Of a stretch of DNA of 64,000 nucleotides, positions 1 through 64,000 are shown piece after piece. Under the pieces are notes generated by a model. That model was not told the DNA's origin, did no database searches, and saw only the letters and a program-made list of their open reading frames with translations. Origin of the DNA: Klebsiella phage KP2025; sequence record PP919962.1; one strand, written 5' to 3'. Numbering within the stretch: the first letter of the stretch is position 1; every line of letters begins with the position of its first letter. The translations under genes were made by a program, and so were the position numbers.

Positions 1-148
1 GGCAATAATTTCCCCTGTTTCATGACTTTCACATACAATACAATGCATGTCAAAACTATCTTTTAGTCGATAAGGGCTTGACAGGTAATCCACACTCTCA
101 TCATTTAATAAGTTATTACTTTCAATGTCGAAAGTGAATGCTCCCATT
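1..148 (-). CDS. DNA polymerase N-terminal fragment (DnaQ-like 3'-5' exonuclease Exo I motif); gene runs off the window
   Basis: AAGGAGG 7 nt before ATG at 148; N-terminus MGAFTFDIESNNL resembles the FDIET Exo I motif; sits downstream of primase-helicase as in T7 (gp4 then gp5). Confidence 0.35.
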
Positions 149-159
149 TTTCCTCCTTA

Positions 160-477
160 TTATTTAAGAATAGCCATTAATTCTTGGAATTGATTATAAA
201 TTATTTCATCGCCTTCTTCATACGCCCCACGGGCTTCGTAATATCCTGAGTAATGACTTCCACGATCTTCATACTTTTTAAAATAATACCCCATACTTGC
301 GGTATAGCAAAGTTTAATATCTGAATCAAGACCTTTACTACCTAACCACTTAAGATAAGCCATTTGTACAATTTCAAATACTGTAAAATTTTTCTGCGTT
401 TGAGTTGAGAGTTCTTTCGGAGTTATTTCTACATCCATTTCTTCTACTGTAGTAACAGAACCTTTTAACTTTATCAT
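160..477 (-). CDS. hypothetical protein (105 aa) between primase-helicase and polymerase
   Basis: ORF with RBS (AGGAGAAAATTATG); no recognisable motif. Confidence 0.5.
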   Translation of the reverse strand: MIKLKGSVTTVEEMDVEITPKELSTQTQKNFTVFEIVQMAYLKWLGSKGLDSDIKLCYTASMGYYFKKYEDRGSHYSGYYEARGAYEEGDEIIYNQFQELMAILK

Positions 478-497
478 AATTTTCTCCTCTATGTCAA

Positions 498-512
498 GGG
501 GGCTTTCGCCCC
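498..512 (-). promoter_or_regulatory. GGGGCGAAAGCCCC hairpin (GAAA tetraloop) copy 1
   Basis: identical 14-nt hairpin also at 5447-5462 and 16185-16200, all between minus-strand genes. Confidence 0.5.
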
Positions 513-516
513 TGTC

Positions 517-2286
517 TTAGTAACTCCCTTCCGGGATATTGTTTGGATTACTTGTGTATTGCTCGTAGTCATACAGAGTAGCTGTTTTAATTTCATAGAA
601 GAAACTTCCAGCTTTACCAGTTTCAGAGAACTCACGATTCTTCAAGATATAACAGTATGTACGATTACGTTCCATAGGGTCTTCTGCTTGCTTATCACGT
701 TCCAGAGCAATAGTAATACCTGCACCTTTAGCAAGGAAGCTACTCCCCATTGCATCATCCTCAGTAATATGCTCATCACTATTATTCGAAGATTTCTTAA
801 CGTGGGAAATAACAATAATCGTAATACCATACTCTTTCATAATACGTTTTAACCAAGTAGCCAGCTCTTCCTGCTCTTGTACAGACATACCTGAAAGCAA
901 ATCAGAATAAGGGTCAATTACAAGAATTGTAACACCATAATGGATGATCATTTCCAGTACTTTTTCTTGGATGCTTTCAACATTAGCGCCACGGTCATCA
1001 CAAACATAGAAACGAGGACTACCGTCAGGACGTTCATAAAATCTAACAATCTTATCTTTATTTTCTTCGAGAATGCGTTGCTTTTCTTCCGCTGTTTTTC
1101 TATGTAAAGGAACATGCAAGTATGCAGAAAGAAGGTTTCTGGAATACTTTTTATACGTTGCTTCCAAAGATAATATGCCTAACGTATGTTCTGGATGCGC
1201 TGTGATTATATGTTTAGTGATCTCATTCACTAGGAGAGTTTTACCGATACTTGTCTTAGCTAAAATAACAGTAATCTCTTCCTCAACTAAACCGCCTCCA
1301 AGCATGTTAGCAGCCACGCGCATGAAGCTAGGTAGGGTGATAACCTTTGCTTCTAAACATTCCAGTGCAGCCTCATACAGGACGTTTGAGGCATATACCC
1401 CAGCCGGAGTGTACAGTTTAGCTCCCCAGAAAGCTTTAACAAAATCTTTTTCTCGACCTTCTTCAAGATATTTATTAGCATCCTTCAGTTCCATCTTCAT
1501 TAGATAAACTTTATTCCGAGGTAACACTTTTAAGATATTCTGAAATGCTTCCTCTCCTGCTTTATCATTATCCATGCAGATAATGATTTTCTTAAATTGG
1601 CTAAGAAAATGGTATTGGGCTTGAATCTGTTTATATGCACTAGTTTCACCAGTAGTACCACATACAACAGCAGGCACCTCATATTTTTTATCCATATTCT
1701 CGGAAAGCATTTGGTAAGCGGCTAGTACGTCATGTTCGCCGCCTGTAATAAGAATGGTATGATTCCTCTCCTTAAATTTTACTTGCCCAAACAACTCTAC
1801 GTCTTTTCCTACTTGTCCAATTGGCTTACTAAAATCTTTAGGATGAATACGTTTTTTAAAACCTACTAAACTTCCATCGATAGTTGTAGGATATAATACA
1901 GAAACAACATTTCTTTCATTATCGTATTCATAACGAACAGCATAAAACTTAGAGTATTCTGTTTTTATACCACGATAATTTCTGGAGTCAGTTCCTGTAC
2001 TCTCTACAATAAGTTTACGAATTTCAGGATTAAACTCTGATCCCACTATTTCCTCCTCTTCCTCAAGCTCTTCCCCGTTTTCTCTTAGCCACTCTACGCT
2101 AGGTATCGTGTAATGACAAGCAAAACACTTAGCTCCTCTGTGTTCCAGATTTTGGTCTAGACCATACACCATTAGGTTATTACGTGACCTGTCATTACCA
2201 TTACTTATGCATCGTGGGCAACCTGTATGACCTTCTCGGCTTAAATCTATTGTTATACCAAATCTTGTGATTAAGTTTTCAGACAC
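517..2286 (-). CDS. T7 gp4-like bifunctional primase-helicase
   Basis: N-terminal Cys4 zinc ribbon (CPRC...CFAC), TOPRIM-like segment, C-terminal DnaB-type helicase with Walker A AKTSIGKT and Walker B ILVIDPYSDL. Confidence 0.85.
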   Translation of the reverse strand: MSENLITRFGITIDLSREGHTGCPRCISNGNDRSRNNLMVYGLDQNLEHRGAKCFACHYTIPSVEWLRENGEELEEEEEIVGSEFNPEIRKLIVESTGTDSRNYRGIKTEYSKFYAVRYEYDNERNVVSVLYPTTIDGSLVGFKKRIHPKDFSKPIGQVGKDVELFGQVKFKERNHTILITGGEHDVLAAYQMLSENMDKKYEVPAVVCGTTGETSAYKQIQAQYHFLSQFKKIIICMDNDKAGEEAFQNILKVLPRNKVYLMKMELKDANKYLEEGREKDFVKAFWGAKLYTPAGVYASNVLYEAALECLEAKVITLPSFMRVAANMLGGGLVEEEITVILAKTSIGKTLLVNEITKHIITAHPEHTLGILSLEATYKKYSRNLLSAYLHVPLHRKTAEEKQRILEENKDKIVRFYERPDGSPRFYVCDDRGANVESIQEKVLEMIIHYGVTILVIDPYSDLLSGMSVQEQEELATWLKRIMKEYGITIIVISHVKKSSNNSDEHITEDDAMGSSFLAKGAGITIALERDKQAEDPMERNRTYCYILKNREFSETGKAGSFFYEIKTATLYDYEQYTSNPNNIPEGSY

Positions 2287-2298
2287 TTAAAATCTCCA

Positions 2299-2562
2299 TT
2301 AAAAGGATGCATTGTGCTCCATTACAAATTCAATTTCTTTTTCTTCTAGATACTTTTTAAATTGATATTCAATTTCTTTAATTGGAAGATCAATATTAAA
2401 AACCTCTTTCTGTTCATGGAAAGCTCTTACAGCATCAATATATAAACCACCAGAGTAGTCCCAATCATTGTCTGCATATGGGTCTGGTTCTGTATAATAA
2501 AAATCTACTTCAATTGTAAGAGACATTCCGTCCATGTTATATAAAAAATCAAACGTATTCAT
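2299..2562 (-). CDS. hypothetical protein (87 aa)
   Basis: ORF in tight minus-strand operon spacing. Confidence 0.5.
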   Translation of the reverse strand: MNTFDFLYNMDGMSLTIEVDFYYTEPDPYADNDWDYSGGLYIDAVRAFHEQKEVFNIDLPIKEIEYQFKKYLEEKEIEFVMEHNASF

Positions 2563-2573
2563 ATTGCTCCTAA

Positions 2574-3536
2574 TTATAAACTTTCAACCACTTGGCGACG
2601 TAATTCATTAGCATCTTCTAATGCATAATGTAAACGAACATGTTCTGCTAGAGCCTCACCTTTATCTTTTCTATAGTTTGGATTTTTTAGTAATTTGTCA
2701 ACCTCTTGCTTCCATTCAAAAGTATTTTCAGCGTAAATTACTACTTTTTCATCTACAGGATTGTAGTAGGGTAGCACTTTAGAGCAAACAATAGGCAGAC
2801 CTTTAGCGCCAGCCTCTAAGATTTTAAGATTACTTTTACAAGCATTGAACTCATTCTCTACCAAAGGCGCGATTGCTATTTGATGACCATTATACACATT
2901 CATATACGTATTTAAATCTTTAACGGCTTTTACGTAATTGCTTGCTGGAAATTTAGTCATTACTTTAGCCCATTCAGAGTGTACTAAACATTCAATTGAT
3001 CCGGGCTTTGCGGTTGGATAAATATCATACCCGGCAATAGTGAATAGCCCTGCTGGAAAAGAATTTAAAACTAAACTCAAATCCCGTTCATGACTAGCAC
3101 CTCCCGCCCAAACGACAGGTGTGCTTGATGTAGTGTCTTCACTTAAAGTGAATTGCAGTTGATCAAAAGGCAATGCATTTTTAATCACCACAATATTTCT
3201 ATTTAAATGACGAAGTTTGTATGCTAAGTATTCTGTTGTAACAGTAACAACATCTGCCAACTTAACCATCTCTTCAATTACTTTAGCATGTTCTGTAAAA
3301 TGCTTGGCTAAATAGTGTTCTTTATTTAACTCATAATAGTCATCCAAATCCACAATTATTTTATAGCCCTTTAACTTAGCTATTTTTACTTCCTCGGCAC
3401 CAAGAGAAAAAACTCTATTAAAAACCAGTACATTTTCTTTTGGTTTAAAATTGCTATTAGCATAGGGCAGAACTATTCTATGATAATCGCAACCACTACC
3501 AAATTTGTTATCAAAATACAACTGTGGTTCTTGCAC
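2574..3536 (-). CDS. putative GT-B fold glycosyltransferase (GT1/GT4-like)
   Basis: C-terminal motif KILEAGAKGLPIVCSKV matches the E-x7-G-x-P-V-V nucleotide-sugar binding motif of GT4 enzymes. Confidence 0.5.
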   Translation of the reverse strand: MQEPQLYFDNKFGSGCDYHRIVLPYANSNFKPKENVLVFNRVFSLGAEEVKIAKLKGYKIIVDLDDYYELNKEHYLAKHFTEHAKVIEEMVKLADVVTVTTEYLAYKLRHLNRNIVVIKNALPFDQLQFTLSEDTTSSTPVVWAGGASHERDLSLVLNSFPAGLFTIAGYDIYPTAKPGSIECLVHSEWAKVMTKFPASNYVKAVKDLNTYMNVYNGHQIAIAPLVENEFNACKSNLKILEAGAKGLPIVCSKVLPYYNPVDEKVVIYAENTFEWKQEVDKLLKNPNYRKDKGEALAEHVRLHYALEDANELRRQVVESL

Positions 3537-3546
3537 AAAGTCCTCC

Positions 3547-4116
3547 TTAATATTTGATTACTTTTTCCATATCTTGGCAATGTATTAGATGTGAAATTGA
3601 CATTTGAGGATTTTGTGATCCTAGGCGATAGGTATGAAAAAGATACATCCCTCGCATGATACCTAAACGTTTCCCCTCTGAATGTAATTTATTTGAGAAT
3701 ATTAGATCGAACTGAATAGACCTTTCTTCGAAAGGTATTTCTTGCCAGAGTGATTTTCTGAATAAAAGGAAGAAACCTGCTAGCGGTACACCATAAGGAA
3801 CTTCTTCTATATCACCACCAAATACCAAACGAGCTACTCTGGCCTTTTGGATATGATTCTCTATGTTTGGGTCTTCGCTACGCTCTCCATCGAATAATTG
3901 GTATGTTGATCCTAGCCTATTACATGATGCCCCAATTACATCATACTGTGGATTAGAACGAACTAATGTTTCAATCCACATTGGTTGTTCAGGTAATAGG
4001 AACATCGTATCGATATCCCTTAAACAAATCCAACTATCTTCTGGTAACACCCGTATAGTATCATTGATACCTTTACCAATGTCTCCAGTGAGATAGGGAG
4101 TGATGTGATAAATCAT
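3547..4116 (-). CDS. hypothetical protein (189 aa)
   Basis: ORF; no confident motif. Confidence 0.5.
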   Translation of the reverse strand: MIYHITPYLTGDIGKGINDTIRVLPEDSWICLRDIDTMFLLPEQPMWIETLVRSNPQYDVIGASCNRLGSTYQLFDGERSEDPNIENHIQKARVARLVFGGDIEEVPYGVPLAGFFLLFRKSLWQEIPFEERSIQFDLIFSNKLHSEGKRLGIMRGMYLFHTYRLGSQNPQMSISHLIHCQDMEKVIKY

Positions 4117-4179
4117 TCTCCCTCTCCTGTATTGTTAATGTATCACCAATCAGAGCGAATGTCCAATCGGTATTGCCTA

Positions 4180-4377
4180 TCAATCTTTAGGTTTAATGAT
4201 TCCACGATTCTGTAGTTCTAACTGAATTGCAATACTACGATCACGTGCTGCCATATATTCTGTGAATGTATCTCGGAGATGATCCCCAGCTACATCACGT
4301 AACTTTAGCAACTTTTCATCTGTTACCGCAGTAAGGTCAACAAAGTGTTCTACATCATACGTCCCATTTGTTTTCAT
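4180..4377 (-). CDS. hypothetical protein (65 aa)
   Basis: ORF in operon context. Confidence 0.4.
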   Translation of the reverse strand: MKTNGTYDVEHFVDLTAVTDEKLLKLRDVAGDHLRDTFTEYMAARDRSIAIQLELQNRGIIKPKD

Positions 4378-4579
4378 CTACAATCCCCTTAATCTCTACT
4401 GAACATTCTTTACAAATACATTGCCCTTTACTTTTATTTAACTCAATAAAAGGCTCATTATCTTCCCTTCTAGAATCATATAATACAGAATTGAAACAGA
4501 TAATGCAAATGTGTTTAGTTAGAACATATTTTTGAACTTTTTCTTTCTTTTTGAAATTTACTTCAATAATATCGCCCAT
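4355..4579 (-). CDS. hypothetical zinc-ribbon protein (74 aa)
   Basis: CIIC...CICKEC cysteine pairs. Confidence 0.4.
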   Translation of the reverse strand: MGDIIEVNFKKKEKVQKYVLTKHICIICFNSVLYDSRREDNEPFIELNKSKGQCICKECSVEIKGIVDENKWDV

Positions 4580-4860
4580 TAATGTAATGCTCCTAAAATA
4601 TTATCCTGAGCTACAACACAAGAGAATTCCACCAGGTCATGAGTTCTACTGAATCTTTCCCAAACCTCAGTTTTAACTTGTAAGGTAAGACAAGGATAAA
4701 TACTATCACTCATTACAACAATTGAAAAACAATCCGCAGATTCCTCATCTGTGATGAATAAGGTTGCAAACTTTTCCAAATGTTTTCTTACATTGTGTAA
4801 ATCCTCTTCTGTTAGACCAATCATCAGATAACTGGCAACAACAATTGCATCATCTTCCAT
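4579..4860 (-). CDS. hypothetical protein (93 aa)
   Basis: ORF, RBS GGAGG upstream. Confidence 0.45.
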   Translation of the reverse strand: MEDDAIVVASYLMIGLTEEDLHNVRKHLEKFATLFITDEESADCFSIVVMSDSIYPCLTLQVKTEVWERFSRTHDLVEFSCVVAQDNILGALH

Positions 4861-4868
4861 ATAACCTC

Positions 4869-5384
4869 CTACCGGTAAAATTGATGTTCTTTATATCTGT
4901 ACACTAAAGTCATATCTTTTTCCCAATGGACACGAATACTTTTTTTCTTAAAGTATTTTGCTCCTTTAGTAAAGTCCGTAGCATCTCTAGCTTCAGGGAA
5001 ATTACGATTTAAGTAAAGTAAACGGTCTGCAATATGTTTTGCTTCTTGCCATTTATCTTTTTCTACTACATTGAAAGCCCCTTTGTTGGTATAAGAAAAC
5101 TGTCCGGGTTGGAACAGAACATCTTTTACAGTTTTAGGGAATTGTGGGTCATTAACGCGATTCAAGACCACATTGCCAACCGCCGCCATTCCTTTTTTAC
5201 CTTGGCCTCGGCTTTCGGCATACATCGCACAAGCTAAAAGATTTTCTTTCGTATCTCGCTTTGTACATTTGTGAACTACTTTAGCGGTCTTTACGTTTGC
5301 AGCTTCGGCAATGCCGATTACAGGTGTAAATGTAAAAGCAGTTAATGATAGTAACGCAATTGTTACAAAGTTTCGTATTAGCAA
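4869..5384 (-). CDS. secreted SleB/CwlJ-family cell-wall hydrolase
   Basis: N-terminal signal peptide; CAMYAESRGQG...AVGNVVLNRV matches the hydrolase_2 (SleB) signature; own promoter TTGCAA-17-TAGAAT upstream. Confidence 0.65.
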   Translation of the reverse strand: MLIRNFVTIALLSLTAFTFTPVIGIAEAANVKTAKVVHKCTKRDTKENLLACAMYAESRGQGKKGMAAVGNVVLNRVNDPQFPKTVKDVLFQPGQFSYTNKGAFNVVEKDKWQEAKHIADRLLYLNRNFPEARDATDFTKGAKYFKKKSIRVHWEKDMTLVYRYKEHQFYR

Positions 5385-5446
5385 ATTTGCCTCCTTTTTA
5401 TTTTACGAACTATTATTCTAACATAAGAAGGACTTTTTTGCAAGAA

Positions 5447-5462
5447 AAGGGGCTTTCGCCCC
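5447..5462 (-). terminator. GGGGCGAAAGCCCC hairpin copy 2, followed by TTTTCTTGC on minus strand (terminator-like)
   Basis: downstream of 5470..6096 and just upstream of the TTGCAA-17-TAGAAT promoter. Confidence 0.45.
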
Positions 5463-5469
5463 TCTGATA

Positions 5470-6096
5470 CTACAGTGTGAAAGTGGTAGTGAAGTCCACT
5501 TTAGTTCCGTCTTCGTTGACGGTAAGTTTGAGATTATCGCTCTGAACACTTTCCAAACTTTCCAGTTTAACAGTCACACGCTCGTAAGCTGGCTGACCGT
5601 CTTTTAGGAAGGTACGCTCGGTGATCACTACACGACTTGCCACATTGAACGTAGCTTTACCATCGTGCTCAAGATGATAAGTGCTACCATCTTTATAATT
5701 AATAACAACTACTCCGCCGCTAATAACTAGATCTCCACTTAGGGTATCACTTGCCGGTAAAACGGAAGAAACATTTTGTGCTTCTTTTTGAGCTGAAACA
5801 ACAATCTCCTCAAGCTCTTTTACTGTCAGCGCTTCATCATCACCCCAACTACCGTCACTGAGGAAGGTATTACCATTAAGAATACCAAAATATCCCCAGC
5901 CATTGAGACTGTAAGCATCGTTTGCTGTGTTGGTCATCCAAGTATCGTGAAATGCTTCGTCGATACAGTAGTGGATGCCAAGATCCCGTACTACTTTAAA
6001 TAGGTCAATGACTTTTCGGCTATTGGCTTCGTTAAAATCTACATCAATTGCAAAATTGCTGTTGAACAAATCTTTTAGTTTAGAAATTGCGCTCAT
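5470..6096 (-). CDS. hypothetical protein (208 aa)
   Basis: ORF with 5' leader hairpin GGAGGGTGAAAACCCTCC and RBS. Confidence 0.5.
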   Translation of the reverse strand: MSAISKLKDLFNSNFAIDVDFNEANSRKVIDLFKVVRDLGIHYCIDEAFHDTWMTNTANDAYSLNGWGYFGILNGNTFLSDGSWGDDEALTVKELEEIVVSAQKEAQNVSSVLPASDTLSGDLVISGGVVVINYKDGSTYHLEHDGKATFNVASRVVITERTFLKDGQPAYERVTVKLESLESVQSDNLKLTVNEDGTKVDFTTTFTL

Positions 6097-6155
6097 TTTA
6101 TTCTCCTTTTATTTATTAAAAATGGAGGGTTTTCACCCTCCGATGTAGGTAGTGA

Positions 6156-6758
6156 TTACGGGCATTCGTACCAAGTTTTATCACCGCCGAATGCTACCAC
6201 CACATCACAGATATCCATACCTGCTTTACCAACACCGTAGGCTTTCAGTTTCCATTCGCTGTCTTCACGAACGAGTGAAGCTACGTGGCAGATGGTGTTA
6301 CCAGCAACTTCCGGTGCGAGGAAGTCGAAGTCTAGGATCTCAACATTACGTTCTGCGTCGAAGATTTTCAGCATACCTTCGGAAGCATGACCGAGGCGCT
6401 TCTGACCAGTTTCATCGTCGATGGTGATGACGAATGCGATTTCATCTGCGTTCTGGGAGATTTTATCCAGAGTCACATCGATCTGCTCCAGGTTGCCAGT
6501 ACCATCACGAACATCTTCGCCAGCGAAGGTTGAACGCTCTGGGTCAACTTTGTTGCCGTAGCAAACCAGGTGACGGGCAGACAGCATTTCTGGATTACCG
6601 GAGGCGTTATGACGGCAGATTAGCGCGCTAACATCCAGATCGAGCTTTGAGCTTGATTTCCAGGAGAATTCCAGACGAATCTCTTTCAGCAGGGGTGCGA
6701 TCTTTTTCAGGGAAATCTTTTCGGTGGAACCTTTTTTCAGGGAAATTTTCTCAGACAT
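6156..6758 (-). CDS. terD: TerD-domain protein
   Basis: MSEKISLKKG...ISLKK N-terminus, LDLDVSALI core and Ca-binding-like DG-TGN / DDETG motifs typical of the TerD family. Confidence 0.6.
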   Translation of the reverse strand: MSEKISLKKGSTEKISLKKIAPLLKEIRLEFSWKSSSKLDLDVSALICRHNASGNPEMLSARHLVCYGNKVDPERSTFAGEDVRDGTGNLEQIDVTLDKISQNADEIAFVITIDDETGQKRLGHASEGMLKIFDAERNVEILDFDFLAPEVAGNTICHVASLVREDSEWKLKAYGVGKAGMDICDVVVAFGGDKTWYECP

Positions 6759-6817
6759 GTATATTCTCCTTTATTTTTGTTTACTGGGGAGAGCCATCTC
6801 TCCCCTTTGTGAAACTT

Positions 6818-6845
6818 ATTCTACTCTTTTCTTTCTAAGTGTCAA
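6818..6845 (-). promoter_or_regulatory. sigma70-like promoter for terD (TTGACA-16-TAGAAT) followed by leader hairpin GGGGAGAG-CCAT-CTCTCCCC (6786-6805)
   Basis: same promoter / hairpin / RBS architecture as plus-strand early cassettes. Confidence 0.45.
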
Positions 6846-6853
6846 GAAATATT

Positions 6854-7648
6854 TTAGCTTTTTGCACCAACTTTCTCAACCCACTGACCAAATTCGTCAG
6901 ACAGAAGCTTATCATACAGTTCTTCATCTGACAGGTCAAGGTCATCTACACCAATAAAATCGACGTTATCGTAATCACGGGCGAGTTCTTTCAGGAAGCT
7001 GAAGCTTTCCTGTCCTACGCCCACCATAAACCAATAAATAGGTTTACCACGATTACGAGAAAGCAAGCTACGTACAGCCTCTTTATCCGAGTTATCACCG
7101 TCTGTCTGGAAGAATACCATAGCAGGTGTTGTATCGACTGGTACAGAAGTATCTGGTACTTGTTCAGTGATAGTTTTCTTCACAGTTACAGTTTCGGTTT
7201 TGCCTGTCAGCTTAGCAAAGAAACCACTCACAGGACGTTTTTCTTGTACTTCGATTTCACGAGTAACAGTTTTCATTGGAACATTACCAAAGTACTCATC
7301 GTAAATCTCTTGCATTACCGGAGCATAGGCTGTACCGCCTGAGATTGAAATACCACGCATACACTTGCCTACATAATCATCATAGACAGACGCTGTTGCA
7401 GGAGGCAGCTCACGACAGCCGTGGTCAAACGCCCACATATCAATCTGAGCATTATCGTCAAATTGCATACCGAACGGTAAAAGTTTACCTACAAAATCAC
7501 TTACAGTGCCATTACGATACAGGCTACCCATACTACCGGAGATATCCAGCGCAGATGCTACACGCAGGGTGATCTGTGCAATCTTTTTCTTTTTGAGGCT
7601 GATTACCAGTTTCTCTTGGCGTTTAACCAGACTAATTTTTTCGCTCAT
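6854..7648 (-). CDS. vWA-domain protein with TerD-like N-terminal leader (TerY/TerF-like)
   Basis: MIDAS motif D-I-S-G-S-M; N-terminus paralogous to the adjacent TerD gene (MSEKISL...). Confidence 0.6.
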   Translation of the reverse strand: MSEKISLVKRQEKLVISLKKKKIAQITLRVASALDISGSMGSLYRNGTVSDFVGKLLPFGMQFDDNAQIDMWAFDHGCRELPPATASVYDDYVGKCMRGISISGGTAYAPVMQEIYDEYFGNVPMKTVTREIEVQEKRPVSGFFAKLTGKTETVTVKKTITEQVPDTSVPVDTTPAMVFFQTDGDNSDKEAVRSLLSRNRGKPIYWFMVGVGQESFSFLKELARDYDNVDFIGVDDLDLSDEELYDKLLSDEFGQWVEKVGAKS

Positions 7649-7798
7649 TCTTTATCTCCTTTTTCAACTTCTTTTAAGTCATCTGCACGGCGTGAATCAC
7701 GCCATGCAAACCATGTGTGAAACTTAAGTTCTTCTTTTTCTTCCTTTGTAAAGTAAGGTTTACTTTCATAAAAGCGTTCAAACCAAGTCAAAAATTCT

Positions 7799-8212
7799 TC
7801 ACTCATTATTGCCCTCCATTAAGTTTTTAAGTGCAATAGTTGTTTCACACTCATCACCATATTCATTGTGATGTTCAAGATATGCCTCCGCAGAGGCCCA
7901 ATCATTATCTTGCGTATTCCAACCGTCTATGAAAGCGTCTTCGATGATAGTCTTTAACTCAAGGCGTGTCAAGACAATTTTATCATGCATATTCTCGGAC
8001 TTTTCAGTCAAAATATCCTCCTCTAGGAGGATTTCTAGACCCGCTAACTGCTTTTCACTAATAGGATCATAAGAATATGAATATCTCAAATCTGTAACCA
8101 TCGAGATAAAACCTCTATCTAATTCAGATAGTGATAACATAGGTGCTACACGTAGTTCCTCATCATATCTAACTAAAATTGCGTCTTTGCCTTTGTATAC
8201 ACGAATAAGCAT
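7799..8212 (-). CDS. hypothetical protein (137 aa)
   Basis: ORF. Confidence 0.5.
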   Translation of the reverse strand: MLIRVYKGKDAILVRYDEELRVAPMLSLSELDRGFISMVTDLRYSYSYDPISEKQLAGLEILLEEDILTEKSENMHDKIVLTRLELKTIIEDAFIDGWNTQDNDWASAEAYLEHHNEYGDECETTIALKNLMEGNNE

Positions 8213-8221
8213 AATTTCTCC

Positions 8222-9319
8222 TTAGACTAAACCAGCTTTGACTTTCTGTACCATCCCATCCTCCAGGGATTGTACTTCATTGATGTAGTCAATACGGGCA
8301 GCACGCGCTTCAGTATTGATTCGGTTTGTTTCTTCCAGCATACGTACCAAGTTTTCCTGATCTTTACGCAGGGTTTCAATATCTAGGATCTGACGGTTAG
8401 ACAGAGCTGTAGCATTGATAATGTTTTGTGCAGCCAAATCACTTCCCATTTGAATTGCAGTATTGAATTCATCCAATACATTAGCTTGAGTTTGACCAGC
8501 TTCTGCTTGACGCAAACTCTCAATATACATTGAGAAGTTGGCAGAGTACGCTGGAATAACATTGTTCACGATGTTACGTGCAGAGCGCATAAGCATTTCG
8601 CTTACTTTGATCATACTATTAACACGTGGCCCCATTTGGACACAAAGAAGACGCAGTGCTTTTAAGTCAGCAATACGGATCTCCAGAATGTCTAAAGTAT
8701 CACGCACAGCCTGACGTTCTTCAACCTGATCCTCTGGTAATGTATTGAAACGTGCTTCTTCTTTCTCATAAGTATCTGTCAAAAGTTCTACATCTCGATT
8801 TAAACTTAATGCATATTGTCCAATAGCCATTTTAAGTTTTTCGAGATAAACAAGAGAATCTTCTTCTTTTCTAACATCGCCTTCAAGTTCTTTGACAAGA
8901 ACATCAATACGATTATTAATAGTATCGTACTCTGCAAACAGGTCTTCTTTCATACCCATCAACTTTTTGATGAATTTGCCAACACCTTTCGATTGTTTAA
9001 TCGAGCTGGGGTCTAATTGTTTTGCTTGTTTAATAAGAGCGGTGAGACGTTCATTCATTTCTCCGCCCTGATTACCACGTTGATGTTTCAACACTTCATT
9101 GTTTAAACTACGTAGAGTTAATCCGGCCTCTGCACCCACATTATCAATTTCTTTACGAGTCATTGCCGGAAGTTCTGGAACAGGTTTTACTACAGCAGGC
9201 GCATACACAGGGCTAGAATCAAAGACAGTTGGGGCTAATGCCGACCGTGTATCTTCTTTTGCAGCCAATGCACTCTTGCTTGGAGTTGTTTTAACAGCAG
9301 TTAAAAATGGACTAGACAT
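8222..9319 (-). CDS. TelA/KlaA-like (toxic anion resistance family) protein
   Basis: About 365 aa, helical and coiled-coil rich, size and composition like TelA; sits inside the TerC/TerD/vWA neighbourhood; assignment by context and weak similarity only. Confidence 0.4.
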   Translation of the reverse strand: MSSPFLTAVKTTPSKSALAAKEDTRSALAPTVFDSSPVYAPAVVKPVPELPAMTRKEIDNVGAEAGLTLRSLNNEVLKHQRGNQGGEMNERLTALIKQAKQLDPSSIKQSKGVGKFIKKLMGMKEDLFAEYDTINNRIDVLVKELEGDVRKEEDSLVYLEKLKMAIGQYALSLNRDVELLTDTYEKEEARFNTLPEDQVEERQAVRDTLDILEIRIADLKALRLLCVQMGPRVNSMIKVSEMLMRSARNIVNNVIPAYSANFSMYIESLRQAEAGQTQANVLDEFNTAIQMGSDLAAQNIINATALSNRQILDIETLRKDQENLVRMLEETNRINTEARAARIDYINEVQSLEDGMVQKVKAGLV

Positions 9320-9328
9320 GTTGCCTCC

Positions 9329-9907
9329 TTATTTTCTGTCTTCATAGTATGGAGAAATCCCCATAGCTTCACACTTCTTAAGCCATTCTTCCCAAGACAA
9401 TAACCAAATTTTATCAATGGTTCCTTCCTTATCTTTACTAAGGTAGGTTCCCCACATTATACTATTAGGTTTTTGCCTAGAAGGACGGCGATTATACCCT
9501 CTGATAAATCTTAATTCGTTATCTGATATGAGAGCCATTACCCAAGGGTATTCTGTTTTAACAGAACGCTTTGATACAGCTTTAGGAATAGCCCCTATTT
9601 CCTGCGCTATTGCTTTCCATGCAGCACCATGATCAGACCTACCTCTTTTACAAAAATCTATTGCATGGGCTATCTCATGTAGCATAGTATCAACAATGTT
9701 ATGCTCTTCCGAGTTTTTATGCAGATGCCAATTGATAATAACTAACTTACTTCTATTATCTGCCCAACCAAAGGATTTATTTCTTTTTTCTCTAACGCCT
9801 GCCCGCCATCCGTTGGCCTTTAGCAGGGCATCGTATTCAGGAAAGTCTTCTTTAAATTTACATAATGTAGTTTTCCATAAATTTAGAATATCCCTTGTAC
9901 TATACAT
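9329..9907 (-). CDS. SprT-like zinc metallopeptidase domain protein
   Basis: HEIAHAID (HExxH) motif in a SprT-like arrangement. Confidence 0.45.
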   Translation of the reverse strand: MYSTRDILNLWKTTLCKFKEDFPEYDALLKANGWRAGVREKRNKSFGWADNRSKLVIINWHLHKNSEEHNIVDTMLHEIAHAIDFCKRGRSDHGAAWKAIAQEIGAIPKAVSKRSVKTEYPWVMALISDNELRFIRGYNRRPSRQKPNSIMWGTYLSKDKEGTIDKIWLLSWEEWLKKCEAMGISPYYEDRK

Positions 9908-9909
9908 CT

Positions 9910-10452
9910 TTATACCCTAACAGTCAATTCGGATAAAATGATCTCCATGCCCTCTTGTTGCCATACCAAATAACCGTTATTAGTTAAAGACATATCCAAT
10001 AAAAATTGGTGATTAATCCCACGAACTTTAACTTCCACAACATCATCATTAGGCACAGTGATAGCCTGACGATAGTTTACCGTATCTTTCCAGTTATCTT
10101 CCATGATAAAGACAACCTTCTCCGCCGTTGCTTCAATAGATACAAAGTCTTTGATAGTGTATGTTTCACCGCTCATGAACAGGATGGTTGCCTTGTTCAC
10201 ACTTGGTGCTTTACGCGACGGGCCTTTCTTACGCTTAGAACGTGCTGGATGAAATGGCTTGATTTCAATTTCTCCACTATCAAGCATATCTTGAGTAGCC
10301 CATTGTACTACATTAGTCTTCGTGCCTCTAAACACCCAATCACCATGATCGTCCGTATGATAGAATGTGAAAAGATTATTGTTATTCATTAAGGCAGATT
10401 CAGCAAAGCCCTCTCCGCTTAGATGATAGATATTACCTTCAATAAAGTTCAT
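9910..10452 (-). CDS. hypothetical protein (180 aa)
   Basis: ORF. Confidence 0.5.
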   Translation of the reverse strand: MNFIEGNIYHLSGEGFAESALMNNNNLFTFYHTDDHGDWVFRGTKTNVVQWATQDMLDSGEIEIKPFHPARSKRKKGPSRKAPSVNKATILFMSGETYTIKDFVSIEATAEKVVFIMEDNWKDTVNYRQAITVPNDDVVEVKVRGINHQFLLDMSLTNNGYLVWQQEGMEIILSELTVRV

Positions 10453-10522
10453 ATTTTCTCCTTGATTTATTTATTTCTCTTGACAAGGGACACTATGAAG
10501 CATCCCTAAGCAAAAGTCAACC

Positions 10523-10762
10523 TTACTGCGGAATGATTTCTTTAATTGCTGGCTCACGTCCTGCCAACTTACCGTTGAAGTCAATACAGAAGCTGTATTC
10601 AACACCGCTGGCATGTTCGAAAAGGAGTCTGTCATTCGGATCATAGACGTAGATACCCTCTTCGTCAACTAGGACAATCTCCAGTTGATCTTTATCTCCG
10701 TGTGCTGAAAAGTCCGTATCTACCATTACCGCGATATCACCTTTCTTTGCATTATCAAACAT
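10523..10762 (-). CDS. hypothetical protein (79 aa)
   Basis: strong RBS AAGGAGG before ATG. Confidence 0.5.
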   Translation of the reverse strand: MFDNAKKGDIAVMVDTDFSAHGDKDQLEIVLVDEEGIYVYDPNDRLLFEHASGVEYSFCIDFNGKLAGREPAIKEIIPQ

Positions 10763-10774
10763 GTTTCCTCCTTA

Positions 10775-11338
10775 TTAGCGACGACGACTAGAGCTATAAC
10801 TTTTACGGCTAGAAGAACTACTGTAGCTACGAGAAGAACTTAGTGGGCTAGAGTAGGATTTTTTAGTAGTATAACTACTGTTAGTATTCATAGTAGGACG
10901 TGAATACGTTTGGGTGCTCATTGAACGTGGTTGGCTTTGATACACCTGTTTATTTGTTGAATAAGAGCTACGGCTATTTGAGGAGTAGCTACTGCGTGGT
11001 TGAGCCACAGTGTTGTTATTGATGATCGTGGTACGGCTAGAATTATTGCTATAGCCACCGCCATTGTTACCACCACCAGACATCATGTGACCTAAAATCA
11101 TACCTGTTGCAAAGTCTCCAACACCGGAATCATGACTACCACTCTGCACGATAACAGGCGCAGGAGCAGACTGAATCACTTGTGGAGGTTGTTGGTTAAC
11201 ATACTGCTCGTCCACTTGTTGTTGCTGTGGAGCAGGGATGTATTGGGTTTGTGCTGGGACATCATCATCACATGCGCTCAGCATTGTAACACCCAGGCCG
11301 ATAATGATTGCACCGATCACCAGTTTAGTTTTGTTCAT
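10775..11338 (-). CDS. lipoprotein with Q-rich and S/Y-rich low-complexity regions
   Basis: lipobox LGVTMLSAC after signal peptide; long QQQ and SSRSYSS repeats. Confidence 0.55.
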   Translation of the reverse strand: MNKTKLVIGAIIIGLGVTMLSACDDDVPAQTQYIPAPQQQQVDEQYVNQQPPQVIQSAPAPVIVQSGSHDSGVGDFATGMILGHMMSGGGNNGGGYSNNSSRTTIINNNTVAQPRSSYSSNSRSSYSTNKQVYQSQPRSMSTQTYSRPTMNTNSSYTTKKSYSSPLSSSRSYSSSSSRKSYSSSRRR

Positions 11339-11531
11339 GTTTTGTTTCCTCGCTTAAAGTGTTAATACATTGATTGTTATCTAACGAGTAGCAAAAAACT
11401 GGCTTCTCGTCTTTACTGATGCTAATACTACCACCGCTTACCACTGCTGTCAATGCTACAACTAAAATAAATAAACCTACACCGAAACAAATACTTTCAA
11501 ACACAAACCACACTGCTTTCAGGATTTTCAC
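11325..11531 (-). CDS. small membrane protein (68 aa, GTG start)
   Basis: hydrophobic helix; RBS AAGGAG; start overlaps upstream stop as GTGA. Confidence 0.4.
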   Translation of the reverse strand: MKILKAVWFVFESICFGVGLFILVVALTAVVSGGSISISKDEKPVFCYSLDNNQCINTLSEETKHEQN

Positions 11532-11707
11532 TGCTGCACTCCTTCATTAATGCACTGACTATAGCGCAGATATAGATTATCATTACCTGCCTCAAAATTA
11601 CGAATTTGCTGCGTACACTCTTGGTAAGTGAGGTGTGGGACAGTTAAATGTTCCGTACCTCCATTTGAGTTGGTTGCAATGCTCCAAATCAGAATCAAAG
11701 TATACAT
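11528..11707 (-). CDS. small protein (59 aa) missed by ORF track
   Basis: AGGAGAGAAACATG RBS; MYTLILIWSIATN hydrophobic N-terminus. Confidence 0.4.
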   Translation of the reverse strand: MYTLILIWSIATNSNGGTEHLTVPHLTYQECTQQIRNFEAGNDNLYLRYSQCINEGVQQ

Positions 11708-11748
11708 GTTTCTCTCCTGTAGAAAGCCTCCCGAAGGAGGCTATTTCA

Positions 11749-12729
11749 TTAAGCTGTTGCTTCTTCTTTCTCAGGGAAGACCAGACTTGCCAGTACACCC
11801 AGCGCCAGAGTACCCAGTACGATATACAGACTTACGTTAGCTGAGATATCGTGTGGCATGAACGCCCACTTAGCATGTAACGCTTCGCCAAACGGGTGAT
11901 ACATCAATTTCGCACCTACAAATACCAGAACTACAGCTACTGCTTTCTCCAGGTGAACCAGATACTTAACCGCAACACTTAGTACGAAGAACAGAGCACG
12001 TAAACCCAGGATTGCGAAGAGCATCGCAGAGTAAACTAGCAGAGGTTCTTGTGTCACACCGATCACCGCAGGTACAGAGTCGAAGGAGAAAATCACATCA
12101 GTGAATTCTACTACGAACACACACAGCAGTGCTGGAGTTGCATATTTAATACCATTTTTAATCGTGATGAACTTCTCACCATCCAGAGCGGGATGAACTG
12201 GAAGAATCTTACCAACCAGACGAGTCGCCCAGTGTTTAGAGTAATCAACTTCATCTTCCTCATCATCACCGCCTTTGATAATAGCCAGTGCAGACCATGC
12301 TACAATCAGACCGAACAGCACTTGGAAAAACCAGTGTAAATTAAAGATTGCCGTACCTGCTGCCACAAAGATACCTCGAAATACAATGGCACCAGCAATA
12401 CCCCAAAGTAGAATCTTATGCTGTAAGTGTGTTGATTTAATACCGAAACTCGCAAAGATTGCCATGAATACCATCAGGTTATCCACCGACAACGACTTCT
12501 CTAAAACATACCCACTCAAGAACAGGGATGCAAATTCTTTACCGTACTCAATCCAGATGAATGCGTAGTAACCAAACGCTAGGGCAATCCAGAACACCGA
12601 CCAGAGCAATGCGCTCTTGATACCGATTTCTTTATTTTCCTTATGCCCGAAAAAATCAACTACAATTGACAGTGCCAGCACACCTACGAGCACAGCAATG
12701 TCCAACAGTGGGAATCCAAAATGGTGCAT
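11749..12729 (-). CDS. terC: TerC-family integral membrane protein
   Basis: Multiple TM helices; LSVDNLMVFMAIF and EFTDVIFSFDSVPAV signature motifs of the TerC family. Confidence 0.75.
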   Translation of the reverse strand: MHHFGFPLLDIAVLVGVLALSIVVDFFGHKENKEIGIKSALLWSVFWIALAFGYYAFIWIEYGKEFASLFLSGYVLEKSLSVDNLMVFMAIFASFGIKSTHLQHKILLWGIAGAIVFRGIFVAAGTAIFNLHWFFQVLFGLIVAWSALAIIKGGDDEEDEVDYSKHWATRLVGKILPVHPALDGEKFITIKNGIKYATPALLCVFVVEFTDVIFSFDSVPAVIGVTQEPLLVYSAMLFAILGLRALFFVLSVAVKYLVHLEKAVAVVLVFVGAKLMYHPFGEALHAKWAFMPHDISANVSLYIVLGTLALGVLASLVFPEKEEATA

Positions 12730-12775
12730 GTTTATCTCCTTTTTGAGGAGGGAGCCTATCTCCCTCTTGACACAT

Positions 12776-12803
12776 ATATTACGCTAATTTAATTTCTTGT
12801 CAA
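12776..12803 (-). promoter_or_regulatory. sigma70-like promoter for terC (TTGACA-16-TAATAT)
   Basis: read on minus strand; followed by leader hairpin GAGGGAG-N5-CTCCCTC (12748-12766) and RBS AAAGGAG. Confidence 0.45.
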
Positions 12804-12809
12804 CTACTT

Positions 12810-13076
12810 TTATTCCACAATTTTGAAGTTTACACCGATAGTACCTGCAACATCACACGCACAATCGCAGTCTGTATCATCAAGGAATAGTACCGCTTGG
12901 TCTTCATCGTTCGTCTGACCTGGATAACCAGCAAAGCGCTTAGGTACTACTTCACCTGGCTCCAGAATAATAGCGTCATATTCTTTGTTCACTGTGGTGT
13001 CAATAAATGACCAGTGATCTTTGTTCAGAACAACAATCTTAACATTTTTCATAATTTCTCCTTTGTTAGTGAGCAA
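12810..13076 (-). CDS. hypothetical protein (88 aa)
   Basis: ORF. Confidence 0.45.
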   Translation of the reverse strand: MLTNKGEIMKNVKIVVLNKDHWSFIDTTVNKEYDAIILEPGEVVPKRFAGYPGQTNDEDQAVLFLDDTDCDCACDVAGTIGVNFKIVE

Positions 13077-13176
13077 CTCATTTCGTCTTGATGTAATGAA
13101 GTTTACGCTCTTCTCAGATTAAGTCAACAATTATTTTCAAAATAATTAAGCCTCCCGTAGGAGGCTCATGTTCCAA

Positions 13177-13389
13177 TCATTTTCTTGCAAATATGCCGCG
13201 CAACGTTGCTAGTATGAGTGTGACACACACCACACTCCAAAACGTTACAGGGACTTCCCAACTAACATGCCCCATCAGCGAGACAATATAGTTATAGGCC
13301 AACATCACTAGCCACGTTGGTATCAGGCAGATTAAGAACGCTACCACCACCATAGCTAAGAACATTACAACTCCAGCAATAATTTCCAT
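13177..13389 (-). CDS. small membrane protein (70 aa, two TM helices)
   Basis: hydrophobic profile. Confidence 0.45.
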   Translation of the reverse strand: MEIIAGVVMFLAMVVVAFLICLIPTWLVMLAYNYIVSLMGHVSWEVPVTFWSVVCVTLILATLRGIFARK

Positions 13390-13397
13390 AATTTCTC

Positions 13398-13859
13398 CTA
13401 ATTTAATTTAAAAATAGTAACTTCCAGACCTTTGGCGACGAGTGTCTCCTGAATCATAGCTTCAACTACAGACCACTTTCCGCCAGCTAATCCACAACCA
13501 ATGAGAGGGAGTCCTACCGTCTTCCCGCCACATGCAATTACGTCATCACCCATTGCGTCCAATGCATCAAAGATAGCGTCATAGTCTAAGTCACGAATAC
13601 CTGAATCACGTTTACTGTAGCCGTACTGTCCGTACAGATTGTAGACGGTTAGTTCACCATCCTCTACAATAGCTTTCGTGAAGGTTCCCAGTTTCGTGCT
13701 ATCACCTTTACGTGTTGCACAATCAGCAGCATACACTTCGGGCCATTCTTTTTTAATCTTAGGGGCTATGCCCTTGCCCATCGTGCAAAAACAATTGCAG
13801 CAGTGCCCAATAGCATCTACTTCAGCTTGAAGCAGATCTCCGATTTTATACTTTATCAT
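13398..13859 (-). CDS. macro-domain (ADP-ribose binding/processing) protein
   Basis: GDLLQAEVDAIGHCCN...GKGIA and CGGKTVGLPLIGCGLAGG resemble macro-domain ADP-ribose pocket motifs. Confidence 0.55.
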   Translation of the reverse strand: MIKYKIGDLLQAEVDAIGHCCNCFCTMGKGIAPKIKKEWPEVYAADCATRKGDSTKLGTFTKAIVEDGELTVYNLYGQYGYSKRDSGIRDLDYDAIFDALDAMGDDVIACGGKTVGLPLIGCGLAGGKWSVVEAMIQETLVAKGLEVTIFKLN

Positions 13860-13868
13860 TCTTTCTCC

Positions 13869-14726
13869 TTACTTATTCAGAACATTACCTTCGAAGAAAT
13901 GATGAAGAAACGCAAAGTTCTCCTCATACTTCGTAATTTTATTATATCCTTCTGCCAAGCAACCAAAATACAACGCCTCAACGTAAGATAGTGGAAGTTG
14001 GCTCAGTGCTACCTTAAAGGTCACTTCTGGTTGGCTCATTAGGTATTTGATTGGACGAACCAAACACTGGGCATCAGGCTCATCTTTAATCATCTGCACG
14101 AAAGCGGAAATAGTGTTAATGTCACTGAAATTCAGTGCCGCTTCTGTGTTGGCCTCAGTCCCATTGTACTTGGCGAAGTAGAGGAAGAATGTGTCATTAG
14201 TTATATTCTCTGCATCTAAGATCTCAATGAGCTTGTCTTCGTGTGTTCCGGTAATATTTACATCATCGATGAAGATCAGGTTTTTGTTTCCCCAGAAATC
14301 TTTGTTGATCGAGAAAGTATCACCGTCAATCAGAGCTTTGCGGTCTTCCTTACTGAGGAAGCCATAATCATTGATATAACTCACCTTACGATGAATGATA
14401 TCCCACTCTACAGCCTTGCCATGATTACTGTTCACAGCTACCAAATGGTTAAGATGGTCTACAAAATGCTCTGAGAGCAACGTAGCGGCGTTTTTAACGT
14501 AGTTATAGGGCGAAGGTATCACCACAAACTGACTATGTACCAAACGGCTCCAGTGGGCCTCAAAGAAGCTTTCTGCAAGAATGCGCCCCATACGCTTAGC
14601 TGCTTGATTGCTACCAAACTTCAGCCGGGAATAATCCGCTGTATTGAAACCGGCATTTTCTAAGGTAGAAAAAGTATGGGCAAAGTGTTGAGTTTGATTA
14701 CGCATTAATGATTTCTCCTTTTTCAA
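13869..14726 (-). CDS. phosphoribosyltransferase (PRTase) family protein
   Basis: PRPP-binding motif LIFIDDVNITGTHEDKL (hhhhDD-x2-TG-x-T). Confidence 0.6.
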   Translation of the reverse strand: MKKEKSLMRNQTQHFAHTFSTLENAGFNTADYSRLKFGSNQAAKRMGRILAESFFEAHWSRLVHSQFVVIPSPYNYVKNAATLLSEHFVDHLNHLVAVNSNHGKAVEWDIIHRKVSYINDYGFLSKEDRKALIDGDTFSINKDFWGNKNLIFIDDVNITGTHEDKLIEILDAENITNDTFFLYFAKYNGTEANTEAALNFSDINTISAFVQMIKDEPDAQCLVRPIKYLMSQPEVTFKVALSQLPLSYVEALYFGCLAEGYNKITKYEENFAFLHHFFEGNVLNK

Positions 14727-15378
14727 GTTTCTCTAGTAGGTCTTGTGGGTTTTTAACATGACAAAACTTAAAACCTAAATCAACACATTTCCCATCATAA
14801 ATTTCACTATCTCCAATATGCAAAATTTCATAGTTCGCTAGGCTAGATAGCTTACTAGAAAGCAGAGTTTTAGCAAAGAATAAAATGTCAGGCTTACAAA
14901 GCAGATGTTCGTCCGAAAAATGCATAAAACTCCACCAAGGCATTCTATCAAAGCCTACAGCTTGAGACAAGATTCTACCTGAGATAAAGTTAGTATTGCT
15001 TTTGATACTCAATTCATACTTGTCATCGAGGCTTATTAATTGATCAACTAAATCTTCATTTAAACGTGGTGAGAATGCAAGAAAAGCTTCTTCACATTCG
15101 CGTTGCATTTGAGTAATTGCTTTTGGTTCCATGTTTAAATTTTTACCTAAAACATGCCAAGCAGTCGAGGTAAAACTACAAATACCTTTTTCTGCGTTTT
15201 GGTCTAAATATTTCTTTACCTTCCTATACATTGTACCTGCTTCACGATCAGTTACATTTGCATATTTTGCAATTATTTTAGTACGAATTTCACTATACCA
15301 AGGATTTGCAGTAATCAAAGTATTCCATACGTCAAAAGAGATGTGTTTGATTATCATATTAAGCCCACCATGCGTCAA
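14698..15378 (-). CDS. HAD-superfamily phosphatase-like protein
   Basis: ISFDVWNTLI (motif I-like) and HIGDSEIYD (motif IV GDxxxD); motif I is non-canonical. Confidence 0.5.
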   Translation of the reverse strand: MTHGGLNMIIKHISFDVWNTLITANPWYSEIRTKIIAKYANVTDREAGTMYRKVKKYLDQNAEKGICSFTSTAWHVLGKNLNMEPKAITQMQRECEEAFLAFSPRLNEDLVDQLISLDDKYELSIKSNTNFISGRILSQAVGFDRMPWWSFMHFSDEHLLCKPDILFFAKTLLSSKLSSLANYEILHIGDSEIYDGKCVDLGFKFCHVKNPQDLLEKLEKGEIINA

Positions 15379-15964
15379 GGTTTAAGTTACTGTCCACTAT
15401 CACTTGTTCTACGTGATAGCTTTTCATTTCAATTCCACTTTCCAGAAGCATACCATACGCCTCATTAAAACGCAACTTATCTTCTGCGGAATATAGACGC
15501 GCATTATAGAAGCGATAATCCACCTCTTCAGCATTGGAAGAGACACGGAAGAAGCCAGTGTCAATCTCCGGCGCACTTGCAGGAGTCTTGATATGAACTT
15601 CACCATAATGCTCTTTACTCAAATCCATAAACATTACACACGCAATGTGTCGGAACATCTGTTCCAGTTTATAGCGTACAACTTTGAATCCAGCGGCTTG
15701 CAGTTTTGCTACACAATCCAACATAAGATCTGTTTCGATACCTGCCTGGTACTTAGTTAGCATACGGTCACGCTGTGATTGTGTATCACGGTGCAGATCA
15801 ATTGTAGTACATTTTGCACCAATCAGTTTTGCTGCATCCATGAGTTGCTCACTACTTACGTCTGCTAATGTAAGATGAAAATGTGCTTTCCATACTTTAT
15901 CCACAGGAACACCGAGAGGTTCATCGTTAGTTTGTGGTAGGTTTGCGATCAGCCTATGTTGCAT
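15359..15964 (-). CDS. hypothetical protein (201 aa)
   Basis: ORF. Confidence 0.5.
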   Translation of the reverse strand: MQHRLIANLPQTNDEPLGVPVDKVWKAHFHLTLADVSSEQLMDAAKLIGAKCTTIDLHRDTQSQRDRMLTKYQAGIETDLMLDCVAKLQAAGFKVVRYKLEQMFRHIACVMFMDLSKEHYGEVHIKTPASAPEIDTGFFRVSSNAEEVDYRFYNARLYSAEDKLRFNEAYGMLLESGIEMKSYHVEQVIVDSNLNLDAWWA

Positions 15965-15974
15965 TGTTTTCTCC

Positions 15975-16184
15975 TTAAAAAGGTGAGCGTTCTAATTCGT
16001 CTGGTTCAATACCAATAATATTAGCGATATCTCTATCAGAAAGCAACTCCTTTCTTTGCAGAATTTCTACCAGCGTACCAAGCATTTCACGAGTATCTCG
16101 ATCACTGCTCTCTACCAAACCTTTTGCACTATCAATCTGGTCTTTATAAAAATAAAATTGAATCATAAATCCTCCAAACAACAA
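15975..16184 (-). CDS. hypothetical protein (69 aa)
   Basis: ORF. Confidence 0.4.
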   Translation of the reverse strand: MLFGGFMIQFYFYKDQIDSAKGLVESSDRDTREMLGTLVEILQRKELLSDRDIANIIGIEPDELERSPF

Positions 16185-16200
16185 AGGGGCTTTCGCCCCT
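16185..16200 (-). terminator. GGGGCGAAAGCCCC hairpin copy 3, followed by TTTGTTGTTTGG on minus strand
   Basis: between AAA+ ATPase gene end and next gene; TTGACA immediately upstream. Confidence 0.45.
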
Positions 16201-16216
16201 TGTCAATTACTTCAGC

Positions 16217-17377
16217 TTAGTAGCTACGACCCTGAAAAGCGTAGTCAGTGTAGCTTTTCTGCTCTTTTGTTTTGATAACCAGTTCGATGACATTCTCACC
16301 TTCTTTGAACATGAAGTGGAAGCCATCTACGCCCATACTCTTAACATTTTGCTCGTTGTAAGAGATGGTGAACAGGTCAGAATCCCAGTGCCAATCTTCT
16401 GTCTCGTCATCGTAGATATCGAGAGTAATGTTTTCCATTTCCGGCAGACGCGCCTTACCTTTGTGGTGTTTAACACGGAAGTCAAACGTGCGGCCAGCGA
16501 ACAGACGCTGCGGAGCCAGCTCGTAAAGTTCGTACTCGTCCGTAATGTCATCCTTACGCTCAACACCGTTCACCTTGAAGGTTACAATTTCCTTCGCAGA
16601 ACGAGTACCGCCATCATTGATGGTAATACCCATCAGGTTCAATGCATCGGTAAACTTATCGTCAGGATAACGATTCAGTTCTTCAACCAGGGACTGAACA
16701 ACGTCGAAGTTCAGATCAGAGGACAGGTTGTACAGGGTTTCAAAGTCACCCACGAACGCTTTGTTTTCCAAGTTTTTAGCTAAGTAATCATCCAGCGTGG
16801 ACTTAGGCAGTTTCTTATAGCTAAAGCTATAGAAGATACGGCTTGGTCGGTTACGCAGAAATTCAGACACATAACCATCGTTCTTAGTCAGAACGAACAG
16901 TTTGTTATAGCCACCTACACCATCCAACAGAGTAAGCAGACCGTCCTGATGCTCTTTCTCGGCGTACAGCTTATCAAATTCATCAACCATCACCATAACT
17001 GGTTGCTTGATCTTAGACATGAAGTTGATAAAATCTTCACCGTTGAACGGGCTACCGATGGAGATGGTAGGGATACCGATCTTACGCAGCGCTACAGAGA
17101 GCATTTTTGCTTGCAGAGTTTTACCGCTGCCTTTAGTACCTTCAAGAAGGATACCAGTGTTCTTACCTTGACGGCTCAGGAACGTTTTGATAATACGATC
17201 AGATTTATCGTCGGTATCACCGTAGGTTACACTTGGTACTTCCATATCGTTTTTAGGGTAAAGGAACCACTCGCCATGCTGAGTAACACCAATACCATAA
17301 GTACCCGCTGGAATTACATCGATATCAATACCAGACTTCTGACGCAGGAAGATTTGACTACCAAATTGTGTGAACAT
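16217..17377 (-). CDS. AAA+ ATPase (paralog 1)
   Basis: Walker A GILLEGTKGSGKT, Walker B VMVMVDEFDKL; start set at ATG 17377 with AAGGAGAAATACATG RBS; full-length paralog of 35348..36472. Confidence 0.7.
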   Translation of the reverse strand: MFTQFGSQIFLRQKSGIDIDVIPAGTYGIGVTQHGEWFLYPKNDMEVPSVTYGDTDDKSDRIIKTFLSRQGKNTGILLEGTKGSGKTLQAKMLSVALRKIGIPTISIGSPFNGEDFINFMSKIKQPVMVMVDEFDKLYAEKEHQDGLLTLLDGVGGYNKLFVLTKNDGYVSEFLRNRPSRIFYSFSYKKLPKSTLDDYLAKNLENKAFVGDFETLYNLSSDLNFDVVQSLVEELNRYPDDKFTDALNLMGITINDGGTRSAKEIVTFKVNGVERKDDITDEYELYELAPQRLFAGRTFDFRVKHHKGKARLPEMENITLDIYDDETEDWHWDSDLFTISYNEQNVKSMGVDGFHFMFKEGENVIELVIKTKEQKSYTDYAFQGRSY

Positions 17378-17444
17378 GTATTTCTCCTTCTTTCTCTTTA
17401 AAGTGTAGGAGAAGTATATCAACCTCTCCTATGAAAATCAACCC

Positions 17445-18410
17445 TTATTTTTTAAAAACTCGCCCAAGCTGTTTACCGCTATTGATCACCGTACCATCTT
17501 CGGCCTGGAAGTCCCAAGTACCGTCAATGTTGCGGAAGAAGTTAGAACGATTACCCACTTCGTGGATCACTACCGCCATCACCAGATCGGAGTTGATTTC
17601 CGACTCAATGCTCTCTTTGATGCCTTCTGTGATATCCCGCTCATATTGGATATACACCTTATCATCAATGATCTGCACACTACGAACATTCTTGAACGTA
17701 TAAACCTGCTGTGTGGTGTACAGCACCCGTACAATTGTCTTAGCAACAGTAGGTTTTTGACGATTACGTTTACGATAACGTGGGCGCGGGTTTTTTGCAG
17801 TAGCCTGCTCTGTAACACCATAGTGTTCTTTAAGCAATTTTAAAAATTCTTCATAGCTTACTAACACTTGATTTCCAGTAATACCCCTCATATAGCCATC
17901 AATACCACACTCATCCGAGAAATAGGTAACATGTTTATCTTCGTAATTCTCCACATAACGCATGAAACGACTTCCGTCACTCCAGAAAGTTTTACCTTGC
18001 TCACGACAAATTTCCACTAGGAGTTGGATTTCATTCGAGCCTACCGATTTTGTGAGGAAAGCTGCTTCATGAATTGTTGGTTTTACTTTTGGTTTTATTT
18101 TGTCCATAATAACGTCAAACATCTCCTGTCCTGTAATAGTTTTTGTTTGCATATCCCATTTCTGAATAGTTCCTAAGTCAGCACCATCCATAATACCTTT
18201 ACTATCAAAGAAGATATGAGAAAATGGAGGCTCTCGCCCATTGTCGTTTGTAATGAACATAGAACGAACATCTGCTACGCTGTACAAGTCCTCATCATCA
18301 CCAGAAAAAACTTTAGCCAAAGCTTCGAAAAAACGCTCTTCTTTATTTACACTGCGGGCATATGCCAGCACATCAATCTTCGAGGCATTAATACTTACTG
18401 GAATGGTCAT
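17445..18410 (-). CDS. hypothetical protein (321 aa)
   Basis: RBS AAAAGGAG before ATG. Confidence 0.55.
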   Translation of the reverse strand: MTIPVSINASKIDVLAYARSVNKEERFFEALAKVFSGDDEDLYSVADVRSMFITNDNGREPPFSHIFFDSKGIMDGADLGTIQKWDMQTKTITGQEMFDVIMDKIKPKVKPTIHEAAFLTKSVGSNEIQLLVEICREQGKTFWSDGSRFMRYVENYEDKHVTYFSDECGIDGYMRGITGNQVLVSYEEFLKLLKEHYGVTEQATAKNPRPRYRKRNRQKPTVAKTIVRVLYTTQQVYTFKNVRSVQIIDDKVYIQYERDITEGIKESIESEINSDLVMAVVIHEVGNRSNFFRNIDGTWDFQAEDGTVINSGKQLGRVFKK

Positions 18411-18684
18411 TATGTTCTCCTTTTAGTGTTTTCATGGCTTCTTCGTACCAAACATCAAAGTCAACTACTTCTCTGCCGCCTGGTTTCAAACCATTACCAT
18501 TTAAATCAAATTTATCCCCATCCATTTCAAGCCAACTATAACCACCACCCAATCCGGCAAAGAACATGTAGTCTTCAGCATCCTCCCAGAAAGTTGAACC
18601 CCGCAGATGCAATTCGTCAATAACTTCCTGAATTTTATCTTCTTCTATGTCCTTGTCGGAAAAACAGATTTTAAAAATATTCAT
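18388..18684 (-). CDS. hypothetical protein (98 aa)
   Basis: ORF. Confidence 0.45.
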   Translation of the reverse strand: MNIFKICFSDKDIEEDKIQEVIDELHLRGSTFWEDAEDYMFFAGLGGGYSWLEMDGDKFDLNGNGLKPGGREVVDFDVWYEEAMKTLKGEHNDHSSKY

Positions 18685-19115
18685 CCTAAGATCTCCTTAG
18701 CAATACTAGATGCCAGTTTACCATCATACTGATTAGGGAAGACAGTACGTAAGTGTTTCATCATATCTGGCATCTTACGCCCCTGCGCACGCATTGCTTC
18801 GGCAATTTCACGCAATGTTTCTTCGTCTAGCATTTCCGGTAGGTAATTTTCCAGTACGATAATATCGCGCTCTGCACGTTCGATACGAACTTGCGGTGCC
18901 GACACAGCTTTCAGGGATTCAAGTTCTTCTTTTGCATGAGCGATCCCTAGTTTAACGATACCAATCATAATGTCGTCTTCAGATTTACCCAGATTTGCTT
19001 TCTGAGTACGAGCGAGATCAAACTCACCGATAATGTTAGTTAACAAGGCAAATGCACCTTTATCCGTGGTGCGTGCCAGAATACGATCTGCTTTCATTTG
19101 AGTTACAATACTCAT
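18681..19115 (-). CDS. GatB/YqeY-domain protein
   Basis: Alignment-quality match over the length to the YqeY fold (TDKGAFALLTNIIGEF...IERAERDIIVLENYLP...). Confidence 0.65.
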   Translation of the reverse strand: MSIVTQMKADRILARTTDKGAFALLTNIIGEFDLARTQKANLGKSEDDIMIGIVKLGIAHAKEELESLKAVSAPQVRIERAERDIIVLENYLPEMLDEETLREIAEAMRAQGRKMPDMMKHLRTVFPNQYDGKLASSIAKEILG

Positions 19116-19417
19116 TCTTTCTCTCCTTCTAATTCAGCCTTTTGTGCTCGGATGCGTTCCAGGTAGGTGTCGAGGTGTTCTCCTTCATACTGCACATCAC
19201 CTTTACACATCATCATGCTCTTTTCAATGTTCTGTGCGAGTAGATGTGCTGCTAAGTTCGGGGCATCTTTCAAGATACAGCCTTTATCATACCAGACTTT
19301 ACCAATCTTGCAACCTTTATTTTCGTCAATTTTGCTCACTTCGCCCTTATGCCAGAACCAAGGGCTAACTTTACCCATAAAGAAAACAACCTCACATACC
19401 TCGAATGTATGTTCCAT
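19112..19417 (-). CDS. hypothetical protein (101 aa)
   Basis: ORF. Confidence 0.45.
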   Translation of the reverse strand: MEHTFEVCEVVFFMGKVSPWFWHKGEVSKIDENKGCKIGKVWYDKGCILKDAPNLAAHLLAQNIEKSMMMCKGDVQYEGEHLDTYLERIRAQKAELEGEKE

Positions 19418-19764
19418 TATTTGTCACCATAATGGTAGAAGTTAATGATTAGGTTCGTAGGATTATCATAGATACAAGTACCCTTTGGTACAGAGGCTAC
19501 AATCCAATCCCGAATCATTTTCCAGTCAACTAACTGGCTGGTCGCTTCAACGTGCAGAACTTTAGCTCCACCTATTTCATGAATCAGTGGTGCGATACAG
19601 ATAGGGCGACTGTCAATTTCTCCGAGAGTGATCAGTGAGCCACTCATGTCTTGCACATACTTATATCCAGCAGCAGTTAGCTCTCGGTAAATACCAATTG
19701 ACTCATAGCCAGAGTTAATTAACACTACAACATCCACAGATTGGAAATCTTTTTCATGAGACAT
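19417..19764 (-). CDS. hypothetical protein (115 aa)
   Basis: ORF. Confidence 0.45.
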   Translation of the reverse strand: MSHEKDFQSVDVVVLINSGYESIGIYRELTAAGYKYVQDMSGSLITLGEIDSRPICIAPLIHEIGGAKVLHVEATSQLVDWKMIRDWIVASVPKGTCIYDNPTNLIINFYHYGDK

Positions 19765-19804
19765 AGGTTTATCCTCGCTTAGAATGCCCCCGAAGGGGCA
19801 TGTA

Positions 19805-19996
19805 TTATTTCTTCAAACTGTCTTCAGTACCATCCCACTTCTCAACAAGTTCAATGAGTTGTTCTTTGGTCTTTGTCCAGCCAAGTTTCAAAAGTGACTC
19901 TACTTTAGCATCCACAGAAGGATCATGCAAGCCCTTTTCTACTTCTTGTTCAATCCAGGTTAACACTTTATGTAAAATTGCATTACCGTCCATCAA
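19805..19996 (-). CDS. hypothetical protein (63 aa)
   Basis: ORF overlapping helicase start by 4 nt. Confidence 0.4.
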   Translation of the reverse strand: MMDGNAILHKVLTWIEQEVEKGLHDPSVDAKVESLLKLGWTKTKEQLIELVEKWDGTEDSLKK

Positions 19997-22872
19997 TAAT
20001 CATCTCCCATGAAGTTATCTTGGTCTATCTTACGTTCGAGAATTTCTAAGAGATGACAGTCTCCAGATGATCCACTAAGCTCGGTTTTTAGTCGAGACAA
20101 ATTAGGCATCATATTTATTTCACCAAAGAAATCCCCTTCACCATCTTCTAGCCAACTTTCGTAGGCTTGGATATGGTTATCATTACCATCGAAACTGTCA
20201 GCTATAAACTGTTTTATTTGGTCTGGTGTTGTGTACGCAGCACCAAAAACACCTAAGCGAACATTTTCAATGGGGATGCCGCCGTTAAGCAGCTTCTCCT
20301 TTGGGGCAGTGTGTTTCTCTCCCTCCACACGCTTAATATCTATAATTTCCTGGACAGTACTATTCCATTGTAGACATTTTATACATCGTGTATGTGCTAC
20401 ATAGAGCAGATTACGCTCTGCTTCTTCAAGCCCTACCCACTCCCTTTCTTTATTATAGTTAGAAGGGAAGTCATTTGCAACAACAACTTGATCCCATTCT
20501 AAACCTTTTGATTTATGCGCTGTTGTAAGAGTTACCTTTGCAGTTGGTGAATTTCGATGTGTCCGTAGAGTATGTGCGATTGTATTAGCTTTACCGCTGA
20601 CAACAACGTTTAACAAACGTTTAGCATCAGGATCACTTTCTGCACAGTCTACAAATTCTTCCCAAGTGGCATAGGGCAGTACAGTTTCATGTTTTACTTT
20701 TTCAATATCCCCTCGACGTAAAGCATTCACGCTATCTACCATTGAGATAAAATCTTTGGTGTCAACGTTAATGATAATATCTTCACCATCTGCGATACGA
20801 TCCATTGCTTCCATAAGCAAAGTTAGATTTTTACGGAAGATGATTGTATATGGTTTAGTATAATCTACTATATCAGATACATAGCTGCCTACAATCGTAT
20901 CATAACCCTTACCAACTAAAGGATGTGCCAGAGGTTGTTTATCTTCTAAGATCATATTAGCGACATCTGCCACTTTTGGGCCAAAACGGAAACAAGCTGT
21001 AAGAGGAAGTTCGACACCATAGGTGGCGGTTTCAACCATCATATTAGAACTTCCCCGGAATTGATAGATACAATTGTGACTAAGAATATCATTGCCAAAA
21101 AAGTTAGCTGTATCTTCCACTTCAATATCATAATAGATACCCTCACTATCTACAATGTCCACAATTTCTTCTGCCGTTACAGTATCACCATCTTTTACCA
21201 ACACAGACATACCTTTAAATAAACCCGCCGCAGGAATTAAATTATATTTAGTAGTGTTCACAGAAGACATGCACTCTTTCAATGATGCAAATGGAACTAT
21301 CTCCAATACTTTATTAGCAAAAGTTAAAGCATCACGGTAAGAGCTAAAATACTTACGCACACGAAAACGACCTTCATTTTTCGCATTTGTCACCTTAATA
21401 CCGGATTGCGTTAAACTTTCTATGATGTTCATTTCTACTTCTGTCCACTCAAAGTGAACTTGGGTTCCTTTTTTACATTGTGCTCGCAAAGTCACTGTTA
21501 ACATTTTTCTTTCATCTGCTGCACAATTGAGGCTGTGCCAATGTGGATAAGCAAAATGATAATCTTTATCATCTAAAAGTTTAAAACCATTTTGTCCAAA
21601 TTGTTCAAAGATGTTATTGATCCTTTCTTGATTAATACCGCGTGAACTTGCTTCAAATACACAAGTAGGAATGCCATATTGTAAACTGTATGCCATTTCT
21701 TTTTCCATAGCCGCTTCACGGTTTTCAACAATATCCAACACCCACAATTTCTGTGCTCTTTCAGAACGTGTACGTTGCCCCAGTTTAGAAAAACCTTCTT
21801 TATCATCGAATTTGTTAGTGATCCCTACTCGGAAACCTAGATCTTTCCTCCACATTAGGTATACCACCATCTGATCATCTTTCAGGGCATAAGGTGAAGC
21901 CCAAATACGATGGTTATGTGTCATATCTAAAGTTTTACCCTTGGTAGTAATAATATTCCTACCTTTTGTACGTGTAGATAAAGTCTTATTTGTTACTTTT
22001 CTAAATGTAACTTTACCGTTAGAATAAGACTCTACCTTATCACCGATTTGCAGGTCTTTCATTGCAACCTGACCATTCTCGGTATTAAGTACCGTGTTTT
22101 CTGACGCACATTGGAATTCATCACCAACAACCACAATTCGTTTAGCTGCCTTGGCATTACGCAGAATGGATAAGAAAGCAGGGTTAACGTCCTGGAACTC
22201 ATCGCCAAAGATAATATCATACCCCAAGTCTTTACCGGACAATTCAAACAACTTGACATAAGTATCGTGCGTCATGATCGTCTCAGATTTAGGGTCAATA
22301 CGCTCACGCCAAAGCTGTTTAGCATATGTCACTACTTCAGTGATCAGTTTATTCTCATTAATGTTCTTACGCTTGAGGTCTGCGAGATAAACTGTAGGAA
22401 AATGCTTACGCCCCAGATGAGCATCATCTGAAAATTCAAACTTACCTACAGTTTGTTTAACCATCAGCCCAATCATTGCACGAGTGAGTAGGGTTTTACC
22501 ATTCTTATCAATCAAGTTATTGATTTTGAACTTCTTGGCAATCTCATTACCAGTACCTGCTACATTCACATATGCACCCTCTGGACGTGTCAACTTGTGA
22601 CGCAGAGATTGATCAAGTTGTTGATAGCAAATAGAGTGAAGAGTACGACACTCCACATTATCCGGCATCTTGCGTCGGGCTTCCTCTGCCATGCTCTTGT
22701 TGAATGCAAGATACAGAATCTTATCCTCTGTACCATTAGCCAACATATAGAGTGTTGATGTTTTACCACTACCAGATTTGGCTTGAATAGTAGTAAAACG
22801 GTTTTCTTTGAATGCACCTTCGATTGCAAATTGTTCATCCGTAGGTGTAAAACTTAGTTCACTCTTAGCCAT
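19993..22872 (-). CDS. UvrD/PcrA-family SF1 DNA helicase interrupted by an intein
   Basis: Walker A AKSGSGKT, DEFQD motif II, motif III VVVGDEFQ / CIYQFRGSS split by a 346-aa insertion. Confidence 0.75.
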   Translation of the reverse strand: MAKSELSFTPTDEQFAIEGAFKENRFTTIQAKSGSGKTSTLYMLANGTEDKILYLAFNKSMAEEARRKMPDNVECRTLHSICYQQLDQSLRHKLTRPEGAYVNVAGTGNEIAKKFKINNLIDKNGKTLLTRAMIGLMVKQTVGKFEFSDDAHLGRKHFPTVYLADLKRKNINENKLITEVVTYAKQLWRERIDPKSETIMTHDTYVKLFELSGKDLGYDIIFGDEFQDVNPAFLSILRNAKAAKRIVVVGDEFQCASENTVLNTENGQVAMKDLQIGDKVESYSNGKVTFRKVTNKTLSTRTKGRNIITTKGKTLDMTHNHRIWASPYALKDDQMVVYLMWRKDLGFRVGITNKFDDKEGFSKLGQRTRSERAQKLWVLDIVENREAAMEKEMAYSLQYGIPTCVFEASSRGINQERINNIFEQFGQNGFKLLDDKDYHFAYPHWHSLNCAADERKMLTVTLRAQCKKGTQVHFEWTEVEMNIIESLTQSGIKVTNAKNEGRFRVRKYFSSYRDALTFANKVLEIVPFASLKECMSSVNTTKYNLIPAAGLFKGMSVLVKDGDTVTAEEIVDIVDSEGIYYDIEVEDTANFFGNDILSHNCIYQFRGSSNMMVETATYGVELPLTACFRFGPKVADVANMILEDKQPLAHPLVGKGYDTIVGSYVSDIVDYTKPYTIIFRKNLTLLMEAMDRIADGEDIIINVDTKDFISMVDSVNALRRGDIEKVKHETVLPYATWEEFVDCAESDPDAKRLLNVVVSGKANTIAHTLRTHRNSPTAKVTLTTAHKSKGLEWDQVVVANDFPSNYNKEREWVGLEEAERNLLYVAHTRCIKCLQWNSTVQEIIDIKRVEGEKHTAPKEKLLNGGIPIENVRLGVFGAAYTTPDQIKQFIADSFDGNDNHIQAYESWLEDGEGDFFGEINMMPNLSRLKTELSGSSGDCHLLEILERKIDQDNFMGDDY
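21073..22110 (-). mobile_element. intein (Hint domain plus central linker/putative endonuclease region) inserted in helicase motif III
   Basis: Starts with Cys after GDEFQ, block B TLDMTHNHRIW, ends ...DILSHN followed by extein Cys (CIYQFRGS); aa 255-600 of the ORF. Confidence 0.6.
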
Positions 22873-23359
22873 TCAATCCTCTCTTAATTTCTTCCACTAA
22901 CATTGGAACCAGATCACGTTGTAAGATTTGTTCCATGATGTGAGATGGCAGCTTACGGAACTGCCAGTTGTATGCCACACTCCCGCCGTTCGGCGTATAC
23001 ACCCGTAGGTAGAGCATTTCGCGTAGTTTATCGACTTCAATATCATACTCGATAGATTCTAAGCGGTGCAAGGTGAGTTCCATTTTCAGGATACGTTCTT
23101 GCATCTCATAGGGCGTAGGGTTAAATGGCCCATAGCTGCGGACTGAGAAGCTACCATATGGAACTTCGCGAGTTTGTGGCATGAGGGTTGGGAAGTATTC
23201 TCCCAAAAGGTCACATGTCATTTGTAGACATTCGCGCTCCATTCTATTCTCATTACGACTATTATCAAGATCTCTCTGCAAATTATTTAATTGTTTTTCC
23301 TGTGCAGCCAGAGATTCACGCATTTTTCGTTTTTGATTTCTTCCAAATCGCTTGCTCAT
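22865..23359 (-). CDS. hypothetical protein (164 aa)
   Basis: ORF. Confidence 0.5.
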   Translation of the reverse strand: MSKRFGRNQKRKMRESLAAQEKQLNNLQRDLDNSRNENRMERECLQMTCDLLGEYFPTLMPQTREVPYGSFSVRSYGPFNPTPYEMQERILKMELTLHRLESIEYDIEVDKLREMLYLRVYTPNGGSVAYNWQFRKLPSHIMEQILQRDLVPMLVEEIKRGLNG

Positions 23360-23368
23360 TGTTCCTCC

Positions 23369-23905
23369 TCAATAGAATTTTTCTACCTGATGTAATCTTC
23401 TCATAGTGATCCATGCAAATTCCTGATTTAACTCTTCAGGTAAATTTGCCATAATGTAGGCATATTGTTCTTCCCATGTCCATTTATTAGGGTTATCAGG
23501 AATTTTATCTGAAGCTTTTGTATTATCTTTCTGAGTTTGAATAATCCAATTAGAAGGGAAATGAACACCACCCTTTTTGAAAGGCATGTAATGGCCTAGA
23601 GTGAAGCTACGCTTACCTTCCAGACCACCCAGTTTATTTAAGTGGATGATTAAGCTACGAAATACATAATATTCGTAGACATTATCTACAGTGTAGAAAG
23701 CATAATATTTTAAGATGCCTGTATCCCGTTTGAAATTATGCACATCCAAACTACACCAGTTAACATTGTCTGGATCATAACTGTGATTCTCAATCCATTC
23801 CTCACGTTCGTCCCATTCTGGATAAATTACAGATTGACTTGAAGAGTCCACTAAAGGGGAAAAAACATCAAAAAACATTATAATCTCCTTTAACTTAGTT
23901 TTCAA
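23369..23905 (-). CDS. hypothetical protein (178 aa)
   Basis: ORF. Confidence 0.5.
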   Translation of the reverse strand: MKTKLKEIIMFFDVFSPLVDSSSQSVIYPEWDEREEWIENHSYDPDNVNWCSLDVHNFKRDTGILKYYAFYTVDNVYEYYVFRSLIIHLNKLGGLEGKRSFTLGHYMPFKKGGVHFPSNWIIQTQKDNTKASDKIPDNPNKWTWEEQYAYIMANLPEELNQEFAWITMRRLHQVEKFY

Positions 23906-24260
23906 TATCTACCAAAGCATTTCCCACCTTAAGTAAGATAATATCGTTGACAGCATCCTCATCATCTCCTTCTATCTGGGCAAACTTTTCGGTTGCAAAC
24001 ATAACCATATAATGTTCATCCATCTGGAAGACTTTCATATAACCATCCAGTTTAATCTCTTCGCTGAAACGGAAACTGAGGAACTTTTCAGACAGAGGAT
24101 GATCCCCTGAGCGGGCTAGTGCCATCGTATTTGGCGGGATGACATATTTATCAGATCCTACGTAGACATAAGTGTCCTGTTCACCATAGCTATACAGTGT
24201 TGCAGCTTTATCTTGAATCACGGATAAAGAAAAAATATCAAAATCTTCTACTGTTTTCAT
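23895..24260 (-). CDS. hypothetical protein (121 aa)
   Basis: ORF. Confidence 0.5.
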   Translation of the reverse strand: MKTVEDFDIFSLSVIQDKAATLYSYGEQDTYVYVGSDKYVIPPNTMALARSGDHPLSEKFLSFRFSEEIKLDGYMKVFQMDEHYMVMFATEKFAQIEGDDEDAVNDIILLKVGNALVDIEN

Positions 24261-24270
24261 GACACACTCC

Positions 24271-24522
24271 TTACTTGAAAATAAAATAAATAACTACACA
24301 AGCAATAAAAGTAAATAATAAACCTTTACCTGAAGTTCTGCTTCTTTTTGTCTCATAACTCAAGCCTATGCCATGAGCGCCTACCGTGTGCTTGACACCC
24401 TTACTATTGATGTTGGAAGTAAACCACCCAGCTTTTACACTTGTTGAATTTATTCCCTTTTTACCGAGATTAATATACACCCCAGGTATAATTTTAATTC
24501 TCTTTCTAAAGCGAAACCCCAT
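24271..24522 (-). CDS. small membrane protein (83 aa)
   Basis: C-terminal TM helix. Confidence 0.4.
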   Translation of the reverse strand: MGFRFRKRIKIIPGVYINLGKKGINSTSVKAGWFTSNINSKGVKHTVGAHGIGLSYETKRSRTSGKGLLFTFIACVVIYFIFK

Positions 24523-24896
24523 TAAAAATTTTCCTCCCAGTTCCAGTAATCGTCTTTATAATTTCTCCTGTTATATTCTTTCCTAGCCCATTCTACGGCA
24601 GCAACGAGAACATCCCCATGACAAGCAACCTCTTTATTAGGTTGTTTACAAAAGCAAACTAAGTCTTTTCCTTCTAATGCTAATAAGTCTTCCAATGTTA
24701 TCTTACCAGAGCGAATCTGCTCCCACAACCATTCTTTATACCGTTGTATAGTAGCACCACGAGGCTCATCCTCGGTTAGCTTAAATGGATTAGCAAACTT
24801 AGAAGCCTTCAGACCATAATGAGGCATTGCCCGTCCGATATACTCTGCGCCAGGAGGAATAACTTTTCCAAGGTGGTAGAAATTTAAAACTTTCAT
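24522..24896 (-). CDS. DUF4326-family protein
   Basis: KVLNFYHLGK...YIGRAMP...GNPF...LVCFCKQP..CHGDVL matches the DUF4326 pattern. Confidence 0.5.
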   Translation of the reverse strand: MKVLNFYHLGKVIPPGAEYIGRAMPHYGLKASKFANPFKLTEDEPRGATIQRYKEWLWEQIRSGKITLEDLLALEGKDLVCFCKQPNKEVACHGDVLVAAVEWARKEYNRRNYKDDYWNWEENF

Positions 24897-25255
24897 TTCT
24901 TTTCATCCTCCTTATATTCCAAGAATAAGTCTACCTCATATGTGTGTCTCTGATCAAATTTATTTGGGTCAAGAACAATAAAAAGAACACGATTAATATC
25001 GAGATATTCTTTCACAACAATGAACAGGTCTTTGCGGCAAGAGAATCCGGTGGCTTTAAAGGCATCGCCCCACTGGTCTACAGACTTTACACTCTTATCC
25101 AGTTTACAGCGAATGTCCTTACCTTCGTCTTGGTATAAAGCTACACCACCGTACCAGGTGAAGAATTTAGTGCCATTGGCAACCACTTTGAATCCTTCCC
25201 GCGCATTCACGCCAGTAGAAATGAGCAGCGTGATCACCAATAGCAACTTAATCAT
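24893..25255 (-). CDS. secreted protein (120 aa, signal peptide)
   Basis: MIKLLLVITLLISTGVNA signal sequence. Confidence 0.5.
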   Translation of the reverse strand: MIKLLLVITLLISTGVNAREGFKVVANGTKFFTWYGGVALYQDEGKDIRCKLDKSVKSVDQWGDAFKATGFSCRKDLFIVVKEYLDINRVLFIVLDPNKFDQRHTYEVDLFLEYKEDEKK

Positions 25256-25533
25256 TCAATCTCCAGTCGTTTACGTTTATCAAAAACAACATCATACTTA
25301 TCACCACACCCATTGTCAACATAAAACTTGATAAACTGGTCATCCTGTTCCACTGTATACCCAACTTCCAAACACAAGCCGTTGCCTGTATCTTCCAAAA
25401 TATCCTCAACTAAGTGACTATAAAGGATACTATCACCAGTGAATGCCCAGAAGTAGTCTGAGAGATTTTCGAAAGATAAGTTCAGTTCAGGATTTTCTTG
25501 GTGAAGTTTAACTGCCTTTGTTAAATAACTCAT
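25252..25533 (-). CDS. hypothetical protein (93 aa)
   Basis: ORF. Confidence 0.45.
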   Translation of the reverse strand: MSYLTKAVKLHQENPELNLSFENLSDYFWAFTGDSILYSHLVEDILEDTGNGLCLEVGYTVEQDDQFIKFYVDNGCGDKYDVVFDKRKRLEIE

Positions 25534-25754
25534 TCAACCTCCTCAAAATCCCAAAGATTTCCGTTTAATGGGCAACCATAGGCACCAACAAAGCCCGCTT
25601 CATTTGTCATCATGTAATCTCCATCTTCATCGTAACCTAGGATAGTATATTCGTTGCCTTTAATAAAGGCATGACTACGGGAGTCATCACGAGTACATCT
25701 TAAAGTAGACCCAATTGGAATTACTCTAGTTTCTTTATTTTCTACATGATTCAT
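25530..25754 (-). CDS. small protein, paralog family member (74 aa)
   Basis: ATG with GAGGAGAG RBS; pattern ...RC...Y.V.G...G.......ND.G......W.FEEVE shared with 26601..26915 and 27109..27333. Confidence 0.45.
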   Translation of the reverse strand: MNHVENKETRVIPIGSTLRCTRDDSRSHAFIKGNEYTILGYDEDGDYMMTNEAGFVGAYGCPLNGNLWDFEEVE

Positions 25755-25886
25755 AATTCTCTCCTCACTTCTACATGTCGCCAGGTGGCAAGATAATGTT
25801 CTTAAGAGCCACTTGCGCCGGACTAAGATTTGTGTACAGACAAACTGGCTCGCTGTCCCAACCCATTCTCCCATACAGGGAGTATT

Positions 25887-26582
25887 TTACTTGTTTTGCT
25901 TGCGCCATTGGTACACTCCAAACAGAGAGTTAAGCAGATATGCAACCCACATCGCCAACACTGCCGCTCCTCCGCCCTCGTGGTGCATGGTAGCCTGAAT
26001 CCACATGACGACGGCTACAATGTTTACCAACACCCAGGCGTACCATTGCTCCGCATAGCGGTACATCATCAGAGTTGTAGCCAGGATGGACAGAATCGCT
26101 GTAGCGGAGTCTAACCCAGGTATACTACCTTTCAGTTCAGCTACGAAGAGAGCATACACCCCAATCGCTACCAGCGTACCAATTGTTACCCAAACACGTT
26201 GTTTGGTGGTAAGCCATTTCTTTTCAACATCGGCACGATCCCCGTTTACGTTGAGTTTGCGACTCCAAACGACAGCACCCCAAAACTGCATCGGAAGGAA
26301 GACCAGTGTGTACATGATCGCTTCTCCGAAGAGTTGGTACTTATAGGAGATCCATGCGTACAGTGCGGTGGCTATTACGCCCCACCAGTAGCTGGAGATT
26401 TTACCCTTGGCTACCAGAATTGCACCGACGATACCTGTTACAGAGGAGATAAACTCCAGAGCAGAACTTTTCATCAGGATTGAGGTTGCAGCGATAGCCG
26501 CCGTACAAACGAACAGCCATACATACTCTAACTTTGTCCACCCGTAGAAATCTGTCCAGGTTGATTTAACGTATAAATTCAT
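25887..26582 (-). CDS. pnuC: PnuC-family nicotinamide riboside transporter
   Basis: About 7 TM helices; W-rich motifs (YWWGVIATALYAWISY, FWGAVVW) typical of PnuC. Confidence 0.65.
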   Translation of the reverse strand: MNLYVKSTWTDFYGWTKLEYVWLFVCTAAIAATSILMKSSALEFISSVTGIVGAILVAKGKISSYWWGVIATALYAWISYKYQLFGEAIMYTLVFLPMQFWGAVVWSRKLNVNGDRADVEKKWLTTKQRVWVTIGTLVAIGVYALFVAELKGSIPGLDSATAILSILATTLMMYRYAEQWYAWVLVNIVAVVMWIQATMHHEGGGAAVLAMWVAYLLNSLFGVYQWRKQNK

Positions 26583-26600
26583 GTTTACCTCCTCGTAAGG

Positions 26601-26915
26601 TTAGTCTTTTTTCGTGCGCCCTTGCGCTAAACCTTCCAGTGCTTCTTCGCGAGTCATTACGCGACCAGCCGCTACGTCAGCTTGGGAGAGTTCCAGCAGT
26701 TTGATTAGAGCCTCAGTTTGCTCATCTTCATCAACTGGTTCAAAGCCCCAAATAGCCCCATCCATCGGGATAGGAATAGGATCAAGATCGCCTTGGTTAT
26801 CACGCAACAGCATACCATTTACCCCTGCCAACCCTTCCACTTCGTAGAGAGTACCTACAGAGTAGAGTGATTCGCTATCACTACGAATACATCTTACACG
26901 AGTACCGATTTTCAT
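26601..26915 (-). CDS. small protein, paralog family member (104 aa)
   Basis: see 25530..25754. Confidence 0.45.
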   Translation of the reverse strand: MKIGTRVRCIRSDSESLYSVGTLYEVEGLAGVNGMLLRDNQGDLDPIPIPMDGAIWGFEPVDEDEQTEALIKLLELSQADVAAGRVMTREEALEGLAQGRTKKD

Positions 26916-26924
26916 GCAACCCCC

Positions 26925-27098
26925 TTAGAGTCTTTCGAATTCAATTTTGGCAAGGTGCATCTCTTTAACAGGAACAAACCCGTTGTAACCGTCAACAATC
27001 CACTCTTTACCATGTCTAACAACAATTTCATATTCACGCAGTTCCAGTTTAGGTACTGCTCGTTCTGTAGCCACCACTTTAAGACGTTTTCCAGACAT
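26925..27098 (-). CDS. small protein (57 aa) missed by ORF track
   Basis: AAGGAG RBS before ATG. Confidence 0.35.
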   Translation of the reverse strand: MSGKRLKVVATERAVPKLELREYEIVVRHGKEWIVDGYNGFVPVKEMHLAKIEFERL

Positions 27099-27108
27099 TG
27101 TCAACTCC

Positions 27109-27333
27109 TTACTCTACGATCTCCCAAACACCAAACAAGCATTCTGGATACAAAGCATAAATCTTAACGCCACGATCATTGGTAAGAATCATACCATTTT
27201 CCCCCACAGTACCACCAAAAACAATATCAGGATCACCAGATCCAGCTTCAACAGTATACAAACGGTCTTCTGTAATATAATCAAACCGGGATTGAACACA
27301 ACGTACAACATTACCTTTCTTCATTACTCGCAT
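27109..27333 (-). CDS. small protein, paralog family member (74 aa)
   Basis: see 25530..25754; ends GVWEIVE. Confidence 0.45.
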   Translation of the reverse strand: MRVMKKGNVVRCVQSRFDYITEDRLYTVEAGSGDPDIVFGGTVGENGMILTNDRGVKIYALYPECLFGVWEIVE

Positions 27334-27334
27334 A

Positions 27335-28402
27335 TTAATTCTCCTCTAAGAGCTTGTCAATGGCTTTGATAGCCTGATTGATACGATTTTCATAGTCCGT
27401 ACCAGTAATATGTACTACCGGAACGTCACGGTATAGGTCATGCACCATGTCCCACAATAAAGTGTTAGTGTACTCTCGCTTACTATCTGTATCTTGCAGA
27501 CGGAGAGGATCAGCCACCCATTCCACTTCTGGGGAAAGGTATAACACCATATCATAGAAGTTATGAGCTTCTTCAACAGCTAACGACATAAACATACCAT
27601 CATTATAGCCCACTTTACCAGCACAAATTGCAGAAAAATGCGTTATAAGATTGGTTGTATCTGAAATATGCACCACATGTGCCTGATTTGAGTTACTAAA
27701 TTCCTCAATACGATGGATCATAGCAATCTTAAGATATGCTTCACGATCCATTAAAAATTCACTGCCATTGTACATCTGTTCGCAAATATGCCGCCCTACT
27801 TCGGGTGTTGATGTTGTTCCATAGTGTTGTGCTAGAAGCTCAGTCATAGTGGATTTGCCAGTGCTCTCAACACCAATGATAGCTACACGTTTTACAAAAC
27901 GAGGACGAGCTTGATCTGACAGATAATCGAAGTTGTCGCGTAGATTAGTACGAATACGTGTTGCAGAGATATCCACTCCTGTACGCTCTGCATCCAACAC
28001 AACATGCTCCACCTCCGGGAAATGCTCAGAGAAGTATTCAGTATACTCCGGCTCAGAAGAGAAAGCATGAGTGAGGATCTCACCTTCTGGGATTTTAGCA
28101 CGAATCAACTCGGCATAAGCCTTACCACCTTCTGGATAGCCAGGGATATTAGACTCATCAACATAATCTACAATCACTCTGTGTTGTAATCCTGAATCTT
28201 GAATTAAAGATTTAAGATCCAATAAACGCTGGGTTAAACCAAGACGGTCTTGCATCCAAGGTGTTTGAGTGTTGTTAAACTTCTGGTCAAACGACAGAAA
28301 CAGGTATAGCCGATCAATACCTGAATCTACAGCCATACGAATGAAGTTGACGTGTCCTGCTGTTAGTGGTGCAAATTTACCGAAAATTAAGCCTACGTTC
28401 AT
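27335..28402 (-). CDS. nadR: NadR-like bifunctional NMN adenylyltransferase / ribosylnicotinamide kinase (no HTH domain)
   Basis: N-terminal nucleotidyltransferase motif GKFAPLTAGHVNFI (H-x-GH); C-terminal P-loop GVESTGKST as in NadR kinase domain. Confidence 0.75.
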   Translation of the reverse strand: MNVGLIFGKFAPLTAGHVNFIRMAVDSGIDRLYLFLSFDQKFNNTQTPWMQDRLGLTQRLLDLKSLIQDSGLQHRVIVDYVDESNIPGYPEGGKAYAELIRAKIPEGEILTHAFSSEPEYTEYFSEHFPEVEHVVLDAERTGVDISATRIRTNLRDNFDYLSDQARPRFVKRVAIIGVESTGKSTMTELLAQHYGTTSTPEVGRHICEQMYNGSEFLMDREAYLKIAMIHRIEEFSNSNQAHVVHISDTTNLITHFSAICAGKVGYNDGMFMSLAVEEAHNFYDMVLYLSPEVEWVADPLRLQDTDSKREYTNTLLWDMVHDLYRDVPVVHITGTDYENRINQAIKAIDKLLEEN

Positions 28403-28419
28403 GGGATCTCCTTTATTAA

Positions 28420-28872
28420 TCAGTCTTCATCGGAACTGTCTTCGACTGAGAAGACAATTTCCACACCATGCTCTTTCAAGATTTGGTTAACAATGCCAAC
28501 AGTAAGTTCAGCGATTTCCATGCCATCCATCATATAATCAAAATCTTCTTGGCACAAGCTAATTGTGAAGTCCATCGGAGCTTTAGTAACATTAGCAGAA
28601 GGATATGCAATACATCCGTCAGCTAAACCCACTACAGCGCCATCAACAACAACCAACAAAGCTTCAAGGTGGTCATCTGCCAGCGGAAGATATAAATTTT
28701 GATGTAATGGGGTTTGCAAGTAACCCATGAAAGATACACATGTCCAGTAACGTTTTGTATATCTTTGACCAGGATCAGAATGGTACATATTGATCAGCCC
28801 ATCGGCGTCCTGACTGACGAACTTAACATCAGGTGGGAACACTGTATCCTGTAACATCTCAAATAATTTCAT
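28420..28872 (-). CDS. hypothetical protein (150 aa)
   Basis: ORF. Confidence 0.5.
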   Translation of the reverse strand: MKLFEMLQDTVFPPDVKFVSQDADGLINMYHSDPGQRYTKRYWTCVSFMGYLQTPLHQNLYLPLADDHLEALLVVVDGAVVGLADGCIAYPSANVTKAPMDFTISLCQEDFDYMMDGMEIAELTVGIVNQILKEHGVEIVFSVEDSSDED

Positions 28873-28881
28873 ATTTTCTCC

Positions 28882-29082
28882 TTATACAATATTTACATCA
28901 TAAGTTTGCATAATATAACTAGCCAAGAACAATGCTTGCTCCTTGGTAAGGGCCATAGACTCATATTCCCAATTCTCCACTCCTTGCCTCTCCAGTAACA
29001 CCATATCATCGTACACAGTGAGTTCATACTTACGATCACAGGTAGCTGAGGGATTTTTAGGTAACATAACATTTACAAACAT
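28882..29082 (-). CDS. hypothetical protein (66 aa)
   Basis: ORF. Confidence 0.4.
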   Translation of the reverse strand: MFVNVMLPKNPSATCDRKYELTVYDDMVLLERQGVENWEYESMALTKEQALFLASYIMQTYDVNIV

Positions 29083-29296
29083 GATATTAATCCTTCTTAT
29101 AGTTAATTAATTGGGTACTTAGGTATGTAGTTTGTTTTACACTTACAATGATACACCTCTAGGTAGGATAATCAAGGAAATAATAGTAAATCGTATAACT
29201 ACTATGGACATAGTATCCATAATACCTCCTATAAAAGAAAAGCTATCCGTCCCTTCCTATCTAACGATAGTCAGGAACGAATAGCTACAGAATCTC

Positions 29297-29342
29297 CCCT
29301 CGCTTCGCTCGGCACCTTGTAGGGTTAGGGTAGCATATTTTT
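29297..29342. repeat. conserved intergenic element copy A (CCTCGCTTCGCTCGG...TAGGGTAGCATATTTTT)
   Basis: about 45 nt shared with 60739..60782 and partially 51599..51618. Confidence 0.55.
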
Positions 29343-29373
29343 CAGCGAAAGTCAATATCCCTGAGACATTTAT

Positions 29374-29649
29374 TTAAGGCAGTGGGAAGTAAATTGTATT
29401 GGACTCGTAATCGTAGTAGTATTGTACTCCAGTTTCACGAGATACACGTAGCGCCAGCTTAGCTCCTGCAATCAGTTTGTCCATTTCAGCAATCTCTTTA
29501 CGGAAGCGTGTTACGGTGTGAGAGAAAGCGCTGTGACTCACCCATTCACGATTTACACGATCACGTTTGAAGTGACGAAAATCTTCGATGACATCGTTGC
29601 GTTGTTTACGTAGTACCGCCACCAAGTAGTGGTATGGATGTTTTTTCAT
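29374..29649 (-). CDS. hypothetical protein (91 aa)
   Basis: AAGGAGG RBS. Confidence 0.5.
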   Translation of the reverse strand: MKKHPYHYLVAVLRKQRNDVIEDFRHFKRDRVNREWVSHSAFSHTVTRFRKEIAEMDKLIAGAKLALRVSRETGVQYYYDYESNTIYFPLP

Positions 29650-29660
29650 TATTTTCCTCC

Positions 29661-29939
29661 TTACTTAGGGAACACAGAGCCAGGGTTAGCTTCTTCCATT
29701 TGTAGAATCCGTTCACACATACTATACACCTCTCCGTATGTGATCTTGGTTATGCCTGTGTCGTCACAAATCATTTCACACAGTTTATTAATATCTATGC
29801 CACCGAAACGCTGCTCGGATTTACACATCTCTTCACCTTCTTTCCAGTCAACTGGAGACGGAAGGAGAATCAGTTTCCCATTAATCAGTTCAACTAGGTA
29901 ATCTGTAATATTTTCGCGCGGGGTATATTGTTCAGTCAT
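29661..29939 (-). CDS. hypothetical protein (92 aa)
   Basis: ORF. Confidence 0.5.
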   Translation of the reverse strand: MTEQYTPRENITDYLVELINGKLILLPSPVDWKEGEEMCKSEQRFGGIDINKLCEMICDDTGITKITYGEVYSMCERILQMEEANPGSVFPK

Positions 29940-29943
29940 TTTC

Positions 29944-30372
29944 TTATCCTTTCATAAATTGTTCTGCACGATCAAACCAGATAGTACAATGCTTATCAGT
30001 GGCATTCATTAAAGCATCAATAGCTTCTGCTGTCAACTCCACCGGAGTAAATTCATTTGGTCGAGCATAATACAAACCGTAAGCGTTTGAGTTACCTTCT
30101 TCAAAATGTTTCTGACGCTCTTTCAGGTCTTCAATGGTAAATCCTACCATGTATCCATCCTGTTTACAACCCCACCCAGCCTCTGATTCAATAACATTGA
30201 TATAGAAGCCATAACGACGCTCTGTAACGCCCTCTGGCGGGTTTTTAACAGAAGCCGCACCGTTTTCCCAACCTTCTTTAAAAATCGCATACAGTGAGTT
30301 ACGGAGGCTCTGGTTCATGCTTGGTGCATTCGGGTGAAGTTCTTCAAATTTGGCACGGATCACATCAGTCAT
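29944..30372 (-). CDS. hypothetical protein (142 aa)
   Basis: ORF. Confidence 0.5.
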   Translation of the reverse strand: MTDVIRAKFEELHPNAPSMNQSLRNSLYAIFKEGWENGAASVKNPPEGVTERRYGFYINVIESEAGWGCKQDGYMVGFTIEDLKERQKHFEEGNSNAYGLYYARPNEFTPVELTAEAIDALMNATDKHCTIWFDRAEQFMKG

Positions 30373-30384
30373 AAAAACCCCCTA

Positions 30385-30519
30385 TTCTAAGAGTGATAGA
30401 AGTAAGCAAACAACCTGGCAGCCCAAGAAGATGAGTCCCAAGCCAGGGTTATTGAATAGCCAAACAGCAATATTACATGCAACCATGAACATCAGGTTCA
30501 TTCCAAAGAAGACGGACAT
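30385..30519 (-). CDS. small membrane peptide (44 aa) missed by ORF track
   Basis: AAGGAGG RBS; fully hydrophobic. Confidence 0.35.
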
Positions 30520-30845
30520 TAAACACCTCCTTTTGGGATATACTCAGGCATAGGCATGTATGCTACCACTGGTTCCAGGTCAAAGTAGAAGTGACCATTG
30601 ATCACTGCAAACTTCCCACTACCACCTTGGGCCACTTCACAAACACCATATTCACCATCAGCCATGATGACAATCCAGTTGCCAAACGGCATGTTGTCGA
30701 TGCCGTCTACATCAATCCAAGGATGTTGTAAACTGTAAATTTTGTTTACGACCTCTGAGAAGTCTGGATCATACAAACCGAGGTCATGTGCAATGTTCAA
30801 CAACATTTCTTTGTACAGTTCTTCACGTACCATAGATTCAGCCAT
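30519..30845 (-). CDS. hypothetical protein (108 aa)
   Basis: ORF. Confidence 0.5.
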   Translation of the reverse strand: MAESMVREELYKEMLLNIAHDLGLYDPDFSEVVNKIYSLQHPWIDVDGIDNMPFGNWIVIMADGEYGVCEVAQGGSGKFAVINGHFYFDLEPVVAYMPMPEYIPKGGV

Positions 30846-31222
30846 TAGCGTACTTCCAAGCTTGGGATTAAGGTTTGTGGAGCAAAGATAACACGAGTGT
30901 GATCAACACTCACCTGAGCACCATCAATCTGCTCAATGAAATAGGTGGTGTCAGTAGATAGCCCCATGTAGTGTTTCTTCACAGAACCGTTCGCCTTATC
31001 ACGACAAGTGATGATTAGTGTACGATCAGTGCTACTGTTATCTTTCGCACAGTAACCTTCAATACGCATCAGCTCTTTGTCTGTACGAGTATTGATGAAG
31101 TGGGTAGAACGCAGCACTTCGAAGTTATCACCAGCGGTGGCGATGTTACGACTTGCAACGTCAGCAGCTTGTTCACAACCAGCTAAACCCAGGCATAAAG
31201 CAATCAGCAGAATCTTTTTCAT
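30845..31222 (-). CDS. lipoprotein (start set at MKKILLIAL...)
   Basis: lipobox LGLAGC; RBS AAGGAGAG supplied by end of upstream small gene. Confidence 0.55.
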   Translation of the reverse strand: MKKILLIALCLGLAGCEQAADVASRNIATAGDNFEVLRSTHFINTRTDKELMRIEGYCAKDNSSTDRTLIITCRDKANGSVKKHYMGLSTDTTYFIEQIDGAQVSVDHTRVIFAPQTLIPSLEVR

Positions 31223-31226
31223 TTTA

Positions 31227-31388
31227 CTCTCCTTCTTTATTGACAATTTTGTAGTATGGAAGTTTCTTAATCAACTCTTCCGGTGTACCGCTTTCAGACC
31301 AAGTGAATCCACCATCTAGAGAAGCGTAGCCCTTGTTACCAATGTATTTGCGCATGATAGCACGAAACTGGTTCTGATAGATAGTCAT
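31227..31388 (-). CDS. small protein (53 aa) missed by ORF track
   Basis: GGAGAATAAGTAATTATG RBS. Confidence 0.35.
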
Positions 31389-31390
31389 AA

Positions 31391-31570
31391 TTACTTATTC
31401 TCCAATGTAACGGCTGGGGCTTCTACAACCTCAAAGATATTTGGATTATCTGAAAGATCACGCTCAGTAAACGTAGAGGGCCACCAAATTATTCCGTCTT
31501 TACTGTAAGACACTCCGCCCCTTCTTACCCTATAATACCGCAGGTTGTACTTGTTTCTATAGAGAGTCAT
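31391..31570 (-). CDS. small protein (59 aa) missed by ORF track
   Basis: GAGGAAGAAAAAATG RBS. Confidence 0.35.
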   Translation of the reverse strand: MTLYRNKYNLRYYRVRRGGVSYSKDGIIWWPSTFTERDLSDNPNIFEVVEAPAVTLENK

Positions 31571-32004
31571 TTTTTCTTCCTCTTCTGCAATTTGTTGTGA
31601 CCACGACCTTTCGTAATGCGGAAGTTATAGTTCTGCTTCTCACGAGCGACTCTGGCAGACCGTGGGATGCCTGAAAAACAATCCGTAGTTTTCATATTAT
31701 AACCTTGGTTTGCATAAAAAGAAACTACCCGCTCTTCCAAAGAACCAAAATCTGCGTGTAATGGCATACCAGACCCTGTAACTTTAGTCAAAGTATCCTG
31801 ATCTTCTGAAACCGAGTCAATTACCATCCAACCTTCATCCTGCCAATCGTAGCCACGATACCAGCCAGCCATCGGATAACCTTCTTCATCCCACAACTGC
31901 CCGTTCTCCATATAAAAGAACTCGTCATCGGTGAAGCGACGGTTCTTAACACGTTTACCTTCACGCATTGCTTCTTGAGCTTGAGTCCAGTTCAGATTGT
32001 ACAT
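31567..32004 (-). CDS. hypothetical protein (145 aa)
   Basis: ORF. Confidence 0.5.
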   Translation of the reverse strand: MYNLNWTQAQEAMREGKRVKNRRFTDDEFFYMENGQLWDEEGYPMAGWYRGYDWQDEGWMVIDSVSEDQDTLTKVTGSGMPLHADFGSLEERVVSFYANQGYNMKTTDCFSGIPRSARVAREKQNYNFRITKGRGHNKLQKRKKK

Positions 32005-32372
32005 TAAAGTTTCCTCATTTTGTGAATGTGTTTAGGGGCAATATAACTTACAGTGTTAAAAATTTCCATCTCTTCTTTATCTACATGTACATTACCAGTT
32101 TCAGCACAAAACACACTTCCTAACCACACGTACATACAACGGCTATCACCAACGCCAAAGCAAGGCTTATCATTCATATCCCCAAAAATAAAATTCTCCT
32201 CTTTATTCATAGGAACACCATCAATGAACAGAATGTACCCTGCATCCTTAAGTTCTTGCATTTCAATTGCTCGTGTAAGCCCTTTCACGAAGCGACGATA
32301 TGAGAGTTTGTTTCTGAAATCACCCTCTTGAATTTCCGTTAGATGGCTTTTATTGATTTTAACATTTTTCAT
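32004..32372 (-). CDS. hypothetical protein (122 aa), first gene of leftward transcription unit
   Basis: ORF adjacent to divergent promoter region. Confidence 0.5.
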   Translation of the reverse strand: MKNVKINKSHLTEIQEGDFRNKLSYRRFVKGLTRAIEMQELKDAGYILFIDGVPMNKEENFIFGDMNDKPCFGVGDSRCMYVWLGSVFCAETGNVHVDKEEMEIFNTVSYIAPKHIHKMRKL

Positions 32373-32488
32373 GATTTGTCCTCTTGACTAGGTATGCAAC
32401 AATCTTATCAAACCGAAAAAGAAAGTCAAGACTTGACAGAAAATAAATTTCAGATAAGATGAAGCTATCTTAACAAAAGGAGGAACCC
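32373..32488. promoter_or_regulatory. divergent promoter region at strand switch
   Basis: leftward TTGACT-16-TAAGAT on minus strand; rightward TTGACA plus palindrome TAAGAT-gaagct-ATCTTA before RBS AAGGAGG of 32489 gene. Confidence 0.45.
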
Positions 32489-32719
32489 ATGAAGAAACTT
32501 ATTCTGATCGCAGCACTGCTGCTTGCTGGTTGTGACGCTTACACCGATGATGTAAGTGGTCGTTATGAACTGCCTAAAGGTCTAAAAGATTGTGAAGTGT
32601 ATCGTATGACCGCCTCACGAGGCAAAGATCTTTATGTTGTACGTTGTCCTAACAGCACAACTGGTGTATCATACACTGAAAACAAAAACACGGTATCCAC
32701 CACAACCATTTCGGAGTAA
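32489..32719 (+). CDS. small lipoprotein (76 aa)
   Basis: lipobox LLLAGC. Confidence 0.55.
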   Translation: MKKLILIAALLLAGCDAYTDDVSGRYELPKGLKDCEVYRMTASRGKDLYVVRCPNSTTGVSYTENKNTVSTTTISE

Positions 32720-32721
32720 TA

Positions 32722-33015
32722 ATGAATATCACTGCGTCTACTAAGAACATCTCAGAAACCGCAGAAGGTTATGGCATCATTATTGCCATTCACGGTGTTA
32801 ATGAGAAGTGGTTAGCTTCTTTCGAGGAGGACGAAGAGCGCAACATTCGTCTGGATGCACCAATCAAGGTGCTGCATCAAATTGGTGAGGAGAAGACATG
32901 CTTGCGTTCATATCAAGAGTGGAGTGTCACCAACGAGTTGATTAAAATGCTTGACTTTGTGATCGACTTGTTCGATACTGCACCTACCGAAACGAAGAAA
33001 GTGTTGGCATTCTAA
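32722..33015 (+). CDS. hypothetical protein (97 aa)
   Basis: ORF with RBS. Confidence 0.5.
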   Translation: MNITASTKNISETAEGYGIIIAIHGVNEKWLASFEEDEERNIRLDAPIKVLHQIGEEKTCLRSYQEWSVTNELIKMLDFVIDLFDTAPTETKKVLAF

Positions 33016-33028
33016 GAGGAGAACTCAA

Positions 33029-33499
33029 ATGGCTATTCCTGATTACGCAGACGAACGTTCATACGGTAACTTTAGTCGTGGTTTTGTTGGCACAGCACAC
33101 GGGGACAATGGTTCTAGTTATCGCACCAGTTGGAATACCCAGTGTGATGCAGAACCCACTAAAATGATTCTCACATATGGGCGTCCAGTATGCGCCTATT
33201 GTGGTAATATGGGCTTGGCTCTTCAACCCAATATTGATCGGTTCCGGGACTACGACGTCGTAGGTTACACTTGCGTATGCAAGGATGCTATGGATGAAGC
33301 AGAGTGGCGAAACGAAATGATAGCTCTTCAAAATAAGCATGAAGAAGAAATCCAAGCATTAAAATGTCGTGAGCCAAAGACAAACCCAGATGTAATTAAA
33401 CGCATCATTACACGCTTGACAAGCAAGCTTGAAGACGCTAAAACTATGTCAGAAGTGCAAGATATCCTAGAACAACTAAAAGCTGTACGCGAGGAGTAA
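33029..33499 (+). CDS. hypothetical Cys-rich protein (156 aa)
   Basis: CAYCGN...CVCKD. Confidence 0.5.
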   Translation: MAIPDYADERSYGNFSRGFVGTAHGDNGSSYRTSWNTQCDAEPTKMILTYGRPVCAYCGNMGLALQPNIDRFRDYDVVGYTCVCKDAMDEAEWRNEMIALQNKHEEEIQALKCREPKTNPDVIKRIITRLTSKLEDAKTMSEVQDILEQLKAVREE

Positions 33500-33503
33500 G
33501 AAT

Positions 33504-33896
33504 ATGAAGAATGAGAAAGGCGATACCATTACCGAAGTGATCCTGGAGAAAGAAGATGTGTTGGATCTGGATACTACTCTCGCCACCATCATTTTTCAGG
33601 GGTTGTGTCAGTTCCGGGTAGTGATTGCAAATGATCCATTCCGCGCTGTTCCTAGTCTGCTGTTGCGTGAGATGTTCCCAACTGTTTCACAGGGAGAGCA
33701 TACGGAAGAACAAATTGAACAGGCTGATAAAGAGTGGTTGCGGATTGTTGACCGCATGATTGAGGCATTTGATCAGAGCAAAGGCATCATTCATCATTCA
33801 GACCCTTATTATGTTGCAAAACGTACAGAACGTCTTGACATTGAACGAGAAGGGCGTATACTCTTTGCTAAATACTTCAACAGCCTCTATAACTAA
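33504..33896 (+). CDS. hypothetical protein (130 aa)
   Basis: ORF. Confidence 0.5.
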   Translation: MKNEKGDTITEVILEKEDVLDLDTTLATIIFQGLCQFRVVIANDPFRAVPSLLLREMFPTVSQGEHTEEQIEQADKEWLRIVDRMIEAFDQSKGIIHHSDPYYVAKRTERLDIEREGRILFAKYFNSLYN

Positions 33897-33905
33897 GGAG
33901 AAAAT

Positions 33906-34241
33906 ATGTTTAGCCCAAACGTACTGGAAATGTTTGAACACTTGGTTGATAATGATATTGACGTGTCTTTGCATAAACGCGAAGATGGGATTTACTACGC
34001 TGATCTACATAGCTTAGCTAAGAGCCACTTGCACGTTTTCGAGCAAAATGGTAAAGTGGTGTTTGATATGCGTTATGGCAGACAGGAAGAGGTTTCTCGT
34101 GAGGAAGATGCAGAAGCTCTTCTTTACCAAGCTGCTTGCTGCTTCGCTTACCACTGTATCTGTGGGCGTAGCTTCGGTAATCATGCGTGGAATAAACTTT
34201 GTAGAGAATTGGATATTACCGTTAATTATGGAGAACTGTAA
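33906..34241 (+). CDS. hypothetical protein (111 aa)
   Basis: ORF. Confidence 0.5.
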   Translation: MFSPNVLEMFEHLVDNDIDVSLHKREDGIYYADLHSLAKSHLHVFEQNGKVVFDMRYGRQEEVSREEDAEALLYQAACCFAYHCICGRSFGNHAWNKLCRELDITVNYGEL

Positions 34242-34483
34242 TGAACTTCGGTAAAGGTCAGAAGATAACGGTTTATTGCGAAGACGATATGATCTTTGCA
34301 CTGGAACTGCTTGAAGATGCAGGTTTCAAATGGATCAACGGTAATGAGAAGCCGACAGAATGGCTTCCACATGAAAAAATTGCTGGACATACGTTTCCTG
34401 ATAGCATAAACTGGCATTCAGACGGCAAGATTTGCCGAGGAAACTATCCGTCAGGTAAAGAGTGGACGACGAGGGTATTTTGA
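34241..34483 (+). CDS. hypothetical protein (80 aa)
   Basis: ORF, ATGA overlap with upstream gene. Confidence 0.5.
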   Translation: MNFGKGQKITVYCEDDMIFALELLEDAGFKWINGNEKPTEWLPHEKIAGHTFPDSINWHSDGKICRGNYPSGKEWTTRVF

Positions 34484-34731
34484 TTAAAGTTAAAAAGAAA
34501 ATGATCTCCGAAGATGCAGCAGACCATTTGTACCTCTGCGGCAAGGTATGGCGTGAGTACGTCGCTGGTAAGGAAGTAGTGGTTGTCACCGAACATAAGA
34601 TCTGCGCCACAGAGTTATTCGGAGATTATTATAAAATAATCAAGTTAGGTATTGACAAAGGACTAGTACAACTAGTAACCTTGTCTCAAGTTAAAGCAGA
34701 ACACTTTGATAAGTGTTTGGTAGAATTCTAG
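34462..34731 (+). CDS. hypothetical protein (GTG start; alternative ATG at 34501)
   Basis: ORF; start ambiguous. Confidence 0.4.
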   Translation: MDDEGILIKVKKKMISEDAADHLYLCGKVWREYVAGKEVVVVTEHKICATELFGDYYKIIKLGIDKGLVQLVTLSQVKAEHFDKCLVEF

Positions 34732-34745
34732 CAGAGGGGACTGAC

Positions 34746-35138
34746 ATGGATAAACAATTAGAAGTAAAAGCAAGTGAATTACTCGTCAAAATGATCGATG
34801 TTACCGTTCAATCCGTTAGTGATGTAGTTGAATTTGGTAAGCAGCAAATACCAGAGGTTATTCATCAGCTTCTGATGTGGAATGCACTCAAAGCCAGTAT
34901 CTGGGTGGTTGTTGCAGTAGTATTCAGCATCTTTCTCTGTACAGTGGTTAACCGTGCGAAGCCTGTACTCAACGAGTCAGAATCCGGTTTCGGTACTTTC
35001 ATACAGATTCTGGGTTGGCTGATTGCGATGGTAGTTGGCGGATCGGTGTTCATGATTAACTTGCTGCAAGCAGCATACATCTTGATTGCACCGAAGGTAT
35101 GGCTCATTGAATACGCAGCAGAGTTGATTAAAAAATGA
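34746..35138 (+). CDS. membrane protein (about 3 TM)
   Basis: GAGGGG RBS before ATG 34746. Confidence 0.5.
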   Translation: MDKQLEVKASELLVKMIDVTVQSVSDVVEFGKQQIPEVIHQLLMWNALKASIWVVVAVVFSIFLCTVVNRAKPVLNESESGFGTFIQILGWLIAMVVGGSVFMINLLQAAYILIAPKVWLIEYAAELIKK

Positions 35139-35338
35139 CAGAATTATTTATTCAAAAACTAACCTTGGTAGTCTTTTTGATTGGTTGGTTGTGTGGCTCC
35201 ATCTGGTTCTGGTTCAAAGGGGATTGGGTGATAAGGAAAGACTTTGTTTTATCCTTTTTGGCTGGTCTTATATGTAGCGCGGGAGCAATCATAACAGTTT
35301 ACAGTATTATTTTCACAGTCTTATTTTTAATTTCATAA
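35135..35338 (+). CDS. small membrane protein (67 aa)
   Basis: two TM helices. Confidence 0.45.
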   Translation: MTELFIQKLTLVVFLIGWLCGSIWFWFKGDWVIRKDFVLSFLAGLICSAGAIITVYSIIFTVLFLIS

Positions 35339-35347
35339 GGAGGCAAT

Positions 35348-36472
35348 GTGTCATACACAATTTATGGGGATATTGCAGTAGTGGATAAAGAGGCGGGTGT
35401 TAAGAGTGAAACTCTCCCCGCTGGTTTCTGGACAGTGAGCCGTGATCCACTGGGGAACTACTTCCTGAGTCGTGGTGATTTGACAGGCGTACCAAGCGTC
35501 TTGTATGGTGAAACAGAGAAACGTGCCGCGCATATCATTTCCACCTACAAACGTCGTGCAGAGCAGGGCAAGAACACAGGTGTTCTCCTGTCAGGCACAA
35601 AAGGTAGCGGTAAAACCATGCTGGCTAAAGTAATTAGCCGTAAGCTCGCCGCCGAAGGTTTGCCAGTGATTATGGTAACGCAAGCGTATAGCGATGCCAA
35701 CTTCATTGAACTGATGAGCAAGATTGCAGAAAAAGCCATCATCATCTTCGATGAGTTTGACAAAGTGTACGAGAAGAAACAGGATCAGGAGGCGCTGTTA
35801 ACGCTTCTGGATGGAACTGGTAGCGGTAATAAACTATTCATTCTCACGAAGAATAGTGGTTTTATCTCCGAGTTCTTCCTGAACCGTCCAAGCCGTGTGT
35901 TCTATAGTTTCAACTATGATAAGATCTCCTTGGAAACAATGCTTGATTATCTGGATAAGAATCTGGATAATAAGGAGCATCAGGCAAGCTTCCAGCGTCT
36001 GTGGGATGTGAGTTTAGAACTCTCCTTCGATGTGATTCAAGGCATCGTGGAAGAGCTTAACTTCTACAAAGACATGACCTTCAAAGCATGTCTGGATATG
36101 ATGGGTATTTCCCTGGGCGGTGAAGCCAAGTGGGATATCAGTAGTATCACCGTGAACGGCAAACTGGCAGAAGTGAACTGGGTTAGCAACTGGCATGGAT
36201 TCAATCCAATGTCATTCCTGAGTGGCATCAAAACCCTTGATGTTTACCTGCGTCCGGCAACGCAGGACAATCAGGAAGCATTCGAAGACTGTTCCGCAGT
36301 CACCATCGATGACGAAGGTGATCCACGCATTCACCTGAACGCCACGAAGTGGAAAACAGACCTGATTGCAGGTGGTAAACTGGTGGTTTACAGTGATGTG
36401 CCAGGTGATAGTTTCCGAATTGTGTTAGAGCCAAGTACAACACGTTCAGCAAATCTGTCACTGCTTTACTAA
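35348..36472 (+). CDS. AAA+ ATPase (paralog 2, GTG start)
   Basis: Walker A GVLLSGTKGSGKT, Walker B IIIFDEFDKV; AAGGAGG RBS; collinear with 16217..17377 over full length. Confidence 0.7.
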   Translation: MSYTIYGDIAVVDKEAGVKSETLPAGFWTVSRDPLGNYFLSRGDLTGVPSVLYGETEKRAAHIISTYKRRAEQGKNTGVLLSGTKGSGKTMLAKVISRKLAAEGLPVIMVTQAYSDANFIELMSKIAEKAIIIFDEFDKVYEKKQDQEALLTLLDGTGSGNKLFILTKNSGFISEFFLNRPSRVFYSFNYDKISLETMLDYLDKNLDNKEHQASFQRLWDVSLELSFDVIQGIVEELNFYKDMTFKACLDMMGISLGGEAKWDISSITVNGKLAEVNWVSNWHGFNPMSFLSGIKTLDVYLRPATQDNQEAFEDCSAVTIDDEGDPRIHLNATKWKTDLIAGGKLVVYSDVPGDSFRIVLEPSTTRSANLSLLY

Positions 36473-36476
36473 AATA

Positions 36477-36497
36477 AGCCCCGGAAGGGGCTTTCTT
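36477..36497 (+). terminator. rho-independent terminator (AGCCCC-GGAA-GGGGCT + TTCTT)
   Basis: GC stem with tetraloop followed by T-rich tract. Confidence 0.5.
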
Positions 36498-36513
36498 CAT
36501 GTGGAGGGTTAAA

Positions 36514-36861
36514 ATGAAAGTAGAAGTTGCAGTTGCAGTTGTACGTTGGGAAGAAGTAGACCTCGTAGAAGCAATGGAGTTTCATCGTATTGCTTGGGAC
36601 TATGACATTATTACAGGTAATTTTGCAGAACGCTACTATCCTGCGGAGAGGGATGATGTTATTCTGGAGATAAACCAAGAGCTAGTTAATACATGGGGTG
36701 GAGGTAATGACAGCCATAGTATTGCATGGTTGGAGTGTGCTTCGTTATTACCTATTCTTGAAGGTCTGCGCGGCAGTGATATTAAACGTGCAGTGGTACA
36801 GTATGTTAAAGACAATATCGAACGTGTGATTGACACAAATAAAACAGGAGGTTATTGGTGA
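36514..36861 (+). CDS. hypothetical protein (115 aa)
   Basis: GGAGGG RBS. Confidence 0.5.
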   Translation: MKVEVAVAVVRWEEVDLVEAMEFHRIAWDYDIITGNFAERYYPAERDDVILEINQELVNTWGGGNDSHSIAWLECASLLPILEGLRGSDIKRAVVQYVKDNIERVIDTNKTGGYW

Positions 36862-37475
36862 AATTTGATAACCTAATCGTAGTGGGTATGCGAGACAAAA
36901 TACCGGAAGGGTTTACAGTGGTTAACACTACGAGTCGTGATAAAGAGGGCTATGGACAGCAGCTTAGCCCGTTCTATTTACGTAATATACCAATGTACGA
37001 TGGCATAATAGCAAAGAATATGGAGAACGCCTGGCAGTTTAGTAAAGTGTACGAAGAGCACGTAGACGAGAATGGTGATCCGACGGAAGCGTATTACACG
37101 TGGGCGCGAGCTGGTTGGGCCAACTGGAGAGCAGAACGCTACCCTATGGGTAAGGGTAGAAAGCCTCTATACAACCTATGGGACGGCAAGAAACTGGACT
37201 ACATCTCCGCTCGTCGTAATCTCTACTTCCCAATGTACGCTCGTGCAGTGGTGCAAACAGAAACGTTCAAAGATCTGTGGAAACGGGTTAATGATGGTGA
37301 AAAGATTGCACTATTGGACTTTGACGGCTATCATTACCAAAAGTTAAGTATGGATTATTATGATGTAATTCATGCTGAGGACAAAAAGTGTGGTCATGGT
37401 TTCGTTATCTACGGGTTAATTCAAAGAGAACTAATTCTAAGTGGCGACCGACTTTTCCTACCAATGCTAGGCTAA
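36858..37475 (+). CDS. hypothetical protein (205 aa, GTG start)
   Basis: ORF; no confident motif. Confidence 0.5.
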   Translation: MKFDNLIVVGMRDKIPEGFTVVNTTSRDKEGYGQQLSPFYLRNIPMYDGIIAKNMENAWQFSKVYEEHVDENGDPTEAYYTWARAGWANWRAERYPMGKGRKPLYNLWDGKKLDYISARRNLYFPMYARAVVQTETFKDLWKRVNDGEKIALLDFDGYHYQKLSMDYYDVIHAEDKKCGHGFVIYGLIQRELILSGDRLFLPMLG

Positions 37476-38060
37476 CCTGATATTATCTGATATTTTAAAA
37501 ATTTTATTTTTAGAATAAAGGGGGCGGGGGTTCAGATTTCCAGAGCCTCCAGCTTTCTAATCTAAATTACTACGTATTCTTAATAAATGATAACCGAATG
37601 TTCTCCCTACTTAAAACCAATTTGGAGCGAACATTTTTTGTTGCATAAACAGGTCATAAAACATAACCCTACCTTAGTTATAGAACAAATCAAAGGAAAA
37701 GTTTCTAAAATTATTTAAAGTTTCTACAGATTTCTTTGAACTTTTACCTAAAAACAAAATTTAAAATTTCCCTAAATTATTTAAACTTTTTCTGTATCTT
37801 ACTACAGAAAAAACGTAAACTAAAATTTAAAATTTCCAAAAAATTCCCCAATTATTAAAAGTTTTTCAACTTTTCGATCTGCATTTTTCCAAAAGCAAAA
37901 TTTAGAATTCTCTAAAAATTTCCAGATGCATATGATAATCATTATTATTTGCAAATGAGAATCATTCCCATTTAAAAAGTTGAATGAGAATCATTCTCAT
38001 CTACAAACCGAAATGATTCTCATTCGCATCTGCGGAATGACAGGCAGGTTCGGTGTTTGT
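37476..38060. repeat. AT-rich non-coding island with direct repeats and palindromes (ori / regulator-site candidate)
   Basis: AAAATTTAAAATTTCC at 37757 and 37822, variant at 37897; Fur-box-like TGATAATCATTATTAT at 37933; ATGAGAAT-C-ATTCTCAT perfect palindrome at 37984-38000; related half-sites at 37955 and 38012. Confidence 0.6.
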
Positions 38061-38063
38061 CTC
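38042..38063 (-). repeat. 22-nt repeat GAGACAAACACCGAACCTGCCT (inverted partner of 49354..49375)
   Basis: exact 22/22 match in opposite orientation, both followed by AATGAGAAT. Confidence 0.7.
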
Positions 38064-38246
38064 GCGATTCCCGTTACCCCTCGCCATGTAGAAATAATAA
38101 CACAACCAACACCAGGATCAAGCGTCTTTACATTTCTTTACAAAACTCATTAAGGCGATCTACCGGCGATCTACCTTACATCCAGTGCCCTGGTATGCTA
38201 GCCCCGTTTAACGCCAGGGGCGGCGCTTCCTCTTCTGTATGTGATG

Positions 38247-38276
38247 ATTATAGCCCAGCTTGCGCCAGGCTGTCAA
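38247..38276 (-). promoter_or_regulatory. leftward sigma70-like promoter (TTGACA-18-TATAAT) reading into the non-coding island
   Basis: minus-strand TTGACAGCCTGGCGCAAGCTGGGCTATAAT. Confidence 0.45.
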
Positions 38277-38281
38277 CACGT

Positions 38282-38476
38282 TTAATGAGAATCCTGGGAC
38301 AATCTTTTCTCGATCTCTCGTTTAGCCCGCTCCAGGCCTATCTCACCTTTATAGCCGATGATAGCGCAACGTGTGGAATGTGTGATCCCTGTCTTATACA
38401 CGTCATAACCGTATCCAACAATCTTTACCCAATATTTACCGCAAGGTGATTCGTAAGCAATATCTGACTCTTTCAT
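38282..38476 (-). CDS. hypothetical protein (64 aa)
   Basis: GAGG RBS 9 nt before ATG; preferred over the overlapping plus-strand ORF. Confidence 0.4.
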   Translation of the reverse strand: MKESDIAYESPCGKYWVKIVGYGYDVYKTGITHSTRCAIIGYKGEIGLERAKREIEKRLSQDSH

Positions 38477-38581
38477 TTTATTAACCTCGTTATGCCTCCA
38501 CCGTGGCGGCTTGATAACTACTATATACTAATGAAGGTAAAACGCAAGCGAAAAGATTTAGAAAATATTTGCATCCAAGTA

Positions 38582-38610
38582 TTGACGCGAGGATCACACC
38601 GAGCTATTAT
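38582..38610 (+). promoter_or_regulatory. sigma70-like promoter TTGACG-17-TATTAT
   Basis: upstream of 38663 gene. Confidence 0.5.
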
Positions 38611-38662
38611 TTCCTACACAAGGCGAGGCGATAGGCGCTGCGCGCACTAGGAAGAAAAGAAA

Positions 38663-38884
38663 ATGGCAACATTACACGTCGTAGTTTATAAGCACGCTGT
38701 AACGGGTGATGATATGATCCAGGTGCTTGTTAATGGCTTTTGTGAAATGGAAAGAGAAGGCGATTTTAACGGTTATTGTATTGTGTGTGCTTTCCTTGAT
38801 TCCCTGGTCGAAATGTGCGTGATCACTCACGACCAGCGCGAAGCGAAGATCAACCGCCTGAAAAAACTTTTAGATATCGAATAA
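38663..38884 (+). CDS. hypothetical protein (73 aa)
   Basis: ORF. Confidence 0.5.
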   Translation: MATLHVVVYKHAVTGDDMIQVLVNGFCEMEREGDFNGYCIVCAFLDSLVEMCVITHDQREAKINRLKKLLDIE

Positions 38885-38891
38885 AAACCGC

Positions 38892-38950
38892 TTGACAGAT
38901 TCACACAGTAACGTATAATTCACTTCATAGGCAGCGGGAATGGTTCCCGC
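38892..38950 (+). promoter_or_regulatory. early cassette: TTGACA-16-TATAAT promoter plus leader hairpin GCGGGAA-TGG-TTCCCGC
   Basis: hairpin 38934-38950 ends 23 nt before ATG 38974. Confidence 0.55.
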
Positions 38951-38973
38951 GCCGATACAAAGAGATTAAAATT

Positions 38974-39510
38974 ATGTCTGACATCATCGAAACTTTCAAA
39001 TTCTCCCGTAATAACATCGACTTTACTGTTAATGTAGTATGTGCACAATGTTATGATGGTTTTGGTGATCAATGGAAGATGACCGATACGCACGAGGGCG
39101 GCGTGACTATCAAAAATGCCGACGCCGGGCGGAATAGTTATAAATATGCCATTCCCCAGCAAACTACCCTGGCGGAGCTGGCAAGCTACTACGCTGCACA
39201 AGGGCGAGAAAACCCTAGCCGCGAAGCCTATGAAAGTTTACAGCGGCAATTATCACGAGATATTAACGCAAGTGATTATTATTTCACGGTTGACGCTAGC
39301 GCCGGATCTCATACCCTGTTAGATGGTGCGGTGATCGCTTGCGGGTTCGACTACTCATATGATGATGAGGGATCATTGTTAGACGCCGCCCAGGAAGTGT
39401 GGAAAGAGCACGATGGGGAAGCCGAAGCCCTGGAAGAGGCAACAAAAGCGGCGCGTGTTCTCTTGGAAGCTGTGGATGTGTTGAAAAGTATTGTTGAAAA
39501 CGCGCAATAA
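38974..39510 (+). CDS. hypothetical protein (178 aa, acidic C-terminus)
   Basis: ORF. Confidence 0.55.
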   Translation: MSDIIETFKFSRNNIDFTVNVVCAQCYDGFGDQWKMTDTHEGGVTIKNADAGRNSYKYAIPQQTTLAELASYYAAQGRENPSREAYESLQRQLSRDINASDYYFTVDASAGSHTLLDGAVIACGFDYSYDDEGSLLDAAQEVWKEHDGEAEALEEATKAARVLLEAVDVLKSIVENAQ

Positions 39511-39513
39511 TAC

Positions 39514-39542
39514 TTGACGCGCCCAAAGAAAGGGCGCATAAT
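39514..39542 (+). promoter_or_regulatory. promoter TTGACG-[GCGCCC aaagaaa GGGCGC]-CATAAT with palindromic spacer
   Basis: 17-nt spacer is an inverted repeat. Confidence 0.55.
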
Positions 39543-39572
39543 TCTCCTACACCAACAAAAGAGATTTGAAAA

Positions 39573-39863
39573 ATGAAAATTTCAGAGAACAAAGATTTAA
39601 TTTTCACCGTTAAAAATTATATCCGCCACCCGTATGAATTTGGCGGATATCCGAAAATTTTAATTATGCGTGATGGTAGTTGCCTTTGCTCAAAGTGTAC
39701 GCATGAAAATTTTCCCCGCCTATTGGAAGAATTAAGAGATGAGAGTGATCTAGCATGGATGCCCGCGGACGTGGATGTTTTCTGGGAAGGTGCGGATTTC
39801 CCGTGTGGTAATTGCGGGACTCCGATCCATAGTGCATATGGAGATCCCGAAGAAGAAGAATAA
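39573..39863 (+). CDS. hypothetical Cys-rich protein (96 aa)
   Basis: CLCSKC...CGNCG, acidic tail. Confidence 0.5.
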   Translation: MKISENKDLIFTVKNYIRHPYEFGGYPKILIMRDGSCLCSKCTHENFPRLLEELRDESDLAWMPADVDVFWEGADFPCGNCGTPIHSAYGDPEEEE

Positions 39864-39866
39864 ATA

Positions 39867-39924
39867 TTGACAAGCATCTAAAAGATAATAAACTGTTAAT
39901 CAAAGGGCGGGAATGGTTCCCGCC
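39867..39924 (+). promoter_or_regulatory. early cassette: TTGACA-16-TAAACT promoter plus hairpin GGCGGGAA-TGG-TTCCCGCC
   Basis: near-identical to cassette at 41452. Confidence 0.55.
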
Positions 39925-39944
39925 ACAATAAAGAGAGAAAAATT

Positions 39945-40091
39945 ATGAAACAACGTGTAATGAAAATCCACACCAACACCGGATCAACCGTTGTAACTCC
40001 CTCCCGTTTCGCTATCGCAAGCCGTTGCGCTCGTTTGAAACGTGAGTTAAAATCTAACCAGGGCGCGGGGTTTACCAGATGGGGGAAATAA
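39945..40091 (+). CDS. small basic protein (48 aa) missed by ORF track
   Basis: ATG 21 nt after hairpin; AGAGAGAAAAATT leader. Confidence 0.4.
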   Translation: MKQRVMKIHTNTGSTVVTPSRFAIASRCARLKRELKSNQGAGFTRWGK

Positions 40092-40098
40092 TAACGTA

Positions 40099-40359
40099 AT
40101 GAAGCCACTGTTTTTAAACTGTGAGGGCGAGGTGATCGCCTTCATGGATTCAACAGCCTACGATCTGGCACGGTATGCAATGACGTTTAAAGAGAACGTT
40201 TACAAACGGATTGGCGGCGGATACACTATCTTTAATCATCGTAATGCTGAGGTAAAGGACGTCACAAAGGTCGAGATAGGCAAATATCGGATCGGATGGA
40301 TGCCGTCAAGAGACGCGGCGAGCCTTTACCGTGTTTGCGAGTTAGTAACAAGGGGTTAG
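40099..40359 (+). CDS. hypothetical protein (86 aa)
   Basis: ORF. Confidence 0.5.
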   Translation: MKPLFLNCEGEVIAFMDSTAYDLARYAMTFKENVYKRIGGGYTIFNHRNAEVKDVTKVEIGKYRIGWMPSRDAASLYRVCELVTRG

Positions 40360-40362
40360 CCT

Positions 40363-40911
40363 ATGGGGCGCGAGCATGTTGTACAATCTTGGGTAAAACA
40401 TGATGAGGATGATTGGCGGGTAATACCGCCCCACCTCCTAGAAACTGCCAGCGGATACAGTGGCGAGCAAGTGGGGCAACGTGTAGCCCGTAACAACGGG
40501 AACACGGCGATTCGCGCCACGATTCCTGGTTGGCTGCCAAATGGCCGCGCCGACATTGCAGGGGCGGCAGATCCAGCGGATGAAGCAAAAGGTGATCCGC
40601 TACTGCTAGTAGATCCAGCGTTTAAGACGCTGTTAGAATACCCTAGCAAGGTGGCGGCACTGGAAGCGGCGTATCGGGCGGGTAAATTGCCGGATAGCTT
40701 ATATCGTAGCGCCTTGCGCGTCTTAGACGTGAAAGCAGATAAGGCACAGCGTAAAATTGATAAGCTGATTGGATCTGTCCTCCTGGAGGAAGAGAACGCG
40801 CCGGAGGAAGAGCCGGAGCTTGACCCGGTAGTCCTGGAAGAGGACGCGATCACGCCGTATCATCCTACGCCGGAAGAGGCAGCGCAAGCCCTGCGAAATT
40901 ATTTCAAATAA
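40363..40911 (+). CDS. hypothetical protein (182 aa, acidic Pro/Glu-rich C-terminus)
   Basis: ORF. Confidence 0.5.
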   Translation: MGREHVVQSWVKHDEDDWRVIPPHLLETASGYSGEQVGQRVARNNGNTAIRATIPGWLPNGRADIAGAADPADEAKGDPLLLVDPAFKTLLEYPSKVAALEAAYRAGKLPDSLYRSALRVLDVKADKAQRKIDKLIGSVLLEEENAPEEEPELDPVVLEEDAITPYHPTPEEAAQALRNYFK

Positions 40912-40915
40912 GGGA

Positions 40916-40976
40916 TTGACAAGCGCCCAAGAGGGGCGCATAATTCATCACATAGGGCGGCAATGATGCCGACACC
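40916..40976 (+). promoter_or_regulatory. early cassette: TTGACA-[GCGCCC aagag GGGCGC]-CATAAT plus GGCGGCA-like leader hairpin
   Basis: palindromic spacer; hairpin 40956-40976. Confidence 0.55.
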
Positions 40977-40990
40977 AAAGAGGATAGATT

Positions 40991-41107
40991 ATGTTAATCA
41001 AGAAAGAAAACTGCTTTTTCACTGGTATTATTAATGCGCTGATCCTTTCGGTTCCATTGTGGGTAGTTATCGGTTTTACTTTGTGGTTAGTATCAAAAGC
41101 AGCGTAA
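40991..41107 (+). CDS. small membrane peptide (38 aa) missed by ORF track
   Basis: hydrophobic helix. Confidence 0.35.
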   Translation: MLIKKENCFFTGIINALILSVPLWVVIGFTLWLVSKAA

Positions 41108-41114
41108 AAACTAG

Positions 41115-41175
41115 TTGACAGGCAGATCCAAAGGGTCTAATATTCATATCAAGGCGGGGAGATAGGCGAACCGCC
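41115..41175 (+). promoter_or_regulatory. early cassette: TTGACA-17-TAATAT plus leader hairpin GGCGG...CCGCC
   Basis: upstream of 41197. Confidence 0.5.
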
Positions 41176-41196
41176 AAAGCTGAAAAGGTTAGCATT

Positions 41197-41424
41197 ATGG
41201 CAAAGTCAAAAGGTTTTAACGGTCACAAAAACTGGAATCATTGGAACGTTTCATTATGGATCAATAATGACGAGGGATTATACCGCCTTGCAATGAATTG
41301 CATTTCATCCACTGACAACCGCGACGAAGCCGCCGCCAAAATGTTGCGCAGCGTGAGCAAGAAAACGCCGGACGGCGCACCGTACAGCAAAACCACGATC
41401 CGCGCTGCGATGGTTGGAATGTAG
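41197..41424 (+). CDS. hypothetical protein (75 aa)
   Basis: ORF. Confidence 0.5.
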   Translation: MAKSKGFNGHKNWNHWNVSLWINNDEGLYRLAMNCISSTDNRDEAAAKMLRSVSKKTPDGAPYSKTTIRAAMVGM

Positions 41425-41451
41425 AAAAATCGTCAATCTTATAAAATAAGG

Positions 41452-41507
41452 TTGACAACCTTCTAAAATAAAGTAAACTGTTAATCAAGGCGGGAATAGT
41501 TCCCGCC
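41452..41507 (+). promoter_or_regulatory. early cassette: TTGACA-16-TAAACT plus hairpin GGCGGGAA-TAG-TTCCCGCC
   Basis: paralog of 39867 cassette. Confidence 0.55.
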
Positions 41508-41526
41508 ACAACAAAGAGAGAAAATT

Positions 41527-41688
41527 ATGATTGCCATGAATACTCGCGAAGCCGCTCGCAACGTAGCCCGTAAAGTTAACGCCGTTGCACCTGCTAAATT
41601 GAAAGCACCAGTGAAAGGCGAAAACGGCTGGATCTTCCCTGGCTTGTCTCATGCTGACGGAAAAGGCACCTTGAGCCTGAAAAAATAA
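41527..41688 (+). CDS. small basic protein (53 aa) missed by ORF track
   Basis: ATG 20 nt after hairpin. Confidence 0.4.
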   Translation: MIAMNTREAARNVARKVNAVAPAKLKAPVKGENGWIFPGLSHADGKGTLSLKK

Positions 41689-41689
41689 G

Positions 41690-41726
41690 TTGACTTTTCG
41701 TTATGCCGTGCTATCCTGTACGGCAT
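41690..41726 (+). promoter_or_regulatory. promoter TAAGTTGACTTTTCG...TATCCT with -10 inside palindrome ATGCCGT-N10-ACGGCAT
   Basis: first of three paralogous promoters (41690, 42034, 42290). Confidence 0.5.
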
Positions 41727-41782
41727 AGAGAAAAAGAAACATCCGGCAATAATGCCAAAATCATCAATAAAGGAGATAAACA

Positions 41783-42027
41783 TGACTACTACTAACCTGC
41801 TGAAAACCCCGCGTATCGGTGATTCTGTATTCATTGGTTTTGCCACTAATGGGGACGGCAAAATGGTTAAAGGTGGCGCTGAAATTCCGTTCGATAAGGT
41901 GGCGGCAATCTACGCCGAAACTTCCACCACTAAGGACGGCAAAATCATGCATCATGTACGCACAGCAAGCGGCGACGCCGTTGCAGTGATCGGTTGTTCA
42001 AAAAACTACTGGCACGCTGTTAAATAA
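41783..42027 (+). CDS. hypothetical protein (81 aa)
   Basis: AAGGAG RBS. Confidence 0.5.
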
Positions 42028-42033
42028 ATATCG

Positions 42034-42070
42034 TTGACTTTTCGTTATAGCGTCCTATAATGGGCGCTAT
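42034..42070 (+). promoter_or_regulatory. promoter TTGACT-16-TATAAT with -10 inside palindrome TATAGCG...CGCTATA
   Basis: paralog of 41690. Confidence 0.5.
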
Positions 42071-42108
42071 AGAGAAGAGAAACTAGCCCAACAAAAGAGA
42101 GTAAGAAA

Positions 42109-42282
42109 ATGGAAATTATCGCAGAACTTAGAATAAAAGGTATCGATCCGGTCATTATGACTTATGAGGATCTGCAATATACCGTAACATATGGTGAACA
42201 ATCTGAAACTTACGATTATTACGATGAAGCGGAGCAGGCTTTTAACGCGTTTGCCGAGATTGCCCTAGATGAATATCGTTAA
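42109..42282 (+). CDS. small acidic protein (57 aa) missed by ORF track
   Basis: ORF. Confidence 0.4.
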   Translation: MEIIAELRIKGIDPVIMTYEDLQYTVTYGEQSETYDYYDEAEQAFNAFAEIALDEYR

Positions 42283-42289
42283 AAATAAG

Positions 42290-42326
42290 TTGACTTTCTG
42301 TGATGCCCCTTTATAATAAGGGGCAT
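42290..42326 (+). promoter_or_regulatory. promoter TTGACT-16-TATAAT with -10 in loop of ATGCCCCTT-TATAAT-AAGGGGCAT
   Basis: perfect 9-bp arms flank the -10 hexamer. Confidence 0.55.
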
Positions 42327-42362
42327 TGAAGAGAGAAGACCAACAATCTAACGAGGTGTAAA

Positions 42363-42584
42363 ATGGTTACATTTGCAATTATTTCCCTGGTGGCTGGCAA
42401 CGTGTTTATCAATGATACTTTCGCGGCGGATGATAGCAAGCCAGGAGAAATCAGCACAGCTTATGCAGATTGTAAAGCCGCTGAACGTATGTTATCGCCT
42501 TGCCTGCTGATGAGTGAACGCGAGGACGGGAAAATCGTATTCACCAACGTTGAAACCTGGTATCAATTGGTAGTTGCAAAATAA
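42363..42584 (+). CDS. secreted or membrane small protein (73 aa)
   Basis: N-terminal hydrophobic segment. Confidence 0.5.
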   Translation: MVTFAIISLVAGNVFINDTFAADDSKPGEISTAYADCKAAERMLSPCLLMSEREDGKIVFTNVETWYQLVVAK

Positions 42585-42632
42585 ATTTCATCTGATAGAA
42601 TACTGACATCACTTAAGTAAAAGGGAAATAAT

Positions 42633-42860
42633 ATGAAACGCAAAATCACTATTTCTTATGAGTGGACGCAAGCAGATGGTAGTGAAGTACTGGATCACCA
42701 CAAAGAGTACTTGGAAGAGTCAGCCGATGAGCGTATCCGGGAACAGATTGGAGCAGGTTGTATTAAGGGGCAATTGCTCGACAACATCCACACGCAGGAA
42801 GATCCCGACGACCACGAAGGGACAGAGTATAAAGGTTGGTGGACTTTAATTATCGAGTAA
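42633..42860 (+). CDS. hypothetical protein (75 aa)
   Basis: ORF. Confidence 0.5.
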   Translation: MKRKITISYEWTQADGSEVLDHHKEYLEESADERIREQIGAGCIKGQLLDNIHTQEDPDDHEGTEYKGWWTLIIE

Positions 42861-42947
42861 AATTAGTGGCAAAATAAATTTAGTACTTTATAATACTTAC
42901 CTACAGACAGATAGTCTGTTCTTATTTGACTACAACAGAGTAATGAA

Positions 42948-43100
42948 ATGAATCCTAATCATAAAATGATGATGGAAGCAAGCCGTTTTATCAATAAAAC
43001 AGAAAAAAGAAAATGTTTTGTTTTATGTCTCATAACGCTTGCAATTGGTTTAGCTTGTGTTATTATTACTTACGCTGATTTATCAAATACCACTAAATAA
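42948..43100 (+). CDS. small membrane peptide (50 aa) missed by ORF track
   Basis: ORF. Confidence 0.35.
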   Translation: MNPNHKMMMEASRFINKTEKRKCFVLCLITLAIGLACVIITYADLSNTTK

Positions 43101-43111
43101 GAGATAAGATT

Positions 43112-43468
43112 ATGAATAACATCCTGATCGAGAAACGCGCCGAACTGCTGGAAGTTAAACAGGCTATCTATGCAAAACAGAGGGAGATCCGCAACTTCTC
43201 TTATGAGTCAACTGATGATGAGTATGATTCTTATTTGGATGGATGCTATGGCGATCTTGACGTTTGCGGCAGCACTTTCAGCGCGTCCTATGCTCTTAAA
43301 AACCTTGACCCTACGGCGTACCGTTGCGGCAAGTCAGATTATGACAGCGAAAAAGATCTTGACGATGTGCCGGAGTATGTTACACTCACGGAAGAGCTGG
43401 AAGAGCTGGAAGAGCTGGAAAGCGATCTTGAAAGTGAGATTGAAGAGCTGGAAGAGAGCGAAGAATAA
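43112..43468 (+). CDS. highly acidic protein with LEELEE repeats (118 aa)
   Basis: C-terminus TEELEELEELESDLESEIEELEESEE. Confidence 0.55.
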   Translation: MNNILIEKRAELLEVKQAIYAKQREIRNFSYESTDDEYDSYLDGCYGDLDVCGSTFSASYALKNLDPTAYRCGKSDYDSEKDLDDVPEYVTLTEELEELEELESDLESEIEELEESEE

Positions 43469-43481
43469 TTTTAAAAACAGG

Positions 43482-43537
43482 TTGACACGGTAGACGGTTT
43501 AAAGTAGATTAGTATTCAAGGGGGAGCGGTTCCCCCC
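43482..43537 (+). promoter_or_regulatory. early cassette: TTGACA-17-TAGATT plus hairpin GGGGGA-GCGGT-TCCCCC
   Basis: upstream of 43561. Confidence 0.5.
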
Positions 43538-43560
43538 ACTAACAACAAAGGCGATACATC

Positions 43561-43932
43561 ATGAAATCAGCAGAGAAAATTAAATCTTACATCCTGGCGG
43601 CGATTGATTTTGAAGGTGAGAACGGCAAAACGTTTACCACCGAGGGAGAGAAGATCACCGAACTGATGCGCCGCTTTAAATGTGAATATTGGTATCCAGC
43701 AAATCAGCAGCGCTACGGCACCATGACAAAAGCAATGGCCTCGTGGTTGCAGGGATTGCCGAGTGAAATCGGCATTGCATTCTATTATGATGAGATTGAT
43801 TCTCTTTTGATTGAGTGGGGTTATCTGAAACATACTAGCCGCGAAGCAACAATTGACCGCGAGCGGGATCAATACTGGCTTTATCTGGCAGGTTCACTAA
43901 TGAGCCTTGCGAAGCGGTATAATCTAGCTTGA
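43561..43932 (+). CDS. hypothetical protein (123 aa)
   Basis: ORF. Confidence 0.5.
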   Translation: MKSAEKIKSYILAAIDFEGENGKTFTTEGEKITELMRRFKCEYWYPANQQRYGTMTKAMASWLQGLPSEIGIAFYYDEIDSLLIEWGYLKHTSREATIDRERDQYWLYLAGSLMSLAKRYNLA

Positions 43933-43961
43933 GATTGAATCTGGCATAAGATACACAATAA

Positions 43962-43979
43962 GAGCGGCAGCAATGCCGC
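43962..43979 (+). promoter_or_regulatory. leader hairpin AGCGGCA-GCAA-TGCCGCT (GNRA tetraloop family)
   Basis: upstream of small gene 44009. Confidence 0.5.
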
Positions 43980-44008
43980 TAACATTAAAATAAAACGAGG
44001 GTTTAAAA

Positions 44009-44143
44009 ATGAATGGTAGCCACCACGTCGAAAAAATGGCAAGCGATAAACAGCGAAAAGCATGGGACGATGAAACCGGGCGCAAAGGAGACAAGCGCAA
44101 CAAAACAAAACGAGATCGAAGTCAAAAACGGAATTGGGAATAA
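44009..44143 (+). CDS. small very basic protein (44 aa) missed by ORF track
   Basis: ORF. Confidence 0.35.
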   Translation: MNGSHHVEKMASDKQRKAWDDETGRKGDKRNKTKRDRSQKRNWE

Positions 44144-44145
44144 TA

Positions 44146-44178
44146 AGGAGGGGCGCTGAATGCGCCTCTTTCCGTTTA
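44146..44178 (+). terminator. rho-independent terminator AGGGGCGC-TGAAT-GCGCCTCT + TTCCGTTT
   Basis: GC stem plus T-rich tail. Confidence 0.5.
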
Positions 44179-44260
44179 TACAGCGTTTTCTATAGTGAGC
44201 CATACAAACACCAGGGAGCACCATAAAAACCGCTTAGAACGCATTACAGGAGCTTAGACA

Positions 44261-44443
44261 ATGACATTAGAACAGATTCAAAAGGCACTAGCCCAGGGCG
44301 GCAGACTTTCAGCACGTTACCGTGATCAATGGGGCTTTATCATTAGCGGCGTGATCCTGGCTATTGAGGGCGGCGACCTGCTGATCGATACCCTGAAAAA
44401 CCGAGTGAAGCCGGAGATGGTGATATCTATCAAGTACCTTTGA
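44261..44443 (+). CDS. hypothetical protein (60 aa)
   Basis: leader contains conserved CCGCTTAGAACGCATTACAGGAGCTTAGACA block. Confidence 0.45.
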   Translation: MTLEQIQKALAQGGRLSARYRDQWGFIISGVILAIEGGDLLIDTLKNRVKPEMVISIKYL

Positions 44444-44534
44444 TTGATAGGTTTAAACGATTAGACACTGCATCGATAATGGCACATAGTGAATACATAA
44501 AGCGGGGCAAAGGCCAGCTAGGGGAGGAAACGAA

Positions 44535-44918
44535 ATGAAAAAATTTATCATCGCCGCTATGCTGGCAGCAGTAAGCGCCAGCGCAGCAGCAGACACCGAG
44601 ATCAACGTGATGAGCGCAAGCCGTGATTTACGCGCCAGCATTGAAAAAATGTTAATTGTATCAGGCGATAATAACGCAACGTTACGATCTTACACCTTAT
44701 CAAAAACCTTTGAGGACGCGCTTGATTCTCAAATGATACCTATTCTCAATAATAACCCTGATGCATCATGCGAGCTTATCGCAGCGCGGATCGCGGAAAA
44801 CGGGCGGCAGAACTACGCGCCTTATCAGGTTAACCCACTTATGACAAGGGCTATCGATAATATGATCGGTAAAATGGTTGTTTATACTATGGCGCGGTGT
44901 TATTACTTAAAGGGTTGA
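44535..44918 (+). CDS. secreted protein (127 aa, signal peptide)
   Basis: MKKFIIAAMLAAVSASAAA. Confidence 0.55.
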   Translation: MKKFIIAAMLAAVSASAAADTEINVMSASRDLRASIEKMLIVSGDNNATLRSYTLSKTFEDALDSQMIPILNNNPDASCELIAARIAENGRQNYAPYQVNPLMTRAIDNMIGKMVVYTMARCYYLKG

Positions 44919-44943
44919 CAGGAAGCACTTGATCGATTATCTT
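44915..44943 (+). promoter_or_regulatory. promoter TTGACA-17-TATCTT
   Basis: upstream of 44974. Confidence 0.4.
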
Positions 44944-44973
44944 TAAGCCAGGCAAACAAAAGGGTAAAGAAAA

Positions 44974-45249
44974 ATGATTCAGGCTAACACTTTAATGATG
45001 TTTCAGGAAGTGCAAAACGCCGCTGTAATGGTTGAGCAATTCCAGGACGGCGACACCATGATCGCCACGTTGAAAGAGAACGCCGAAAGCATCCTAATCA
45101 TTAGCTTGAAAACAGTTTCAAAAGGTTACTACTCCCTTGCTTATCATTTCATTACTAATGATGATGAAACAAGCCAGGATTTTTCCTTGCCTTTCCCGGC
45201 AAATTATGCGCCTTCTTTTGTAGCGGCAATTGTTAATGATGTTTTCTAA
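44974..45249 (+). CDS. hypothetical protein (91 aa)
   Basis: ORF. Confidence 0.5.
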   Translation: MIQANTLMMFQEVQNAAVMVEQFQDGDTMIATLKENAESILIISLKTVSKGYYSLAYHFITNDDETSQDFSLPFPANYAPSFVAAIVNDVF

Positions 45250-45532
45250 TGGGTAACGAATAAAGAAAGTCAATAGCTTTTCCAGTTATTTTTCATTTTT
45301 GCGTTATGCAAAAAAGTGAATTTAAAGACTTCTCACGCAAGATGATTAAGGGTATGGCAAACGGTTAGAGCCTCTTAGAATGCGTTTTAGAGCGTTTTAG
45401 AGGGTATTGACTTTTCCCGAAATACTCAAAGCGTCTTAAATTTAGTTTCATCGTGTGATTATTTGCATACGGGTGCATTTCTATGCAATTTAGTGAATAA
45501 TGTAAAAATGCAGAATATTACATTCCTCCCTA

Positions 45533-45598
45533 TTGACTACCGCGCCCAATTTGTTATGATTTATCACATAGGGCGGGGCAATAATGCAGCGCCACAAA
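45533..45598 (+). promoter_or_regulatory. early cassette: TTGACT-16-TATGAT (half-palindromic spacer ACCGCGCCC) plus GGCGGGGCA...GCGCC leader hairpin
   Basis: upstream of ATG 45616. Confidence 0.5.
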
Positions 45599-45615
45599 AT
45601 CCGAAGGATTGCATC

Positions 45616-46074
45616 ATGAATAAATTCTGTGTAGGTCAAAAAGTTATTGATTGTTTCAATGATCGTAAACTGTTAACGATTGTTAAAACTTTTGAATCTG
45701 GTCAAATCGAGCTTGAAAACGGCGTGATCACCTATACGGATCGGGTTCAACGCCAAGAGCATTACCTTGACCATACAAATTACCTGTACCATCATTCTCG
45801 TTTTGGTGATGCTGTATGCATGATCAATGAAGCGTTTCAAGAGTACATTTCAGCACTTGCCGAAATGGGAGATTTATGCTCTTATCCTGGGGAATCTGTT
45901 TTCATAATGAAAGCGCGTACCATGTGCCAAACGTGGATCGACGAAGCCGCCGCGAGGATTGAGCATGGTTTAGCCTGGAAGCGTACAGCAGAACATAATT
46001 TATCACAGTGGTATCGTGTACCGCTTGATCATCACTTCCCATTCCTTAACCCTGAAAATGTGACAGACTACTAA
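45616..46074 (+). CDS. hypothetical protein (152 aa); ORF-track start at 45463 rejected
   Basis: AAGGA RBS 8 nt before ATG 45616; upstream extension would span the promoter. Confidence 0.5.
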   Translation: MNKFCVGQKVIDCFNDRKLLTIVKTFESGQIELENGVITYTDRVQRQEHYLDHTNYLYHHSRFGDAVCMINEAFQEYISALAEMGDLCSYPGESVFIMKARTMCQTWIDEAAARIEHGLAWKRTAEHNLSQWYRVPLDHHFPFLNPENVTDY

Positions 46075-46083
46075 AAAATAGTG

Positions 46084-46143
46084 TTGACAGCGCCCAATAA
46101 AGGGCGCATAATTCATTACATAAGGCGGGGAGTGGTTCCCCGC
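46084..46143 (+). promoter_or_regulatory. early cassette: TTGACA-[GCGCCC aataaa GGGCGC]-CATAAT plus hairpin GCGGGGA-N5-TCCCCGC
   Basis: palindromic spacer promoter class. Confidence 0.55.
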
Positions 46144-46161
46144 TAAATGAGAGATTTAATT

Positions 46162-46386
46162 ATGTTCGATTTAGACAGACTGGCAACAGCGATTGAAAAA
46201 GCAGGTGATGCAAAGTATGGCATCCAAGATCATTACTTTATCGGTCAATATCCTGATGGTACTTACTACGGTGTATTGTCTAATAAAGTGAAAAGCCGTA
46301 GCAGCGCCGCGCAACTGCGAAGCCCGGAATTTTTCGAACAAAAAGGCATTAAAGCGATCAAGGTTATGAAGCGTAAAGCTAAATAA
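46162..46386 (+). CDS. hypothetical basic protein (74 aa; alternative start 46147)
   Basis: ATG 19 nt after hairpin as in sister cassettes. Confidence 0.45.
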   Translation: MFDLDRLATAIEKAGDAKYGIQDHYFIGQYPDGTYYGVLSNKVKSRSSAAQLRSPEFFEQKGIKAIKVMKRKAK

Positions 46387-46388
46387 AT

Positions 46389-46418
46389 TTGACAACGCGC
46401 CCGGTAAGGGCGCATAAT
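46389..46418 (+). promoter_or_regulatory. promoter TTGACA-[ACGCGCCC ggtaa GGGCGC]-ATAAT with palindromic spacer
   Basis: upstream of 46448. Confidence 0.5.
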
Positions 46419-46447
46419 GCTACCAAGTCAATAGCGAGAGCGACAAT

Positions 46448-46684
46448 ATGAAAACGAAAAGCATTCTCATTAACAAAAAATTTCCCAATCGTGTATGGGA
46501 GATCAGCGAAGTGATCAACGCGGGGACGATTGAACAATATAACCGTTTGATCGGGTATATCCGGGAAACTGAATGCGGTTATGTGTGGACTCATTCTGGA
46601 CTAAACCGCGAAAGCGCAAGCTATTTCCCAACAAAACCCCTTGCGCTGGTAGGTTTAAAGCTGGTGCATCAAGATTATAAATAA
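46448..46684 (+). CDS. hypothetical protein (78 aa)
   Basis: ORF. Confidence 0.5.
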   Translation: MKTKSILINKKFPNRVWEISEVINAGTIEQYNRLIGYIRETECGYVWTHSGLNRESASYFPTKPLALVGLKLVHQDYK

Positions 46685-46691
46685 TTTATTT

Positions 46692-46725
46692 CGCCCCGGG
46701 GCTTGATCTCCCTGGGGCGTTTTGC
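46692..46725 (+). terminator. rho-independent terminator CGCCCCGG...CCTGGGGCG + TTTTGCTAT
   Basis: GC stem plus T run. Confidence 0.55.
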
Positions 46726-46740
46726 TATCCTTATTTTGTG

Positions 46741-46759
46741 GGCGGGAATGGTTCCCGAC
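46741..46759 (+). promoter_or_regulatory. leader hairpin GGCGGGAA-TGG-TTCCCGAC
   Basis: 19 nt before ATG 46778. Confidence 0.5.
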
Positions 46760-46777
46760 ACATAACGGGGATTTAAC

Positions 46778-47077
46778 ATGCAACCTTTACAATTACTTTC
46801 CACTTTACGCGCTATCGCCAACAACACTCTGATCGCTTGCCAGCGCCAGGAGTTTAAACCTGAATTCATCTATAAGAATCATAACCAGCAGTTAGCCACA
46901 ATTGAACAGGCAATTAGTGGTTACAAAATGGGGGTAAAGGTTAACGCGAAATATAAAGCGGAGATCAAGAAAATAACGCTTGCACCAATGAAGGAAAAGA
47001 CCTATTATCTAATCAGCGAGCAGGTGAAAGGCGGCGTAAGCCAGTTAACAAGCGCCATAGAATTTATGAAGCGCTAA
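46778..47077 (+). CDS. hypothetical protein (99 aa)
   Basis: ORF. Confidence 0.5.
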   Translation: MQPLQLLSTLRAIANNTLIACQRQEFKPEFIYKNHNQQLATIEQAISGYKMGVKVNAKYKAEIKKITLAPMKEKTYYLISEQVKGGVSQLTSAIEFMKR

Positions 47078-47088
47078 CAATCCAGGAG

Positions 47089-47106
47089 GGCGGCAGCAAT
47101 GCCGCC
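47089..47106 (+). promoter_or_regulatory. leader hairpin GGCGGCA-GCAA-TGCCGCC (GNRA tetraloop)
   Basis: perfect 7-bp stem. Confidence 0.55.
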
Positions 47107-47117
47107 AACAATGAAGA

Positions 47118-47381
47118 ATGAAAAACATCATTTACCGATTGACAAAACGCAACATTCTGATCGCTACTGTGATCGCTTGCCTTTTCGCTTTCGTTAGTAA
47201 CGCAACGTTTAACGCTGTGGGCGGGATGATGTTTAACGCTGGCAACGTTTCAACAGCTAACACAATGATCGACCTTTTGCAACTTTTCTTTTATGTTGCC
47301 TTTCGTTTAAAAATAGCTTGCAAACTGGATCGCTATGATGTACCTTTTATTTGTGGCGGCGTGATAGCTATTGTATGTTAA
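47118..47381 (+). CDS. small membrane protein (87 aa)
   Basis: hydrophobic helix; alternative 28-aa ORF from ATG 47111. Confidence 0.45.
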   Translation: MKNIIYRLTKRNILIATVIACLFAFVSNATFNAVGGMMFNAGNVSTANTMIDLLQLFFYVAFRLKIACKLDRYDVPFICGGVIAIVC

Positions 47382-47395
47382 CCGGAGTAAAAACA

Positions 47396-47688
47396 TGTTA
47401 AGATCTAACAAAAATTTAAAATTACGTCAATCCCTCGTTAATATGGCGATCAGTGTTGAGCCGTACAAACGAAAAGAGCCTAAGCAAGATATGCGAGGAC
47501 GGAAAACAACCTGGACAGATCAACAGGTATTAGAGATCCGGGCCTTACATAAATATGGCGGCATGTTACCCGCCGAAATTGCAGAACGTTACAACACGAC
47601 AAAAGGCGCAATAAATAGCTTGCTTTCTTATGTAACCCGCGTACACTTAGAGCCAGAAAGAAAACATTTACCAGCGAGAGAGGCTTGA
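47396..47688 (+). CDS. putative HTH DNA-binding protein (about 97 aa)
   Basis: GGAG RBS before ATG 47396; LPAEIAERYNTTKGAINSLLS resembles a helix-turn-helix. Confidence 0.4.
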
Positions 47689-47763
47689 CAATAGCAGCGG
47701 GTCTGGTAAAGTGTATCACGTAGGCCGAGGAATAAGCCGAAGCCCGTCAAAGAGGTTAGAAAC

Positions 47764-47961
47764 ATGTTTACTTACTTGCTAATTAATGATTCATCTAATG
47801 AAGTGGTACATACTGATAAACCATCTTTACCGGGTTTTCGTCATTTTGGTAAATATGAAAATTGCAAGCAAATTTCGTGCTTTACTGGAAAGGTCATTTC
47901 CACCGTTGAGGATGATTTGGAAATCCTCACAAAAATTTGTAACTTGCGTTTAACTAAATAG
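47764..47961 (+). CDS. hypothetical protein (65 aa)
   Basis: ORF. Confidence 0.45.
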   Translation: MFTYLLINDSSNEVVHTDKPSLPGFRHFGKYENCKQISCFTGKVISTVEDDLEILTKICNLRLTK

Positions 47962-47963
47962 GA

Positions 47964-48356
47964 ATGATTCTCATGTCCAACTTCGATATCTTTTTAGCGG
48001 CTTATATTGAGGCTATGTTGTGGAGTAGTAGCGGGACAACCCCGGACGGGGAAGATCTGGAAAGTCTGGAAGGGTTCGAACTTTCCACCGAAGCAAAACG
48101 CAAGGCAAAGGAAGAATGCGAACAATTCTTATTTGTATCACAGATCCTTTTCCTGGGGCTGCCTGAATGGTACGGAAAAGGCGACGGCGGGATCTATACT
48201 TATGCGGGGCATGATTTTTGGCTTACTCGCAACGGTCACGGCGCTGGATTCTGGGATCGTGGGCTTGAGGATATAGGCGACCGCTTAACAGAAGTTAGTA
48301 AAACTTTTGGGGAGCTTGATCCATACATTGGCGACGATGGGAAAATTTATTTTTAA
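47964..48356 (+). CDS. hypothetical protein (about 127 aa; start 47964 or 47973)
   Basis: leader contains GAATGATTCTCAT half-palindrome. Confidence 0.5.
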   Translation: MILMSNFDIFLAAYIEAMLWSSSGTTPDGEDLESLEGFELSTEAKRKAKEECEQFLFVSQILFLGLPEWYGKGDGGIYTYAGHDFWLTRNGHGAGFWDRGLEDIGDRLTEVSKTFGELDPYIGDDGKIYF

Positions 48357-48362
48357 AAACGC

Positions 48363-48419
48363 TTGCAACGCTGATCGCCGTTTGCTATAGTTACTTTGAA
48401 GGGCGGGAACTTCTCCCGC
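48363..48419 (+). promoter_or_regulatory. early cassette: TTGCAA-17-TATAGT plus hairpin GCGGGA-ACTTC-TCCCGC
   Basis: upstream of 48442. Confidence 0.55.
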
Positions 48420-48441
48420 TCAATCCTCAAAGGGTAAGAAA

Positions 48442-48705
48442 ATGGAAATCATCCTGGAACGTTACACCGTCAAAGAAACTGGCCTGATCGCTTTCAAACG
48501 TTTGGTAGTGGTTCAAAATGCAAATGGACTCTTTGAGGTTGTTAAAGAAGTTGATTATGGTCGGGGCGCTGGTGTGACAGTGGCAAAGATGCCTATCAAG
48601 CCTTATAAAACCCGTAAGGGCGCAGAAAAGGCGATGCAAGCCTATCAGCCTAAACGCTATCAAATGACCCTAGTCGAGGGTTTAATGATGGAAGGTAAAA
48701 TCTAA
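48442..48705 (+). CDS. hypothetical protein (87 aa)
   Basis: ORF. Confidence 0.5.
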   Translation: MEIILERYTVKETGLIAFKRLVVVQNANGLFEVVKEVDYGRGAGVTVAKMPIKPYKTRKGAEKAMQAYQPKRYQMTLVEGLMMEGKI

Positions 48706-48712
48706 CAATTCA

Positions 48713-48734
48713 GGGGAGCCGCTACGGTTCCCCA
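48713..48734 (+). promoter_or_regulatory. leader hairpin GGGGAGCC-GCTAC-GGTTCCCC
   Basis: 18 nt before ATG 48752. Confidence 0.5.
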
Positions 48735-48751
48735 TCTTTGGAATAATAAAA

Positions 48752-48946
48752 ATGACTAGTAGCGAAGAAATTAGAAAAGCCATAGCTGTTTTACGCTATC
48801 ATAACCGATTAAAGGTTATTAATGACCCTGATTATGTAGGATCAACATTTGAGGCGGATACATTGGACAGTATATCATCGTTAGCAGAGTTACATAAACG
48901 TATGACCGAAAGTAACAGATCGGATTTTATCGGTGGGGAAATATAA
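48752..48946 (+). CDS. hypothetical protein (64 aa)
   Basis: ORF. Confidence 0.45.
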   Translation: MTSSEEIRKAIAVLRYHNRLKVINDPDYVGSTFEADTLDSISSLAELHKRMTESNRSDFIGGEI

Positions 48947-48947
48947 T

Positions 48948-49274
48948 ATGATTATCTTTTGCAACATTCTCAAAAAGTATGTTTTCCAAATGTCAAGTTT
49001 TCGTGTCTATTGGTCTAAGCGTGGACACTACACTGCCAGCAGTAAAGCGGGAGCTATGCCAGGCACTGGAAACGGAGAGATCGAAAGCACAGGAGCCACA
49101 ACAGGAGAGGCCGTTAAAAACTTACATTTAGCCTTGATCCAACGTAGAGCAGCATTGCAAGCCAAAATTGAAGAGGTGGAGGAAGCAATGTATCAAGTCT
49201 CCCGTAATGGATGGAAAGCAGAGGATTTGTTATTGTTACCGAAAGAAGGCGAGATCGGCAGCAAGAAACGCTAA
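48948..49274 (+). CDS. hypothetical protein (108 aa; ATG 48948 preferred over GTG 48933)
   Basis: TAATATG junction with upstream stop. Confidence 0.45.
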   Translation: MIIFCNILKKYVFQMSSFRVYWSKRGHYTASSKAGAMPGTGNGEIESTGATTGEAVKNLHLALIQRRAALQAKIEEVEEAMYQVSRNGWKAEDLLLLPKEGEIGSKKR

Positions 49275-49287
49275 AATCTTTACAATT

Positions 49288-49318
49288 CCAGGGCTTGCTT
49301 TTTGCCCTGGTTTTGCTA
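49288..49318 (+). terminator. rho-independent terminator CCAGGGC-TTGCTTTTT-GCCCTGG + TTTTGCTATT
   Basis: paralog of terminator at 46692. Confidence 0.55.
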
Positions 49319-49353
49319 TTATCTTTTATAGGCGATGGCACCTGATGCAGGGG

Positions 49354-49375
49354 GAGACAAACACCGAACCTGCCT
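49354..49375 (+). repeat. 22-nt repeat GAGACAAACACCGAACCTGCCT (inverted partner of 38042..38063)
   Basis: exact match; second ACCGAACCTGG half-copy 20 nt downstream. Confidence 0.7.
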
Positions 49376-49661
49376 AGCATTCAGGGAAGCTAACCGAACC
49401 TGGACGCCTCCCTTCAAATGAGAATTACTCGCAACAAACATCGTGCCAACTTTACTTTCTAAATGAGAAAAATTCTTATTAGTGAGATCTATTTGTTTAT
49501 GAGCTAGGGTATTGCCAGGACACAAAAGCGCTTAAAATCGATTCTAGAGCGTTTTAAAGGTATGTATGTTTATACAGGACTTGAAAATAAATTTGACAAA
49601 GATTTTATAGTGTGCTATTCGCATATGATTGTTTTCTTTACAGTTCTTTACAAATCTACTC

Positions 49662-49689
49662 TTGCATGAAATATCGGTTATGGTATTAT
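49662..49689 (+). promoter_or_regulatory. promoter TTGCAT-16-TATTAT
   Basis: upstream of 49739; long leader with AGCGTTTTAAAGG motif at 49545. Confidence 0.5.
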
Positions 49690-49738
49690 TTATCTCGTAG
49701 GGCAGGAACACGAAATCAACTTAACGAGGTAAACGAAA

Positions 49739-50107
49739 ATGACTATCATCAATCTGAATACTACTATTAAAGGTAAAGATTTTGGCGGCGTAGTAGATCA
49801 TGATCCGATGTGGTCACTTTCTGTTTTCAAAGGTGATTTAATCGATGTTGTAACCATTGACAGCGGGTCAGATGATTATAAGTGTGAAATTCATCTTACA
49901 AACTGGTACACTGGCAAAGTTTACGCCCTGGATCGCGTGATCATCGGTCGAATCGAAACATTAGAGGACGAAGAAACCGGAGAAACCTTTGATTATTATA
50001 TCAATAGCACTAACCGCGCAGAACGCTTGTTAGAGAAGATGAAAGAAAAAGGAACTATTGATTTATCTCACTGGGTGGACATTACAAACGATCCAGCCTA
50101 CAAATAA
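49739..50107 (+). CDS. hypothetical protein (122 aa)
   Basis: ORF. Confidence 0.55.
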   Translation: MTIINLNTTIKGKDFGGVVDHDPMWSLSVFKGDLIDVVTIDSGSDDYKCEIHLTNWYTGKVYALDRVIIGRIETLEDEETGETFDYYINSTNRAERLLEKMKEKGTIDLSHWVDITNDPAYK

Positions 50108-50118
50108 AACACCATTTC

Positions 50119-50147
50119 AAAGGGGCGCACAAAGCGCCCTTTCTTTT
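50119..50147 (+). terminator. rho-independent terminator AAAGGGGCGC-ACAAA-GCGCCCTTT + CTTTTT
   Basis: 10-bp stem and T run. Confidence 0.65.
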
Positions 50148-51670
50148 TGCCTATCGTTTAATGATAGCTTTTACCGATTGAAATCACTCACAGCAGAAAA
50201 GTGAATAAATCGCGTTATGAGGTTTTCTAAGCAAGGTTGACTAACTACCAGGGGCAAACGGTAAGCCGCTTAGAATGGCTTACAGGAGCTTTAAAGGGCA
50301 TAGCCACTATCTAAATAATCAATAAGTCCATAAATCTAACGATCTAATCAATAATGATAATCAATCTCATATATCCGTGATTAATTATGCAGAATATTGC
50401 ATAGTGTGATAGTGAGAATCATTTACAATCAAAGTAACAATTGACAATTTATCCAATCATAAACAATCAAATAATAAATAGATAAATAGTTATCTTGCTA
50501 ATCTATGCACCTGATATCATTTCAATAATTAACAATAACACAATAAAACAATCAACTAGTCAATAATAAGCAATGAAACTATTATTAACACTATTAATCT
50601 ACAATTCATTCTTACAATAATAATCTATGAAATAATTAGCAAAGAATGTATTAGCAAGCCTACGCGGGAAACGTAGGCTGCTAATAATAACACAACTACA
50701 CCACCTCATTTCGGAATAATCCCTGATTATCCCTCATGTGATTATGTAGCTTGCAATGCTTGCAAGCGTAATGATGTATGTGATACATCATAACACTCAC
50801 AATCATTACGTGTGTTATTATTAGCATATAAAGTAATTAACATTCTAACAGAATCATTCATTGTGAAACAATTAGCACACTATCTATTTGCGGAGGAATT
50901 ATTGAGTGAATAACGAAAATAATTCTATAGCTAATGATTAATGATAGAACTATTACGCAGCGAAAATATTACACGCTGAAGCGTGGAATGTTGAGCATTA
51001 ATGAGAATAAGAATTAATATTATTCGGGCGAGCAAATGCCCACGAAGTGGGCTATTGTTGAGCCACTTCTCTTAAAAGAGAAATTTTTAGGAATTATCTT
51101 GATTTTCGAGCCGTTTGATGCTATGCGCAGCATACCACTGTTCACTTATACAGTGGATTTGTCATGAGAATCGTTATCAGTCGCCTTTTGTGGCAATTTG
51201 GCACCTTGTAAACACATGTTTATTAATGCCAAACTATTGATTTATAAGGATTTATTGTCAGTTTATCGTGATGGGCATGGAATACGGTCAATCTTTGACC
51301 AAAAGTGTCGTAAGTTATTGAATGATATTAAGAATGAGAATGATTCGCATTGATATTTGGGACTCGCGGAAATTTGAAAATGGGGGTGCCCGAAAATCGC
51401 GTTAAGCACCTCTCGCAAGCGAGCCATATTACCGCCAACATATTGATATTATTGACATTTCTTTGCCAAATAGGGGGTGGCTTAAAAATTCCGGATATAT
51501 GGGAGAAATTTTGTAGTTTTTGTGGTAAATTGTATGTAAAATAATCAGCAATAATAATGTTTAATTGATAGATATTTCCGATGATAATCCTATGTAAATA
51601 GGGTAGCTTTTTATTTCCGGGTGTTGTAGGATGATTGTCATGAAAGATTGCTATGTGTAAGGAGAGAAAG
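50148..51670. other. 1.5-kb AT-rich non-coding island lacking ORFs, dense in short palindromes and hairpins
   Basis: hairpins AGCCTACG-CGGGAAA-CGTAGGCT (50657), GCTTGCAA-TG-CTTGCAAGC (50749), ATGATGTAT-GT-GATACATCAT (50771), CACGC-TGAA-GCGTG (50984), GCCCAC-GAAG-TGGGC (51037), GGTCAA-TCT-TTGACC (51286); GAGAATGATTCGCATTG at 51345; no ORF over 60 aa. Confidence 0.5.
51599..51618 (+). repeat. partial copy C of conserved element (TAGGGTAGCTTTTTATTTCC)
   Basis: shares the TAGGGTAGC-T-run core with 29326 and 60766. Confidence 0.4.
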
Positions 51671-51766
51671 ATGGAAGCGTTAATGATACTTGGTGCTATA
51701 GTTGTGTTGCTGCTGGTACTATATTTTGCTCCAAGAGATGGTTCAGACTGGGATACATATTTCTAA
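51671..51766 (+). CDS. small membrane peptide (31 aa) missed by ORF track
   Basis: strong RBS AAGGAGAGAAAGATG. Confidence 0.4.
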   Translation: MEALMILGAIVVLLLVLYFAPRDGSDWDTYF

Positions 51767-51780
51767 GAGAGGAGAGTGCA

Positions 51781-51924
51781 ATGACGTATAGAACACGTAC
51801 AGAATGGTTGAAGAAAGGGTTGTATGTCATTCCTCATGCAAAGCCCACTGCTAAGACGAATAAAGGTGAGAGCTTGTTTAAAAGATCTCAGGTGCAATAT
51901 AGTTTCGAAGGGAGAGAGTCATGA
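51781..51924 (+). CDS. small basic protein (47 aa) missed by ORF track
   Basis: GAGAGGAGAGTGCAATG RBS. Confidence 0.4.
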   Translation: MTYRTRTEWLKKGLYVIPHAKPTAKTNKGESLFKRSQVQYSFEGRES

Positions 51925-51973
51925 CAAAGGGTGAAGACGACTATTATGAAAAATTGCTAGAGGAGAGTGTTAA

Positions 51974-52285
51974 GTGCAATATGAGAGTAAAAATTTAAGA
52001 CTGGCTACGAAAGTTCTGCAAGATATGGCGAACACGCCGAATCCGCCCTTCAAGAGAAGGAAAGTAGAGAAAGTATCACTGTGCGAAGAAGAGAAAGAAA
52101 TCCTTCTTATACGATTGCTCTATGAGCAGGCTGGATGGAATGTGAAACAACTGCAAGATTGCTTCGGGAAACAACTATCTACAGTGCAGAGGATTGTGAA
52201 CTACGAAAACTATAAACATATCCTCACCGAAGGATTCCGTTTATCAGAGGAAGCTTTGATAATGTCTCAAATGGAAGTCATGTAA
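51974..52285 (+). CDS. putative DNA-binding protein (103 aa, GTG start)
   Basis: KQLSTVQRIVNYENY resembles an HTH recognition helix; weak. Confidence 0.35.
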   Translation: MQYESKNLRLATKVLQDMANTPNPPFKRRKVEKVSLCEEEKEILLIRLLYEQAGWNVKQLQDCFGKQLSTVQRIVNYENYKHILTEGFRLSEEALIMSQMEVM

Positions 52286-52317
52286 TAGGCAGTGATCGTC
52301 ATAACAAAGGAGAAATT

Positions 52318-52515
52318 ATGTATCAATTGAAAGTGAACAGTGTGATTAATCATCCGATTAATCTGGTGATTAATGGTGCAATTGCCACAGGCTTCGGGGT
52401 GTATTATTATGATGGCTGGGATGCTGTAACTTATAGCTTGGCTATGTTTGCAATGATGCAAATGTTTGATGCTTTATGGGTTTACATCAAAACTAAGTGG
52501 TGCAATAAGGAGTGA
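52318..52515 (+). CDS. small membrane protein (65 aa)
   Basis: AAGGAG RBS. Confidence 0.5.
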   Translation: MYQLKVNSVINHPINLVINGAIATGFGVYYYDGWDAVTYSLAMFAMMQMFDALWVYIKTKWCNKE

Positions 52516-52520
52516 TTAAC

Positions 52521-52685
52521 ATGCAAGAAGAGCGTAGTGTTTGGTATGCTGAGGGATTTGTCCATGCTCTTTCATATGGGCGATTCTATCGTCGTAATCC
52601 CTACAGGGTGGGGAGCAGACCATTTAATGAGTGGGAAGCAGGTTTTGATCATGGTGTACGTAAATATTCTGAGGAGAAGGTATGA
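52521..52685 (+). CDS. small protein (54 aa) with ribosome-modulation-factor-like motif
   Basis: AEGFVHALSYGRFYRRNPYRVGSRPFNEWEAGFDHG loosely matches RMF G-Y/F-x-AG...P-Y...W..GW..G; low confidence. Confidence 0.3.
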   Translation: MQEERSVWYAEGFVHALSYGRFYRRNPYRVGSRPFNEWEAGFDHGVRKYSEEKV

Positions 52686-53392
52686 TCAGTAAAGAAGAGT
52701 TAGAGAAGTGGGCTTTTCAGCTAAATATGGATGGTGATTGTGATGCAACAGATAAAGATATTGAAACTCTCATTACTCAGGCGCTGGACACAATGGAAGA
52801 GCTTGAAAAAGCAAAACGTTGTTTGCCTGTAGATAAAGAATTCGAAGTGAGAGGTTCATGGATTGGTTCTGTGCAAAACTACATTGTTCACCTTGAAGAG
52901 TCTTTGAAGGATGCAACTGCTTATATTGAAAAACTACGGGAGTGGAATGCAGGCTTAGCTCAAGAATCTTTTGAAAGGCAGGAACGAATTGCAGAGTTGA
53001 CAGCGGGGAAGGTTGGTAATGCTTTGCTTGAAAGAGAAAATCATCATGCCGAAGTTGTTGGACATTTGGTTGATCTGATTATTGAGCTTAAAGCAAAACT
53101 CTCAGAGTCTTCTGAGAGCGAGTTAGATCGTAACCCTGTACTAGCGTATGCCGACAGTTATCGTGATATGGCGAAACAAGGTGTCGAGTCAGTCCCAATT
53201 TGGAGCGTCATCACCGACCTAGAGCGAAACATAGCGCCGCTATGTCGCCACACGCAGCCAGCGCCGGAAGTGCCAACGTTTGATGAATGGCTGGAGCTTA
53301 GCGGTAATAAGCCACTTGGTTGGGTCAAAGACGCGATGCGCGAATCTTATGACGCCTGCCGTTCTGCCATGCTTAACGGAGGTAAATTATGA
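52682..53392 (+). CDS. hypothetical protein (236 aa)
   Basis: ORF, ATGA overlap upstream. Confidence 0.55.
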   Translation: MISKEELEKWAFQLNMDGDCDATDKDIETLITQALDTMEELEKAKRCLPVDKEFEVRGSWIGSVQNYIVHLEESLKDATAYIEKLREWNAGLAQESFERQERIAELTAGKVGNALLERENHHAEVVGHLVDLIIELKAKLSESSESELDRNPVLAYADSYRDMAKQGVESVPIWSVITDLERNIAPLCRHTQPAPEVPTFDEWLELSGNKPLGWVKDAMRESYDACRSAMLNGGKL

Positions 53393-53754
53393 AGTTCGAA
53401 GAATGGTTAGCACAACAGGATGGGGTTATTGAAGTAGATTGCGGCTGTGTTACCGCAGAAGCTTTTTATCACTGGATGCGCGTAGCTTATGAGTCGGGCA
53501 ACTCTCTGGCACAATCTGATTGCTATCCGGTGCAAAACCAAGGATGGATTCCCGTAAGCGAGCGTCTACCAGAGAATAAACCGGGAGGTTACGAATACTT
53601 GGTATTTGAAACACTCAACGGATGTGTAAATCATGATTACTGGGCTGTGCCAGATACAGGACAGGAATTTACTCCTTTCTGGAACCGTTATGGCGACTAT
53701 GTAACCCACTGGATGCCACTGCCCGCTGGGCCAAAGGAGCAAGATAATGTTTAA
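53389..53754 (+). CDS. DUF551-domain protein
   Basis: WIPVSERLPE...VTHWMPLPAGP matches the phage DUF551 C-terminal pattern. Confidence 0.55.
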   Translation: MKFEEWLAQQDGVIEVDCGCVTAEAFYHWMRVAYESGNSLAQSDCYPVQNQGWIPVSERLPENKPGGYEYLVFETLNGCVNHDYWAVPDTGQEFTPFWNRYGDYVTHWMPLPAGPKEQDNV

Positions 53755-53944
53755 TCCTAATGAAAGTTTTACTTCTGTATTCATTGTGCTAGGAATTGTT
53801 TGTGGGGTTGTTGGATGGGCAGCCATCGAACTCCTCTGTTGGTTGTTTTCCTTCGTGCATATCACTTTTGGGAGATAAACAAGCCTTGCAATTTCTTATG
53901 AATGTGTATAATGTATGTACAAGATATAGAAATGGAGGTGGAAG

Positions 53945-54448
53945 ATGAAAATTCGTTTATTACACGATGGTGGTTATGAGGGATTAGCTAACGTGCAATT
54001 CCCTGTAGAAGTGGAAGTTGAGCGTGAGGGTTACGGCGGCGGCGTCTATGTGGGGTGGGATGCAATCTCTGCTATTCCTGAGTGGTTCTACAATAAAAAT
54101 GATGCTTACGTAGGAGGTTCTTATTATTTCTGTAAGCATGAAGTGGAACTCGTTGGCAGCGAGGTAGAGGAGCGTATCTCTGCTCTACGTGAAAAAGGCA
54201 TAACTATGTTCCCTAACCTCTCGAAGGAAGAAAAGATAGACGTGTTGTATATTGAGGATGAACCTGCGGTATCCGCTGAATGCTGTGTTGATACACGGAA
54301 AGACAAACTGATCTCGCTTGTGAGAGATTACGGGGAGATCATTACCGAGGGATACAAACACGACTCTCTTCTAGCTATGCTTGCTTGTCACGAAGAAGAG
54401 AAGCGTCTGTTGAAAGAGATCATTAAGATGATTAACGAGGGTGTTTAG
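53945..54448 (+). CDS. hypothetical protein (167 aa)
   Basis: GGAGGTGGAAGATG RBS. Confidence 0.55.
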   Translation: MKIRLLHDGGYEGLANVQFPVEVEVEREGYGGGVYVGWDAISAIPEWFYNKNDAYVGGSYYFCKHEVELVGSEVEERISALREKGITMFPNLSKEEKIDVLYIEDEPAVSAECCVDTRKDKLISLVRDYGEIITEGYKHDSLLAMLACHEEEKRLLKEIIKMINEGV

Positions 54449-54456
54449 GAGGGTAT

Positions 54457-54696
54457 ATGAATGTATACCGTGTAGAGTTTGACGTGGTGGACTCTGTATC
54501 ATTACTGTACCCTGCTATTCCAAGTAAAACAGGGCGTGAAGCGCTATTTATTAATGCAGAGAACCCGCAAGATGCAATGTTCTATGCTGGTATGGTGTGG
54601 ATGGAGCAGTGTGTTATTAACGGTTTCCAAATCAGATGGAAGACCTTAGAAAACGTGACTGCGATTTTTCTGGAAGAGTTGAAGGAGGGCTTATGA
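54457..54696 (+). CDS. hypothetical protein (79 aa)
   Basis: ORF. Confidence 0.5.
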   Translation: MNVYRVEFDVVDSVSLLYPAIPSKTGREALFINAENPQDAMFYAGMVWMEQCVINGFQIRWKTLENVTAIFLEELKEGL

Positions 54697-54707
54697 GAGG
54701 TAATAAG

Positions 54708-54923
54708 ATGAAAGTGAAAGATGTACCTAGTGCATACACCTTATGGTTGGCACGTCTTATTCATCAGTCGATGGTGACAAAACACCGTATGCCTCTTTCT
54801 AAGCGTATGCTGAAAAAGGGACGTACCACCTTTGGCTTCACGGCTACTGCCAGAAAGATGAGGGACTTGGGGTATATTCCCAAATATGCCCGTTATCCTT
54901 CTACTTATGCTGGGTTTGATTAA
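54708..54923 (+). CDS. small basic protein (71 aa; internal ATG of ORF 54636..54923)
   Basis: avoids overlap with upstream gene. Confidence 0.45.
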   Translation: MKVKDVPSAYTLWLARLIHQSMVTKHRMPLSKRMLKKGRTTFGFTATARKMRDLGYIPKYARYPSTYAGFD

Positions 54924-54934
54924 CAGGAGTAAAT

Positions 54935-55120
54935 ATGGAAAAGCCAGAACAAAAATTTAAGATTGGGGATCGTGTAGCGGATATTCACACAGGTAAAGTG
55001 GGAAATATCACAGCTATCCACTGGAGTGAAGGCGATAAACATAACCCAGCAGGGTTGGCATACTCTATGGATAAAATGGGGTGGTTATTTATTGGGGAAT
55101 CAGATTTAGTAGCAGTGTAA
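54935..55120 (+). CDS. hypothetical protein (61 aa)
   Basis: ORF. Confidence 0.45.
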   Translation: MEKPEQKFKIGDRVADIHTGKVGNITAIHWSEGDKHNPAGLAYSMDKMGWLFIGESDLVAV

Positions 55121-55130
55121 GGAGGTAGTG

Positions 55131-55301
55131 ATGCGTGTGTTTATAGATGAGTTTGATAGAGATTACAGAACTATTACCAATAACTTTGAGAAGGAGTTTG
55201 CTTCTATCCAGGAAGCAGAAGAGTGGTGCAAAGAAGCCTCTGGGTCAGGGTACACTTACCTTATTGATATGAGCTTGACAAAAGCTATAAATGAGGGTTA
55301 A
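55131..55301 (+). CDS. small acidic protein (56 aa) missed by ORF track
   Basis: GGAGGTAGTGATG RBS. Confidence 0.4.
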   Translation: MRVFIDEFDRDYRTITNNFEKEFASIQEAEEWCKEASGSGYTYLIDMSLTKAINEG

Positions 55302-55381
55302 ATATGCTTGTACACTTCTTGATGGATGTTTGGTTTATTATACTTATAGCTTGGGTCTTTGTATCAAGGGGAGAATTTTGA

Positions 55382-55672
55382 ATGAACGTTAAGAAACAAT
55401 CTAAAATAAAGTCTCTAGGTCGTTATAAACATTATAAAAGTTTTGGATGGTTGGCTAGAGTAGTTTATCGTCTACGCGGTGATAAAACTATTCGCCACTA
55501 TCTTGCCACTGGTAAGTATGTCAGAACAGAGTCGGAAGAAGCCTATGAACTTGTGCCAGGATCTGGTATGTTGTTCAAAGATTTATTTATCACCAGCAAA
55601 GTGAGGCGTTCACGTGTTAAAAATGTTCCTGATGGTGCGCGATTTGTGGGTAAAACATATGGTTTATCGTGA
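55382..55672 (+). CDS. hypothetical basic protein (96 aa)
   Basis: ORF. Confidence 0.5.
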   Translation: MNVKKQSKIKSLGRYKHYKSFGWLARVVYRLRGDKTIRHYLATGKYVRTESEEAYELVPGSGMLFKDLFITSKVRRSRVKNVPDGARFVGKTYGLS

Positions 55673-55732
55673 GTATCTCATTGATAATGCACAGTATAAA
55701 CAGCTTGGGATATCTTAGGGAGGTGTTAAACC

Positions 55733-55900
55733 GTGGAGATTGAGAAAGTAAAGGTTGCCCCGAAGGAACGCACTCGTTTATGTGATTGTGGTCATACTAT
55801 GATTGAAACAGAGGTGTTATACTCTGATCTTTATGAGTGCTGCGTTGCATTCTGGGAATGCACACATTGTCACGATGTTTATGAGGAGTGGTTGGAGTAA
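55733..55900 (+). CDS. small zinc-ribbon protein (55 aa, GTG start) missed by ORF track
   Basis: CDCGH...CCVAFWECTHCHD; TAATG overlap with next gene. Confidence 0.35.
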   Translation: MEIEKVKVAPKERTRLCDCGHTMIETEVLYSDLYECCVAFWECTHCHDVYEEWLE

Positions 55901-57108
55901 TGGTTGCAAAGGCTTGGGAAGAGTATAAAGCAGAGTGTGAAGCAGTAGCTAAACCTGGGATAACCATCTTGGGTTGGGTTGGAGAATGGAAGGGACATGT
56001 TACAAAATTAAGATGCGTATGTGCAAAACATGGAGAGTGGCAGAGTACAACTATCCATAATTTTAAGAGTGGGCGTAGTTGTCCTGGTTGTAAGAGAAGT
56101 TTGCTTAGTCAAAATAACTCTAAAACTTGGGAGGAGTATCTCCCCTCTATTAAATCTACAGCAGAGGTAAAAGGGTATACTATAGAGGGGTATGAAGGGT
56201 GGAACGGAAATCAGACGCGGTTACGATTAGTTTGCCCTGTTCATGGAAGATTTAATAGTACCACCATCGGCAATTTCCTGCAAGGTAGTGGTTGTCCTAA
56301 ATGTGGTAAAAAAACCGCAGGGGAGAAGAATAGCAAACCTGATGAAGAGCATGTTGCAGAGTTTTTTGCGACAGGGATGTTTAAGGATGGGTGTAAGTTT
56401 TGGAGAAGTCCGAAGTTGACTGCACGGGGATGGGCGCAGTATTGGTATCACACATGCCCTATTTGTTCGGAGGACGAGTTTGTTAAAGCCGGACTTTGCA
56501 CAGGGGTTTTTGAGTCGCATACGAGTCAGTTGAAAAGAGGGGGATTACCTTGTCGGTGTTCAGGTATCTATCGTTTCACAAAAGCTCAATGGGAATGGCG
56601 TTTAGTTAAAGAATGTGAAAATAGGGGCTATGTATTCGTAGGCTGGAGAGGTAAACGTTGGGGCCGTAAGTTTAAATTTAGTTATGAATGCACTTTACAT
56701 GGAGAACAAAGTATCACTCCACATAATTTATTCGCGGGTCATGGTTGTCCTTTGTGTGCAGGTTATAATCAACAACAATGCTACATTAACTTAGTGAGCG
56801 ACCAGAACATTCCTTTGGCATGTAAAATAGGCATAGCTAAAGATTCAGAGGCTCGTTTAAAATCACAAAACCAACGTAATCTTTTTCAGATGCAACAGTT
56901 AGCCGTGTACGAATTCCCAACAGTAGAAGATTGCAAAGCCGCAGAAAGAGCTTGTCTGTCTGAGCTTACTTGTGGAGTTTTATCAGCGCAGGAACTTCAA
57001 GATGGCTATACAGAAACTGTAGCCTTGACAGACTACGATAAAGTGGTTAGTATCTATGAAAGATTCGGTGGTGCGCGTGTGGATACCCTTGCGGAGGAGG
57101 ATGAATGA
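55900..57108 (+). CDS. protein with four tandem zinc-ribbon repeats and C-terminal T5orf172/GIY-YIG-like domain (homing-endonuclease-like)
   Basis: four repeats of C-x2-HG-x16-GxGCPxC; C-terminus YINLVSDQNIPLACKIGIAKDSEARL...YEF resembles the T5orf172 (GIY-YIG superfamily) motif set. Confidence 0.45.
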   Translation: MVAKAWEEYKAECEAVAKPGITILGWVGEWKGHVTKLRCVCAKHGEWQSTTIHNFKSGRSCPGCKRSLLSQNNSKTWEEYLPSIKSTAEVKGYTIEGYEGWNGNQTRLRLVCPVHGRFNSTTIGNFLQGSGCPKCGKKTAGEKNSKPDEEHVAEFFATGMFKDGCKFWRSPKLTARGWAQYWYHTCPICSEDEFVKAGLCTGVFESHTSQLKRGGLPCRCSGIYRFTKAQWEWRLVKECENRGYVFVGWRGKRWGRKFKFSYECTLHGEQSITPHNLFAGHGCPLCAGYNQQQCYINLVSDQNIPLACKIGIAKDSEARLKSQNQRNLFQMQQLAVYEFPTVEDCKAAERACLSELTCGVLSAQELQDGYTETVALTDYDKVVSIYERFGGARVDTLAEEDE

Positions 57109-57431
57109 CAGATCGTGAAATGGTAAATTTTATGAGAAACTACTGTTTCTCTATTGGTCATACAGACGGGACACCGTTTGATGAGGCCACAGTGACAATT
57201 CATGATGTTCGTCCTAACAGTATGAACATTATCTCAATGAAAGAGATACGGGAACTGTTAGACTACTATGGCAAGCTAGCTATGATGCTGGATTTAGGAC
57301 ATATTATCAGTCCTCCAGAGAAGTTTGTCTACTGGATGTTAAAGGACATTGGCCTCATTGATGGGTATGCTGCTCTTCAAGATGCTTTATCACATGAAGA
57401 AAATGATATTTCAAATAACATAGGAGAATAA
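57105..57431 (+). CDS. hypothetical protein (108 aa)
   Basis: ORF. Confidence 0.5.
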   Translation: MTDREMVNFMRNYCFSIGHTDGTPFDEATVTIHDVRPNSMNIISMKEIRELLDYYGKLAMMLDLGHIISPPEKFVYWMLKDIGLIDGYAALQDALSHEENDISNNIGE

Positions 57432-57432
57432 T

Positions 57433-58011
57433 ATGTCAAATTATGATATTTTTGCAATAGAACCACGTCAACGTGGAGGAGAACGTAACTGGTATCCGGT
57501 TCCTCATGGTGCAGCGCCATTACCGCTTACCCTGAAAGTCTTACCTCTGCCAAAAACATATGTAACAAATTTAAGTGACGTTTTTCATGACGAGTTTATG
57601 GATCGGATTAGCCCCTATCTTATCCCAGGGGATAAGCTTGTGTTCACAGGAAACGCAAACTACCATACATATTACCCTTTAGATACTACATACAGGGCTG
57701 GAGATTTTACATTTCGCCTGGAAAATTCCTCTTGTTCTTTTAATGAGGTGTTATACGCAGCGCAGGAAGGGGTCATCTTGGAGGAAGGATATATATCTGC
57801 AATGATCGATTGCCATGTAAAGACACTGATTATGAAAATGTCAGAATTTCGCCCAGGCAATGTTGAAGTATCTTTTGCTCTTCCTGACCTTATCGATCCG
57901 AGACAGTATGGTGATAAAACCTTGTATGCCTTCTTCATGTTTGAACCCCGCCATGCTAGGCTGGAAACAGAAATGTCTTTTAACGTCAGAAGTATTAAGG
58001 CAGATGAGTAA
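57433..58011 (+). CDS. hypothetical protein (192 aa)
   Basis: ORF. Confidence 0.55.
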   Translation: MSNYDIFAIEPRQRGGERNWYPVPHGAAPLPLTLKVLPLPKTYVTNLSDVFHDEFMDRISPYLIPGDKLVFTGNANYHTYYPLDTTYRAGDFTFRLENSSCSFNEVLYAAQEGVILEEGYISAMIDCHVKTLIMKMSEFRPGNVEVSFALPDLIDPRQYGDKTLYAFFMFEPRHARLETEMSFNVRSIKADE

Positions 58012-58261
58012 AACTATTTGGTTAGTCCAAATACAGCGGCATGGAAGCTGCTGGCAACCAGTAGAGCCTACTTGTCGTGTAGTGTGTGCTTGCGATAGTG
58101 AAGAAGCAGCACACAAAGCAGGGCAACAGATTACATGGATGTATAATAATCCTCGGTTTAATCCTGATGCAAATCTTGCTGGAGTTGTTACACAGGATAT
58201 TTTAATCCCAGAGCTTGAATACAGGTATGCAGTTAAAAAACACGAAGGAGAATGGCATTGA
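58004..58261 (+). CDS. hypothetical protein (85 aa; internal ATG of ORF 57860..58261)
   Basis: ATG overlaps upstream stop. Confidence 0.4.
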   Translation: MSKTIWLVQIQRHGSCWQPVEPTCRVVCACDSEEAAHKAGQQITWMYNNPRFNPDANLAGVVTQDILIPELEYRYAVKKHEGEWH

Positions 58262-58479
58262 GAGAACAAATTGAATTCCATTTTATGGATACAGAAGATC
58301 CGTTGGTAATCGACCCAAAGGATATCCGACTTGTGTATAAACACCTTAATGGTTGTATTATCAGGACTTCGTGGAATGAAGAGCTGGTACTGAGTGAGAG
58401 TTATGAAACAGCGAAACGCCGTATAGCCGACTTCTATAAGCCACTGGAGAATGTTTCTGGGTGGCCTTATGGAGAATAA
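58252..58479 (+). CDS. hypothetical protein (75 aa)
   Basis: GAAGGAG RBS. Confidence 0.5.
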   Translation: MALREQIEFHFMDTEDPLVIDPKDIRLVYKHLNGCIIRTSWNEELVLSESYETAKRRIADFYKPLENVSGWPYGE

Positions 58480-58951
58480 ATATCCCGTTTACCATTGGCG
58501 AGTGAAGTCTCATTGGTTGAGTGGCACTACATCTTTTGATGATGTGTACATTGCGCTTCCTGATCTGGAATTGGCAAGAGATTTCATTCAGGCTCATGTG
58601 CGGCTGCACTATGCTACTTCAGATATTCGTGTAGCTACATGCGTGTCTTTGATGAACATCATCCCACAAGTCGAAACCCTCCCTGCGGCGTACCGCCTGG
58701 AAAGTGAAGCCGTTTGGGGCGAACAAGATGTACTGGACATGTACCCTGCTATTCGTAATTATTGGGTGAGTAAAGGTTTCACAGATATTCGTATAATGCC
58801 TTGTAGACCTGTAGACGAGGATTGTCTTTATCTGGATGGTAAATGGCACAGTTACTGTCGCCATGCACACGAATGGATGCAACCAGAGGATTTATGTGCT
58901 GAATTAAAGCCTCGGCCTGCAAAGCAGCGCCGCCGTAACTGTACGGTGTAA
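58469..58951 (+). CDS. hypothetical protein (about 160 aa)
   Basis: ORF. Confidence 0.5.
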   Translation: MENKYPVYHWRVKSHWLSGTTSFDDVYIALPDLELARDFIQAHVRLHYATSDIRVATCVSLMNIIPQVETLPAAYRLESEAVWGEQDVLDMYPAIRNYWVSKGFTDIRIMPCRPVDEDCLYLDGKWHSYCRHAHEWMQPEDLCAELKPRPAKQRRRNCTV

Positions 58952-58960
58952 GGAGAAGAG

Positions 58961-59116
58961 ATGGTGAGTGAACACTTTGTTATTCTTTGTATGTTCGGGT
59001 GGATTGCTTGGTGTTGCATTATAAATGCTGATAAGTATTCTACTCCGAAAGAAAGAGCTTTACAACTAATTCCAATTCCAGTATGCTTCCTGCTAATGGG
59101 GTTGACACTTACTTAG
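58961..59116 (+). CDS. small membrane peptide (51 aa) missed by ORF track
   Basis: AGGAGAAGAGATG RBS. Confidence 0.4.
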   Translation: MVSEHFVILCMFGWIAWCCIINADKYSTPKERALQLIPIPVCFLLMGLTLT

Positions 59117-59361
59117 GAGGCGCTATGCGACGTATACTGTGTTGGTTTTTAGCTGGGGTTTTAGGGCTTTCTTTTTAGTAGTGTGTGATAAGCTGGCAGA
59201 ACTTGCAAGTGGTGCTGCACATAAGCAGAAGGTACAAACAGAAGAGTGTATCTATCTAAAATACAAAAAAGATGCTGAAAAGTTCCTTGACAAGGATTGT
59301 CAAAGGTATGTAAGATATAAGCAAGATAACTGACTAGGTAATTAACTTAGAGAGGTAGAGT

Positions 59362-59625
59362 ATGACTCTGGCAGACAAAGTGCTACAAAACGTTAAGAGT
59401 AAAGCCATAGTGTGTAGAGCTAAAGCTTTCGAATCCTATTACTATGATTTGAAGAAAATGGTGAAAGATCCTGACCTACTAGAAACAGGGGTTGTACACT
59501 ACTATCATCGTAACCATTTAACTAATCAAATATTCAACAATAGAGGCACGAATAGCAGATGGTATGCAACTACTACGTATACCACTGAAAATAAAACTGG
59601 TATTAGTCTTTCTTTAATGAGATAA
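59362..59625 (+). CDS. hypothetical protein (87 aa)
   Basis: ORF. Confidence 0.5.
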   Translation: MTLADKVLQNVKSKAIVCRAKAFESYYYDLKKMVKDPDLLETGVVHYYHRNHLTNQIFNNRGTNSRWYATTTYTTENKTGISLSLMR

Positions 59626-59633
59626 GGAAGTAT

Positions 59634-59876
59634 ATGAACATATTCACTGAGCAACGTATGGGTACACCAATTACAGAAGATGAAAGATTCGCTATTTCTA
59701 CAGAGCTTAACAATCTGGAAGCCCTGTGTCATGATGAAGCATGGATTGCTAAGGAGGTAGCCGCTTGCACAGATTTGATGGGAAGTTGGGATAAAGATCT
59801 AGTGCTATTGTGTCTTGAGCATGACATAAACATGTTGCGTCGTACTCTCGAAACAGGTATAGTGACAGAACATTAA
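59634..59876 (+). CDS. hypothetical protein (80 aa)
   Basis: AAGGAAG RBS. Confidence 0.5.
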   Translation: MNIFTEQRMGTPITEDERFAISTELNNLEALCHDEAWIAKEVAACTDLMGSWDKDLVLLCLEHDINMLRRTLETGIVTEH

Positions 59877-59901
59877 CGCTACATACAAGGTGTCTTCCAT
59901 A

Positions 59902-60192
59902 ATGAATGATATAGTTAAGTTTGCTCTGGTGATTTCAGTGTTAAGTTTGTTTGGATGGCTTATTCTCACCATAGCTTCACATTTCTTGATGAGAGAGTTA
60001 AGAAAGGAAGAGAAAGCATATGAAGAGACAATGAGACATTTAAGACTATTATGCAGACATGCAAGTTTTGCAGGAGCATATTCTGCCTATAGGGATTACT
60101 ATAAAAAGGATGAAAATCATCTTCCAGCAGATTTATTAAGAAGACACTACCAAGCCGCACGTATAGAATGGTTAGCACGTAACCCAAGATAG
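59902..60192 (+). CDS. membrane-anchored protein (about 96 aa; GTG alternative at 59890)
   Basis: N-terminal TM helix. Confidence 0.45.
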   Translation: MNDIVKFALVISVLSLFGWLILTIASHFLMRELRKEEKAYEETMRHLRLLCRHASFAGAYSAYRDYYKKDENHLPADLLRRHYQAARIEWLARNPR

Positions 60193-60202
60193 GAGAATAG
60201 AT

Positions 60203-60631
60203 ATGAATTTTAAAGTAGGCGATACGATTGTTTTTCAACCGCAAGGTAATAATATTGAAGATTACTTCCTTAACGGAGTACAAGAAGGGGATACTGGAAC
60301 TGTTACTTACGTAGATGAAGAAGACGTTGCTGCGGATATGACTACCCAGTGGGGAGAGGTTGTTGAATGTTTTTATCTTAACCCTGAAGATTGTATTGTT
60401 CAGGAGGAAACTCTTCCTTCTGTGGAAGCTACTCTACATCTAGATGCATATGGTAAGCTAGTGTTAGTTGAGCGTAGTAATTGGGAGGATGTATTCATTG
60501 CTGTAGGTAATGACTATAAGAATGGATGCCTACCTACTGGAGAAGGTATTCACCTTACAGCAGAAGAAGCTCTACAGTTAGCTTATGACATTAAACGTAT
60601 GGCTCTAGCTGTACAGAGAGGAAAACTATAA
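60203..60631 (+). CDS. hypothetical protein (142 aa)
   Basis: ORF. Confidence 0.55.
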   Translation: MNFKVGDTIVFQPQGNNIEDYFLNGVQEGDTGTVTYVDEEDVAADMTTQWGEVVECFYLNPEDCIVQEETLPSVEATLHLDAYGKLVLVERSNWEDVFIAVGNDYKNGCLPTGEGIHLTAEEALQLAYDIKRMALAVQRGKL

Positions 60632-60738
60632 TTAATAAATAGATAGTTAATTAGTTAATAATTAATTAGTTTATTAGTTAATTGGTTAATAGGTAGTAGA
60701 TAGATTAACATAACATGTTTCTCATAACAAATCTACTA

Positions 60739-60782
60739 CCTCGCTATCGCTCGGTATATAATACTAGGGTAGCATGTTTTTT
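60739..60782 (+). repeat. conserved intergenic element copy B (CCTCGCTATCGCTCGGTATATAATACTAGGGTAGCATGTTTTTT)
   Basis: shared with 29297..29342; contains TATAAT; preceded by TTAATTAGTTAAT-type AT repeats. Confidence 0.55.
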
Positions 60783-60841
60783 CTCAAAAGTAAAACAGAT
60801 AATTCCTATTAATAAGGGGAAGATTGACAGTTGGAGGCTAT

Positions 60842-61075
60842 ATGGCAAAGAAGTCTAAAAAAGTGAATGAAGAAACCTCTGAACAAGAAACCTTTGCACA
60901 GATTGAAGATCTGTGTAATGAACCAGCGGCTCCTACAGAGGCGCTGGAAGAGGTTATGTCCTGCAAAGAAGAAAAAAGATTTTGCCCTGTTTGTGGTGGA
61001 ACAGGTTTTGTCTTTGTTGGAGAAGGACAGCTAGAAAGATGCTGGCCTTGTGAAGGCATCGGAATAGTAGTTTAA
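60842..61075 (+). CDS. small zinc-ribbon protein (77 aa)
   Basis: CPVCGG...CWPCEG. Confidence 0.5.
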   Translation: MAKKSKKVNEETSEQETFAQIEDLCNEPAAPTEALEEVMSCKEEKRFCPVCGGTGFVFVGEGQLERCWPCEGIGIVV

Positions 61076-61168
61076 GCGTTTACAATGTGCGGCTACCGCA
61101 CAGAAGTAAATCGCTATATACTAAAGATCGCGCCTTCGGCGCTCGGATAAATCCTAAGCGGGGGTCAA

Positions 61169-61360
61169 ATGATTAGAAGTTATCACAGATGGTTAACCAT
61201 CCAAGAGAAGAATACCCTCCGTGGTGTTCCAGGGTACAGCCCAAGCACGGATGATATCTTAGATAAGATGGAGGAATTCTTCAACGAGCCTCGTTCTCAT
61301 CTAAAAGAGGTACTTGGGGCATGGGATGGTACGCCGGAAAGTGTAGGAGAACGTGGATGA
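61169..61360 (+). CDS. hypothetical protein (63 aa)
   Basis: ORF. Confidence 0.45.
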   Translation: MIRSYHRWLTIQEKNTLRGVPGYSPSTDDILDKMEEFFNEPRSHLKEVLGAWDGTPESVGERG

Positions 61361-61764
61361 TTACCTTAGAGCAATTCCAAAACATGGAGCGAGGTACTAT
61401 CTTCTACGTTTGTTGTGGAGGTAACGCCAATAACCTCGTGGTAGAACGATTCCATTCACTAAAAGACTTGGACAGAGGTGAGGATAGTGTTATGGTGTTG
61501 ACTTATTGTGGTGGCAGCACTTTCCAAGGTCATCTGCACGGCGGCAATGGGTTATACCTGAACGAGGAAGAAGCCAAAGAGCACATGGCAAAACGTGCCA
61601 AATGGATACATGATCGCAGAACGGAAAATTTAAAATCCATGTTGCTTAACTTACAAGCTGACCTGGATAAGCATCTTGACAGTGAGCCTAAATTAGATTA
61701 TGTTTATCTGGACAGAACAGATGAACCTGAACCAGAGGGGTGGTGGTATGACAAAACAATATAG
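61357..61764 (+). CDS. hypothetical protein (135 aa)
   Basis: AGGAGA RBS before ATG 61357. Confidence 0.5.
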   Translation: MITLEQFQNMERGTIFYVCCGGNANNLVVERFHSLKDLDRGEDSVMVLTYCGGSTFQGHLHGGNGLYLNEEEAKEHMAKRAKWIHDRRTENLKSMLLNLQADLDKHLDSEPKLDYVYLDRTDEPEPEGWWYDKTI

Positions 61765-62032
61765 GATTTTAGAACGCCCACAATTCGAAAAAGAAAGTGT
61801 ATATATTGTTCAACGGACTCGAAAATTCCTTTGGTTGTTTCCTTATTGGGCTACCTATCAAGGCTACACATTAGCCGGTAATGAAGATTGTATCTTCAAT
61901 ACTATAGAAGATGCTAAAAGTTTTATTAAAGATACTGCAAAGTTTAATCGCTGGTGCGCCGAGAGAGGTGATCGTGTGATTGCTGTGTACCAGCTAAATA
62001 ACGATGGTGAACTGGAGGAAGTTGAAACATGA
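61748..62032 (+). CDS. hypothetical protein (94 aa)
   Basis: GAGGGG RBS before ATG 61748. Confidence 0.5.
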   Translation: MTKQYRILERPQFEKESVYIVQRTRKFLWLFPYWATYQGYTLAGNEDCIFNTIEDAKSFIKDTAKFNRWCAERGDRVIAVYQLNNDGELEEVET

Positions 62033-62187
62033 AAATAGCCCTTGTGTTTTTGGTAGGATTTGTGGTATCATTCTTTATGCTTTGTGGAGGTAGTGTTCTC
62101 TTTCATTATGGACTCGATGGTTTTGCTGTCTTTTTAGGGAGTCTTGCCATTGGATCTATTACCGCGATTATTGCAGCCAATAACTAA
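62029..62187 (+). CDS. small membrane peptide (52 aa) missed by ORF track
   Basis: two TM helices; ATGA overlap. Confidence 0.4.
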   Translation: MKIALVFLVGFVVSFFMLCGGSVLFHYGLDGFAVFLGSLAIGSITAIIAANN

Positions 62188-62203
62188 TGAAGGATATTGC
62201 AAA

Positions 62204-62836
62204 ATGAAAATTGGTATCGGTGTGATCACTATGGGTGTTCGCACCATTAATAGAAAACTATTTGAAAACAGTGAACATGGGATTTTTATCTACACAGATA
62301 AGGAACGTTTAGGCCCAAGTCATGCTCGTAATAAAGTGTTAGAGCACTTTGACGGTTATGATCATATTTTTATATTTGATGATGATTGTTTCCCTACAAA
62401 ACTTGGTTGGGAAAATTATTTCATCACTCAAGCTTCTGAGCATAACATCCATTATATGGCTATTCCAGAAGTATTTGGTGGTCAGTTTGTATCTAGTGAC
62501 AAAGAAATGCAGTATTGGTTTAGCGCATTAGGTTGTTTCGTGTATCAAGATAAGGTTGCAATGGATGTTATTGGTGGGTATAATACTGCGTATAACAGAT
62601 ATGGTTATGAAGATGCAGGGCGATCTCGTAGAGCATTACAGGCTGGCTTAACAGGACATAACAATGCTTGGGGCTTTCCTGTGCGAGGGTTGTCTTACAT
62701 ACATTCTGAAGATGTATTCGGAGAGAATCCTGCCCCGAACATTCAGACTTCTGAAAAGCTGGCGTATATCGCACAAAACCAACCGATCTACCAGAAAGAG
62801 ATTGAAGGTAAACAACTTTTCTACCCATACAAATAA
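62204..62836 (+). CDS. putative GT-A-like glycosyltransferase (210 aa)
   Basis: IFIFDDDCFP acidic D-x-D-type motif after a beta strand; weak. Confidence 0.35.
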   Translation: MKIGIGVITMGVRTINRKLFENSEHGIFIYTDKERLGPSHARNKVLEHFDGYDHIFIFDDDCFPTKLGWENYFITQASEHNIHYMAIPEVFGGQFVSSDKEMQYWFSALGCFVYQDKVAMDVIGGYNTAYNRYGYEDAGRSRRALQAGLTGHNNAWGFPVRGLSYIHSEDVFGENPAPNIQTSEKLAYIAQNQPIYQKEIEGKQLFYPYK

Positions 62837-62846
62837 GGAGAGAGAA

Positions 62847-63056
62847 ATGGAAATGCCAAACCAAGAGATTATCGAGCAAGCAATTATCCTCCTAGCTGAA
62901 AGTTGCCAGGCAGACATGGCGGTTCTGTTTGTTGCAGAGCCAACTCAGGATGCTATTGATCGTATGATCGCAGCAGACACTGCGTGGAGAGAGTTTAGCG
63001 CTGCTCACCCTGAGATTGAACAGTACGTTGATTGGAAAGAGTTGCAGGGGGATTAA
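62847..63056 (+). CDS. hypothetical protein (69 aa)
   Basis: ORF. Confidence 0.45.
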   Translation: MEMPNQEIIEQAIILLAESCQADMAVLFVAEPTQDAIDRMIAADTAWREFSAAHPEIEQYVDWKELQGD

Positions 63057-63057
63057 C

Positions 63058-63423
63058 ATGTTAATTAAAGAAAACTACAAAAACTATAGCAGCAGCATAA
63101 ACTTCATTGACTCCAATGATAACTTCGTTGGTTTCGATATGGGTGGTCAGTATTGCGAACAGTTCGGCTGGTACATCAGTCGTGAAGCGATTGCTTTCGA
63201 CGATTATGGAAGTTCTGTCGAACTTCAAGAAGAAGATCTGGTAGGTTATCGTTTTGATACCACTTTTGTCGATAACTACAATTTTGATGAAACTGTAGTG
63301 TTTCGTCTGGTGAGTGATAAAGGCGGTGTTGCATACCTGCATCTGTTCAACTCTCATAATGGCTACTACAGCCACGGTTGGGAGTCTACAATGGATGGCA
63401 TTTCTCGTGAAGGGTATCTATGA
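63058..63423 (+). CDS. hypothetical protein (121 aa)
   Basis: ORF. Confidence 0.5.
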   Translation: MLIKENYKNYSSSINFIDSNDNFVGFDMGGQYCEQFGWYISREAIAFDDYGSSVELQEEDLVGYRFDTTFVDNYNFDETVVFRLVSDKGGVAYLHLFNSHNGYYSHGWESTMDGISREGYL

Positions 63424-64000
63424 GTGATGCTAATTACTGGGACAGGGTGAAACCCCTCGTTCCAGGTGTAGTAGTGAAGTACGCTGGGTCAAAAAGCAGC
63501 GATTTTTACCTACTACCTGAGCTAGGTACACTACTAACTCTTATTGCAGAAGATATTCAGATGGGTTTCAACCCTGTTTGGATTTGTCTCTGGTATGATG
63601 AGGCTGGCAGAGTGAATCTCGTCCCTCTTTTGAAGAATGTGCTAGCGCCTGCCGAAGAACCGATTGATCCACGTACACAGGAAGTAGCTGATCGTTATTA
63701 TCCGTGGACAGGCAAAGCCTTAGATCTGAAATTCTTACAGAAGTCTCTTGACTCCCTGTTGAATCCAGTGCAAAATGAACCTGTTCCTGATGAGAAACCT
63801 GCCTCAAAGTTTTCTGAGGTAACGTTCCTCACTGATGGAGGTAGTGCAGCATTAAGTAACGTTCGCTTCCCTGTCACTCTACGATTGACGGACGAAGAAC
63901 ATAAACTATACCCAGAGCTAGATGGTGTTACCATCCTTGGTGGAATACTTAACATGCTTCCTGGTATTGATAAAGACCATAAATTCGATGATGATAAGTT
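63420..64000 (+). CDS. hypothetical protein, 5' part (open to window end)
   Basis: ATG overlapping upstream stop (ATGA); frame open for 193 codons. Confidence 0.5.
   Translation, partial: MSDANYWDRVKPLVPGVVVKYAGSKSSDFYLLPELGTLLTLIAEDIQMGFNPVWICLWYDEAGRVNLVPLLKNVLAPAEEPIDPRTQEVADRYYPWTGKALDLKFLQKSLDSLLNPVQNEPVPDEKPASKFSEVTFLTDGGSAALSNVRFPVTLRLTDEEHKLYPELDGVTILGGILNMLPGIDKDHKFDDDK

What the first reader, a model, noticed from the sequence alone, without database searches (positions are those of the whole stretch)
41690..42326. Three tandem paralogous promoters whose -10 hexamer sits in the loop of a perfect palindrome
These read TAAGTTGACTTTTCG-TT-ATGCCGTGC-TATCCT-GTACGGCAT (41690), ...TATAGCGTCC-TATAAT-GGGCGCTATA (42034) and ...GATGCCCCTT-TATAAT-AAGGGGCAT (42290). 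A -10 element embedded between 7-9 bp inverted repeats is unusual. It suggests either regulator binding that occludes the -10, or a cruciform/hairpin that doubles as terminator of the upstream gene. Each begins right at the stop codon TAAG of the preceding gene.
Basis: seen in the sequence. Interest (0 to 1): 0.6.

Follow-up and report, generated by a model that had tools for sequence, protein, structure and literature searches.

The report
Promoter-hairpin cassettes flanking phage early genes
Three neighbouring early promoters of a phAPEC8-like phage each sit inside a conserved 17-20 bp hairpin with the -10 box as its loop; this repeats the "PeSL" promoter/stem-loop cassettes already described in T4-like phages, so it is real but not a new principle.

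Summary
At 41690, 42034 and 42290 a TTGACT-16-TATAAT-type promoter has its -10 hexamer as the 6-nt loop of an inverted repeat. These are the only three such sites in the window, against 0.06 expected from shuffles.

The repeat is longer than reported: 17 pairs from the end of the -35 box to about +12. In 17 distinct copies from related Stephanstirmvirinae phages, 96.5% of pair cells are paired. Ten of 17 pairs show changes on both sides. Non-Watson-Crick pairs are mostly G.U on the coding strand (40 against 4 A.C).

Selection therefore acts on base pairing, most likely in RNA read through from the upstream promoter, not on an operator sequence. No U-tract follows, so it is not a canonical terminator.

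The conserved flanks of the cassettes coincide with gene deletions, insertions and replacements between related phages.

This matches the PeSL (promoter-early stem-loop) cassettes of T4-like phages, where a stem-loop overlapping the -10 box is a described subclass. Here they occur in an unrelated phage lineage with no sequence similarity.

Verdict: new member of a known kind, moderate interest. What the hairpin does to the RNA (processing, stabilisation or attenuation) is inferred, not shown.

The parts
41527..41688 (+). Upstream small early ORF (53 aa, phrog_13689, unknown function). Its stop TAA at 41686-41688 abuts cassette 1.
   Evidence: Homologue of phAPEC8_00266.
41689..41740 (+). Cassette 1 hairpin. 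The inverted repeat encloses the whole promoter. Inner helix 41701-41711 / 41718-41728, outer helix 41695-41699 / 41730-41734, basal GUU/AAC 41689-41691 / 41738-41740.
   Evidence: RNA fold -24.1 kcal/mol, z -5.8. Covariation.
41690..41717 (+). Cassette 1 sigma-70-type promoter: TTGACT, 16-nt spacer, TATCCT with an extended -10 TG at 41709-41710. The -10 (41712-41717) is the hairpin loop. The predicted start is about 41723-41725, inside the 3' arm.
   Evidence: The start site is inferred from the usual 6-8 nt distance.
41782..42027 (+). Small early ORF (81 aa from the ATG with a Shine-Dalgarno sequence; DUF7177). It is one of two cassette-borne genes absent from phAPEC8 and FBKp34 at this position.
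42033..42083 (+). Cassette 2 hairpin. Inner helix 42045-42055 / 42062-42072, outer helix 42038-42043 / 42074-42079, basal helix 42033-42035 / 42081-42083.
   Evidence: RNA fold -26.3 kcal/mol, z -5.8. The cassette is 86-96% identical in 67 phage records.
42034..42061 (+). Cassette 2 promoter: TTGACT, 16-nt spacer, TATAAT. The -10 (42056-42061) is the hairpin loop.
   Evidence: (11 of 12 matches)
42109..42282 (+). Small early ORF (57 aa, phrog_9374, unknown function). In KP13-26 an unrelated ORF replaces it between the same two cassettes. It is absent in phi1_175008.
42289..42340 (+). Cassette 3 hairpin. Inner helix 42302-42311 / 42318-42327, outer helix 42294-42299 / 42330-42335, basal helix 42289-42291 / 42338-42340.
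   Evidence: RNA fold -26.8 kcal/mol, z -7.7. 18-nt arms found (I1).
42290..42317 (+). Cassette 3 promoter: TTGACT, 16-nt spacer, TATAAT. The -10 (42312-42317) is the hairpin loop.
   Evidence: (11 of 12 matches)
42363..42584 (+). Downstream small early ORF (73 aa, phrog_25390). It is a homologue of phAPEC8_00267, which in phAPEC8 follows a single cassette.
10471..10520 (-). Distant fourth member of the same cassette family on the opposite strand, in another block of small genes. TTGACT, then a hairpin whose loop and 3' side hold CATAGT.
   Evidence: covariance model hit of 29.2 bits, E 4e-5. RNA fold -18.1 kcal/mol, z -3.3.

Best explanation
Each of the three sites is a self-contained early-gene expression cassette of the PeSL type (promoter-early stem-loop). 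It has four parts:
- an AT-rich stretch carrying the stop codon(s) of the upstream ORF;
- a near-consensus host sigma-70 promoter (TTGACT, 16-nt spacer, TATAAT);
- a 43-52-nt inverted repeat running from the end of the -35 box to about +12, with the -10 hexamer as its loop;
- a purine-rich leader with a Shine-Dalgarno sequence.

The promoter drives the small ORF downstream. The inverted repeat works as an RNA hairpin, and only in transcripts that enter from the promoter upstream. RNA started at the cassette's own promoter begins within the last bases of the 3' arm, so it lacks the 5' arm.

In read-through RNA the 17-20 bp hairpin marks the boundary between two mini-genes. The most likely role is a processing and stability signal: a two-turn duplex of the kind RNase III cuts, leaving a 3' hairpin that blocks exonucleases. 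Attenuation of read-through is a less likely role.

Separately, the two conserved flanks act as short homologies. These are TAAGTTGACTTTYYGTKAT on the 5' side and ATWGARGAGAGAAAC on the 3' side. Recombination between them deletes, inserts and swaps the ORFan genes they flank.

Shown here: the promoter consensus, the hairpin, selection on pairing, conservation of the -10 in the loop, and indel junctions inside the cassettes. Inferred: promoter activity, the start site, that the folded molecule is RNA, and what the hairpin does to that RNA.
For: Non-random occurrence: 3 sites observed against 0.06 expected.

Selection on pairing: in 17 distinct cassettes from the window and 9 related phage genomes or contigs, 96.5% of cells pair. 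Ten of 17 pairs change on both sides. The covariation score is 0.637 against 0.207 for shuffles (0 of 500 reach it), and at most 0.217 when partners are slid. The outer helix is also kept by double changes: C-G to U-A, U-A to C-G, and G-C in Citrobacter phage Tr1.

Selection on the promoter at the same time: all 17 loops keep a hexamer with A at position 2 and T at position 6, at the proper distance from an invariant TTGAC.

Strand and molecule: 40 G.U cells against 4 A.C. The + strand RNA folds at -24.1, -26.3 and -26.8 kcal/mol (z -5.8 to -7.7). The complement folds at -15.7, -14.4 and -21.1.

Genomic context: the window is a Stephanstirmvirinae phage (94% identity to Klebsiella phage KP13-26). 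The region is a run of small ORFs of unknown function, nearly all with their own promoter and a hairpin.

Shuffling:
- FBKp34 lacks 41708-42280, with the junction inside a cassette (site 1 x site 3).
- phi1_175008 lacks 42042-42277 (site 2 x site 3).
- KP13-16 and an IMG/VR contig lack 41705-42033 (site 1 x site 2).
- KP13-26 has a different gene between cassettes 2 and 3.
- phAPEC8 has one cassette where the window has three cassettes and two extra genes.
The site-2 cassette is joined to at least 5 different downstream genes and at least 4 different upstream genes.

Precedent: Arbiol et al. [quoted passage not shown] Those stem-loops act as terminators or attenuators in a reporter, and the cassettes recombine to shuffle ORFans. 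My scan of phage phi1 finds such -10-in-loop PeSLs, for example GGGGAT-atagCATAAT-ATCCCC.
Against: No transcript data exist for this phage subfamily in the searchable literature. Promoter use, start site and any RNA end at the hairpin are therefore unverified.

The hairpin has no U-tract, so the terminator function claimed for T4-type PeSLs cannot simply be transferred.

The G.U over A.C bias rests on few independent events: 9 against 3 distinct column/type combinations. Part of it is shared ancestry. One G.T at site 1 may be forced by the extended -10 TG.

G.T is also tolerated in single-stranded DNA hairpins, so a + strand DNA hairpin is not excluded.

The alignment includes paralogues and orthologues that share descent, so the shuffle control overstates significance. 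The slid-partner control does not have that problem.

Three positions per arm are invariant (A14, T15, C18 and their partners), which leaves some room for a protein contact.

No covariance model hit in T4-like phage phi1, so the likeness to PeSLs is one of architecture, not of descent.
Confidence: 0.7

Rival explanations
1. Operator model. The palindrome is the binding site of a dimeric phage or host regulator. The regulator sits on the -10 box and switches the three early promoters off (or on) together.
For: Inverted repeats centred on a promoter element are the classic operator layout. The three sites are centred exactly on the -10. Positions A14, T15, C18 and their partners G33, A36, T37 are invariant in 17 copies.
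Against: Most arm positions vary, and they vary in a compensatory way: 10 of 17 pairs change on both sides, and the inner arms ATGCCGTGC, TATAGCGTCC, ATGGCTGT and ATGACCTGT share little. A regulator reads sequence, not complementarity. The G.T mismatches break dyad symmetry in duplex DNA. The 17-pair length is far more than an operator needs. No DNA-binding protein was recognised among the neighbouring ORFs tested.
Confidence: 0.06
2. DNA cruciform model. Negative supercoiling extrudes the palindrome, and this either exposes the -10 as single-stranded DNA or destroys the -35/-10 geometry. The promoters would then be sensors of DNA topology after injection.
For: The centre of the repeat is the AT-rich TATAAT, which favours extrusion. 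The arms are long (17 pairs). A precedent for hairpin promoters exists in phage N4 early promoters (from my own knowledge; not tested here).
Against: A cruciform needs both strands to fold. The complement carries A.C mismatches wherever the + strand has G.T (40 against 4 cells) and folds 6-12 kcal/mol worse under RNA parameters. Extrusion would swallow the last bases of the -35 box and the start site, so RNA polymerase could not contact -35 and -10 together. The promoters are ordinary sigma-70 consensus sites, not N4-type 3-nt-loop hairpins.
Confidence: 0.07
3. Intrinsic terminator model. The hairpin is a rho-independent terminator of the upstream gene that happens to overlap the next promoter, as annotated in the GenBank record of phage ASO2A.
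For: The orthologous palindrome in Escherichia phage vB_EcoM_ASO2A is annotated 'rho-independent terminator predicted by WebGeSTer'. The stem-loop of one T4-type PeSL lowered downstream lacZ as much as rrnB T1 (PMC2839356). The position directly after a stop codon fits.
Against: The defining U-tract is absent. The 3' flank is AGAGAAAAAG, AGAGAAGAG or TGAAGAGAG, whose RNA:DNA hybrid should be stable. The terminator scan did not call any of the three, while it did call a true terminator at 46692-46719 followed by TTTT. A 17-20 bp helix is much longer than terminators need. The ASO2A annotation is software output without experiment (PMC10612097).
Confidence: 0.12
4. Passive by-product model. The inverted repeat has no function of its own. 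It only persists because the cassette is copied as a unit by recombination.
For: The cassettes are paralogues spread by recombination. Copies would therefore inherit any palindrome present in the founder.
Against: Inheritance cannot explain compensatory double substitutions at 10 of 17 pairs. Nor can it explain retention of pairing in the most diverged copies (Tr1 12329, 7198 and 8592; window 10471-10520).
Confidence: 0.03

Closest known systems
PeSL (promoter-early stem-loop) cassettes of T4-like phages RB49/phi1, PST/T4 and nt-1/KVP40 (Arbiol et al. 2010, PMC2839356; Comeau et al. 2014, PMC4122927)
   Same: Shared layout: AT-rich stop-codon region, near-consensus sigma-70 early promoter, stable stem-loop, Shine-Dalgarno sequence and start codon, in about 100 bp of intergenic DNA. 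Both are repeated many times in a region of small ORFans. A stem-loop overlapping the -10 box is one of the common described positions, and I saw it in phi1. Both lie at the junctions of insertions, deletions and replacements between close relatives.
   Different: The host lineage is different (Stephanstirmvirinae, not Straboviridae). There is no sequence similarity: the covariance model finds nothing in phi1. The helix here is much longer: 17-20 pairs from -35 to +12 with an exact 6-nt loop, against 5-8 pairs of G-run/C-run with a 6-10-nt loop. It is followed by a purine tract rather than anything U-rich. Terminator activity and mini-circle formation, shown for RB49/phi1, are untested here.
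RNase III processing hairpins between the early genes of phage T7 (R0.3, R0.5, R1, R1.1, R1.3). From my own knowledge; not tested here.
   Same: An intergenic hairpin of about two helical turns with an internal mismatch lies between small early genes transcribed by host RNA polymerase. It would leave the upstream mRNA with a protective 3' hairpin.
   Different: T7 sites do not enclose a promoter. No cleavage data exist here. No Rfam family matched the region. The similarity is of size and position only.
Rho-independent (intrinsic) terminators, and overlapping promoter/terminator pairs. A bioRxiv preprint, 'Widespread coupling of promoters and terminators of transcription in bacteria' (10.64898/2026.08.19.745784), appeared in searches but could not be opened.
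   Same: A G+C-containing hairpin lies directly after a stop codon, next to the following gene's promoter. The ASO2A record annotates it as a terminator.
   Different: There is no U-tract, and the helix is longer than usual. I know the content of the preprint only from its title and the first lines of its abstract.
Hairpin early promoters of phage N4 used by the virion RNA polymerase. From my own knowledge; not tested here.
   Same: The promoter function is associated with an inverted repeat.
   Different: N4 promoters are 5-7 bp stems with a 3-nt loop, read by a phage polymerase on extruded DNA. Here the elements are plain sigma-70 consensus hexamers at a 16-nt spacing.

Membership tests
PeSL (promoter-early stem-loop) cassette | Near-consensus sigma-70-type early promoter in the intergenic region | tested here: met
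   TTGACT, 16-nt spacer, then TATAAT (11 of 12 matches) at 42034 and 42290. TTGACT, 16-nt spacer, then TATCCT with an extended -10 TG at 41690.
PeSL (promoter-early stem-loop) cassette | Stable stem-loop within or next to the promoter, in one of five described positions including overlap with the -10 box | tested here: met
   The -10 is the loop. Folds are -24 to -27 kcal/mol, z -5.8 to -7.7. Definition taken from PMC2839356.
PeSL (promoter-early stem-loop) cassette | [quoted passage not shown] | tested here: met
   AAAAAATAAG, AAATAAATATCG and TAAAAATAAG precede the -35 boxes. AAAGGAGATAAACATG, AAGAGAGTAAGAAAATG and AACGAGGTGTAAAATG lie downstream.
PeSL (promoter-early stem-loop) cassette | Many copies in a hyperplastic region rich in small genes of unknown function | tested here: met
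   About 20 promoter-plus-hairpin units lie between 38.5 and 48 kb. The covariance model gives 31 strong + strand hits in related loci. The neighbouring ORFs are DUF or unknown-function phrogs.
PeSL (promoter-early stem-loop) cassette | Cassettes lie at the junctions of insertions, deletions and replacements between closely related phages | tested here: met
   Five different rearrangements have junctions inside the cassettes. One cassette type is joined to at least 5 different downstream genes.
PeSL (promoter-early stem-loop) cassette | The stem-loop terminates or attenuates transcription coming from upstream (shown by lacZ reporter in RB49/phi1) | not testable with these tools
   This needs a reporter or a 3'-end map. 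The sequence argues against canonical termination because there is no U-tract.
PeSL (promoter-early stem-loop) cassette | Recombination between cassettes yields circular ORFan mini-circles | not testable with these tools
   This needs inverse PCR on infected cells or virion DNA.
PeSL (promoter-early stem-loop) cassette | Occurs in T4-like phages, with sequence relatedness to the RB49/phi1, PST or nt-1 motifs | tested here: not met
   The host phage is Stephanstirmvirinae. The covariance model has no hit in 22 kb of the phi1 PeSL region. The claim is therefore 'same kind of element', not 'same family by descent'.
Rho-independent terminator | G+C-rich hairpin | tested here: met
   4-5 G-C pairs lie in the inner helix.
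Rho-independent terminator | U-rich tract directly after the hairpin | tested here: not met
   The tails are AGAGAAAAAG, AGAGAAGAG and TGAAGAGAG. The terminator scan does not call them.
RNase III processing site | Double-stranded RNA helix of about two turns (roughly 20 bp), often with an internal mismatch | tested here: inconclusive
   There are 17 pairs with one conserved GxA mismatch, plus a 3-bp basal helix. Length alone does not prove a substrate.
RNase III processing site | Cleavage that depends on RNase III (rnc) | not testable with these tools
   This needs RNA end mapping in a wild-type host against an rnc mutant host.
Operator for a dimeric DNA-binding regulator | Half-site sequence conserved among sites controlled by the same protein | tested here: not met
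   Only 3 of 17 positions per arm are invariant, and the rest covary.

The most novel reading that the evidence does not exclude
The hairpin is a purpose-built two-turn dsRNA processing signal wrapped around a promoter. RNase III (or another duplex-specific nuclease) would cut read-through RNA in the 3' arm, close to where the promoter's own transcript starts. Processed and primary mRNAs of each ORFan would then have nearly the same 5' end, and every upstream mRNA would end in a protective hairpin. That would be a promoter and an RNA-processing site encoded in the same 50 nucleotides. The length of the helix, rather than termination, would be the selected trait. This has not been described for PeSLs.
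Probability: 0.2. Interest if true: 0.6.

Novelty: new member of a known kind. Interest (0 to 1): 0.35.

Why it matters
It extends the PeSL idea beyond T4-like phages. In that idea, small promoter-plus-hairpin cassettes both express accessory ORFan genes and move them around. The extension is to an unrelated group of large Klebsiella/Escherichia myophages that are candidates for phage therapy.

It also supplies something the original PeSL papers did not report in the text I read: covariation evidence that the pairing itself is under selection, while the -10 hexamer is kept in the loop.

In practice it corrects existing genome annotations. The same element is called a 'terminator' in ASO2A and goes unannotated in most other records.

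It also gives a compact natural part, a strong promoter insulated from upstream transcription, that could be tested for synthetic biology.

It does not open a new principle. A specialist who knows the PeSL papers would recognise it.

Tried and rejected
1. An exact 15-mer scan of IMG/VR with TTGACTTTTCGTTAT gave 120 loci, almost all chance matches. Only L068 and L069 were true cassettes. This was a poor use of a scan.

2. The first MAFFT alignment (A1) contained a wrongly specified L069 range and was discarded. A2 replaces it.

3. An Rfam search of 38-48.5 kb at E up to 1 found nothing at the sites. The only hit was a sub-threshold sRNA match at 43939-43981.

4. Pfam and PHROGs searches of the flanking ORFs looked for a candidate regulator or nuclease and returned only families of unknown function.

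5. A literature search for transcriptomes of Stephanstirmvirinae or Phapecoctavirus found none. The rV5 and ASO2A papers only list predicted promoters and terminators.

6. A possibly relevant bioRxiv preprint on promoter-terminator coupling could not be opened.

7. I considered and rejected the canonical terminator (no U-tract), the operator (arms covary), the N4-type hairpin promoter (plain sigma-70 hexamers, 6-nt loop) and chance (shuffles).

8. I did not use the protein homology, structure prediction or metagenome tools, because the question concerns non-coding DNA.
Full report
WHAT IS THERE

The window is part of a large myophage of the subfamily Stephanstirmvirinae. Positions 40900-43200 are 94% identical to Klebsiella phages KP13-26 and FKP3, and partly similar to phi1_175008, FBKp34, 05F01 and the phAPEC8 group.

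Between about 38.5 and 48 kb the + strand carries a run of small ORFs. Most are preceded by a TTGAC(A/T/G), N16-18, TAnnnT promoter-like site.

- 41690: TTGACT, 16-nt spacer, TATCCT, with an extended -10 TG.
- 42034: TTGACT, 16-nt spacer, TATAAT.
- 42290: TTGACT, 16-nt spacer, TATAAT.

In each, the -10 hexamer is the 6-nt loop of an inverted repeat.

IS IT MORE THAN CHANCE?

I counted hairpins with at least 9 pairs (at most one G.T) around a -10-like hexamer. There are 3 in the 64-kb window, all at these sites. The mean in 200 dinucleotide-preserving shuffles is 0.06 and the maximum is 1.

CORRECTIONS TO THE OBSERVATION

Only site 3 is a perfect palindrome. Sites 1 and 2 each carry one G.T.

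The repeat is much longer than 7-9 bp:
- The inner helix has 11 pairs.
- A conserved GxA mismatch follows.
- Then comes a 6-pair outer helix that pairs the pyrimidine-rich spacer (CTTTTC or CTTTCT) with the purine-rich start of the leader (GAGAAG or AGAGAG).
- Then comes a short GUU/AAC helix.

The whole structure spans 41689-41740, 42033-42083 and 42289-42340. That runs from the -35 box to about +15.

The statement that each site begins at the stop codon 'TAAG' holds only for site 1. Site 2 has six bases between the stop and the -35. At site 3 the TAA of 'TAAG' is a second in-frame stop.

IS THE PAIRING SELECTED?

I collected the same kind of cassette from the early regions of these relatives:
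- FBKp34
- KP13-26
- ASO2A
- phAPEC8
- Citrobacter phage Tr1
- ZCKP1
- WPEC4
- 05F01
- KP13-16
- phi1_175008
- two IMG/VR contigs

Seventeen distinct 52-nt copies align without trouble (A2). Results on the 17-pair structure:
- 96.5% of cells form a standard pair.
- 10 of 17 pairs show a change on both sides.
- The covariation score is 0.637, against 0.207 in column shuffles (0 of 500 reach it).
- The score is at most 0.217 when the 3' partners are slid by 1-3 columns.

Examples of compensating arms:
- Site 1, ATGCCGTGC/GTACGGCAT, becomes ATGCCCTGT/ATAGGGCAT in FBKp34 and ATGACCTGT/ACAGGTCAT in 05F01.
- Site 3, ATGCCCCTT/AAGGGGCAT, becomes ATGCCTCTT/AAGAGGCAT in FBKp34 and ATGGCTGT/ACAGCCAT in KP13-26.

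The outer helix also compensates. C-G changes to U-A and U-A to C-G between the site-1/2 type and the site-3 type, and Tr1 has G-C.

At the same time every loop keeps a hexamer with A at position 2 and T at position 6, at the right distance from an invariant TTGAC. Two constraints are therefore superimposed: a promoter and a helix.

WHICH MOLECULE FOLDS?

Non-Watson-Crick pairs are mostly G.U as read on the + strand: 40 cells against 4 A.C, or 9 against 3 distinct column/type combinations.

The + strand RNA folds at -24.1, -26.3 and -26.8 kcal/mol (z -5.8, -5.8 and -7.7). The complementary RNA reaches only -15.7, -14.4 and -21.1 kcal/mol.

This points to a single-stranded + strand molecule, most simply RNA. 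The evidence is suggestive rather than conclusive, because few independent events underlie the bias and G.T is also tolerated in DNA hairpins.

A transcript started at the cassette's own promoter should begin 6-8 nt after the -10. That is within the last bases of the 3' arm, so it cannot form the hairpin. This step is an inference from the usual promoter geometry. Only RNA arriving from the promoter upstream contains both arms.

WHAT THE HAIRPIN IS NOT

It is not a canonical intrinsic terminator. The 3' flank is a purine tract (AGAGAAAAAG, AGAGAAGAG or TGAAGAGAG). The terminator scan does not call these sites, although it does call a normal terminator with a T-run at 46692-46719. The 'terminator' annotation of the orthologous site in the ASO2A record is unverified WebGeSTer output.

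It is not an operator in the usual sense. Only three positions per arm are invariant and the rest covary.

A two-strand cruciform is disfavoured by the strand asymmetry. Extrusion would also remove part of the -35 box and the start site from the duplex.

No Rfam family matches.

GENOMIC ROLE

The cassettes coincide with the breakpoints of gene-content differences between close relatives:
- FBKp34 lacks 41708-42280. That is two genes and one cassette, with the junction in the shared TAAGTTGACTTT, so site 1 is fused to site 3.
- phi1_175008 lacks 42042-42277 (site 2 fused to site 3).
- KP13-16 and contig L068 lack 41705-42033 (site 1 fused to site 2).
- KP13-26 carries an unrelated ORF in place of 42084-42281, exactly between cassettes 2 and 3. 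It also has an extra ORF in front of cassette 1.
- phAPEC8, ASO2A, ZCKP1 and WPEC4 have a single site-2-type cassette between the homologues of ORF 41527-41688 and ORF 42363-42584. The window has three cassettes and two additional ORFs there.

Across the loci, the site-2 cassette is joined to at least five different downstream genes and at least four different upstream genes. The site-1 and site-3 types behave likewise.

The site-2 cassette is 86-96% identical in 67 phage records, although the flanking genes are often not alignable.

The ORFs involved have no known function: DUF7177, DUF7249 and unknown-function phrogs.

COMPARISON WITH WHAT IS KNOWN

This is the architecture and behaviour described as PeSLs (promoter-early stem-loops) in T4-like phages. 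PeSLs have these properties (PMC2839356; PMC4122927):
- They are composite motifs about 100 bp long.
- They contain an AT-rich stop-codon region, a strong sigma-70-like promoter, a stem-loop and a Shine-Dalgarno sequence.
- One tested stem-loop lowered downstream reporter expression like a strong terminator.
- The motifs recombine to shuffle ORFans and form mini-circles.

I scanned 22 kb of phage phi1 and found both PeSL types. The spacer type looks like GGGGATC...GATCCCC. The -10-in-loop type looks like GGGGAT-atagCATAAT-ATCCCC and GGGTGT-atatCATAAT-ACACCC.

The window also contains the other PeSL-like subclasses:
- Spacer hairpins (GCGCCC, N5-7, GGGCGC) at 39514, 40916, 46084 and 46389.
- A palindrome across the -35 box at 41439-41471.
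- Hairpins just downstream of the start site after most other early promoters.

The differences from published PeSLs are:
- The phage lineage is different.
- There is no sequence relatedness. The covariance model built from A2 finds 31 strong + strand hits in Stephanstirmvirinae loci and none in phi1.
- The helix is much longer (17-20 pairs).
- The tail is purine-rich.

I found no paper in the searchable library that describes such cassettes in this subfamily.

MECHANISM I COMMIT TO

The cassette is an insulated expression unit. Host RNA polymerase starts at the sigma-70 promoter and makes a leader that begins with the purine tract. Polymerases coming from the previous cassette transcribe both arms, and the RNA folds into a two-turn hairpin at the gene boundary.

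There is no U-tract and the helix has the length of an RNase III substrate. I therefore consider processing and 3'-end stabilisation of the upstream mRNA more likely than termination. Attenuation remains possible. This step is inference.

The conserved flanks serve as short homologies for recombination that adds, removes and exchanges ORFan cassettes. That step is supported by five observed rearrangements.

My overall confidence in this picture is 0.7. My confidence in the specific RNase III reading is about 0.2.

VERDICT

The element is a new member of a known kind, namely PeSL-type cassettes in a second, unrelated phage group. Interest is 0.35.

Noticed in passing
window 38934-38950, 39906-39924, 41489-41507, 43520-43536, 46124-46144, 47089-47106, 48401-48421 (+): A second hairpin family (GGCGGGAA-nnn-TTCCCGCC and variants, -10 to -14 kcal/mol) lies about 10-20 nt downstream of the -10 of most other early promoters. 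It therefore sits at the 5' end of their own transcripts. The orthologous sites are annotated as PHIRE 'promoters' in phAPEC8 and as WebGeSTer 'terminators' in ASO2A. Neither annotation fits: the PHIRE motif lies downstream of a clear sigma-70 promoter, and no U-tract follows.
   Followed up: partly
window 39514-39542, 40916-40944, 46084-46112, 46389-46418 (+): These promoters have a G+C-rich hairpin (GCGCCC, N5-7, GGGCGC) that fills the spacer and abuts a CATAAT -10. This matches the spacer subclass of PeSLs. Site 41115 has a weaker version, AGATCC-aaa-GGGTCT.
   Followed up: partly
window 41439-41471 (+): A 16-nt-arm inverted repeat (TTATAAAATAAGGTTG / CAACCTTCTAAAATAA, 75% complementary) is centred on the -35 box of the promoter at 41452. 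This matches the '-35 overlap' subclass.
   Followed up: no
window 10471-10520 (-): A diverged member of the same -10-in-hairpin cassette family lies on the opposite strand, in another block of small genes (promoter-like sites also at 13127, 12803 and 6845 on the - strand). Covariance model 29.2 bits; fold -18.1 kcal/mol.
   Followed up: partly
window 41742-41759 (-): Read on the - strand, a 7-pair hairpin (TTTGGCATTATTGCCGGA) is followed by TGTTTCTTTTTCTCT, the complement of the purine leader of cassette 1. This gives a terminator-like site for antisense transcription. Only cassette 1 has it.
   Followed up: no
window 46692-46719 (+): This is the one textbook intrinsic terminator in the early region: 10-pair stem, 9 G-C pairs, -20.8 kcal/mol, followed by TTTT. 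It serves as an internal contrast to the U-less hairpins.
   Followed up: no
window 38247-38276 (-) and 38582-38610 / 38892-38919 (+): Perfect-consensus promoters face in opposite directions: TTGACA-18-TATAAT on the - strand, and TTGACA-16-TATAAT on the + strand at 38892. They mark the left border of the + strand early block and suggest a divergent early control region.
   Followed up: no
window 43385-43420 within ORF 43112-43468 (+): A tandem GAAGAGCTG repeat encodes an acidic EELEELEELE stretch in a 118-aa ORF. The homologous ORFs in KP13-26 and Tr1 vary in this repeat.
   Followed up: no
L008 (Klebsiella phage 05F01) 11480 compared with window 39945-40091: In 05F01 a site-3-type cassette drives a homologue (MKQYVMKIHT...) of window ORF 39945-40091. 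In the window that ORF sits behind a different promoter type (39867, TTGACA with a downstream hairpin). The same gene can therefore be served by different cassette classes.
   Followed up: no

Follow-up and report, generated by a model that had tools for sequence, protein, structure and literature searches.

In the 64-kb window (the whole 64,000-nt stretch of the Klebsiella phage KP2025 record PP919962.1 analyzed here), the last right-arm gene (49739-50107) encodes a homolog of phi92 gp248 (66% protein identity) and is followed by a non-coding island that reaches up to the first of the small early genes (Table 1). As the earlier note on this DNA had claimed, a strong terminator is present ahead of the island: its G+C-rich hairpin (50120-50142) lies after the stop codon, is followed by CTTTTTG and is kept in nine of nine aligned phages. 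The island itself proved to be as exceptional as described. Considering ORFs of at least 60 aa, 50108-51349 (1242 nt) is the largest ORF-free stretch of the window (runner-up, 581 nt), and its G+C content falls to 23-26% at 50300-50600, compared to ∼41% window-wide. Perfect hairpins are enriched (stem of at least 6 bp: 10 versus 3.7 expected, p ∼0.013; stem of at least 8 bp: 3 versus 0.33 expected, p ∼0.01), and all six hairpins listed beforehand were recovered (50657-79, 50749-67, 50771-91, 50972-85, 51038-52 and 51286-300). The repeated short words are likewise real, as both AATAAT (14 versus 3.2 expected) and CAAT (22 versus 12.8 expected) exceed expectation; CAAT spacings bunch at 7-13 nt, and a spacing analysis over the island did not establish helical periodicity. 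The second origin envisaged earlier may or may not be located here. Among the features expected of a bacterial-type origin, the AT-rich tract is present, the repeats that the window has in the island are both short and degenerate, and no DnaA box was found within the island.

The proposed absence of any ORF above 60 aa for 1.5 kb holds as far as the largest ORF-free stretch is concerned, but has to be shortened at its downstream side, where a 64-aa ORF starting with TTG (51350-51544) intrudes. This ORF was rejected as a gene, with mismatch rates of 0.30/0.33/0.29 by codon position, which are not coding-like, and three 1-nt indels relative to phi92. E. coli phages have ORFs homologous to it; coding is nonetheless rejected. 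A tRNA/tmRNA scan of the whole window found none.

Table 1. Features of the non-coding island and its flanks (window coordinates; DTR, direct terminal repeat).
Feature	Position	Strand	Remarks
Right-arm non-coding tail	50108-51060		
Intrinsic terminator of last right-arm gene	50120-50147	+	9-bp stem, then T-run; terminator scan
Conserved post-terminator block	50148-50299	+	Holds AAATCGCGTTA copy and orphan leader
AT-rich core	50300-50645	+	23-26% G+C; dense same-strand CAAT/AATAAT words
Fur-box-like palindromes, AT-rich core	50354-50370, 50411-50423		
Palindrome TATGCA-N6-TGCATA	50386-50403		Within AT-rich core
Conserved structured element, ∼180 nt	50646-50829	-	232 bp from DTR
Spacer, element to DTR	50830-51060	.	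Poor conservation; hairpins 50972-50985 and 51038-51052
Left DTR boundary motif TGTTG^AGCC	51056-51064	+	Putative left end, base 51061
DTR, one collapsed copy	51061-51404	+	344 bp (phi92 register); 343 bp, to 51403 (PQ360875 register)
Hairpins inside DTR	51067-82, 51135-56, 51286-300		
Fur-box-like palindromes inside DTR	51164-80, 51334-50		
Right DTR boundary motif AAATCGCGTTA^AGCACCTC	51394-51412	+	Putative right end, base 51404 (or 51403)
Left-arm leader	51405-51671	+	Between DTR and first gene (start 51672; RBS AAGGAG)

The closest relatives of this phage are Stephanstirmvirinae (phi92-like) Klebsiella phages, which are 91-94% identical over the island. Alignment with related phages, which the earlier note had suggested as a way of finding genes in this interval, uncovered no genes there: in every relative examined a non-coding gap of 1.5-2.0 kb separates the gp248 homolog from the small early genes. 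Phages of the phi92-like and phAPEC8-like groups both have this gap, and rV5/LL12 show a corresponding one. Conservation extends to individual parts of the island, since the block 50348-50420 is conserved across genera, and 50108-50228 shows a mean identity of ∼0.7 to E. coli phages.

These comparisons bear directly on the proposal that a deletion or the decay of genes produced the island, with an orphan leader as the relic of a lost gene. The leader copy on which this proposal was based is real, lacks an ORF behind it and carries a good ribosome-binding site: CCGCTTAGAA-N4-TTACAGGAGCTT at 50266-50291 matches 44230-44255 over 26 nt and thus duplicates the leader of gene 44261. Its description, however, needs correction, as the pattern with an N6 spacer as first written gave no match, the actual spacer being N4 and the coordinates those given here. 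As a hint of gene loss the leader fails, because an ORF is equally absent behind it in four of four Klebsiella relatives. Moreover, the size and position of the gap are conserved across the subfamily and recur in the rV5/LL12 counterpart, and conservation within the island is patchy and motif-like, without codon periodicity, with frameshifting indels and with no conserved in-frame ORF found in the comparison with relatives. Gene loss is therefore a highly improbable origin of the island.

We interpret the island instead, with high confidence and on the basis of sequence comparison, as the site at which the left and right ends of the linear genome are joined, containing a single collapsed copy of the DTR; the assembly would have been opened elsewhere, so that the ends look internal. 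phi92 is annotated with exact left and right terminal repeats of 343 bp, and in PQ360875 (phi1_175008) each terminus likewise bears an exact repeat of 343 bp. The left ends of both genomes map to window position 51061, and the right ends to 51403 (PQ360875) and 51404 (phi92). The PQ360875 repeats align over their full length with window 51061-51403/4 (95%) and those of phi92 in patches, and the window has one copy of the DTR, as expected of a collapsed assembly. In the literature, Stephanstirmvirinae genomes are described as DTR-ended (PMC12695924), and PhageTerm analyses gave a DTR of 342 bp for BME3 (PMC12210895) and of 317 bp for FKP3 (PMC11663894). The copy in the FKP3 record corresponds to window 51074-51390, being 13 bp shorter on each side than the 343-bp repeat, and the exact cut positions are therefore uncertain by ∼13 bp. 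Taken together, the position of the DTR, its boundary motifs and the flanking gene layout are established by homology, since they match phi92-type phages, and the physical ends of this phage would lie at 51061 and 51403/51404. The packaging or terminus site that had been envisaged for this interval is thus supported by the phi92 and phi1_175008 terminal repeats and by the published FKP3 ends, all falling inside the island.

The two boundaries are strongly conserved. Their cores, TGTTGAGC on the left and CGTTAAGCAC on the right, are invariant in nine of nine aligned phages representing three clades, and the wider right-boundary word AAATCGCGTTAAGCAC is invariant in eight of nine, with phAPEC8 differing just upstream. 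The right-boundary word AAATCGCGTTA is also found as an exact copy at 50207-50217. Common to both boundaries is the heptamer GTTR^AGC, with an identical register at the two phi92 ends (GTTG^AGC and GTTA^AGC). Likeness beyond the heptamer is not significant in most phages (local alignment, p 0.02-0.75), and we claim it only for the heptamer and the register. By itself the heptamer is too short for specifying cutting, and a direct-orientation motif at both boundaries is insufficient alone to explain duplication of the repeat. The spacer contains two hairpins, the second of which (51038-51052, GCCCAC-GAA-GTGGGC) ends 8 nt before the left cut site. Beyond the right boundary, the leader contains the conserved block ATATTGATATTATTGAC (conservation 0.74-0.89 over 51398-51458). 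We presume it to be the early-promoter region, a role that is inferred since the window scan found no strong sigma-70 promoter in 51405-51671.

Fur-box-like palindromes are a further group of candidate signals. The family ATGAKAATNATTMTCAT has 22 matches in the window versus 2.6 expected and shares the core AATGA-N3-TCATT with the Fur box, although its commonest form, ATGAGAATCATTCTCAT, is not the Fur consensus. One site at 50350-50368 matches the 19-bp Fur-box consensus GATAATGATAATCATTATC at 16/19 positions, and may be a binding site for Fur; an array at 37932-38029 is another candidate. The GAGAATGATTCGCATTG site pointed out earlier is present and belongs to this over-represented family, but lies at 51336-51352 rather than at 51345. 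In phi92-like E. coli phages, a near-perfect Fur-box word, AATGATAATCATTATC, is found inside the DTR.

The right-arm tail contains, in addition, the ∼180-nt element at 50646-50829, one copy of which is present per genome. Strong covariation indicates that this segment is under selection for pairing as a single-stranded element (RNA or ssDNA). The earlier suggestion of structured non-coding RNAs is thereby supported as regards structure, and the element is assigned to the minus strand. On that strand, an outer 14-bp stem encloses a long hairpin, an 8-bp stem and a 9-bp hairpin, and is followed by a G+C-rich 3' hairpin. An alignment of 26 distinct homologs, fitted to the model, has 99.5% of its cells paired and both sides altered in 15 pairs; its covariation score of 0.251 compares with 0.100 for shuffled alignments (0/500) and at most 0.059 for slid controls. 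RNAalifold applied independently to MAFFT alignments gave the same helices (53 pairs, 14 compensatory). A weak structural counterpart is present in rV5/LL12, 210 bp from the DTR and, in LL12, in the same orientation as in the window. Searching Rfam 15 yielded no gathering-score match in the window (best E-values of 1.6-8.4 in 50000-51800), and an IMG/VR scan with the palindrome GCTTGCAA-N3/4-TTGCAAGCG returned 31 matches, mostly chance, of which 4 contigs are relevant. The DTR part of the island is ordinary; the element is apparently undescribed.

Most likely, the element acts as a structured RNA of small size whose transcription runs inward from the DTR side, and it would serve in replication priming or genome-end processing. 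In its more specific form, this reading sees a minus-strand small ncRNA gene, running from near the DTR inward, whose product is trans-acting or primes replication, a proposal to which we attach about even confidence and which refines, and is compatible with, the explanation of the island as a genome-end junction. Read as minus strand, the alignment has 13 pair columns with G·U but not a single one with A·C (5 versus 0 within the symmetric hairpin H4), folding of the minus strand is 17-24 kcal/mol more stable than that of the plus strand in 12 of 12 homologs tested (z -8 to -13), and one helix, possible only on the minus strand, covaries. In the direction of transcription the AT-rich tract comes next, an order reminiscent of RNA-primed origins, and in the window an extended -10-like sequence, TGTTAGAAT, is located just upstream on the minus strand. 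Candidate extended -10 sequences were found in some clades; a conserved sigma-70 promoter, however, was not found upstream, the candidate -10 of the relative L036 abuts the outer stem, and the 3' hairpin has no intrinsic terminator behind it. A literature search for transcriptome data on these phages retrieved nothing usable. Strand bias is, moreover, no proof of RNA, because ssDNA also tolerates G·T wobble. It is possible, though on balance unlikely, that the element and the AT-rich tract act as DNA, with the minus strand folding when single-stranded during replication or concatemer processing and possibly serving to signal priming, as an origin, or as a snap-back structure that duplicates the terminal repeat. 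Consistent with such a role, the element keeps a constant spacing of ∼210-230 bp from the DTR in two subfamilies, the 23-26% G+C tract adjoins, several hairpin loops measure 3 nt, and the repeated words suggest iterons, with 17-nt tandem repeats beside the element in phi92-like phages (annotated as repeat_region in inny and muut). A precedent may be seen in T7, which, as Chung, Nardone and Hinkle are said to have reported in 1990, uses a hairpin beside its right-end repeat in concatemer processing. On the other hand, the missing DnaA box and the CAAT spacing without established helical periodicity speak against this reading, and a covarying fold of five helices exceeds the needs of a snap-back repeat.

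Whether RNA or ssDNA, pairing within one strand accounts for features that are difficult to reconcile with the view that dimeric proteins (phage regulators, host Fur or the small terminase subunit, for instance) simply bind the inverted repeats as duplex DNA, with no single strand being folded. The GCTTGCAA-N3-TTGCAAGC palindrome does have invariant arms, words of the TTATTAGC type repeat in direct orientation in KP13-26, FKP3 and Tr1, and the excess of Fur-box-like palindromes would fit such sites. Nevertheless, the invariant palindrome has three central bases that covary with a segment far from it, long-range non-palindromic helices (the outer stem and helix 2) covary as well, and the strict occurrence of G·U but not A·C would be meaningless for double-stranded sites. 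We regard this view as improbable.

These results suggest a model in which the terminase would cleave concatemers formed by replication at both conserved GTTR^AGC sites, which are separated by 343-344 bp, and the repeat between the cuts would be duplicated, leaving a copy at both ends of each virion DNA. Entry of the left end would then bring the leader and the small early genes into the cell, while the right arm would carry cis-acting signals instead of genes, namely the AT tract, operator-type Fur-box-like palindromes and the ∼180-nt element. Extending the preferred RNA reading beyond this phage, we tentatively propose that rV5/phi92-like myoviruses carry an undescribed structured RNA of ∼170-230 nt, encoded on the other strand than the neighbouring genes and at a fixed ∼210-230 bp from the right-end repeat, which would be transcribed inward into the AT-rich tract and be needed for replication or end formation, where it may act, for example, as an origin primer or a concatemer-processing cofactor.

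To our knowledge, the packaging and replication signals of this phage group are unstudied, and the long non-coding terminal region has reportedly been depicted as a blank box from the rV5 genome paper onwards. Recognizing the island as the real start and end of the genome (51061 and 51403/4) would correct the permuted assembly as well as the annotation of small, spurious ORFs at this place in related records, and is relevant to engineering and rebooting therapeutic Klebsiella and E. coli phages. It also provides two testable handles, the GTTR^AGC word at both cut sites and the covarying, strand-specific ∼180-nt element. Should the element prove to be an RNA, or to act as a signal for replication or packaging, it would give the long non-coding terminal region its first defined cis-acting function, and a structured RNA of the kind proposed above would represent a novel class of phage RNA, acting in cis or in trans and linked to DTR genome ends.

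The proposed arrangement can be compared with several known systems. At the T7-type concatemer junction, packaging involves fixed-site cutting and the duplication of a 160-bp terminal repeat. From established knowledge of T7, the window resembles it in outline, with a short exact DTR, fixed ends and non-coding flanks containing short repeated words, and also in the presumed early promoters beside the left repeat and the inverted repeats beside the right-end repeat. There is, however, no sequence relationship; the window phage is a 140-150 kb myovirus with apparently host-type promoters, and the same heptamer at both boundaries is a feature of this phage and not of T7. The pRNA of phi29 is a 174-nt packaging RNA encoded near the genome end, and the element is of similar size, both being structured and encoded close to a genome end, at a distance of a few hundred bases. 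Yet the two share no sequence or structure match, consistent with the lack of anything significant in Rfam, and phi29 has protein-primed ends and not DTRs. T4 oriF/oriG and ColE1 RNA II represent RNA-primed origins, which the element would resemble, in arrangement only, in that a structured transcript would read into an AT-rich, easily unwound tract.

As for phi92 itself (NC_023693; repeat_region at 1-343 and 148270-148612, first gene at 699), nucleotide identity to the window is only ∼70-83% and patchy, the window holds a single collapsed copy of the repeat, and the Fur-box word in the repeat and the 17-nt tandem repeats of phi92-like E. coli phages have weaker versions in the window. Despite these differences, both genomes follow the same order, with the gp248 homolog as last gene, ∼1 kb of non-coding sequence, a 343-bp repeat, a leader of ∼0.3 kb and small early genes on the same strand, and they have in common the boundary words TGTTG^AGCC and CGCGTTA^AGCAC together with conserved blocks on both sides of the repeat.

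By Megablast, the island belongs to the Stephanstirmvirinae: its closest records are the Klebsiella phages KP13-26 (94%), FKP3 and phi1_175008, and matches of 70–80%, in patches, extend to about 130 phi92-like and phAPEC8-like phages of E. coli. The phi92 record is annotated with left and right direct terminal repeats (DTRs) of 343 bp, with 1.1 kb separating the right one from the end of the last gene, gp248, and 355 bp separating the left one from the start of the first gene, and the linear record of phi1_175008 (PQ360875) carries an exact 343-bp repeat at both its ends. Position 1 of both genomes corresponds to window position 51061 and their final bases to 51403 (PQ360875) and 51404 (phi92), while the FKP3 record holds an extra 317-bp copy of window 51074–51390. 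At the protein level, the gene preceding the island is homologous to gp248 (66% identity). Stephanstirmvirinae genomes have been described as terminating in DTRs (PMC12695924); PhageTerm gave short ones of 317 bp in FKP3 (PMC11663894), and BME3 has one of 342 bp (PMC12210895). The repeat is present once in the window, which is the appearance of a collapsed and re-opened assembly. Judged by homology to phi92, PQ360875 and FKP3, the main feature of the island is thus of a known kind, the junction of terminal repeats in a genome of phi92 type, masked here by permuted assembly, and the packaging site listed among the options of the earlier note was on target.

The same note had also considered gene loss or a deletion scar, pointing to an orphan copy of a ribosome-binding leader. 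This copy is real (50266–50291, matching 44230–44255), albeit with an N4 and not an N6 spacer. However, every relative examined is non-coding in this interval, with a gap of 1.5–2.0 kb at the island position; this conservation, together with the terminal-repeat homology, rules out a deletion scar. A 'non-coding' box without ORFs already appears in the genome figure of rV5 (PMC3606486), and the 459-bp repeat of LL12 likewise lies within a non-coding region (PMC6658697). As to the leader itself, the duplication reaches about 45 nt, ACCAGGG...CCGCTTAGAA-N4-TTACAGGAGCTT (44210–44260 and 50248–50295), each copy being preceded by a terminator, at a distance of about 50 nt for 44230 and about 120 nt for 50266. 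In KP13-26, the spacer of the island copy reads CGCA, as does that of the window 44230 copy, suggesting that the two leader copies may have exchanged sequence.

Small corrections aside, the region is as originally described, including the strong terminator preceding it. The absence of ORFs over 60 aa for 1.5 kb holds in part: 50108–51349 (1242 nt) is the longest stretch of the window free of ORFs of at least 60 aa, the runner-up being 581 nt (37476–38056), but a 64-aa TTG ORF (51350–51544) breaks into the interval. We rejected this ORF as coding because its mismatches to E. coli relatives lack codon periodicity (rates 0.30/0.33/0.29) and three 1-nt indels separate it from phi92. G+C dips to 23–26% at 50300–50600, compared to about 41% elsewhere. 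All six hairpins named earlier exist, and perfect hairpins exceed expectation (stems of at least 6 bp, 10 vs 3.7, p about 0.013; at least 8 bp, 3 vs 0.33), as do the reported AATAAT (14 vs 3.2) and CAAT (22 vs 12.8) words; no helical periodicity of CAAT spacing was shown. We found no DnaA box in the island and no tRNA or Rfam family in the window. A promoter scan of the leader 51405–51671 gave no strong match in the window, whereas a good one is present at the homologous position in certain E. coli relatives, as read off the alignment.

Coordinates of the features in and around the island (window numbering unless a phage is named)
Feature	Position or site	Strand	Remark
Terminator	50120–50147		9-bp stem and T-run
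Structured element	50646–50829	minus	between AT-rich core and repeat; conserved even in Phapecoctavirus
Remote structural counterpart	rV5 5738–5952; LL12 2135–2348		Vequintavirus non-coding gap
Left repeat boundary	TGTTG^AGCC		TGTTGAGC invariant in nine phages
Right repeat boundary	AAATCGCGTTA^AGCAC		CGTTAAGCAC invariant in nine phages
ATGAKAATNATTMTCAT family, island	50354, 50411, 51164, 51334
ATGAKAATNATTMTCAT family, further positions	21556, 37932–38029, 43218, 43790, 47958, 49463

When nine phages from three clades were aligned, the boundaries of the repeat coincided with the words of highest conservation in the island. The two termini of phi92 occupy the same register within a common heptamer (GTTG^AGC and GTTA^AGC), a fixed-register match with a chance of about 1 in 8,000 by our own estimate under uniform base frequencies. 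Outside the heptamer the likeness of the two boundaries is not significant in most phages, and the heptamer alone is too short for the whole signal. Since the PhageTerm ends of FKP3 sit 13 bp inside the inferred boundaries on both sides, the precise cut sites in the window genome are uncertain by about 13 bp. The shared cut-site heptamer appears to be new, as no description turned up in non-exhaustive literature searches.

The word closing the repeat, AAATCGCGTTA (51394–51404), has an exact second copy at 50207–50217, about 100 nt past the last gene's stop codon, which is kept as ATCGCG(G/T)TAT in E. coli phages; by our estimate, 0.2–0.3 such 11-mer repeats are expected by chance within 1.5 kb, so it is not rare. 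KP13-26 and FKP3 carry an insertion of ~70 bp just left of the window-51056 homolog, starting TGTTGAGCAC and finishing TGTTGAGCCAC, and therefore have the left boundary word twice in tandem. The hairpin GCCCAC-GAA-GTGGGC (51038–51052), replaced by ATCGC-GTA-GCGAT in phAPEC8, stops 8 nt short of the left cut site; its C-GAA-G loop closure resembles a very stable DNA mini-hairpin motif. The PhageTerm-defined DTR boundaries of LL12 are without the GTTRAGC word.

The proposal of a structured element was likewise borne out, by a minus-strand block whose nested inverted repeats covary across clades. With 12 distinct homologs, RNAalifold gave 53 pairs (14 compensatory, 4 broken cells; −66.7 kcal/mol) on the minus strand and 46 pairs (12 compensatory; −50.9 kcal/mol) on the plus strand; the minus-strand fold of each single sequence was better by 17–24 kcal/mol, with z-scores of −8 to −13 compared to −6 to −7.6. 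A covariance model found exactly one strong copy (134–185 bits) per related genome or metagenome contig. Across 26 distinct sequences, 99.5% of cells were paired and 15 pairs altered on both sides, the covariation score being 0.251, compared to 0.100 for shuffles (0/500) and no more than 0.059 for slid controls. Read as minus strand, G·U occurs in 13 pair columns and A·C in none; hairpin H4, unbiased for this test because it is predicted identically on either strand, has five and none, respectively. Moreover, a minus-strand-only helix joins a distal segment to the middle of the invariant palindrome GCTTGCAA-N3-TTGCAAGC, whose three 'loop' bases covary with that segment. Taken together, covariation, stability, G·U bias and this helix argue that it is the minus strand that functions in single-stranded form, as RNA or single-stranded DNA; G·T pairs are also tolerated in DNA, so the strand bias leaves this choice undecided. 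Nothing in Rfam resembles the element, and non-exhaustive literature searches returned no description of it, so it appears to be new.

Neither a conserved sigma-70 promoter nor an intrinsic terminator for a minus-strand RNA was found. Extended -10-like words lie just upstream of the element in the window and in phAPEC8-like phages, and a deletion in a close relative sets this word against the 14-bp outer stem. ATTAGC, GCTAAT and ATTAGC (50651–50656, 50680–50685, 50820–50825) allow two mutually exclusive pairings, a 3' hairpin extension or the outer stem, and may act as a conformational switch in the element. On its left, the element is adjoined in phi92-like E. coli phages by 3–5 tandem 17-nt repeats (minus-strand reading GTATGAAATGATTACT; L007 2117–2163, L008 2112–2173, and L002), which the inny and muut records mark as repeat_region; the window itself has just two, which are degenerate and lie about 54 nt from each other.

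The 2.6-kb non-coding gap of rV5 gave a weak match to the element model (24 bits, E about 2e-5 by rough calibration) that folds independently into the same architecture (−90 kcal/mol, z of −9.1). In LL12, 210 bp separate the counterpart from the repeat defined by PhageTerm, and it occupies the strand opposite to the adjoining block of genes and points away from that repeat; the window element, 232 bp from 51061 and on the minus strand with plus-strand neighbours, has equal geometry. By this weak match, its fold and the geometry, the position of the element is conserved beyond the Stephanstirmvirinae.

The second-largest intergenic gap (37476–38056) has four Fur-box-like palindromes (37932, 37955, 37984 and 38013; spacing 23–29 bp), at least one of which fills a 17-nt spacer separating -35-like and -10-like hexamers, and three copies of a AAAATTTAAAATTTCC-type word; possible readings of the gap are a cluster of regulated promoters or some other cis-acting region. 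The 29-nt GAATGACAGGCAGGTTCGGTGTTTGTCTC (38035–38063) recurs inverted 11.3 kb away (49354–49382; at least 20 nt exact, about 27/29 by eye); the two copies could be antisense to each other or bind a common protein.

The GAGAATGATTCGCATTG site of the earlier note belongs to a family of palindromes, ATGAKAATNATTMTCAT, whose core is AATGA-N3-TCATT. The window contains 22 matches to it vs 2.6 expected, four of them forming the array in this gap. The core is identical to the centre of the Fur-box consensus, with which window site 50350 agrees at 16/19 positions; phi92-like phages have AATGATAATCATTATC within their repeat, and in the E. coli phages L001/L002 the terminal repeat contains a 16-nt run identical to the consensus. 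By this sequence likeness, the family resembles the Fur box and provides candidate sites for host Fur or a phage protein.
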